32,000 bases of DNA from Wolbachia endosymbiont strain TRS of Brugia malayi (GTDB lineage: Bacteria > Pseudomonadota > Alphaproteobacteria > Rickettsiales > Anaplasmataceae): positions 60,001-92,000 of the forward strand of contig NC_006833.1 of the NCBI RefSeq assembly GCF_000008385.1. The letters run 5' to 3'. The notes below the pieces were generated by a model that had not been told where the DNA came from, did no database searches, and saw only the letters and a program-made list of their open reading frames with translations. A program made the translations under genes and the position numbers. Below are positions 1 through 32,000 of this stretch, piece by piece (positions within the stretch are counted from its first letter, which is position 1; each line of letters begins with the position of its first letter).

Positions 1-1318
1 TGGAAGGTATAGTAGCACAACTGCGTTCTATTTTTAATGACCTTGAGTACGAAAACCTGTGTAAAATACTCACTTAAAAAAGAAACTTACTTGGATAAAA
101 CGGCATTTAATTTCAAAAGGGTGCTAGCGGTCAAAAGTGCCGGTGTGCCGGAAGTAAATTTTTGCGACAATGTAAGATGTGTATATCCACACAATAATTT
201 GTTTTCACATGTGCTTGGCTACACTGATATAGATGGCAAGGGCATTGCTGGAGTTGAGGTATACATAAATAAGACTGGAATCCAGCCTCACGCTACTCGA
301 ATGACACCTGGTGAATATGTTCAACTATCCTTAGATACATGAGTGCAAGGTATAGTACATGAAGAACTAACTAAGGCTGTAAATGGATGTCAGGTACTTG
401 GTGGAGTAGGACTTGTTTTAAATGTGAAAAATAAGCAAGATCATTTCAGTGGTCAGCTTGCCTGATTTTGATTCCGATCTGCAAAATAAAGCGAAAAAGA
501 AGTATAAGAGTTTAGTCTCGTTAGTCTTGGAGTGTATGAGATGGGATCAGTGTTAAAATTTTTTACAATAGCTGCAACGCTTGATGCAAACGTTGTAAAA
601 ACTAGTGATTTGTATGACGTATCAAAGCCAATCACAATTGGAAAGTGTAAAATTTAGGATTTTCATAAATCTGAAGTCAAAAAAATTACCAAGATATATT
701 TGTGAAATTATACAACATTAGTGCAGCAAAAGTTGCAGCCGAGTTAGGTACTGAGAAGCAAGTAGAATACTTTAAAACTATGAAACTTTTTTCTACTTTG
801 AAAATGAAATACTAGAGAAATCTACACCAATAACCCCGTATAAATAGAGTGAAAGCACTTTAATAACGGCATCTTGCGGTTATGGAAAGATGTAACCCAG
901 ATCCATCTTGTATAGACTGCAGCCGCATTAATCAGCAGTGGGATATTTCACAATGCAACTTTGATGTTAAATAAAGGAAGTATAGGAGAGCAGATTATTG
1001 CAAGAAGCGCTTACTGAGAAGTAAGAAAATTATTATGTGCAGCAGTAACAAATAGGATAGGTAGGAGAACAAGCATAAAAGCGTATTTGATAGGAGATAA
1101 AACTGTATCAGCAGAAAAAGTTGTAAACGATAAATACAACAAGAATGCAAACATAACATCATTTATAGGAGTGCTAACTACAGTTAACCCAGATATATAG
1201 TGCTAATTGTTATTAATGAACCTCAGGTCATACACCACACCTGAGGAATAATCACTACACCTATAGCTAAGAATATTATAAATAAAATAGCACCTATACT
1301 TAAATGTTACACCTGAGA
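1..1318 (+). pseudogene. Penicillin-binding protein 2 / FtsI-type peptidoglycan D,D-transpeptidase, degraded; the 5' end lies outside the window
   Basis: Plus-strand translation gives recognisable class-B PBP blocks broken by many stops and at least two frame changes. These are ..VYPHNNLFSHVLGYTDIDGKGIAGVE.., ..GGVGLVLNVKNKQDH.., ..YEMGSVLKFFTIAATLD.. (SxxK box), ..LYNISAAKVAAELGTEKQVEYF.. (SxN box, other frame), ..ASCGYGK / DVTQIHLV*TAAALISSG.. (split across two frames), ..GDKTVSAEK.. (decayed KTG box) and ..VLIVINEPQ..GIITTPIAKNIINKIAPIL. Only a 101-aa ORF (37..342) survives. Confidence 0.8.
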
Positions 1319-1326
1319 TGCAAGAA

Positions 1327-1674
1327 TTATGATTTCTTTATTAAAATTTTAAGTTTATAATCTTGTTCATTTTTATCAATACAAAGAAACCCATCTTTTG
1401 TTGCACTGCAATTTTCAGGGGCGATGTCTAAATTAATTTTTTTGCCACTGTCATCCATACTCAAATGAACTCTTGGTTCAAAAAAGTCAATTATGTTAGC
1501 CTCAAATTTCTTTGTTATCTTTCTATCCGGAGAAACCAGATTAAATTCCCGAATATTGCTTAGGTCAATATTTCCTATATAATTACTACACCCACTGTCT
1601 GTGCAATATGAACTCTCAACTATATAGCCTTCACTTGGAACTTCTGTAAAAAAATTCCATAAATCACTTGACAT
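1327..1674 (-). CDS. Hypothetical protein, 115 aa, no recognisable family
   Basis: Intact ATG-initiated ORF from the track, same strand as downstream elbB. No motif recognised and no signal peptide. Contains 4 Cys. Confidence 0.45.
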   Translation of the reverse strand: MSSDLWNFFTEVPSEGYIVESSYCTDSGCSNYIGNIDLSNIREFNLVSPDRKITKKFEANIIDFFEPRVHLSMDDSGKKINLDIAPENCSATKDGFLCIDKNEQDYKLKILIKKS

Positions 1675-1802
1675 ACAAAATACCCTTAATATTTACCACT
1701 TGAAGAAGTATATATACTTTTTAAGTATATGTAACCATAATACATCTCAAAATACAAAGTTCAACAGTTAATTGTGTGAAAGATAAAATTGCTAATGGCT
1801 AC

Positions 1803-2495
1803 TTAAATCCTTTTATTAGTTTTTTTCACCATGCTGTCAATCATGTGTTTTATTCCTTGATATACAGAATATGTACTTTCGTCTCTACGCATATAAGCAG
1901 AACAGGAAAACACATTATGTTCTTCGTCTTCTATTGATAACCCTGTGTCACATTTTATGTGCTCACCACCTAGCTTTTCTATCAACTTTTCTCTGTCATC
2001 TCCTATAGTAACCTTAATCTTACTTTCTCCTTTACTTGTTTTACTACTTAAAATAGAAACAATTATTGCTGGAGATATACATATAGCTCCTATTGGTTTT
2101 TTTGTAGCAAAAAATTCTGAAACTAATCTCTCAAATTCGGGTATTACTGTTACCACTTCTTTATCTTCAGCTAAGTCAGATAGATTTTTTGCAACTCCAT
2201 ATCCACCAGGTACAACTAACATGTCAAAATCTTCGGCTTTGGCTTCTTTTAGGTCACATATTTCGCTTCTTGCAACTCTTGCTGCTTCCACGAGTACATT
2301 TCTTTTTTCTTTTACTGCTTCTGTTGTTTTATGGTTCACAACTTGTGTAATATTGATATCAGGTGCAAAGCATTTGACCTCCACTTCCTGCTGATCAAGT
2401 ACAAGCAGACTTAAAACCACTTCTCTCACTTCTGCACCATCAAGATGACCGCATCCTGATAAAACCACAGCAGCTTTTAATTTTTTTTCACCCAT
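1803..2495 (-). CDS. elbB: ElbB-type DJ-1/PfpI-superfamily protein (isoprenoid biosynthesis / glyoxalase ElbB-like)
   Basis: The ORF 1803..2513 aligns along its length, from memory, with E. coli ElbB: KAAVVLSGCGHLDGAEVREVVLSLL.., ..CFAPD.., ..RNVLVEAARVARSEI.., ..DMLVVPGGYGVAKNLS.., ..PIGAICISPA... An internal ATG at 2495 (MGEKKLKAAVV) fits the family N-terminus better than the 2513 ATG and has a weak AAGG upstream. Confidence 0.85.
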   Translation of the reverse strand: MGEKKLKAAVVLSGCGHLDGAEVREVVLSLLVLDQQEVEVKCFAPDINITQVVNHKTTEAVKEKRNVLVEAARVARSEICDLKEAKAEDFDMLVVPGGYGVAKNLSDLAEDKEVVTVIPEFERLVSEFFATKKPIGAICISPAIIVSILSSKTSKGESKIKVTIGDDREKLIEKLGGEHIKCDTGLSIEDEEHNVFSCSAYMRRDESTYSVYQGIKHMIDSMVKKTNKRI

Positions 2496-2637
2496 AGAGT
2501 ACCTTGATTTCATATAATTTAGGTATTGTAATACAAATTCTATGTTTGGAAAGGGGTAATTATATTAATTATTTTGTATTAGTTATAATACAATTAATAT
2601 GTATAATTAGACATACTTATAATTGATGGAGTTTGGT

Positions 2638-3586
2638 ATGGCGCCTAAAAAGGGAGAAGAACCTCTATTAGAGTAAGATAAATTAGAAGAAACTGTTTCG
2701 AGTGTAGTAAAAATAATTGCGCAATCCTCACAGGGGAAAAAAGCAGTTTATTTGAAGCTCTATCAGAACAAGTTGGAAAGATGGATTTTAATGGTTTGGG
2801 TTTAGCAATTGATTGCCAAGGTTTGCAAAAGGAAGTGAATAAAGAATTGTTTATAAAATTGATTGAAGGAGCACTTATAAAATCCAACTTTTGAAAAGCC
2901 ACTTAGAGGTAATAGAGGGTATTCTAAAATCTGTTGAACATGAGACGATAAGTAATATTATAAATAGTAATAAAGGCCCGTTAGGTAATCTTAACTATTT
3001 TAAATCAGCATCTGCAAATGAAAAAATTGCAATGGCTTCTGCTGGGGTGGTATTGTGAAAGTGACGTTTTCTCCACTTATTATGTTTGCCACATTAATGA
3101 TGCTTGTAGCTGTTAGAGCGGATTATACAGGGATAAGGATAAGAAAAGCTGTGAAAAAATAAAGGAATGGGTGATTGAAGTAGGGAAAGCGATGAAAAAT
3201 TTACTTAAAGATTTTATCAATCAATTACCTGAAGTTCGAGCAAGAGAGAATAATTTCGGTAGGTTATATAGGAAGTTGTCTAAATCTATTTATAGATACT
3301 GGTAAGTCAGAGAAAGAAGGTGAGGTAAAGAATGCTCGAAATAAGGCAAAGGTAATAGAAATGCTTCAAAACAAGGGACAACAGTCGGCTATAAAAGAGT
3401 TAATAAAGGATGGAACATTGATTTTCCAAAGGAAGAAGAGAATATTATGGACAGACTTGTAAAAAAGGGTTACAGTACTCATGAGAAGAATAATATGGCA
3501 GTACTTAAGGAGCTTATGGAGAAATTTCTACCTGCAATTATGGCCATTATTAACAACATAGAAGAGGTAAAAGAAAAAGTTAATTA
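2638..3586 (+). pseudogene. Degraded gene of unknown function
   Basis: Plus-strand reading shows coding-like stretches in shifting frames separated by stops. These include MAPKKGEEPLLE*, ..SLFEALSEQVGKMDFNGLGLAIDCQGLQKEVNKELFIKLIEGALIKSNF*, ..KIKEWVIEVGKAMKNLLKDFINQLPEVRARENNFGRLYRKLSKSIYRYW* and ..KEEENIMDRLVKKGYSTHEKNNMAVLKELMEKFLPAIMAIINNIEEVKEKVN*. No ORF of 60 aa or more exists on this strand. The 85-aa minus-strand ORF 2645..2902 looks like a shadow. Confidence 0.35.
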
Positions 3587-3710
3587 GAAGGTAAGAAAGA
3601 AGCCACTTTCTACAATAGAGAGTCTAAGTTCTAAGTGAGTGGGTACAAGAGGACAATTCAAGCACCAATGGCTTTGTTGCATACTCATTAACACCAAAAA
3701 AAAAGCTGTT

Positions 3711-5054
3711 CTACTTCCTGCTTAACATATCCATTAAGTCAGATTCTTTGAATTTGCTATGGTCAACTTTGCTGAATTTATTAACCATTGCGCTCATTTG
3801 ATCATATTGCTTAATTAAAAGATTGACATCTGGTACTCTTGTACCAGAGCCCTTCGCGATTCTAAGCCTCCTCTTGCCATTTAAAATATTCGGATCTTGC
3901 CTTTCTTTTTCAGTCATCGAATTTATGATAGCTATATATTTTTTCACTTTACTATCATCGGGCACTCCGCTACTTAGCTTTTTTGTAAATGAGCTTGGAA
4001 TGAATTTCATTATATTGCTGATACCGTCCATTTTTTTTAGCGTTTTTAGCATTCTTACCAAGTCATTTAAGTCAAGTCTGCCTTTTTTTACTTTCTTTTG
4101 TAGTTTGTCAAATTCTTCCTGACCAACGATTTCGGCAGCTCTTTCAACCAATGAGATAACATCACCCATATCGAGTATCCTTTTTGCAATTCTATCGGGG
4201 TAAAAATCATCAAGGTCGCTTAGCTTTTCACCACAGGCAATGAACTTAATTGGGCAGTTAGTTACCATTTTCATAGAAAGGGCAGCGCCGCCACGTGCGT
4301 CACCATCAACACGGGTGAGAATAATACCGGTTACACCTATTGTTTCGTTAAATGATTTGGCTATGTTTACTGCATCCTGGCCAATCATCGCATCGGCTAC
4401 TAAAATAACTTCTGCAGGTGAAGCTATTTTCTTCACAGTTTTCAACTCATTCATCATATTGTCGTCTATGTGAAGTCTACCCGCGGTATCTAGTATCAGC
4501 ACATCATAATTATCGTTTTTTGCTGCCGCCAGTGCCCTTTTTGTAATTGCAGTAGGCTTCTCATCCGTTACTGTAGATAAAGTTTGTATGTCTATTTGTT
4601 TTCCAAGCACTTCAAGTTGTTTCTGGGCAGCAGGCCTGTAAATGTCCAAAGAGGCAAGCATCACTTTTTTCTTTTGTTTTTTTAGCTTTAAAGCAAGCTT
4701 TCCTGAGGTGGTTGTTTTACCTGCACCTTGCAAGCCTACCATCATGATTACAGCAGGAGGGTTGGCTCCTAGATTTAGATCACTTTTCTCCAGTCCAAGA
4801 ATTGTAATTAAATTATCCTGCACGACTTTGATTATCATTTGTGCGGGAGAAACGCTTTTTATGACTTTTTCTCCTATTACTTTATCTTTAATGTCGTTGA
4901 TAAATTTTTTTGCGACTTCAAGAGAAACATCAGCTTCAATTAAAGCTATGCGTATTTCACGTATAGCAAGGTTGAAGTCATCTTCAGAAATGATAGACTT
5001 TCCCTTGAGCTTATTAAATACAGAATTTAAACTTTCGGTTAATGATTTAAACAT
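3711..5054 (-). CDS. ffh: Signal recognition particle protein Ffh (SRP54 family GTPase)
   Basis: 447-aa ORF with the N domain, a G domain (GLQGAGKTTTSGKLA, DTAGRL, TRVDGDARGGAALS) and a Met-rich M domain at the C-terminus. Confidence 0.97.
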   Translation of the reverse strand: MFKSLTESLNSVFNKLKGKSIISEDDFNLAIREIRIALIEADVSLEVAKKFINDIKDKVIGEKVIKSVSPAQMIIKVVQDNLITILGLEKSDLNLGANPPAVIMMVGLQGAGKTTTSGKLALKLKKQKKKVMLASLDIYRPAAQKQLEVLGKQIDIQTLSTVTDEKPTAITKRALAAAKNDNYDVLILDTAGRLHIDDNMMNELKTVKKIASPAEVILVADAMIGQDAVNIAKSFNETIGVTGIILTRVDGDARGGAALSMKMVTNCPIKFIACGEKLSDLDDFYPDRIAKRILDMGDVISLVERAAEIVGQEEFDKLQKKVKKGRLDLNDLVRMLKTLKKMDGISNIMKFIPSSFTKKLSSGVPDDSKVKKYIAIINSMTEKERQDPNILNGKRRLRIAKGSGTRVPDVNLLIKQYDQMSAMVNKFSKVDHSKFKESDLMDMLSRK

Positions 5055-6589
5055 AGCAGCACTAACAAAATACTCATCAAAAAAAGAGAAGAAGCTGAAA
5101 TAAAACTCACTGAATCATAACTTAGCGCTTCTTTAAGTTTATTAGCATTATTAAAGTATAAATTAGTGAGTGAATTAGTCAAGTTTTGCAGTGCACCAGC
5201 AGATATTTTCCTCATTTTGAAAATTAATTTATTGAACAGTGAAACAACATAGGGTATGAGAGCTCTAAAAATCCAATCGATATCCATTTTAAGATTTATT
5301 CTTGGCAAAAATAACTTACGTAAAGGAATAAATAGCAAAGTAACACATAGTAGTAAATTAAGTTGTGACCAGATGTTTTTTGTGTTATACGCAAGGTTAA
5401 AAATCGAGGGCTTGTTGTAAATAGGCAGGTAAGGATTGCCAGCGATCACGCATATAGATGCTAAAATAATCATAGCTACTCCTCCCCCCTTCTCTGCTAA
5501 AAGTTTGGACCTGCTTTTGGTAATAAATATATAATAAAGAAACTTGAGCCCCACACTTAAATAAAGTGATAAATTCAAAATCTTGTGTAAGTTTTTATAC
5601 AATTCTAAGTTAGTACCATTCATTTTAATTTCGACTGCAATGTATGATTTGCTGATAAATCCAGCAGTTCCTGGAAATGCAGCCATTGTTAGTATTGCGA
5701 TCAAAGCATATATTCCTTCCGCTGACATGAATTTACCCACTCTATTAAAATTTACTGCTTTTGTCCGCAAGATAATCGAGTTAGCAACAGCGGTGAGCAA
5801 TAATTGATAGACAATGGAGAAAATTATGTTAAGTATAAGTAGTGGTATGGCATTTTTTGAATGGCTAAGCAGACTCCCTGTCATAATTAGTATGCCCATT
5901 TGTCCTACGACGTTGTAGGCTAAAAATCTACGGATATTTTGTTCAAGGGAAGTAAATATAATACCATAAATTGCAGTGATAGTACCCAAGAATGCTAATA
6001 TTTCAGCGTGATCTTGCCAAAGGTTGTAGGTATGTAAAAGTGCTATTAAAAAAGAAATCTTAGTAGTAAATAGGGAAAGGTATGATGCACCGTGCAATGA
6101 CGCAGCAGGGTATGCGTCAACAACCCAGAATGAAAAAGGAAAACAAGCACAAATTATTAATAAACCCATGATTATTAAATTAGGATTTTGAATCGCTAAC
6201 CCTGCTGTTAGTATAATCCCGACAAAAAAGTGTACGCAAGCGTATCTTATTGCAGGTCCATTATCTTTGCAGCCGGCTGCAATAATAAAAGATGCGCTGA
6301 TGGCCATTAATTCACAGAATATTATAACCGATATTATCTGCTTAGATAATATTGCACATAGTGAACTAATAGTGTAGGCAAAAAAAGATAGCATTTCTGA
6401 AAAGCTAAAATTTTTTGCTGGTAAGACAATTAAAAATGCAACTGATAAAAAAGATATTAGTATGATGCGAAAGGATAAATCAAAATTTAGAACTGGATAA
6501 GACCAATTTACTGTGACTTCAGGTAGTTTTAGAACTATAACCATTAATATAGTCAGCAGAAATAACAGTGAAGATTTGTAAAGTTGCAC
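5039..6589 (-). CDS. Polytopic proton-conducting membrane subunit, Proton_antipo_M family (MrpD/MnhD-like; a NuoL/M/N-like relationship cannot be excluded)
   Basis: 516-aa highly hydrophobic ORF with a GTG start. It has a family-like core (..RRFLAYNVVGQMGILIM.., many TM helices). Its stop overlaps the ffh start by 16 nt. Confidence 0.75.
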   Translation of the reverse strand: MQLYKSSLLFLLTILMVIVLKLPEVTVNWSYPVLNFDLSFRIILISFLSVAFLIVLPAKNFSFSEMLSFFAYTISSLCAILSKQIISVIIFCELMAISASFIIAAGCKDNGPAIRYACVHFFVGIILTAGLAIQNPNLIIMGLLIICACFPFSFWVVDAYPAASLHGASYLSLFTTKISFLIALLHTYNLWQDHAEILAFLGTITAIYGIIFTSLEQNIRRFLAYNVVGQMGILIMTGSLLSHSKNAIPLLILNIIFSIVYQLLLTAVANSIILRTKAVNFNRVGKFMSAEGIYALIAILTMAAFPGTAGFISKSYIAVEIKMNGTNLELYKNLHKILNLSLYLSVGLKFLYYIFITKSRSKLLAEKGGGVAMIILASICVIAGNPYLPIYNKPSIFNLAYNTKNIWSQLNLLLCVTLLFIPLRKLFLPRINLKMDIDWIFRALIPYVVSLFNKLIFKMRKISAGALQNLTNSLTNLYFNNANKLKEALSYDSVSFISASSLFLMSILLVLLCLNH

Positions 6590-6719
6590 GATGATTTAAA
6601 CTAATGTAGTTTATACTACCTTAATGTATAAGCAAAATCAATTTGCTTGTAGTTACTCTTAACTACTAATTAAACTAATTATCATATAATTATATCAGGG
6701 TTAAGGGGTTATAGGAGAA

Positions 6720-6752
6720 CGGTCAGATTAGGTTTGTAATCTAACCTGACCG
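6720..6752. repeat. Isolated 15-bp-stem hairpin (one mismatch, one G-T pair, 3-nt loop) in the intergenic region upstream of the antiporter gene
   Basis: cggtcagattaggtt-tgt-aatctaacctgaccg, paired by hand. No T-tract on either side, so it is not a canonical intrinsic terminator. Confidence 0.5.
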
Positions 6753-7024
6753 ATAGCTTTAATAGTGAGGTAAGCTTTAATATAGCATCCTCGATTTGTA
6801 GTGCTACACTCGTGTACAATTCGTTTTAAATTTGTGCAGGAGTGTTAGTAGATTATTTACTTTTTGAAATAAAATTTAGCATTAATTTTTTATGGCTAAC
6901 ATAAAATCCTTGCTGTTTTCTGTGTTGCCTATATTAAAATAATTATTATAGCATGAAGTTATTAATAATATATATTTTAGCATAGCAGATACAGAAAAGG
7001 ATGGTGAAATAGCAGCAGTTTGAC

Positions 7025-7047
7025 AGTGTCATTCCAGTGCGTGACTC
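7025..7047. repeat. Intergenic partial copy of the palindromic repeat family that is also found inside the 1111-aa ORF
   Basis: agtgtcattccagtgcgtgac matches the gtcattccagt..(loop)..actgg(a/g)atgac cores at 9671-9700, 11721-11745 and 12361-12390. Confidence 0.5.
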
Positions 7048-7358
7048 ACAACTGTACGAACATTGGGTTTGATAGACTAGGATTCAAGTAGCTGATATAG
7101 GAACGAAAAATTTACTTAACACACTTTGCCAGCTCTCTTAATTATGGTAATAGGGCTATTTTATATAACTTCTAATTTGTGCAGATTAAATGACAAGAAG
7201 ATTTTACATTTGGTGTACTGTTGTTTAATTTTTGCACTATATATACTGTAAGATTTCTAAATTAAAAAGCTTTTTAGACATCATCCAACATCAAGTTTTT
7301 AAAATTAAAGAGTTAGTGACTAGCTACTACTGGTCTTTTTACTTTTTTTCTGCTTAGT

Positions 7359-7394
7359 AAATTTCTTAAATATTTAAGCTAAGGTTAGTTACGG
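7359..7394 (+). repeat. About 36-bp motif (contains the perfect palindrome cttaaatatttaag) directly abutting the left end of IS remnant 1
   Basis: aaatttcttaaatatttaagctaaggttagttacgg is a near-direct repeat of 8544-8582. Related copies lie at 21301-21330 (inverted) and 28218-28247. Confidence 0.55.
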
Positions 7395-7398
7395 GTTA

Positions 7399-8550
7399 AA
7401 AGCAGCTAAAAAGATGTTCTACCCTTTTTCAAAATTTTTACATTAGTTGATAAAATCGTAAATCATCTACCAAATTTTATTTTTTTGCTTTTGTACCACA
7501 AATACTCTGTTATTGAGTGACTTGAGCGCCTGGCCAATTTTGCTCACTTCAATATTTTTACTATACGCAAATCTTTGAAAATCTCTTGTCAAATGTGTCC
7601 AACATATCTATCTATTTTCAAACTAAAATAATTGTACGCAGCGTATTGTTGCTTACAACTATGCCATTGTATTCTGGCAGTAAACTTTGCAACACCTTCT
7701 TGCCACGAGACTCGGTCATCTTTAGAAGTGTCAGAGCGCTTTGTTGTTATTACCCAACCCAGCCTCTTTCTCCTTGATTTCTGTGCTATGTTTCATCTAT
7801 ATGCAGGTTTCTTTCAATTCTTCCTTCATTTTCTCATATTCAGATGCGCATCTTTTGATACTCTGTGCTCAGTCTTTGATACTAAACTAAGACTTATATT
7901 GAGGTTAAATATACTGCTTAAAATTTGTTGTACTTTTCTTTTCGAGTTAATAAAAAAGCCACTTAGGCTGCTAATTGTTGTTTTAGCATTGAACCCTAGA
8001 GGACCTCTTGAAACCCCCATGGTTAAACTAGCTGAACCCTTCCTATCACAAGCTCTGTAATAGTTTCTTTGCAACCTGTACTCAGTTACGATTGGTTTGA
8101 TTTCTGGTAATTCTACCTTTTAATGGACAATTTCATCTTCTAAAACAACCTTATTTCCACACACACAAACCTGATAAAATTGTATAGTCTACTACTATAT
8201 TTGCTACCATCAAATCTCACTTATATACCTTATGCCCTGGCTGACCTCCTGGTTTTTTATCACTTTTCTTTTTTGTTTTTTTGCGATATATATCTTGCGA
8301 TGGTGGTAGAGATGAACTTTTTGAGTTCAGACCCAGTTTATCTTCTAGCTCAATTATTTTTGCTTTTAAGCCATCATTTTCTATAATCAGAGCCTTTATT
8401 TCTTCTTTGAGATTAGCGTTTTTTGATTTGTACGCCACAATCTTTTCTGCAGCCCTGTTATCATACCCACTCTATACTTAGCTTCTCATGTCTTTACACT
8501 TTTACAATCACTTTGTAAATCCCTTATCTCCGTGAACGGTTATAAATTTC
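7399..8550 (-). mobile_element. Degraded IS66-family insertion sequence, copy 1 (transposase pseudogene; boundaries approximate)
   Basis: Minus-strand fragments were found. ORF 8217..8438 reads MAYKSKNANLKEEIKALIIENDGLKAKIIELEDKLGLNSKSSSLPPSQD..KKPGGQPGHK, which is the IS66 TnpC leucine-zipper N-terminus plus the GGQPGH box. ORF 7826..8074 reads ..GVSRGPLGFNAKTTISSLSGFFINSKRKVQQILSSIFNLNISLS... The stretch 7569-7610 is homologous to the ..RQICWTHLSRDF.. region of copy 2. The right end cgtgaacggttataaatttc resembles the copy-2 end gctgaatggatacttttaac. The left end gttaaaag..cagctaa resembles the copy-2 terminal repeat with a deletion. Confidence 0.7.
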
Positions 8551-8582
8551 TTAAACATTTTTAGCTAAAGGCTAGTTATAAC
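8544..8582 (+). repeat. Second copy of the 36-bp motif, at or overlapping the right end of IS remnant 1
   Basis: aaatttcttaaacatttttagctaaaggctagttataac matches roughly 31 of 36 positions by eye against 7359-7394, in the same orientation. Confidence 0.55.
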
Positions 8583-9300
8583 TATGAACCCAAATTTGCT
8601 TTTGTTAAGGTAATCCGCACAACAAATGGTATTATGCCAGCCTTGATACCCTCTCGGTGGAGCAAAATTACAATGTTCGTACAATTATGAACTTAGCCCA
8701 CATTAGTTATAGACTCCAGTATCAAGTGTGTAGTGACAGGAGAGTAGTACATTTGAGTAACAGGTGCTGAAATCAGTAAGCTCTTAAGTAACAGATAGTT
8801 GTATAATGAAGATTAAATTGTAGACCCTGTAAGGAACTGTACTGTATATCAATATCTTCCTGTGTCTTATTTTTATAATCATCCACTAGTGTGTAATTAA
8901 TATTAAACTTATTTAGTCTACGTTAATATTCATTGTAGAGATATTTTTCACCATAATCTTCCACTATGATATTTACGTAGTCAGCACTGTCAATATCAGA
9001 AAGCTTGTTACATATTTTTGAATCTTTAACTACATAGTGTTGTGTAAACTTGCATTCACTGCTGTCGTCTTTACAAAAAGAGAATTTTCTTTTTTAATCA
9101 CTATCTGTGGTAATGATAAATCTATTGCCTTCTTTATCTTTTGCTGAAAACTCATTACTGCTCTTATTTATAGAATATTGTTCCTTTGGAAATGTAAATG
9201 TTAAATGATATGTAATAATACTACCTTAATAAAAAGAGCTATTATAGTGTAGATTTATTATAAATAATATATATTATAGTATAATTAATCTAGAATAAAC

Positions 9301-12300
9301 TTAATAAACCTCAGTAGGCCTACCAGTTGGACCCATAAGAATGATTTGCTCACCTTCTCTTAAGTATCTGCATAAATTAGTAGAGCCTCCGGTTTCCAGC
9401 ACAATAGTGGAAATAAGTCCTTTTTTTTTGTTTACTTCAGTGCCGGTTACAGCTATACCTTCCATAGCAAAAGTTGTATTATTGATTTTTCTACTATTGG
9501 TTTCGAAATTTTGTAACCTAAAGAATTGTCCAGGTTGAAAGTTTTTTGCAGCAAGTGGTGCTTTAATTACTACTTCCACAACTTTATCTGTTAAATATTG
9601 GACTTTTACTACTTTCGCAGTAAATTGTTCTTTAATCCTGTTAAAGAATTCTTCATTAGTTCGGTGACTTAGTGTCATTCCAGTACGTAACACTGGGGTC
9701 CAATTCTTTGTTAATTTCGCCGAAAATGTTGCATATTGCGTTTGTTTATAACCGATTTTGCTGAACCCCAGTGTCACGCACTGGGGTGACAAGAAAGAAG
9801 AACTGGAATGATACCCTTTCTGGTGGAGGTTGCTTTTAAGCCATAATGTTTGTATGGCTGTGTGTCTGGGCACTGAGATGACATCCTTTGTGATGAAAGT
9901 TACCCTTATATTATAACATTCATATAGTTGCGTATGTGACGCTGAGATTCCAGTATTAAGTACTGAGGTAATAGGAGAAGATATTGGAATGACAGTAGCG
10001 GTGTTAGCTCCACTCAAAAGCTGGGAAATAATAGGGTAACCGTTCTTGGCGCTTGCCATAGCTTTCACGACGCTGCCACTATACGAAGGGTGAAGGTCGC
10101 CAAAAAAACTAATTGTTCTACCACCTTGTTTATACACTAATATTCTATCTTTGTTTTGCATTTTAGGAGAGAGTATTGGATCTATTTCCTCTCCTAGTGA
10201 GTTTAGGTGGGTGAAATATCCATTGCTTAATTTAAAGTGCTTTTTATCTTCTGTTGCAATAACCGTGTTTGGCTCAGTGCCTGCTGCTATGAGGATAGAG
10301 CGTGCTTTTATATACTTAATTTCATGAGATTTTGTGTCGATCAGTTTTATTGACTCAATATGGCTATATTTATCCGTCATAATTTCAACTGGCTCTGAGT
10401 TTTCGATGAAGTAGATTCCTTCTGACAATGCATTTTGCACCTCTTCGCTATTTAATCGATAACTTGGCGAATCTTTTAGCTCTTTTCTGTATACAACTTT
10501 CACTCCCCCTAAGCTCTGCATTAGCTCCAATATTTTTGCTTCTCTATTCTCTTTTTTCGCTAATTCTTTCTCTTTGCAGATCAGCTGTGCGTGTGATATA
10601 AACTCGTCCGCAATTTCGCGTTCTTCTTCTGTCCAGTCTTTTTCAACATAGTCTTTTCCATATTTATCAACCAATACTTCGTAACGAAGAAGAAATTTTT
10701 CTGCTTGAATTGGATAGTACGCTAAAGCTTCGGTTGCAGTGTCAATTGCGGTGAGTCCCGCACCTATGATAACTATCGGCATACGGACTTGCAGGTTTGC
10801 TAAGGAATCAAGTTTGAGAGCACCAGTGAGTTGTAATGACATCAGAAAATCGGAAGCCATACGCACTCCACGAGCTAGTATATTCTTTATTTTTATCATT
10901 CTTGGTTTGCCAGAACCAAGTGCTAGGGCTATGTGATTAAAACCCAAATTGAACGCATCATCAACGGTTACTGTGCCACAGAAGCGAATACCTCCATAGA
11001 TTGCAAAATTCTCACGTCTTTCCAGTAATAATCTAATGATCTTTAAGTAATTTTTATCCCACCGAGAGGTAATGCCGTATTCTGCTACTCCACCAAACCC
11101 GTCAGCTATACGTTCACTCAATTTTTCATGTTTAAAATCTTTAATTGGCTGGAGATCATCGTTCAAAGGCTCTATTTTTAATCCATCAATAGCGATAACA
11201 TTGTGTCCATCATTTAATAAATGATGAGCTAAGTTAAAACCTGCAGGACCGAGCCCAACAACTAAGACGTTTTTTCCAGTATTTTCTTTTGGCAATGGCT
11301 GCTGAAAGTTTAAGGGGTTCCAGCGGCTAAGTAGAGAATATATTTCAAATCCATACGGCAAACTGAGCACATCATCCAAAATTCTTGTTTCAACCATTGG
11401 CACATTCACGGGTTCTTGTTTTTGATATATGCATGAATTCATGCAGTCATTGCATATTTTATATCCGGTAGCTGCACATAGCGGATTATCTATCATCGCA
11501 ATTGCAAGGCTTGCTATGTTGTACCCTTCACTTTTCACCAGATTCATTTCTGATATTTTCTGTTCCAGTGGGCAGCCGTGCAGTTCAACCTTGAGTGGTG
11601 ATCTTTTAAAGGTATTGTAGTTATTCAATAGACTTTTTATGCATCCCTCTGACATCTGAGTGCATTTCCCTGTCATCCCGGTGCTTGATACCGGGATCCA
11701 CTCTTCTTTTTTTTTGGATTTCAGTGTCATATGCTGGAATGACAACGAAGTTTCCAATAACCCTTTTGAACAGCTATCCTTATTTTGTTTATGACAGAAT
11801 ATGCAATAGTGAGCATTATCTAATGCTTTATCTAAACTTACCTTTTCACTTGTTAGATCAAAGCCATATCGTCTTTTTATTTTGTTTGAATACAGCACTT
11901 CAACTTTATCCACTTCTTTTTTAGAAAATGATATCAGATTTTCGTGATCAATTTTTCTGTGAATGTTAAAGAGTATACTTCGTTTATTTTTCACTCTCCA
12001 CGCTGCATATTGTGCTGCAAGTTCTATTTCATCTTTATGGTTTTCTCTGTCTTCAAACCAGTGCATCACCTGCTCGGCAAAAATTTTTTCTGTTGTTGGT
12101 AAAGTAAGAAAGCAATTTAGTTCACTGGTAACATAATCAATATCTATATTCTCTGTATCGGCATATTTCTTCAATGCGTAGCGCTGAACAAATAACCTTT
12201 TACATTTGTATATTACAGCAAAGTCGTTGTGCTTTTTCTTTAACTCTTCTATTTCTTTTTCAACATTGAAAAGTTTTGCAATAAACCCATCGAGTAAATA

Positions 12301-12636
12301 CGCAAGATCTATAATCAACTGGCTATCTGTCATTTGACTAGCTGACATTGGGTGTTTCCTGGATTCTAGTGTCGCGCACTGGAATGACACCGAAGAAGAA
12401 GCTGTGTTTTTGCTTGACACTGGTTCTTTTTTTCTAGATTCTGATGTCCAATACTGAAATGATGCTGAAGAAGGGGTTGTTTCTTCTCTCGCTTCAATCA
12501 ATGAGCAAAATAAATCTTCATCGCATGATTTGATATAATCTAAAAATGCCTCGTCTAATTTTATTAATCCATTGCGAGTGTATAAATTCGAAAATGAGGC
12601 ATTAAAATTCAGCAGCATTACTATATTATACAGCAC
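9301..12636 (-). CDS. Large multidomain FAD/NAD(P)-dependent oxidoreductase: N-terminal extension, then a Cys-rich GltD/NfnB-like pyridine-nucleotide oxidoreductase core, then a C-terminal PyrK/NfnA-type FAD-binding barrel; carries in-frame palindromic-repeat insertions
   Basis: 1111-codon ORF with no stop in an AT-rich background. It has Cys clusters (HYCIFCHKQNKDSC.., ..NPLCAATGYKICNDCMNSCIY..) and two Rossmann motifs (VLVVGLGPAGFNLAHHLL.., ..IVIIGAGLTAIDTATEA..). The ferredoxin-reductase-type barrel reads FTAKVVKVQYLTDKVVEVVIKAP..FQPGQFFRLQNF..GEQIILMGPTGRP. Start is GTG at 12636 or ATG at 12618. Confidence 0.85.
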   Translation of the reverse strand: MLYNIVMLLNFNASFSNLYTRNGLIKLDEAFLDYIKSCDEDLFCSLIEAREETTPSSASFQYWTSESRKKEPVSSKNTASSSVSFQCATLESRKHPMSASQMTDSQLIIDLAYLLDGFIAKLFNVEKEIEELKKKHNDFAVIYKCKRLFVQRYALKKYADTENIDIDYVTSELNCFLTLPTTEKIFAEQVMHWFEDRENHKDEIELAAQYAAWRVKNKRSILFNIHRKIDHENLISFSKKEVDKVEVLYSNKIKRRYGFDLTSEKVSLDKALDNAHYCIFCHKQNKDSCSKGLLETSLSFQHMTLKSKKKEEWIPVSSTGMTGKCTQMSEGCIKSLLNNYNTFKRSPLKVELHGCPLEQKISEMNLVKSEGYNIASLAIAMIDNPLCAATGYKICNDCMNSCIYQKQEPVNVPMVETRILDDVLSLPYGFEIYSLLSRWNPLNFQQPLPKENTGKNVLVVGLGPAGFNLAHHLLNDGHNVIAIDGLKIEPLNDDLQPIKDFKHEKLSERIADGFGGVAEYGITSRWDKNYLKIIRLLLERRENFAIYGGIRFCGTVTVDDAFNLGFNHIALALGSGKPRMIKIKNILARGVRMASDFLMSLQLTGALKLDSLANLQVRMPIVIIGAGLTAIDTATEALAYYPIQAEKFLLRYEVLVDKYGKDYVEKDWTEEEREIADEFISHAQLICKEKELAKKENREAKILELMQSLGGVKVVYRKELKDSPSYRLNSEEVQNALSEGIYFIENSEPVEIMTDKYSHIESIKLIDTKSHEIKYIKARSILIAAGTEPNTVIATEDKKHFKLSNGYFTHLNSLGEEIDPILSPKMQNKDRILVYKQGGRTISFFGDLHPSYSGSVVKAMASAKNGYPIISQLLSGANTATVIPISSPITSVLNTGISASHTQLYECYNIRVTFITKDVISVPRHTAIQTLWLKSNLHQKGYHSSSSFLSPQCVTLGFSKIGYKQTQYATFSAKLTKNWTPVLRTGMTLSHRTNEEFFNRIKEQFTAKVVKVQYLTDKVVEVVIKAPLAAKNFQPGQFFRLQNFETNSRKINNTTFAMEGIAVTGTEVNKKKGLISTIVLETGGSTNLCRYLREGEQIILMGPTGRPTEVY
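9671..9995. repeat. Cluster of palindromic-repeat units inside the 1111-aa ORF (linker region)
   Basis: Units found: 9671-9700 agtgtcattccagtacgtaacactggggtc; 9764-9816 aaccccagtgtcacgcactggggtgacaagaaagaagaactggaatgatac (perfect 8-bp stem ccccagtg/cactgggg); 9866-9886 ctgggcactgagatgacatcc; and 9936-9995 gtgacgctgagattccagtattaagtactgaggtaataggagaagatattggaatgacag, which is position-by-position homologous to 9764-9816. 9676-9685 gtcattccag can also pair long-range with 9803-9812 ctggaatgat. Confidence 0.7.
11671..11750. repeat. Composite two-hairpin palindromic element inside the 1111-aa ORF
   Basis: tgtcATCCCGGTgcttgatACCGGGATccac-tcttcttttttttt-ggatttcagtGTCATatgctggaATGACaacgaag. It translates on the minus strand as ..SLSFQHMTLKSKKKEEWIPVSSTGMTGK... 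Confidence 0.7.
12358..12470. repeat. Two tandem units of the same palindromic element inside the 1111-aa ORF (N-terminal region)
   Basis: The units are cctggattctagtgtcgcgcactggaatgacaccgaag and tttctagattctgatgtccaatactgaaatgatgctgaag. The spacer (gcttgacactgg..) is homologous to the first hairpin of 11671-11750. The translation is ..SSASFQYWTSESRKKEPVSSKNTASSSVSFQCATLESRKHP... Confidence 0.7.
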
Positions 12637-12663
12637 ATATACTGTTTTTCACAGATAAAAATT

Positions 12664-13104
12664 TTATATGTTTTGCAGCATAGCTAAAATTGTTGCTTCT
12701 GCAACTTTTTCCTCGCCAACATATGCGAAACACTCAAATTTACAAACGCTTAAGCGTGCATTTTTAAAGTCAGCTTGGAGAATCAATGTATCTCCTGGGG
12801 TAACTGGCTTCCTGAATTTTGCATTTTCAATGGACATAAGGTAAACAACTTTATTTTCCATCGTACTTTTACTGCCTTTGCCAAGAATACATATTGCAGA
12901 TGCCTGGGCCAAGGATTCAACTATTAAAACTCCTGGCATTATTGGATGATTGGGAAAGTGGCCAATAAAAAACGGCTCATTGAAAGTCACATTTTTAATT
13001 GCTTTTATACTTTTACTTGGATCGCATTCTATCACTCTATCTACTAAGAGAAATGGATAAGAGTGTGGTAATATTTTTATAATATCACTGATATTAAACT
13101 GCAT
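12664..13104 (-). CDS. fabZ: 3-hydroxyacyl-[ACP] dehydratase FabZ
   Basis: 146 aa with hot-dog fold motifs: [14 protein letters not shown].., ..[26 protein letters not shown]... Confidence 0.95.
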
Positions 13105-13121
13105 GATACCTTAGAGTAAGC

Positions 13122-13682
13122 CTAGTTAACTCCTTTCAAAGTAAATTCTGGTATTTCCTTATTTATATTTTTTAATACTACATCTGATAAATCAATTTCA
13201 TTCATGGAGTATAAAACTTGATTTTTCTTTGAAATAAATAATACTAAGTCTATGTTGTTTTTTTCTGCTGTTTTTTTAGCAACTTCTTTTATCTTGTTAA
13301 AAACACTATCTACTGCGTCCCTATAACTTTCTTCCAGGTATGACATTTTTTTAGTGTAATTATCTCTAGCATTTAAAGCTAGCTTGTTAAATTGCTCAGC
13401 CCTTTCTTTTTTTGCTTCTTCTGACAAAAGTTCAAGTTCTTCTTTGGAAGGCTTAAGTTTGTCTAGCTCATTTTCGAACTCCTGCTGCAGCTTAGAGTTT
13501 TGCTCTTTTATTTGCTGTTGTATATTGTGCAAAGCAAGAGATTCATTGATAACTTTGTCACTATCAATAATTGCAACTTTTATGTTAAGCACACTCTGAG
13601 GTTGGTGTTTTACAACCTTGTAACCTGCAAATAAGGAAATAACTAAGGCAATAACTGATATAAACAATTGTGTATATTTCAT
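13122..13682 (-). CDS. skp: OmpH/Skp-family periplasmic chaperone
   Basis: 186 aa with an N-terminal signal/anchor and a long charged coiled-coil body. It sits in the canonical position directly downstream of bamA, and its start codon abuts the bamA stop. Confidence 0.85.
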   Translation of the reverse strand: MKYTQLFISVIALVISLFAGYKVVKHQPQSVLNIKVAIIDSDKVINESLALHNIQQQIKEQNSKLQQEFENELDKLKPSKEELELLSEEAKKERAEQFNKLALNARDNYTKKMSYLEESYRDAVDSVFNKIKEVAKKTAEKNNIDLVLFISKKNQVLYSMNEIDLSDVVLKNINKEIPEFTLKGVN

Positions 13683-16019
13683 TTAAATCCCCACTTCAAT
13701 AGAAAATTTAATATTTGATGATGGTATTATATCATAGGGCTCCTTAGCTAAAGGAAATCCAAAATCTAACCTAAATCTACCACCAAAAGGAGAAGGCATT
13801 GAAAAACCAAAGCCTGGTGAAACTCTCACGAGCTTACTATCGTGATATTTCCCCTCATACTCCTTTTTAATATCTAAGCCAAAAAGTGTTGCATAGTCAA
13901 CAAATAATGAGCCTTTGATACCAACGTAATCGTATAATTTTGGTAGTGGAAAATCCACTTGTTGTGTTAGATTAAAATAAGTTTTGCCTCCTAACGAACT
14001 TTTATTTTTATCTTTTGCTCTTGGCCCAATACCAGAAAGGTCAAACCCCCTAATCTCATTACCGCCTTTAAAAAAGCGCTGGCCAATGTTTAGCTCTTTA
14101 TCAGTATAGGAAAAAATATAACCTGCTGCCATTTTAAAACGCAGTATTATATCATCATCAATTTTACTTAATATAGGATGCGTATAAAAAGATAAGAATT
14201 CAGATTTTAGGAAATTCATATTTCCTCCAAGCCCAGAGATATCCTGACTTAAACGCAACAAATACCCCTCTCTTGGAGCATAAAGATTGTCCAGTTTATT
14301 ATATGCTAATGTATATCCTACTGATGAAATTTGGTATTCACCTTGTTGACTCCGTATTATCTCAGAGATATCTTCATCTTTTCCACCCTTATTGTCCATG
14401 TGTATATGGTTATACTTATAAGAATAACGAATAGAATTAGTTAAGTTTTCTATAATTTTATGTAATAATTGTGCTATCCCTCCCCAGTCACAGCTATCAA
14501 AAGTAGTGTTTGGTTTATCTTGTCTTTCATAAAATACATCTACACCTAGTGATGTATCAGAATCATTAAAGTTATTTTCAACAACTTCTACATTGGTAGA
14601 AAATACATATTGACTTTTCTCAAGGGCGAAGGAGAGCTCTTTTCCAGTACCAAATAGATTACGGTCTTTGAAATCAGTTTTTATAAATGCTCCACCAGGA
14701 AAAGATACACCTCCTCCTAAATACAACGAAGTAGTATTTTTTTCTTTAACATTTAAGTCAAGATTTACTGCATTATCATTAATTGCATAACTATTTATTT
14801 TTACTGTTTCGAAGAAATCACTACCAATTAGTCTTCTACGTGACTTTTGAACCTCAGATGTATTGTACGCGTCACCTTCTGCTACACTGAGCTTGCTTCT
14901 AATTACTTTATCTAAAGTACGATCATTACCGTCGATTGTAATCTGATTTATATAAATTTTTTTACCTGGCAACACTCTATAAGTTACATCTACAACATTA
15001 CCGTGCTGTGTGTATTCTGGATTAACTTTTGCAAATATATATCCTATCTCGTTTAAATACTTGTTTATTTTTTCTACTGCATTGCTCACTTTAACCCTAT
15101 CGAATACTTTATTGTCTTCTTTAGTTATCAGTTCCAATACTTTCTCTTTTAAGTCTGGATCTTGAATTTCAGCTTCAACATTAACTTTGTTACTTCCAAA
15201 TAAATATTGTTGTCCTTCATCGATTAAAAAAGTTAACTCTATTTGATTATTATTATCAATTTCGGCAATTGGCTGAATACTATTATTAATATACCCCTTG
15301 GATGAATAAAAGCGATCGAGTAATTCTTCATTAGTTAACAAATACTGTGGCGAATAATGATTTCCACCTTTAAAAATGGCTCTAAACAACTTATTAAATA
15401 TATCATTACTTTGCACTTTTATAGCTCGCTCTAGCTCATTTTCAGAAAAGTTTTTATTACCTATAAATCTTACACTCTTAACTCTAGAGGTTTTACCTTC
15501 CTTTACTTTAAAGATTAAATTAACCCTATTACCATCAAGCTTGTCCAGCTCATATTCAACTTTAACACCAATCTTACCATTATGTCTGTAGAGAGTGACT
15601 AAATTCACTAAATCACTCTGCAATTTTGTCTCAGTGAAAATAGTTAAAGGTTTTGATTGGATAACATTATTTAGTAGTTCTTTGCTTTTAAATTGCTTAT
15701 TACCTTTTAATATTACCTTGTTAATCAACGGATTTTCTTGGACTTTTATTACCAATTTTTTTTCATTATCGATATAGGCATGAACACTAGCAAATAACTT
15801 TGTTTTATATAAGCTTTTTATAATCGAATCTATGTCGTCGTCATTTACATAACTATCGGGCTCTAATTTGATATAAAACTTTATTGTTTGATCGCCAACC
15901 CGCTCATTGCCAATGCATTTGATATCCTTTATTTGTGTTTTTTCATTATTTTCTGAAGCGGCAAGTAGGATAGGAAAAGAGATAAAAATTACTATTAGTA
16001 TATAAGATAGTTTTCTCAT
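13683..16019 (-). CDS. bamA: Outer membrane protein assembly factor BamA (Omp85)
   Basis: 778 aa with a signal peptide, POTRA-like repeats (..IKDIKCIGNERV.., ..VKSVRFIGNKNFS..) and a C-terminal beta-barrel ending in alternating aromatic residues (..FRLDFGFPL..IKFSIEVGI). Confidence 0.95.
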   Translation of the reverse strand: MRKLSYILIVIFISFPILLAASENNEKTQIKDIKCIGNERVGDQTIKFYIKLEPDSYVNDDDIDSIIKSLYKTKLFASVHAYIDNEKKLVIKVQENPLINKVILKGNKQFKSKELLNNVIQSKPLTIFTETKLQSDLVNLVTLYRHNGKIGVKVEYELDKLDGNRVNLIFKVKEGKTSRVKSVRFIGNKNFSENELERAIKVQSNDIFNKLFRAIFKGGNHYSPQYLLTNEELLDRFYSSKGYINNSIQPIAEIDNNNQIELTFLIDEGQQYLFGSNKVNVEAEIQDPDLKEKVLELITKEDNKVFDRVKVSNAVEKINKYLNEIGYIFAKVNPEYTQHGNVVDVTYRVLPGKKIYINQITIDGNDRTLDKVIRSKLSVAEGDAYNTSEVQKSRRRLIGSDFFETVKINSYAINDNAVNLDLNVKEKNTTSLYLGGGVSFPGGAFIKTDFKDRNLFGTGKELSFALEKSQYVFSTNVEVVENNFNDSDTSLGVDVFYERQDKPNTTFDSCDWGGIAQLLHKIIENLTNSIRYSYKYNHIHMDNKGGKDEDISEIIRSQQGEYQISSVGYTLAYNKLDNLYAPREGYLLRLSQDISGLGGNMNFLKSEFLSFYTHPILSKIDDDIILRFKMAAGYIFSYTDKELNIGQRFFKGGNEIRGFDLSGIGPRAKDKNKSSLGGKTYFNLTQQVDFPLPKLYDYVGIKGSLFVDYATLFGLDIKKEYEGKYHDSKLVRVSPGFGFSMPSPFGGRFRLDFGFPLAKEPYDIIPSSNIKFSIEVGI

Positions 16020-16026
16020 ATTTATC

Positions 16027-17151
16027 TTAAAAAAGATGCCTTATATCATTTGAGATTGCGATTGCCATTAGCAAGAACAAAACGGAAGCACCAAAAGTAG
16101 CTGCATATTTTTGATACTTCAAACTCAAATCTCTACGTATAACTGCTTCTATAATGTAGTGAAATAAATGTCCACCATCGAGTAATGGAATTGGCAGCAA
16201 GTTAATCGCAGCTAAATTAGCTGAGATAATTGCCATAAAGTATAAAACCATAATAAATCCTTTTTTAGCTGATTGCCCTGAATATTTTGCGATTTTTATC
16301 GGTCCACCTATTTCATTTACACTCCTCTTACCAACGATAATTTGAAAGAGAGCTTTGATTGTTAAGCACATAGTATGATAAGTTTCGCTTACTGACAAGC
16401 TCACAGCTCCAAAAAAAGATGACTGCCTTAACTCCTTTATGTTAACTGAAGTAATTCCTATGGTTTTTCTTTCTATTATGTTGCCAAAAATATCCTTATC
16501 TTCAATTGTCAATGGGGTAAGACTAGTGCTATACTCCTCATTATTCCTACTATATTTAATTTCTATTTTCGTTTCAGGGTTTGACATCATTACACGTGAA
16601 ATATCTTCAAAGTATTTTATTTTATACTCATTAATCTGTGTAATAGTGTCACCTGGTAATAGGCCAGCCTGCTTTGCTGCACTGCCTTCAATCACCTTTC
16701 CAATTACTGGTGGAGTGTGATAATAACCTACTACACTAAAAAATACCGTCAGGGCTATAATGGCAAATATCATATTTGCAAATGGTCCTGCAAAAACTAT
16801 TGCTGCTTTTTGATATCGAGGTTTTGTATGGAGTGAATATGACTTTTCCTCTTCGGTTAATTCTTGTTGATCAATTGGGGTGTTCGCTGCATTGTTGTCT
16901 CCTAGCATTTTAACATAGCCGCCAAGTGGAATAGCACTTAATTTCCATCTGGTTCCAGACTTATCGTAAAAACCAAAAATTCCTGGACCGAAGCCTATAG
17001 AAAAAGACTCAACTTTAACTTTGTATGCTTTGGCAATAATGTAATGTCCATATTCGTGCACAAATACTATGACAGAGATAATTAAGGAAAATGACAAAAA
17101 ATTATATATTCCACCGCCAAGTTGATGGATAAGATTAGAAATTAGTTCCAC
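16027..17151 (-). CDS. rseP: RIP zinc metalloprotease RseP (site-2 protease)
   Basis: 374 aa with a GTG start. It has the HEYGHY zinc motif in TM1, a PDZ segment (..GSAAKQAGLLPGDTI..) and the C-terminal NLLPIPLLDGG motif. Confidence 0.93.
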   Translation of the reverse strand: MELISNLIHQLGGGIYNFLSFSLIISVIVFVHEYGHYIIAKAYKVKVESFSIGFGPGIFGFYDKSGTRWKLSAIPLGGYVKMLGDNNAANTPIDQQELTEEEKSYSLHTKPRYQKAAIVFAGPFANMIFAIIALTVFFSVVGYYHTPPVIGKVIEGSAAKQAGLLPGDTITQINEYKIKYFEDISRVMMSNPETKIEIKYSRNNEEYSTSLTPLTIEDKDIFGNIIERKTIGITSVNIKELRQSSFFGAVSLSVSETYHTMCLTIKALFQIIVGKRSVNEIGGPIKIAKYSGQSAKKGFIMVLYFMAIISANLAAINLLPIPLLDGGHLFHYIIEAVIRRDLSLKYQKYAATFGASVLFLLMAIAISNDIRHLF

Positions 17152-17247
17152 CTATGTTTTTTTTAGATCTTAACCAAGTGTTAAGTATATTAAAACATGC
17201 CTCGCTTGACAAATGCTTAATTTAATCTTTTAATTAAAAAAAATTCA

Positions 17248-17529
17248 ATGACAATGACAGATATCTCTTTACTAAGAAGAAAATTGATATATAGAAGCTG
17301 GCATAGAGGCTGCAAAGAAACCGATATCCTTTTAGGATACTTTGCGCTGAATTATCTTGATAAATTTTCCCTGAACGAACTAATTGAGTATGAAAAAATA
17401 GTTGATCTTGATGACTATGAGTTATATTGCTATATAACTTGCAAGACAAATCTTCCTTCTAACTTAAGTAGTGATATAGTCAATTTGATTACTCATTTTA
17501 TTAAAGCTAATCCTTTATGCACTCAATGA
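17248..17529 (+). CDS. sdhE: Succinate dehydrogenase flavinylation/assembly factor SdhE (SDHAF2, DUF339)
   Basis: 93 aa. RRKLIYRSWHRGCKETDILLGYF...LDDYELYCYI matches the family pattern with the RGxxE motif. Confidence 0.8.
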   Translation: MTMTDISLLRRKLIYRSWHRGCKETDILLGYFALNYLDKFSLNELIEYEKIVDLDDYELYCYITCKTNLPSNLSSDIVNLITHFIKANPLCTQ

Positions 17530-17824
17530 TCTTATTTACCCTATCTAATACTTCAGTATATTCTGTTCTTTTTTCGTTTTTATAGTTTTCACGTTTTTGA
17601 TTTATTTCATCCAACTTTTTTGTTAGCTCTAAAACTTTATCTTCAAGAATCAATGCTGCAAGCAGGAAATTTAATGTATCCGAGCCCTTACCTCCAGTTT
17701 TGTGAGATATAGAACTAACTAGTTTGTTAAAACTATTAGCAAGATGTAGTAAATGATCCTTCTTTCCACTTTCACAAGATATTTTATATGTACTATTACG
17801 TATAACTATTTCTACTACTTGCAT
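17507..17824 (-). CDS. zapA: Cell division protein ZapA
   Basis: 105 aa. The N-terminal beta region VEIVIRNSTYKISCESGKKDHLLHLANSF.. is followed by ..LNFLLAALILEDKVLEL.. and a coiled-coil tail, which is the typical ZapA layout. Its 3' end overlaps the sdhE 3' end by 23 nt (convergent). Confidence 0.7.
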   Translation of the reverse strand: MQVVEIVIRNSTYKISCESGKKDHLLHLANSFNKLVSSISHKTGGKGSDTLNFLLAALILEDKVLELTKKLDEINQKRENYKNEKRTEYTEVLDRVNKIIECIKD

Positions 17825-17896
17825 ATAATGCTGAAAGTTTTTATTGTACAGTGTTAACTTAAACCTCTGCTTTTATCTTGTTTGCAGTATAAACTT

Positions 17897-18175
17897 TTAT
17901 TCGTTTATTAAATCGGATAATTTTTTACTGCTACGAAAATATGTTTTAAAGTATTGATTTTTTGCAAACTTCTGTAACATCAAATGACTCGTTTCTTTTA
18001 GGTTATAACTCCTAATTGAAAAGGAACCAAACCCCCTAATTTCAACTCTGTTATGATGCTCCAATGTACTTGAAAGTATCTCAAAAAATCTGTTAACTAT
18101 GGCTGCTATAACTATCCTATCCAAAAGAGGATGCCTTTTTGCCACTTTCATTATTATATTAGATTTCGTTGCCAT
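17897..18175 (-). CDS. ihfB: HU/IHF-fold DNA-binding protein, IHF beta-like, with an atypical beta-arm
   Basis: 92 aa with ..RVEIRGFGSFSIRS.., the core of the HU/IHF fold, in the conserved position downstream of rpsA. The arm lacks the usual R-N-P-x-T-G motif (see findings). Confidence 0.8.
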   Translation of the reverse strand: MATKSNIIMKVAKRHPLLDRIVIAAIVNRFFEILSSTLEHHNRVEIRGFGSFSIRSYNLKETSHLMLQKFAKNQYFKTYFRSSKKLSDLINE

Positions 18176-18198
18176 TTATACAAAGCTAAAATTATACA

Positions 18199-19851
18199 TT
18201 ATTTAGCGGATAGTATCACATTATATTCTTCAACACCTAATACTTCAACTTCTATTTTGTCTGATATAGAAAACTTTTTACTTTCCGGTAGATGTTCTTG
18301 ATCTATTAAGAGAGCTACATCATTTTCAACTTCAACAACTAGCCCGCTATCTTCTCTTTTACCTACAGTAACCTGCATTTTATCGCCTACCTTAACTTTC
18401 TTTATTAGCTCTATAAGTGGGTCATACTCTATTTGTTTTATGCCAAGATAAATTCTTGTTCGATTCACGTTAGCCCTTATTACTTTTGCTTCTATTGTAT
18501 CACCCACATTGTACTTTTTTATCTCATCTGAACCATTTTTAGACCAGCTTAGATCTTGTGCATAAATTGTCCCTTCTACGTTTTCATCTATTTCATCATC
18601 GTTAAAAGTAATAGACATGTATGAGATGGTATTATTTTTAACTTTACCAGAAACAATAGAACCAGGAGGATATTTATTGACAAATACTTGCCAAGGATTA
18701 TCTACACATCTTTTCATGCTCAAGCTCATCCTGTTCTTAGTGATGTCAACATTGAGAATTTTGACAGATACCTCTTGTCCCCTAGTTACAAGACTGTTAA
18801 CTGGCAGATTACTTTTAACCCAAGTTATTTCCGATGAGTGCACTAAACCTTCAATTCCAGGTTTAAGTTCAACAAACAATCCATAATCTTCTATACTTGT
18901 TATATGACCTTTATGTATGCTATCAACCTGGTATTTTGACTCTACGTCTTGCCAAGGATTATCCTCTAGCTGCTTTATACCCAGAGAAACTTTTGCGTTT
19001 TCCTTATCTATTTTTATAATTTTAACTTTTATGATCTGACCACAAGCAAAGGCTGCGGATGGATGACTTACTCTGCTCCAAGAGATGTCTGTGATATGTA
19101 GCAGTCCATCTATCACTCCTACTGCATCTGATTCATGAATACCGACAAATACACCGTAGTGAGTAATACTCTTTATTTTCCCTTCTATTATATCACCCTC
19201 ATTTAAAAATTCTAAGAACTTAGTTTTTTCACCAGCATGCAATTTCTCTAATACTAGCTTTCTCGATACTACAATGTTACCCTGTTTCTTATCCATTTTA
19301 AGCACAATAAACTTTTGTTCAGTTTCAATAAGGTGCCTAGCATCTTTTACTTGCTTCAAATCTACATGGCTTAGCGGTAAAAAGGCACTTATTCCGTCAC
19401 CAAGATCAACAATAAAGCCACATTTAATTGAACGTTTAATCACTCCACTTACTTCAGCTTTTGTAACTGCATCTTCTTCTAGCTTATTCCATTTTTCATC
19501 CCTAATTGCTTTTTCACGGCTAAGAACTACATTACCATGATAATCTTCAATTCTTTCTACATAAACTCTGATTTTAGAACCAACAACAATTTTATCATTA
19601 CAACCAAGTTCCTTGATTGGAATCCTTCCATCAGACTTTAGCCCAATGTGAACTACGATATCGTTAGGATTCACTCTCGTAATTATACCTTCTACTACAT
19701 CTCCTTCCTTGATTTTATTAATGAAAGAATCTTCAAATAAAGCATTATCTTGATCTTCAAATTGGTCTTGACATATCTCCTCTATAAACTTGTTTGATGA
19801 TAGTTTCCTGATACTGATAGGTAGATTTACAGTTGGATCATTATTATTCAT
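18199..19851 (-). CDS. rpsA: 30S ribosomal protein S1
   Basis: 550 aa with six recognisable S1/OB repeats (..GDVVEGIITRV.., ..GVIKRSIKCGFIVDLG.., ..GDIIEGKIKSITHYGVFVG.., ..HKGHITSIEDYGLFVEL.., etc.). Confidence 0.96.
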   Translation of the reverse strand: MNNNDPTVNLPISIRKLSSNKFIEEICQDQFEDQDNALFEDSFINKIKEGDVVEGIITRVNPNDIVVHIGLKSDGRIPIKELGCNDKIVVGSKIRVYVERIEDYHGNVVLSREKAIRDEKWNKLEEDAVTKAEVSGVIKRSIKCGFIVDLGDGISAFLPLSHVDLKQVKDARHLIETEQKFIVLKMDKKQGNIVVSRKLVLEKLHAGEKTKFLEFLNEGDIIEGKIKSITHYGVFVGIHESDAVGVIDGLLHITDISWSRVSHPSAAFACGQIIKVKIIKIDKENAKVSLGIKQLEDNPWQDVESKYQVDSIHKGHITSIEDYGLFVELKPGIEGLVHSSEITWVKSNLPVNSLVTRGQEVSVKILNVDITKNRMSLSMKRCVDNPWQVFVNKYPPGSIVSGKVKNNTISYMSITFNDDEIDENVEGTIYAQDLSWSKNGSDEIKKYNVGDTIEAKVIRANVNRTRIYLGIKQIEYDPLIELIKKVKVGDKMQVTVGKREDSGLVVEVENDVALLIDQEHLPESKKFSISDKIEVEVLGVEEYNVILSAK

Positions 19852-20166
19852 GCAATGTGACCTTTAATTTAAGCTTTATTAGAAATCATATATTATATAA
19901 TATTAACAACTATTTACAAGCAGTTTTTTTATTAAGGCCTTCTCAAGGCTTGTTTAAACTATATAGAGTATGGCTGATTAAAATAGGTTGCTACAGTAGG
20001 TTTTGTGGCATGTCAAAACCAATATCTGTAGAGGCAGGGAAGTACATAATTCATAGAGGTTTGCTTGTAAATTCTTGTGCAGCTTGTTAATATCATATTA
20101 AGCAGTTGACAGTTACTAAAATGCCTAGCTATGGTGTTCCTATAATATATTAATTGGTGGAGTAAA

Positions 20167-20397
20167 GTGGACTTTAGAAAAGCTACTATGGAAAGCAGAA
20201 GAGGTAGAATAAGACCTGAAAATAGTGCAAGGGAATTAAGGCTAAGACAAAATAGAAGAAATACAGGTAGAATGATGATGAAAGAAGTAACGGAAGGTCT
20301 TAGACAATTTGAACTTAAGAGTGAAATTGAAAGAAGAGAACGTGAGCCAGAAACATTCGAAGATGGTACAAGGAAGTTATTAATGGGATTAACGTAG
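20167..20397 (+). other. Arg/Glu-rich 76-codon ORF at the head of a strongly purine-skewed tract; coding status unresolved
   Basis: GTG start preceded by GGTGGAG with a 4-nt spacer. The product reads MDFRKATMESRRGRIRPENSARELRLRQNRRNTGR... A +1-shifted continuation (..GINVGLEVSLGQSRKEERQSRENIERELEKMYLGRKL*) suggests a broken longer ORF. No family recognised. Confidence 0.25.
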
Positions 20398-21070
20398 GAT
20401 TAGAAGTAAGTCTAGGACAAAGTAGAAAAGAAGAAAGACAAAGTAGAGAAAATATAGAAAGAGAGTTGGAAAAAATGTACCTAGGTAGAAAGTTGTAAAG
20501 TACAGCCAATATCACGTTACTGGTCACTGGGCTCTTCACGTTTTGACGATAGTAGCAGTTCATAAATTAGTTTCTGGCAGGCTTTGTTGAACAGCCAATT
20601 GTTATGCAGACTGGATATGAAAAAGTAAAAACGTAAGGTAGTGCGCTGCAGGTATGCTACTCTGCGCTCTTGGATAACTCAAGCGTTCTATGAAGACAGG
20701 CTCTTTCTTGGTCAGCTGTAAATTACATAATTTTCTGCAATTAAACAAGTAAAAGTCACTAGAATTCATTTTTTCTTGCATTAAATATTGAATGAAAATC
20801 TTAGTTAGATCAACTATGTTCATGTAGAAAACAAGTCCTCTTTAGCGTCACAACAAATTCGTTTATTTACTTTTCTCAAAATTGCAAAAAAGTACCTACC
20901 TTTTTAAGAAGAATATTAAAAATTAACAAATTATGAAAAGAAAATAGGAAATTTGAACAAATCATTAGAGGCAAAGGGCTATATTATAGTAAGTGGTTAA
21001 AGTAGGTTATTGCATCAGGTTTTGCGTTATGCTGAATTATTATAGAGAAAGATTTGAACAAGCAAGGGAA

Positions 21071-21143
21071 TGGAGGCAAGCGGGATCGAACCGCTGACCT
21101 TCTGCGTGCAAAACAGATGCTCTACCAGCTGAGCTATACCCCC
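21071..21143 (-). tRNA. tRNA-Ala (anticodon UGC)
   Basis: The reverse complement GGGGGTA-TA-GCTC-AGCTGGTA-GAGC-A-TCTGT-TTTGCAC-GCAGA-AGGTC-AGCGG-TTCGATC-CCGCT-TGCCTCC-A folds by hand into a 73-nt cloverleaf. It has the G3:U70 Ala identity pair and a TGC anticodon. CCA is not encoded. Confidence 0.97.
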
Positions 21144-21282
21144 CACTTAAAGAATAAACTAACCAGAGCTAAAGCACAAGAAGTATTTATCTATAGGCTC
21201 CTTACGAAACGCAGTATATTAAATTTTTTATACAACCTAAACCAAATGAAAACAGGGCAAATTAGTATTTTAAAAGTTTTAA

Positions 21283-21330
21283 ACGCTGGATACTTTTAAA
21301 TTGCTTTAGCTGTAAATGTTTAAGGAACTC
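21283..21330. repeat. Possible solo IS66-end relic followed by an inverted copy of the 36-bp motif
   Basis: cgctggatacttttaa resembles the copy-2 IS end ccgctgaatggatacttttaac with a 3-nt gap. The reverse complement of 21301-21330 is gagttccttaaacatttacagctaaagcaa, which matches ttcttaaacatttttagctaaag at 8547-8570. Confidence 0.35.
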
Positions 21331-21875
21331 ACCAAGCAGGAAAAAAAGCAAAAGAAACCCTAGTGATATCTCTTGTAGGAACTTGACATTAATGTCTTAT
21401 ATGCTTGGTAAGTAGTCAACCTTGGAATTATAAATATCCATAACGTCACGATAAGGGTAATGCAGAAGTTTTTCAAATAATTTCTTTATAAAAAAAGAAG
21501 ATTAGTTGATTTTTGAACTAATTCTTAAATAAAGACAAAAAGAACAATGCAATGTGAGTTGTTTACTGTTCTCTCAAAAACTTGGCGCTTATTACATTAC
21601 TTAATAAGCGAGATTCAGCTAACGTAGATAAAAATTTATAAAGACATGGAGTGTCTATATAAGAAAAATTAAACATAACACACCTAGTTTAATAATGTGC
21701 TTTTGTCACTTAAATAAAGATTAAGGATAAATTTTAGGTCTAAAACATCCCCATATAAGGGTTCTTAAGGCCTGTAAAATGGGTTTTTCAACGTGCTGCC
21801 AAATGCAAGAGTTCTATTTACTCCAAGTATATTACATGTATACTTATTACTAAATTAATTTTGGAATGATAGAAA

Positions 21876-23705
21876 ATGAATGAATTTAAATCAATCCGTA
21901 ATATTGCAATAATTGCACACGTTGACCACGGGAAAACTACTTTACTTGATAACATGTTAAAACAAAGTGGCACGTTTCGTGAGAATCAAGAAGTTCAAGA
22001 GCGGGTAATGGATAGTGGTAATCAAGAGCGCGAACGTGGAATTACGATACTTGCAAAATGCACATCGATAATGTGGGGTGACGAAAAGATCAACATTATT
22101 GATACACCAGGACATGCAGATTTTGGTGGAGAAGTAGAAAGGGTATTATGCATGGTAGATGGCGTGCTGCTGCTGGTTGACGCTGCAGAAGGTCCCATGC
22201 CACAAACTAAGTTTGTATTGTCAAAAGCACTAAAAGCAGATTTGAAGTCAATTGTGATAATCAATAAGGTTGATCGGCCAGATAGCAGGATTGATGAAGT
22301 GCTGAACGAGATATATGAGCTATTTTTTAATCTTGATGCAACTAACGAGCAGCTAGATTTTCCAGTATTGTATGCCTCTGGTAGAAACGGCTGGTGTATT
22401 AAAGAGCTTTCTGATAAAAGAAAAGATTTAAGTCCGTTATTTTCAACAGTTATAGATTACATAAAACCTGCCAATTATGATCGAAATGCACCTTTTGCTA
22501 TGCTAGTTACTCTGCTTGAATCTGATAAATTTCTTGGCAGAATATTGACAGGAAAAATTTATCAAGGAATTGCAAAAGTTAATTCAGATCTTAAGGTACT
22601 TGATCTTGATGGTAAAGTAATCAAACGAGGAAGATTAACTAAGTTGCTTTCATTTTCTGGCTTGAAACGCATTCCAGTAGAGCAAGCTGTAGCGGGTGAT
22701 ATAATTGCGATTGCAGGACTTGAAAAAGCTTCAGTTTCAGCCACTATAGTGGCGCCAGAAGTTACAACTGCAATAAGCTCAACTCCGGTTGATCCACCGA
22801 CGATGGCAATTACTCTCAGCGTCAATGATTCACCTTTTGCTGGACAAGAAGGAACAAAACTTACTTCTGCTATTATAAAGGATCGTTTATATGCGGAAGC
22901 GGAAATAAACGTTGCAATTACCGTGACTCCAACACCGAATGATGAAGCATTTGAAGTAGGTGGACGTGGTGAGCTGCAGCTTGGAGTGTTGATCGAAAAT
23001 ATGAGAAGAGAAGGTTTTGAACTCTCAGTTTCGCGTCCTCGAGTATTATTTAAAGAAGAAGGCGGTAAAAAGCTTGAACCTATAGAGGAAGTAGTAATTG
23101 ATGTAGATGATGAATATAGTGGAATCATCATGAAAAAACTCAGCTTCCGAAAAGGTGAAGTAACTGACATGAGGCCTTCTGGTAGTGGCAGAACAAGGTT
23201 GATATTTTTAGTACCATCAAGGGGGTTGATTGGTTATCAAGGAGAGTTTTTAACTGATTCTCGCGGTACTGGTATAATCAACCGTCTATTTCACAGTTAT
23301 GCTCCATATAAGGGTCCAATTTCTAGAAGGCGTAATGGGGTTTTAATTTCTACGGATAAAGGTGAAGCCGTGGCGTATGCAATTTTCAACTTGCAAGACA
23401 GAGGAATCATGTTTATTAAACCACAAGACAGGGTATATTGTGGCATGGTTGTTGGTCAGCATAGTCGTGACAATGATTTGGAGATAAATGTACTAAAAGG
23501 TAAGCAATTAACAAATGTGAGAGCTGCAGGTAGTGATGAAGCTATAAAACTTACCCCACCAAAAACAATGACTCTAGAAGATATGATAGCGTATATAGAT
23601 GATGATGAATTAGTGGAAGTCACTCCAAAATCTATACGCCTACGCAAGAAGTTTCTTGATCCAAATGAACGTAGACGTGCAGAAAAGGCAAAGAATAAAG
23701 AGTAG
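21876..23705 (+). CDS. typA: Translational GTPase TypA/BipA
   Basis: 609 aa. IRNIAIIAHVDHGKTTL, DTPGHADFGGEV and NKVDR G-motifs, followed by EF-G-like domains and the BipA-specific C-terminal domain. Confidence 0.96.
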   Translation: MNEFKSIRNIAIIAHVDHGKTTLLDNMLKQSGTFRENQEVQERVMDSGNQERERGITILAKCTSIMWGDEKINIIDTPGHADFGGEVERVLCMVDGVLLLVDAAEGPMPQTKFVLSKALKADLKSIVIINKVDRPDSRIDEVLNEIYELFFNLDATNEQLDFPVLYASGRNGWCIKELSDKRKDLSPLFSTVIDYIKPANYDRNAPFAMLVTLLESDKFLGRILTGKIYQGIAKVNSDLKVLDLDGKVIKRGRLTKLLSFSGLKRIPVEQAVAGDIIAIAGLEKASVSATIVAPEVTTAISSTPVDPPTMAITLSVNDSPFAGQEGTKLTSAIIKDRLYAEAEINVAITVTPTPNDEAFEVGGRGELQLGVLIENMRREGFELSVSRPRVLFKEEGGKKLEPIEEVVIDVDDEYSGIIMKKLSFRKGEVTDMRPSGSGRTRLIFLVPSRGLIGYQGEFLTDSRGTGIINRLFHSYAPYKGPISRRRNGVLISTDKGEAVAYAIFNLQDRGIMFIKPQDRVYCGMVVGQHSRDNDLEINVLKGKQLTNVRAAGSDEAIKLTPPKTMTLEDMIAYIDDDELVEVTPKSIRLRKKFLDPNERRRAEKAKNKE

Positions 23706-23769
23706 ATAGAGGTTGAAAAATTGCTAATAGTAGTGTATAATTATTAACATTTCTTAATTGTATTTAATT

Positions 23770-24571
23770 ATGGCTTTTTCTAAATTTCTAGATCCAAAAA
23801 ATGATGTAGCCTTTTGGTGTATCTTTGGTACTGAAAAAAATAAGGACATAGAGTTTTTAATCACCATAATGGACGTTGAGATTGCCTCTAAAAAGCAAAA
23901 TATTGTCGATGTACTCTATAAAGATGAAAATGAGGTGCAAGTAATTGTCAAAATACAAGCTGCTAAAACTAAAGGCTTCAAGAAACGTGCACAACTACAT
24001 GCTGCTAAAGCTTACTCAAGACAATCAAACAATTACATAAATTTAAAGAAAGTCTTCTTTATTGCTATTTCCAATAGTGCGCTATTTCCTGAGGAGGTTG
24101 AGTATATTTCTGCCCATAGTATACGAGATATAAAAACCAATGGATATCACTTAAAAGACTTTCAATTTGTCTTTATTGAGTTGCCAAAGTTTACAAAAAG
24201 CAAGGTAGAACAGCTAGAGAGTACAATAGAGAGATGGTACTTCTTTTTTAAGTATGCAGAGAACACTACTGATAAAGACCTAAGAGATATAGTAGAAAAA
24301 TTCCTAATGCTAAAGCTAACATATGATGAATTGGACAAATTTAGCTGGAATGAAAAAGATCTAGTAGTCTATGAAGAAAGAGTAATGGATTTGCAAAAAG
24401 AGGCAGCCATCCTTGAATACAAACTTGATCTTGCTAAAGGGGAAGGTATCAAAATTGGGCAATGAAGATAGCAAAAAACCTACTTAAAACTGGCGTTTCT
24501 ATTAATATTATCTCTCAAATAACTGGCCTTTCTCAGGCTCAGATTAAACAACTTCAGGAAGGAATCGTCTA
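23770..24571 (+). pseudogene. Rpn-family recombination-promoting nuclease / PD-(D/E)XK putative transposase (YhgA-like), internally shortened and frameshifted
   Basis: It has the N-terminal hallmark FLDPKNDVAF..IFG..KNKDI and the core ..VFIELPKF.K....LE..IERW.FFFKY... The ORF stops at 24465. The family's usual C-terminal tail (MKIAKNLLKTGVSINIISQITGLSQAQIKQLQEG) continues in another frame at 24464-24571. Confidence 0.75.
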
Positions 24572-24581
24572 AAAGACTTAT

Positions 24582-25589
24582 ATGATCAATGAAGAAGTTG
24601 TAAAAGAGAACTTGAAAGAAGTCATAGAGCGAAAAAGTGGTAAAGATGTGATCGCTCTTGGCATAATATCCTCAATCGTTATTAAAGGTAAAGATATTGG
24701 CTTTGTGCTTGAGATTTCTGGTGACACACAAGCAAATGAGGAATTAAGAAAAAATTGTGAAAAAGCTGTTAAAGCTATACCAGGAGTGGGAAAAGTGACC
24801 GTGGTTGCTGCTGGACGAAAACAAGCTGGACAACAAAGAGCTAAGCTGCATATCGAAGGAGTGAAAAATATAATTGTCGTTGCTTCCGGTAAAGGAGGTG
24901 TTGGCAAGTCCACGGTTGCACTAAACCTTGCTTTCTCGTTGGCAAAATTAAAACATAAGGTTGCACTGGTTGATGCAGATATATATGGTCCTTCAATTCC
25001 CAAAATGCTTGGCGCTGAAAAATTAAAGCCAAAGATACAGGGTAGTAGGATAATACCTATAGAGAAGTATGGACTGCATACTATTTCAATTGGCTATTTT
25101 ATCGATAAGGACTGTGCAGCAATGTGGCGTGGGCCTATGATCACGAAGGCGCTTTACAATTTGCTAATGGGAACGAAATGGTCAGATATAGAGTATTTAG
25201 TAGTTGATACACCACCTGGAACTGGTGATGTGCACCTAAGTTTGATGGAAAATTTTAACTTAACTGGAGGAATAATAGTTTCAACTCCACAGGAGCTTGC
25301 CTTGGTTGATGCACGCAAAATTTATAATATGTTTACAAAGCTCAGCGTACCGATCTTTGGCATTGTAGAAAATATGAGCTATTTTATTCAAGACAACTCA
25401 AAGATATATATATTTGGGAAAGATGGTACAAAAGTAATGTCCGAGGAACTGGGAATCAAACTCTTAGGCAGAATTCCTCTAGATCCAAAGATATGTTACG
25501 CTTCAGATTGTGGAAACCCTTTAATGCTAAGTGAAGATTTAGCAGGAATTTACGAAGACTTTGCTAAAGATATTAGGTCTTTCATATAG
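24582..25589 (+). CDS. apbC: Fe-S cluster carrier ATPase Mrp/ApbC (NBP35 family)
   Basis: 335 aa with an N-terminal DUF59-like domain, the deviant Walker A VASGKGGVGKST, DTPPGTGD, and ..VENMSYF... Confidence 0.93.
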   Translation: MINEEVVKENLKEVIERKSGKDVIALGIISSIVIKGKDIGFVLEISGDTQANEELRKNCEKAVKAIPGVGKVTVVAAGRKQAGQQRAKLHIEGVKNIIVVASGKGGVGKSTVALNLAFSLAKLKHKVALVDADIYGPSIPKMLGAEKLKPKIQGSRIIPIEKYGLHTISIGYFIDKDCAAMWRGPMITKALYNLLMGTKWSDIEYLVVDTPPGTGDVHLSLMENFNLTGGIIVSTPQELALVDARKIYNMFTKLSVPIFGIVENMSYFIQDNSKIYIFGKDGTKVMSEELGIKLLGRIPLDPKICYASDCGNPLMLSEDLAGIYEDFAKDIRSFI

Positions 25590-25659
25590 AGTTCTATAAG
25601 GTTTGTTTAAACTATTTTCAAAATAGATAAAATATAATTTTAGGATTGGTATAAATAAA

Positions 25660-26817
25660 ATGAGTTACGACGTAATCATTTCAGGTGGTGGGTTACTTGG
25701 CCTTATTACTGCTGTTGGCCTGAGTAATAACTCTGTATCCGTAGCCGTGATTGAAAAAAACAATTTGCCGCGTATAATTGACGATAATCGAGCATTTGCT
25801 ATTTCCCAAGGCTCAAGAAAAATACTGGAAAAGTTAGGGATTTGGCAATTTATAGAAAGCGAGGCTGAGCCAATACTTGATATATGTATATTAGATGAAA
25901 ATAGCCCAATCACTGTGCATTATAACCATAAGATGGTTAGTGAAGAACCGATGGGTTATGTTATCAACAGCACTGTTATATGGAACGCGATCAATAACAA
26001 TTTTTTAAATAAACTAAATATATATTCTCTGCACTCTTATAGAACAATTACTTGTGATGCAGGATACGTGGAAGTTACCCTTGGCAATAACCAGAAATTA
26101 ATATCATCGCTACTTATCTGTGCTGAAGGCAAAAACTCCAAACTACCAGGGTTATTTTCTATGTCAATAATAAAATTTGATTATAAACAAAGTAGTATAG
26201 TATTTAATGTAAAGCACGAGCTGCACCACCAAAACTTAGCTGTGGAGCAGTTTTTTCCTGGCGGTCCGTTTGCAATTCTGCCGATGAAAAGTGGCTATAC
26301 TTCTTCAATAGTTTGGACAGAAAAATCTGAAATTTCAAAAATGCTAATGAATCTATCTGAGGAAGAATTCATCATAGAACTTAAGAAAAGGTTTGGCTCT
26401 TATTTAGGAGAGGTTAAACTAGATGGTGAAAGAAAATCTTATCCTCTGAGTTTTGCTTCTGCAAAAAAGCTGTATAAAAGCAGAGTTTTGCTTATTGGTG
26501 ATGCAGCACATTCAATCCATCCAGTTGCAGGTCAAGGGCTTAATCTTGGCATTAGAGATGCAGAGAGCGTTGTAAGGCAAATAACTGCTGCAAAAGCATT
26601 TGGTATTGATGTTGGTAGTAGTTACTTACTAAAGAAAATTTCACGTGATAGATGTCTTGATAATTTTACGATGGCGCTTGCAACTGATGGATTAAATAGG
26701 ATATTTTCCAACAGAATATTCTGCGCTAAAACACTAAGAAATTTTGGCTTAATGGCAGTTGAAAATTCAAAATTCCTTAAAAAACGCTTCATCCGGCACG
26801 CTATGGGATTTGTGTAA
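25660..26817 (+). CDS. FAD-dependent ubiquinone biosynthesis hydroxylase, UbiH/UbiF/VisC/COQ6 family
   Basis: 385 aa with YDVIISGGGLLGLITAVGL (the GxGxxG dinucleotide fold) and GDAAHSIHPVAGQGLNLGIRD (the flavoprotein monooxygenase fingerprint). Confidence 0.9.
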   Translation: MSYDVIISGGGLLGLITAVGLSNNSVSVAVIEKNNLPRIIDDNRAFAISQGSRKILEKLGIWQFIESEAEPILDICILDENSPITVHYNHKMVSEEPMGYVINSTVIWNAINNNFLNKLNIYSLHSYRTITCDAGYVEVTLGNNQKLISSLLICAEGKNSKLPGLFSMSIIKFDYKQSSIVFNVKHELHHQNLAVEQFFPGGPFAILPMKSGYTSSIVWTEKSEISKMLMNLSEEEFIIELKKRFGSYLGEVKLDGERKSYPLSFASAKKLYKSRVLLIGDAAHSIHPVAGQGLNLGIRDAESVVRQITAAKAFGIDVGSSYLLKKISRDRCLDNFTMALATDGLNRIFSNRIFCAKTLRNFGLMAVENSKFLKKRFIRHAMGFV

Positions 26818-26862
26818 ACTAGTTTTGGACGTCAAATTAACCCTGGGGTGTAATTCGTATCC

Positions 26863-28118
26863 ATTCAGCTAAGCGGTGTGAGAGACGATAGATAGGAGAT
26901 TATGGAAAGGATTTAGCTCCTTTTGTTTCCATGTTAAGTATAATGAAATTACCCATTCAAAAAATGCATTTCTTTGTCCCGATTATGTAAAATATGGATT
27001 TTTGTATAAACGATATAATGCAGTGTTTGCCGTTCAGTATGGTTGTTCGTTAGCAGAATGTTTCCTGGTTCATCCAAAAATTTCCACATCGTCCTTTCAA
27101 CTTCAAAATATTTTTTGCAACTCGAGAGGCTCCAATTGTTTTAGGTAACTGGGATATCTCCTTCAAGTAATACCTTGTGCACTTTCACAATTTTCTGGTA
27201 CGCCTGACAAATCTTAAAATATCTATCTCATTCTTTAGTAAGGCTCTTTTAGTGCAAATAACTCAGCAGCAACGTTTCTTAAATAACAGGCGAGAACTTT
27301 GACTTCTCTGTTACAACTATAGGCTAATCTTTCAAAATCTCTTGATAAATGAGTCCAACAAATCTGTCTCTTTTTATCAGTAAAATAACCGTATGCTGCA
27401 TACCTGTTAGTTATTACTAAGCTATGACAATTGCAGAATTTACTATTTTTTTAAACTTTCATTCCTCTTAACTCTGTCAACTTTACAAAACTTGCCGTAT
27501 TACTTGTAAACATCCAGCACTAACTAAGCTTACCTTTATTGTAATGGCTGGTTTCGTCAATATAAAGAACTTTGCTTGTACTTACTTCTTGTTTAATCTG
27601 CTAATACATTTCTTCACATTTTGAAGCTATTCTATGTTCACTGTTTGATATGCTACCAACACTTATGTTCACATTGAAAATGTCATTATAATATTCGCTA
27701 TTCCATATTTCGAATTTTTATAAAACTTGCTGAATGCTGCAATTATCAACTTAACCCTTGGCCTAAATGTGTCTGGTATAACACCTTCCGGTAAGTTGAT
27801 ATTCCATTACATAAGACTCGATCTTCGGAAGATCAACTTGGTGGATGTATGGTTTATCACATAATGAATTTTTTGAATTTAAACCGAGCTTTTCCTTTAA
27901 CTCAGCATTTTCTATCTTCAAAGTCTTGTTCTCTGCCTTTAGACTTTCATTCTCTCTTTCCAATCTTTCTATTTTTGTTTCTAACTTTGCTATTTTCTGC
28001 TCCAGACTTCTGTAAAGTTCTAAAAGATTTACCATATTACCTCACTTTTGCTCTATCGTTATCTTTTATACTACCTTGTCTATCTTATTTTGCTACTCCG
28101 CTGAATGGATACTTTTAA
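26863..28118 (-). mobile_element. Degraded IS66-family insertion sequence, copy 2, with recognisable terminal inverted repeats
   Basis: The terminal repeats are gtaattcgtatccattcagc(taa)gcgg at 26863 and, in reverse complement, gttaaaagtatccattcagcgg at 28118. Minus-strand ORF 27763..28035 has a leucine-zipper N-terminus ..KEKLGLNSKNS joined directly to ..HQVDLPKIESYVMEYQL.., so the GGQPGH segment is deleted. Further minus-strand fragments include ..VLYIDETSHYNKGKL.., ..LVITNRYAAYGYFTDKKRQICWTHLSRDFERLA.., and many stops. Confidence 0.75.
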
Positions 28119-28249
28119 CTTCACGTCTAAATGGCCGAAATCCCTTTCAAAAGTTACAGAATCTGGTAACTGTCGCTGCTTAGTTCTTTACCCATTCCTA
28201 TAATCTGTAAACAGTTACAGCTTCTTAATTTGTAGCTAAAAGTTATGTC

Positions 28250-29459
28250 AAGATCTTCTACAATTCGATGGATATAACTCTGGAATAGTATGAAGAATCA
28301 AATTATTATCTCCTAGAGAGAACTTGCTATTTGTATTTGTTACTATGTATTCTTTTTCTATATTCATGTCGGAAGAATTATAAATGTTGCACCTATTCCT
28401 TCATGGTAATTGCAATGCTTAAACTGAATATTTTTACTGAAATAATCAAATTCATTAATTAGTTTAACTATTTTTAACTTTTTTACTACTTGTTAATTCG
28501 AACACATTAGCTAAATGATAACCATGAAAAACTGGTTCAGCGGATCCTTCCTTAATAAAAAACGGTGGTCGGTGACTAAATAACTCGCCGAGATTCAAAC
28601 TGTATTTTTTTCGCACAATTTAAACCTATGAATTTATTCTTATCCGAAATGTTTGAATACTGTAGGTCGTATTTTTTATATTCAAAGAACTCATTTCCCA
28701 GCGCATTGTAAAAGGTCAGTTTATAATCATCACTAAATTTAACGGCTTTTAAAAAATGGAAATCCCTGCTAATAACTACCTTCTCTTCTGTAACATGATT
28801 ATGCATAACTAATTGGTCATTGAGCATGTGGTAACCTATTTTTGGTAAAGTAGCCATTGTCTTATCATTCAAAACAATATTTGCTTCATAGACATCAGAA
28901 GATAGTTCTTTTCCTTTTTGCAAAGTAAATTTCTGCTGTGATTTCCAGCCTTGATTAAGCTATCTATTGCTGTAAATGCATCACTTTGTTATATTGACAC
29001 TGTGATAGGACCGTTATCACCATACATTGTGACATAAGCACCATCCTTGTTTGATATGCAGATAGTTTGAGAACAATCGTCCCCTGTCAAGTAAAGCCTG
29101 CCTGTTTCTTCTTTGATCTTTTTGCAACACTAGATTATTTTCATCATAAAAATTAATGAATTTTAGTACTCCAGTTAATGGGTTTCCAGAATTGTAAAAT
29201 AATAACCCAACACCAAAATCTTGACCTTCTATGTTTTTCAATACAGGGCTGAACTTCCTTTATGTAAAACTATTTTATCGTTTTCCCACCTTAATTTTAC
29301 ACCATTAGTATTGTTTCCTATTTCCAATATGACATTATTGTTTGAATGGATATTATGCTTGTTGCCATCATGCTTTAACCTGTAGTATGCAGTAGGAAGT
29401 TTAATCAGCTTTTTATAGAGTGGATCTTTGTTATCTATTCTAAATGTGTATTGTTTCAT
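28250..29459 (-). pseudogene. Degraded gene of unknown function (about 400 codons when reconstructed across frameshifts)
   Basis: Three consecutive minus-strand ORFs (29238..29459, 29017..29241, 28576..28923) join across 1-nt frame changes. Examples are ..IVLHKG / FSPVLKNIEGQDF.. and ..NNLVLQK / IKEETGRLYLTGDDCSQTICISNKDGAYVTMYGDNGPITVSI... Coding-like fragments continue to about 28250 (..GELFSHRPPFFIKEGSAEPVFHGYHLANVFEL..). No family recognised. Confidence 0.45.
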
Positions 29460-30083
29460 ACTATTTTACCAAAATTTACTTTAACAGTTTTTCACCTTAA
29501 ATAGCCAGCAGTCTCCCGGATAATGGCACTGAGACTACTTAGAGGAGTAACATCATCCATAAAATTTTTGGTTACTTGTTGCTATTTTTTTAGCGTTAAC
29601 AAAACCTCTTTACTGTTCGTTGCTTTCTAAGTCCTTTCCATGCAATCTTTTAAAATAGCCAAAAATCTATCAGTTTGTTTGTAATGAGGTCATGGTTTTT
29701 TTGCAACTGAGCATGAGAGTTTCAACAGTTTGTTACGGGTCTTCATCATTAGATAATGACTTACTCACAATAGTTGACTGTAGTTCTATTGGATCAAAGT
29801 TTAAACTTTTTTTGAAATGCTGCATTTTGGAGCTGTTTCTGCCAATACTTTTGCATCTATCATTTTGCCACTTGATTGAGCTCCTGTATTTTATTTTCTA
29901 TTTTATATTCATCTTGTTTTACAGAAGGATAAGAGAAATTTATTACTTGAGATATAAGTGAGATTGGTCTACTTGCCACACTTGCTACTAGGCTGTTAAA
30001 ATTTTCAGCTTTTCTCCTTCTTCTACATGCAATACAAACTTGATCTGTAGGTTTTGTCTTACAAAATATATCTTTTTCTTTAT

Positions 30084-31456
30084 TTAAAGTTCCTTTGTTT
30101 CTTGTTTAAGGGTTTTAGTACTTTGTTTTGATAGAAATGCTTCTCTAGCAAAATCTTCGGCATTTTCGCTTGCGGTTTCAGCTTTTTTTGTAAAATTCAC
30201 TACTTTATCGTGTAGTTCTGTATTCTTATCTTTAGCATTTTGAGCGAAGCTTTTAGAAACATTTCTAGCTGTCTCTGTTGCTTCTTTAGCATCCTGAATT
30301 TTAATTTTCGTTTGATTCATCTCACTCAAAAACTGATCAGCCACTTCAGCACCTAATTCCATCTTCTTCCTTTGGACTTTGATAGACATAACCTGGTTCA
30401 CCTTTAGGACCAGCTGGACCTGGATAACCTGTGAACCAGAAAGTCCACTTGGTCTACATCTAGCCGTAAAGTATCAACCATATTTCCCAAAGGGTTTAAC
30501 TCACTTTCTAGTCTTTCAACCCTTTCTTCAAACCTATAAGTTCTCTCAGTTTCACATCAACCTCTAAAAAGTTACCGAAATTTTCTAAGTTATAATAATA
30601 AGGATATAAACTTGAGTTATTACCAGAGTTATATTTTACAAAATTGAGTTTTAAATCATAAAAGTTTTTACATTCACCATTTTCACTTGATATGCAGCCA
30701 ACGTAGTTATTACCTGGCTTTTCCATTGCAAAATTACTATCTTTTTCTTCCAAGCTCTCTATTTTATGAGAAGGGAATAGTTTGAAGTTACCATCTCTCC
30801 TGTCGAATGTTGGGACAGCATTGTTCAGTATATCAATCTTATGCCAATATAATCATGTATTTCAACGTTCTTATAAGCTTTGTATACAAATTGCGATTCT
30901 TTAAAAAAGTTCTCTCCAATTCGTACCTCAAGTCTATTATTAGGCAAAAATTTAAGATTTTTAAAAATAGAGCTTATATTTTCACTACTCGTTATATTGT
31001 TTGAATCTATTAAAATCTTACTGTTTTCCAGTAATTCGTAGGAACATTACACCTTTCATGATCGAATATATAAACATATTAACTATTTATCTATTTTCAG
31101 ATATACGACCAATAGTAGCTATATTATTAAGAGATTATACCATTACAACTTTCATTATAGTAATAATAGTAAGGTTCATCTGAGCTAGTAACTAAAGCTA
31201 ACTTATTATTATTTTTTATTGTTTTTAGCTTTAGTTGTAGCCCTTGAGAAAATGATTCAGTACCTTATGTACCCCGCGACTATAGTCAATCATAATAAAA
31301 CGCTGATCTGTAAGCTCACCGATAGTAACATAAGATACAGTAGGAAAACTAAGTGTCGTTTTACTATTTACTCTTACTTTAGTAGTTATCACATAACAAT
31401 TTGCGTTACTGCAGACATTACCTTGGAGCATCTTCTTTTTCTAATTCAAAACGCAC
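30084..31456 (-). pseudogene. Degraded gene encoding a beta-rich N-terminal region, a coiled coil, a short collagen-like G-X-Y run and a C-terminal coiled coil
   Basis: GGAGG (31462-31466) lies 5 nt ahead of a GTG at 31456 (VKVRFELEKEDAP..). Reading then continues through shifted frames and many stops: ORF 31231..31431, ORF 30508..30753, ..YRFEERVERLESELNPLGNMVDTLRLDV.., ..RPSGLSGSQ / GYPGPAGPKGEPG... The terminal 105-codon ORF 30084..30401 reads ..ELGAEVADQFLSEMNQTKIKIQDAKEATETARN... Confidence 0.45.
30391..30446 (-). repeat. Collagen-like G-X-Y triplet run, split by a 1-nt frameshift
   Basis: The minus strand reads gga ctt tct ggt tca cag (GLSGSQ), then one frame over ggt tat cca ggt cca gct ggt cct aaa ggt gaa cca ggt (GYPGPAGPKGEPG). 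Restoring one G at cag|gtt gives GLS-GSQ-GYP-GPA-GPK-GEP-G. Confidence 0.6.
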
Positions 31457-31574
31457 TTTTACCTCCTTCCACGTTCTATATTTTAGATGTAGTTAATTTA
31501 CAAATACTAATTATTTGTTGATAATGATGTATAGCTATAGTTACGAGATTGTGGATAATACTATAACACTTAAA

Positions 31575-32000
31575 ATGAGTTATATTATTAACGCATATAG
31601 CAGACTTGAAACCCCTATGGTTAGAGGGGAAGGAGTATATCTTTTTGATAGAGACGGTAAGAAATATTTAGATTTTGCTGCGGGTATTTCTACAACCTCT
31701 TTAGGACACTGCCATCCGTACATTGCAGACAAGCTAGAAGAGCAATTGGGTTAATTGTGACACTGCTCTAATATTTTCACTATTCCTAAGCAAGAAAAGC
31801 TTGCTGAGTGTTTAGCAGCACTTACTTTTGCAGACAAAGTTTTTTTTTACTCAAGTGGGCTTGAAGCAACAGAAGCCGCAATTAAATTTATTCGCCATTA
31901 TTTTTATTCAAAGGGACAAGAAAAGCGTAATCTTATCATTACAATCGAAGGAGGGTTTCATGGTCGCAGTATTGCTGCGATTTCTGCTGGGGGAAATAAA
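31575..32000 (+). pseudogene. argD: Class-III aminotransferase ArgD (acetylornithine / succinyl-diaminopimelate aminotransferase) with two in-frame nonsense codons; the 3' end lies outside the window
   Basis: The translation is MSYIINAYSRLETPMVRGEGVYLFDRDGKKYLDFAAGISTTSLGHCHPYIADKLEEQLG-TAA-L-TGA-HCSNIFTIPKQEKLAECLAALTFADKVFFYSSGLEATEAAIKFIRHYF...GGFHGRSIAAISAGG, all in one frame. The stops are at 31752-31754 and 31758-31760. Confidence 0.85.

Follow-up and report, generated by a model that had tools for sequence, protein, structure and literature searches.

In-frame Wolbachia palindromic elements appear to have enlarged the interdomain linker of an oxidoreductase in the Brugia malayi endosymbiont

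How can a run of palindromic repeats occupy the junction between two enzymatic domains and still be translated as part of one protein? Wolbachia palindromic elements (WPE) are small, non-autonomous, dispersed palindromic repeats, whose description reportedly goes back to Ogata, Suhre and Claverie (2005, Trends Microbiol 13:253). The question is raised by a long open reading frame of Wolbachia strain TRS of Brugia malayi (wBm), within a window of 32,000 nucleotides (NC_006833.1, positions 60,001 to 92,000); all coordinates given here are those of the window (Table 1). A sequence-only reading had described the linker between the two modules of the encoded protein as built almost entirely from GC-richer, hairpin-forming repeats, in at least four copies or partial copies and without a stop codon, and had raised the possibility that the repeats colonised a spacer between two formerly separate genes. 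The ORF, both domain boundaries, and the DNA strings and peptides quoted in that reading were all recovered at the positions it gave.

The host gene encodes a protein comprising an RP005_N domain, a GltD/NfnB-like core and a PyrK/NfnA-like module represented by its FAD barrel only, and the linker lies at the junction of the core and the barrel. The corresponding protein of the Wolbachia of Brugia pahangi is 99% identical. NCBIfam model PRK06567 matches the ORF with 803 bits, and PRK06222 matches aa 1007-1110 over its positions 2-95 of 281. The ORF falls below the equivalog cut-off of NCBIfam NF005128 (803 vs 1072 bits), a shortfall that fits the presence of three inserts and the absence of the C-terminal part. 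Precomputed Pfam matches to the protein are RP005_N and Pyr_redox_2, the latter being the sole match in a Pfam search alone. Foldseek placed the modelled protein closest to the large subunit of NfnI (5jfc_L, TMt 0.75) and to GltD (6s6s_E), and so identified a two-dinucleotide-binding core of the GltD/NfnB type. A complete PyrK/NfnA-like module with FAD, NAD and Fe-S parts is not present in the host protein, which has the FAD barrel alone; all aligned Wolbachia orthologues (P0106, P0121) lack the NAD-binding part as well as the PMQCMMKxICAQCLQ motif, and none of the 120 Wolbachia homologues listed exceeds 1105 aa. When the last 220 aa of the Neoehrlichia homologue were used as a tblastn query, neither the window nor the Wolbachia loci showed a relic of this part. 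The gene order BamA-OmpH-FabZ-host gene is conserved, and so, wherever it occurs, is Proton_antipo_M downstream.

Table 1. Features of the host gene and its repeat-derived inserts (positions in the window; E values from the arm profile)
Feature	Position	Strand	Description
Host gene	9301..12636	-	1111-aa ORF; FAD-dependent oxidoreductase, RP005 family
Expanded interdomain linker	9661..10008	-	aa 877-992; sense order Z, unique segment, X, Y
Element Y	9654..9813	-	Complete WPE copy; arms 9673-9702 (E 1.1e-8) and 9761-9791 (E 5.9e-8), spacer ~59 nt
Element X	9796..9895	-	Decayed WPE; arm 1 9862-9883 (E 0.018), spacer, start of arm 2 only (9802-9811)
Locus-specific segment TQLYECYNIRVTFITK	9886..9940	-	Common to supergroup D, T, B and F orthologues (alignment)
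Element Z	9940..9997	-	Apparent partial, split arm; peptide VIPISSPITSVLNTGISAS; arm 9946-9968 (E 0.0025), half-arm 9982-9994 (E 2.2)
Second in-frame WPE insert	11620..11745	-	aa 298-339; arms 11671-11700 (E 1.4e-7) and 11715-11744 (E 2e-7)
Third in-frame repeat insert	12340..12471	-	aa 56-99; strong arm 12359-12389 (E 1.8e-9)

The composition of the linker bears out much of the initial description. Its G+C content is 40.6%, compared with 37.3% for the ORF and 33.8% for the window, and across ~108 codons there are no stops in the coding frame against five in each of the other two sense frames. An nhmmer profile, made from 27 repeat arms of the window and six orthologous loci (consensus ATGTCATCCCAGTGCGTGACACTGGGATCCAG), finds two strong arms (E ~1e-8), a weak arm with E 0.0025 and another with E 0.018, and the fragments 9982-9994 and 9802-9811, neither of which reaches significance by itself. 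Folded as RNA, the whole linker is more stable than any of 100 shuffled sequences (z = -6.4). Phage records gave no blastn match to it. From these matches and from DNA alignment, the linker resolves into a complete element, Y, a decayed one, X, and a marginal partial one, Z. Together these account for ~85% of its length, so that 'almost entirely' holds for the larger part and fails for ~55 nt (9886-9940) without demonstrable repeat origin. For this latter segment no other repeat copy was matched by blastn; its membership in a longer dispersed repeat could be dismissed, since it matched orthologous genes and one further locus (L111) only.

The three elements are preserved to very different degrees. 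Y forms a hairpin with a stem of ~27 bp and a loop of ~60 nt (DNA fold z = -4.6), its arms 9673-9702 and 9762-9791 being 83% complementary, and in local alignment with a canonical WPE it scores 84, where shuffled sequences score 22 ± 4 (z ~15). A spacer like that of Y is present in an unrelated locus of wCon (L031). X scores 63 against 21 ± 4 for shuffles (z ~10), the upstream flank being shared as well, and is, when its DNA is aligned to that of supergroups T, B and F, the positional orthologue of a TIGR02697-type WPE in those supergroups. Z, which contains a 30-nt internal insert restricted to supergroup D, is marginal, scoring 24 where the shuffle maximum is 26. The repeat similarity therefore withstands formal statistics for Y and X, both well above shuffles, and does so only marginally for Z.

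The repeat is the published WPE family. The linker element is a palindrome of two ~30-nt inverted arms and a spacer, capable of forming a long hairpin; it is inserted in frame in a conserved gene whose orthologues in relatives lack it; and it belongs to a dispersed, multi-copy family confined to Wolbachia. The arm pattern occurs in at least 120 stretches, nearly all of them from contigs of Wolbachia or of Rickettsiales MAGs, apart from a few matches elsewhere that are due to chance; the loci carrying it contain 327 arms in 866 kb, 28% of them within open frames 200 codons or longer. For wBm the arm count covers the 32-kb window, which has ~11 matches with E<0.5; seven of the nine matches with E<0.05 fall within the host ORF. 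The wBm copies do not reach the cut-off of the WPE protein model TIGR02697 (27.55 bits), the linker peptide scoring 13 bits and the middle insert 27.1-27.4, but the orthologous linker matches this model over its full length with 62-84 bits in P0004, P0005, P0061 and P0119, which identifies the wBm copies as decayed relatives. Their assignment to WPE is accordingly one of DNA homology and positional orthology, and not of TIGR02697 membership. Orthologues already carry the NCBI name 'WPE palindromic element domain-containing protein'. The novelty implied by the sequence-only reading is thus not sustained: WPE are published, NCBI names the orthologues after them, TIGR02697 matches this same linker in other strains, and addA, addB and priA provide precedent (PMC4224334), such that in-frame expansion of a linker by WPE is a phenomenon already described. 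A passage in PMC3733652, citing Ogata 2005, places WPE in the Wolbachia of Brugia malayi itself.

Two more repeat inserts, not mentioned in the earlier description, lie upstream in the same ORF. The second insert comes close to the TIGR02697 cut-off, as given above, and scores 29.3 bits with Rfam model RF02625; it is not found in outgroups. The third has, beyond its strong arm, two degenerate ones (12411-12423 and 12434-12462, E 0.43 and 10), varies among Wolbachia and is likewise lacking in outgroups. In all, three segments and ~200 of 1111 residues, or ~19% of the wBm protein, are derived from repeats.

Comparison with orthologues settles the former state of the junction. In 18 diverse homologues both modules form one polypeptide joined by ~10-25 residues, and the fused gene with a short linker is found in Ca. 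Neoehrlichia, in diverse bacteria and in the insert-free Wolbachia of Pentidionis agamae. Measured from anchor to anchor, the linker is 28 aa in P0106, 47 aa in wMel and 135-136 aa in wBm and wLs. Hence the insertion is lineage-specific, and 9671-9995 is an in-frame pile-up of palindromic repeats that is peculiar to the lineage; because the modules were already fused in homologues, the repeats enlarged a pre-existing short interdomain linker, which to judge from the alignments grew from ~15 to ~125 aa by in-frame insertion of WPE. The idea of repeats in a former two-gene spacer is contradicted by the same comparison, and a joining of two genes across a spacer was rejected given the ancestral fusion and the dN/dS of the FAD barrel (0.07-0.17). 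The linkers of the three supergroup D strains differ only by a 3-nt indel. Other supergroups have different subsets of elements at this position, which marks the site as a recurrent hot spot. When P0106, with the shortest linker, was compared with filled sites, no target-site duplication or pair of empty and filled sites could be resolved, and transposition is consequently inseparable here from unequal recombination or duplication between arms. Even this shortest Wolbachia linker has a small hairpin, which may be a remnant.

The reading frame has nevertheless been kept. It is open in all Wolbachia orthologues examined, and differences in linker length among the D strains are multiples of three. 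Within the linker dN/dS is 0.37-0.78, against 0.07-0.085 for the core and 0.07-0.17 for the FAD barrel; low values in the flanking domains and higher ones between them indicate that selection on the downstream domain keeps the frame open. An AlphaFold (AF2) model from a diverse alignment of 20 sequences (pLDDT 77.5, pTM 0.79), used in place of one from 15 near-identical Wolbachia sequences that was uninformative (pLDDT 32), falls below a pLDDT of 50 only at residues 1-4, 56-99, 298-339 and 879-991. The linker is therefore predicted to be a disordered surface loop.

We consider it very probable that the linker is a graveyard of WPE copies accumulated in a permissive interdomain linker. Copies would have landed, or been duplicated, at the interdomain linker of a conserved oxidoreductase, a short and structurally permissive site. 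Since the repeat arm is free of stops in four of six reading frames, many insertions would be readable in frame, and those copies that kept the frame would have survived because the downstream FAD barrel is under purifying selection, leaving the inserted peptide to drift almost neutrally. At the supergroup D site, in the symbionts of Brugia and Litomosoides, the outcome is a complete Y, a decayed and truncated X, and a partial arm, Z, nested or abutting. Insertion itself presumably proceeded by transposition or by recombination between arms, and the linker probably has no function of its own. One observation sits less easily with a purely neutral relic: across the three D strains the Y stem, counted as 30 pairs, is 92% paired and four pairs have changed on both sides, a result reached by only 6 of 500 shuffles, which could reflect selection on the hairpin structure or conversion of one arm by the other.

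Whether the copies arrived separately is less certain. The multi-copy layout might mainly be the product of one resident WPE that was locally duplicated or whose arms recombined unequally, instead of several independent insertions; a single supergroup T WPE has flanks that match that of X on the upstream side and that of Y on the downstream side, X ends just inside its second arm where Y starts, and internal additions within arms differ between supergroups. The spacers, however, are unlike, that of X being of the TIGR02697 type and that of Y resembling the Rfam WsnRNA46 consensus and the wCon copy, which points to two subfamilies and not to simple duplication, and X and Y align with a score of only 26. 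We regard this alternative as possible but rather unlikely.

The unexpected point, also absent from the sequence-only reading, is that the best-preserved copy, Y, is also a member of Rfam WsnRNA46. This family of small RNAs is said to derive from Mayoral et al. (2014, PNAS 111:18721). Y matches RF02625 with 75.7 bits (gathering score 65.3) over model positions 1-151, in the sense orientation of the mRNA, and orthologous Y-site copies in wLbra, wLs and supergroups T, B and F pass the same model. In three orthologues the RF02625 match coincides with the TIGR02697 protein-domain match, so that both database families describe one DNA repeat; from this coincidence, Rfam WsnRNA46 and NCBIfam WPE_wolbac appear to be the same repeat. 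This link was not found in the literature searched, although specialists may know it. In the part of PMC12796755 that cites Mayoral 2014, WsnRNA-46 of wMelPop is reported to act on host Dhc and on Wolbachia murD.

It may be asked, then, whether WPE and the trans-kingdom sRNA WsnRNA-46 are one family whose sense hairpins within mRNAs are retained as sRNA precursors, either because their structure is under selection or because their arms undergo conversion, the linker thus serving a dual use as tolerated peptide and functional hairpin; we hold this to be improbable. That Y in particular is a functional precursor of the WsnRNA46 type, its hairpin under selection and its peptide merely tolerated, would be favoured by its full-length sense match above the gathering score, by the orthologous copies that pass the model, by the paired stem with its double-sided changes, by the stability of the folded linker and by the reported action on Dhc and murD, yet we think it quite improbable. 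RF02625 matches many copies, both intergenic and within ORFs, three of them in one wMel region (PMC9786649), and family membership may therefore mean merely that a sequence is a WPE repeat; covariation among three sequences amounts to one phylogenetic split, and gene conversion from other copies would give the same pattern; and wMel, the lineage in which the sRNA was described, has no copy at the linker site. It is scarcely credible that the long ORF is spurious, a chance open frame running over a repeat-filled spacer from one gene into a second gene or a pseudogene remnant. Wolbachia orthologues do lack the C-terminal NAD-binding, Cys-rich part of other homologues, and the arm is stop-free in most frames, yet all members of the family share the fusion, which is ancestral; the barrel beyond the linker is constrained (dN/dS 0.07-0.17); no Wolbachia orthologue examined has the frame interrupted, and D-strain indels are multiples of three; and with ~5 stops to 108 codons in the other frames, the probability of a chance open frame is estimated at roughly 1%.

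A graveyard of WPE copies has practical consequences. Repeat-derived segments predicted to be disordered make up ~19% of the protein and should be masked when this filarial Wolbachia enzyme is aligned, modelled or assessed as a drug target. The site illustrates how a permissive interdomain linker can be a recurrent sink for selfish palindromes. With one repeat apparently behind both families, Rfam-based pipelines will call 'sRNA genes' within ORFs, and the biology of WsnRNA-46 may need to be reread as that of a multi-copy repeat.

Among known systems the closest is WPE itself. Common to both are ~30-nt arms with a GTCATCCCAGTG...CACTGGGATGAC core, two inverted arms around a 45-60 nt spacer, a dispersed and Wolbachia-restricted distribution in many copies read in frame within conserved genes, and matches of TIGR02697 to the same linker in supergroup T, B and F orthologues; the wBm case differs in that its copies have decayed below the protein-model cut-off, that three nested or abutting elements fill ~85% of an interdomain linker, and that one gene has three separate insert sites. 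Y resembles WsnRNA46, a multi-copy family, in its full-length match above the gathering score and in the family's long hairpin, but forms part of a translated ORF, in sense orientation, instead of being a free-standing sRNA gene; expression, processing and host or murD targeting have been reported for the founding member. The Rickettsia palindromic elements (RPE), including the extended eRPE-4, were reportedly described by Ogata et al. (2000, Science 290:347; 2002, Genome Res 12:808). They are a functional analogy, being selfish palindromes that have inserted in frame where the surface of a conserved protein permits it, in another genus and with other sequence families. Their insertion is tolerated and neutral or slightly deleterious, as in the gmk example (PMC2229807), and an ATGAC motif is common to RPE and WPE (PMC3767692). 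The addA, addB and priA genes of Wolbachia contain in-frame WPE-like blocks of 171-843 nt (PMC4224334), which are like the present one in being multi-element, non-disruptive palindromic regions within housekeeping genes, and priA of locus L004 also contains arms; in the present case the host gene is a different one, the block lies exactly on a domain-domain junction, and it has been dissected into its individual elements.

The linker between the core and the FAD barrel of the 1111-aa oxidoreductase ORF consists largely of a known repeat, the Wolbachia palindromic element (WPE), whose first description PMC3733652 (citing Ogata 2005) places in B. malayi Wolbachia. In four proteins (P0004, P0005, P0061 and P0119) the orthologous linker scores 62-84 bits with the NCBIfam model TIGR02697 (WPE_wolbac), matched at full length, and orthologues of this kind carry the NCBI name 'WPE palindromic element domain-containing protein'; in wBm the model gives 13 bits for the linker and 27.1-27.4 for the middle insert, both under the cut-off of 27.55. 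The arm pattern is dispersed and, among the matches listed, nearly confined to Wolbachia. The finding of the sequence-only reading, palindromic repeats in a stop-free linker, is real and was largely rightly described, the DNA strings and peptides quoted all lying where they were placed. An nhmmer profile of 27 repeat arms, drawn from the window and six orthologous loci (consensus ATGTCATCCCAGTGCGTGACACTGGGATCCAG), recovers two strong and two weak but significant arms in the linker, with two further fragments that are non-significant alone. The strong arms are 83% complementary and form a stem of approximately 27 bp (DNA fold z -4.6), the RNA fold of the whole linker has z -6.4, and the coding frame has no stops against five in each other sense frame. 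G+C is 40.6% in the linker compared to 33.8% in the window.

The linker was dissected by DNA alignment of seven Wolbachia and by pairwise alignments to a canonical copy. In sense order it comprises element Z, a unique segment, X and Y; X scores 63 against the canonical copy (shuffles 21+-4) and Y scores 84 (shuffles 22+-4). The phrase 'almost entirely' needs one qualification for 9671-9995: approximately 85% of that interval is repeat-derived, and the unique segment was not found at other repeat loci. Supergroup T has a single element, whose two flanks correspond to the one upstream of X and the one downstream of Y; supergroups B and F have other additions within the second arm, wMel retains a short remnant only, and the linker of P0106, from a B-type strain, has 13 residues. 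With such differing element sets, the site is a recurrent hot spot whose copies are nested or abut one another.

Repeat features of the window and RF02625 elements at other Wolbachia loci
Feature	Position	Strand	Remark
Element Z	9940-9997	-	a single arm, split; marginal
Unique segment	9886-9940	-	peptide TQLYECYNIRVTFITK; common to supergroups D, T, B, F
Element X	9796-9895	-	decayed: arm 1, spacer, start of arm 2 only
Element Y	9654-9813	-	complete copy
Strong arm	9673-9702		nhmmer E 1.1e-8
Strong arm	9761-9791		nhmmer E 5.9e-8
Weak but significant arm	9946-9968		nhmmer E 0.0025
Weak but significant arm	9862-9883		nhmmer E 0.018
Isolated, partly decayed arm outside ORF	7027-7045	+	E 2e-4
Isolated, partly decayed arm outside ORF	8710-8727	-	E 0.035
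Isolated, partly decayed arm outside ORF	276-306	-	E 0.3
Further in-frame repeat insert	11620-11745	-	aa 298-339
Further in-frame repeat insert	12340-12471	-	aa 56-99
RF02625 element, L004	12605-12751
RF02625 element, L005	12479-12625
RF02625 element, L006	3563-3702
RF02625 element, L127	4815-4964
RF02625 element, L001	5812-5961

The part most worth following up is a cross-link between WPE and the small RNA WsnRNA46. Rfam RF02625 (WsnRNA46) matches Y on the sense strand over the full model length (75.7 bits, gathering score 65.3), and orthologous elements exceed the gathering score in wLbra, wLs and supergroup T, B and F strains. In the latter three supergroups the match coordinates coincide with those of TIGR02697, and thus both families appear to model one DNA repeat. 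RF02625 is multi-copy, occurring in ORFs and intergenically, as PMC9786649 also supports; a literature search for WPE and WsnRNA46 together found no paper naming both. According to PMC12796755 (citing Mayoral 2014), wMelPop reportedly secretes WsnRNA-46, which has a regulatory role there, and Y in wBm may likewise be processed into a small RNA of this type. One observation speaks for such a reading: the 30 pairs of the Y stem are 92% paired across wBm, wLbra and wLs (9669-9791(-) in the window, L127 4828-4950, L001 5825-5947), with four pairs altered on both sides, a pattern equalled in 6 of 500 shuffles, and the encoded peptide drifts while pairing is kept. This comparison represents one phylogenetic split and gene conversion would give the same pattern, which suggests either compensatory evolution or conversion between arms. 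In wBm the local hairpin of the middle insert (~11671-11700) also seems, as read by eye, to have had both sides of a pair altered, from A-T to G-C.

As protein, the inserted peptide would be a passenger drifting near neutrality, its frame kept open through selection on the downstream domain. Comparing wBm with wLs, supergroup T and wMel, dN/dS is 0.07-0.085 for the core, 0.07-0.17 for the FAD barrel and 0.37-0.78 for the linker; the two further inserts, both missing in outgroups, have values of 0.63 and 0.96 between wBm and wLs. The linkers of the three D strains differ in length by a single 3-nt indel, and four of six frames of the consensus arm lack stops. AlphaFold with a diverse alignment (pLDDT 77.5, pTM 0.79) places pLDDT <50 only at residues 1-4, 56-99, 298-339 and 879-991, the last three being exactly the three repeat inserts, without predicted secondary structure except a short helix at 331-337; structure prediction thus agrees with a disordered linker. 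All of this fits a near-neutral passenger in a selected frame.

The host ORF, 9301-12636(-), belongs to the RP005/PRK06567 family (NCBIfam, 803 bits, under the PRK06567 equivalog cut-off of 1072), with precomputed Pfam matches to RP005_N and Pyr_redox_2. Its AlphaFold model, a good one, resembles GltD and the large subunit of NfnI (5jfc_L, TMt 0.75). Similarity of aa 1007-1110 to PyrK/NfnA-like proteins is limited to the opening third of the latter (positions 2-95 of 281 in PRK06222), so the module labels, GltD/NfnB-like and PyrK/NfnA-like, were correct. The window is from a Brugia Wolbachia: identity is 99% with the protein from the Wolbachia endosymbiont of Brugia pahangi and 85-87% with Litomosoides symbiont proteins; the order BamA-OmpH-FabZ-gene is kept in other Wolbachia examined, with Proton_antipo_M downstream where that gene exists. 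A full HMMER scan returned 687 homologues at E<=1e-30, mostly of 1000-1250 aa, and the window protein was aligned with 17 representatives and two other Wolbachia sequences. No aligned relative carries a similarly long homologous linker, the finding by which the sequence-only reading could have been refuted: the junction is ~10-25 residues, and the expansion is therefore lineage-specific. The proposal that repeats bridged two formerly separate genes fails, both modules being one polypeptide in every aligned homologue, including that of Ca. Neoehrlichia (1130 aa). The fusion is ancestral, the repeats having lengthened a pre-existing linker. The Wolbachia of Pentidionis agamae has a 907-aa protein, insert-free at all sites.

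All Wolbachia orthologues examined stop right after LMGPTGxPTEVY and lack the C-terminal ~220-230 aa (NAD-binding region, PMQCMMKxICAQCLQ) present in Ca. Neoehrlichia and other homologues; purifying selection persists on the FAD barrel that is left, and no relic of the missing part was found at 8900-9300, downstream of the ORF end. Rfam ncrwmel02 (RF02749) lies antisense over the 3' end and downstream spacer, full-length in wMel and one supergroup-B strain (L002 5838-6088(-); L005 13003-13253(-)); the match in the window is confined to the final 47 nt of the family (9300-9346(+)), which overlap the conserved CDS end. The spacer to Proton_antipo_M is ~2.7 kb in the window compared to ~0.3 kb in wMel and holds insertion-sequence debris (7500-8450) with a 73-aa ORF matching DUF6444 (8217-8438(-)); repeats there pair with copies in 27300-27950 (7546-7618/27302-27374 and 8359-8412/27890-27943).

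In a biased 866-kb sample, only one of nine clusters with four or more arms lies in an open frame, most of them being non-coding; within this sample it is therefore uncommon, but not unprecedented, for dense clusters to be in frame. In-frame WPE-like blocks of 171-843 nt occur in addA, addB and priA (PMC4224334), and in the priA gene (14191-16365) of Ca. Wolbachia massiliensis (L004) we observed arms at 14394-14427 and 15710-15743, in agreement with the published priA regions. The mechanism, in which a permissive site tolerates in-frame copies of selfish palindromic repeats, is already known, and the RPE of Rickettsia is the well-studied analogue of WPE (PMC2229807).
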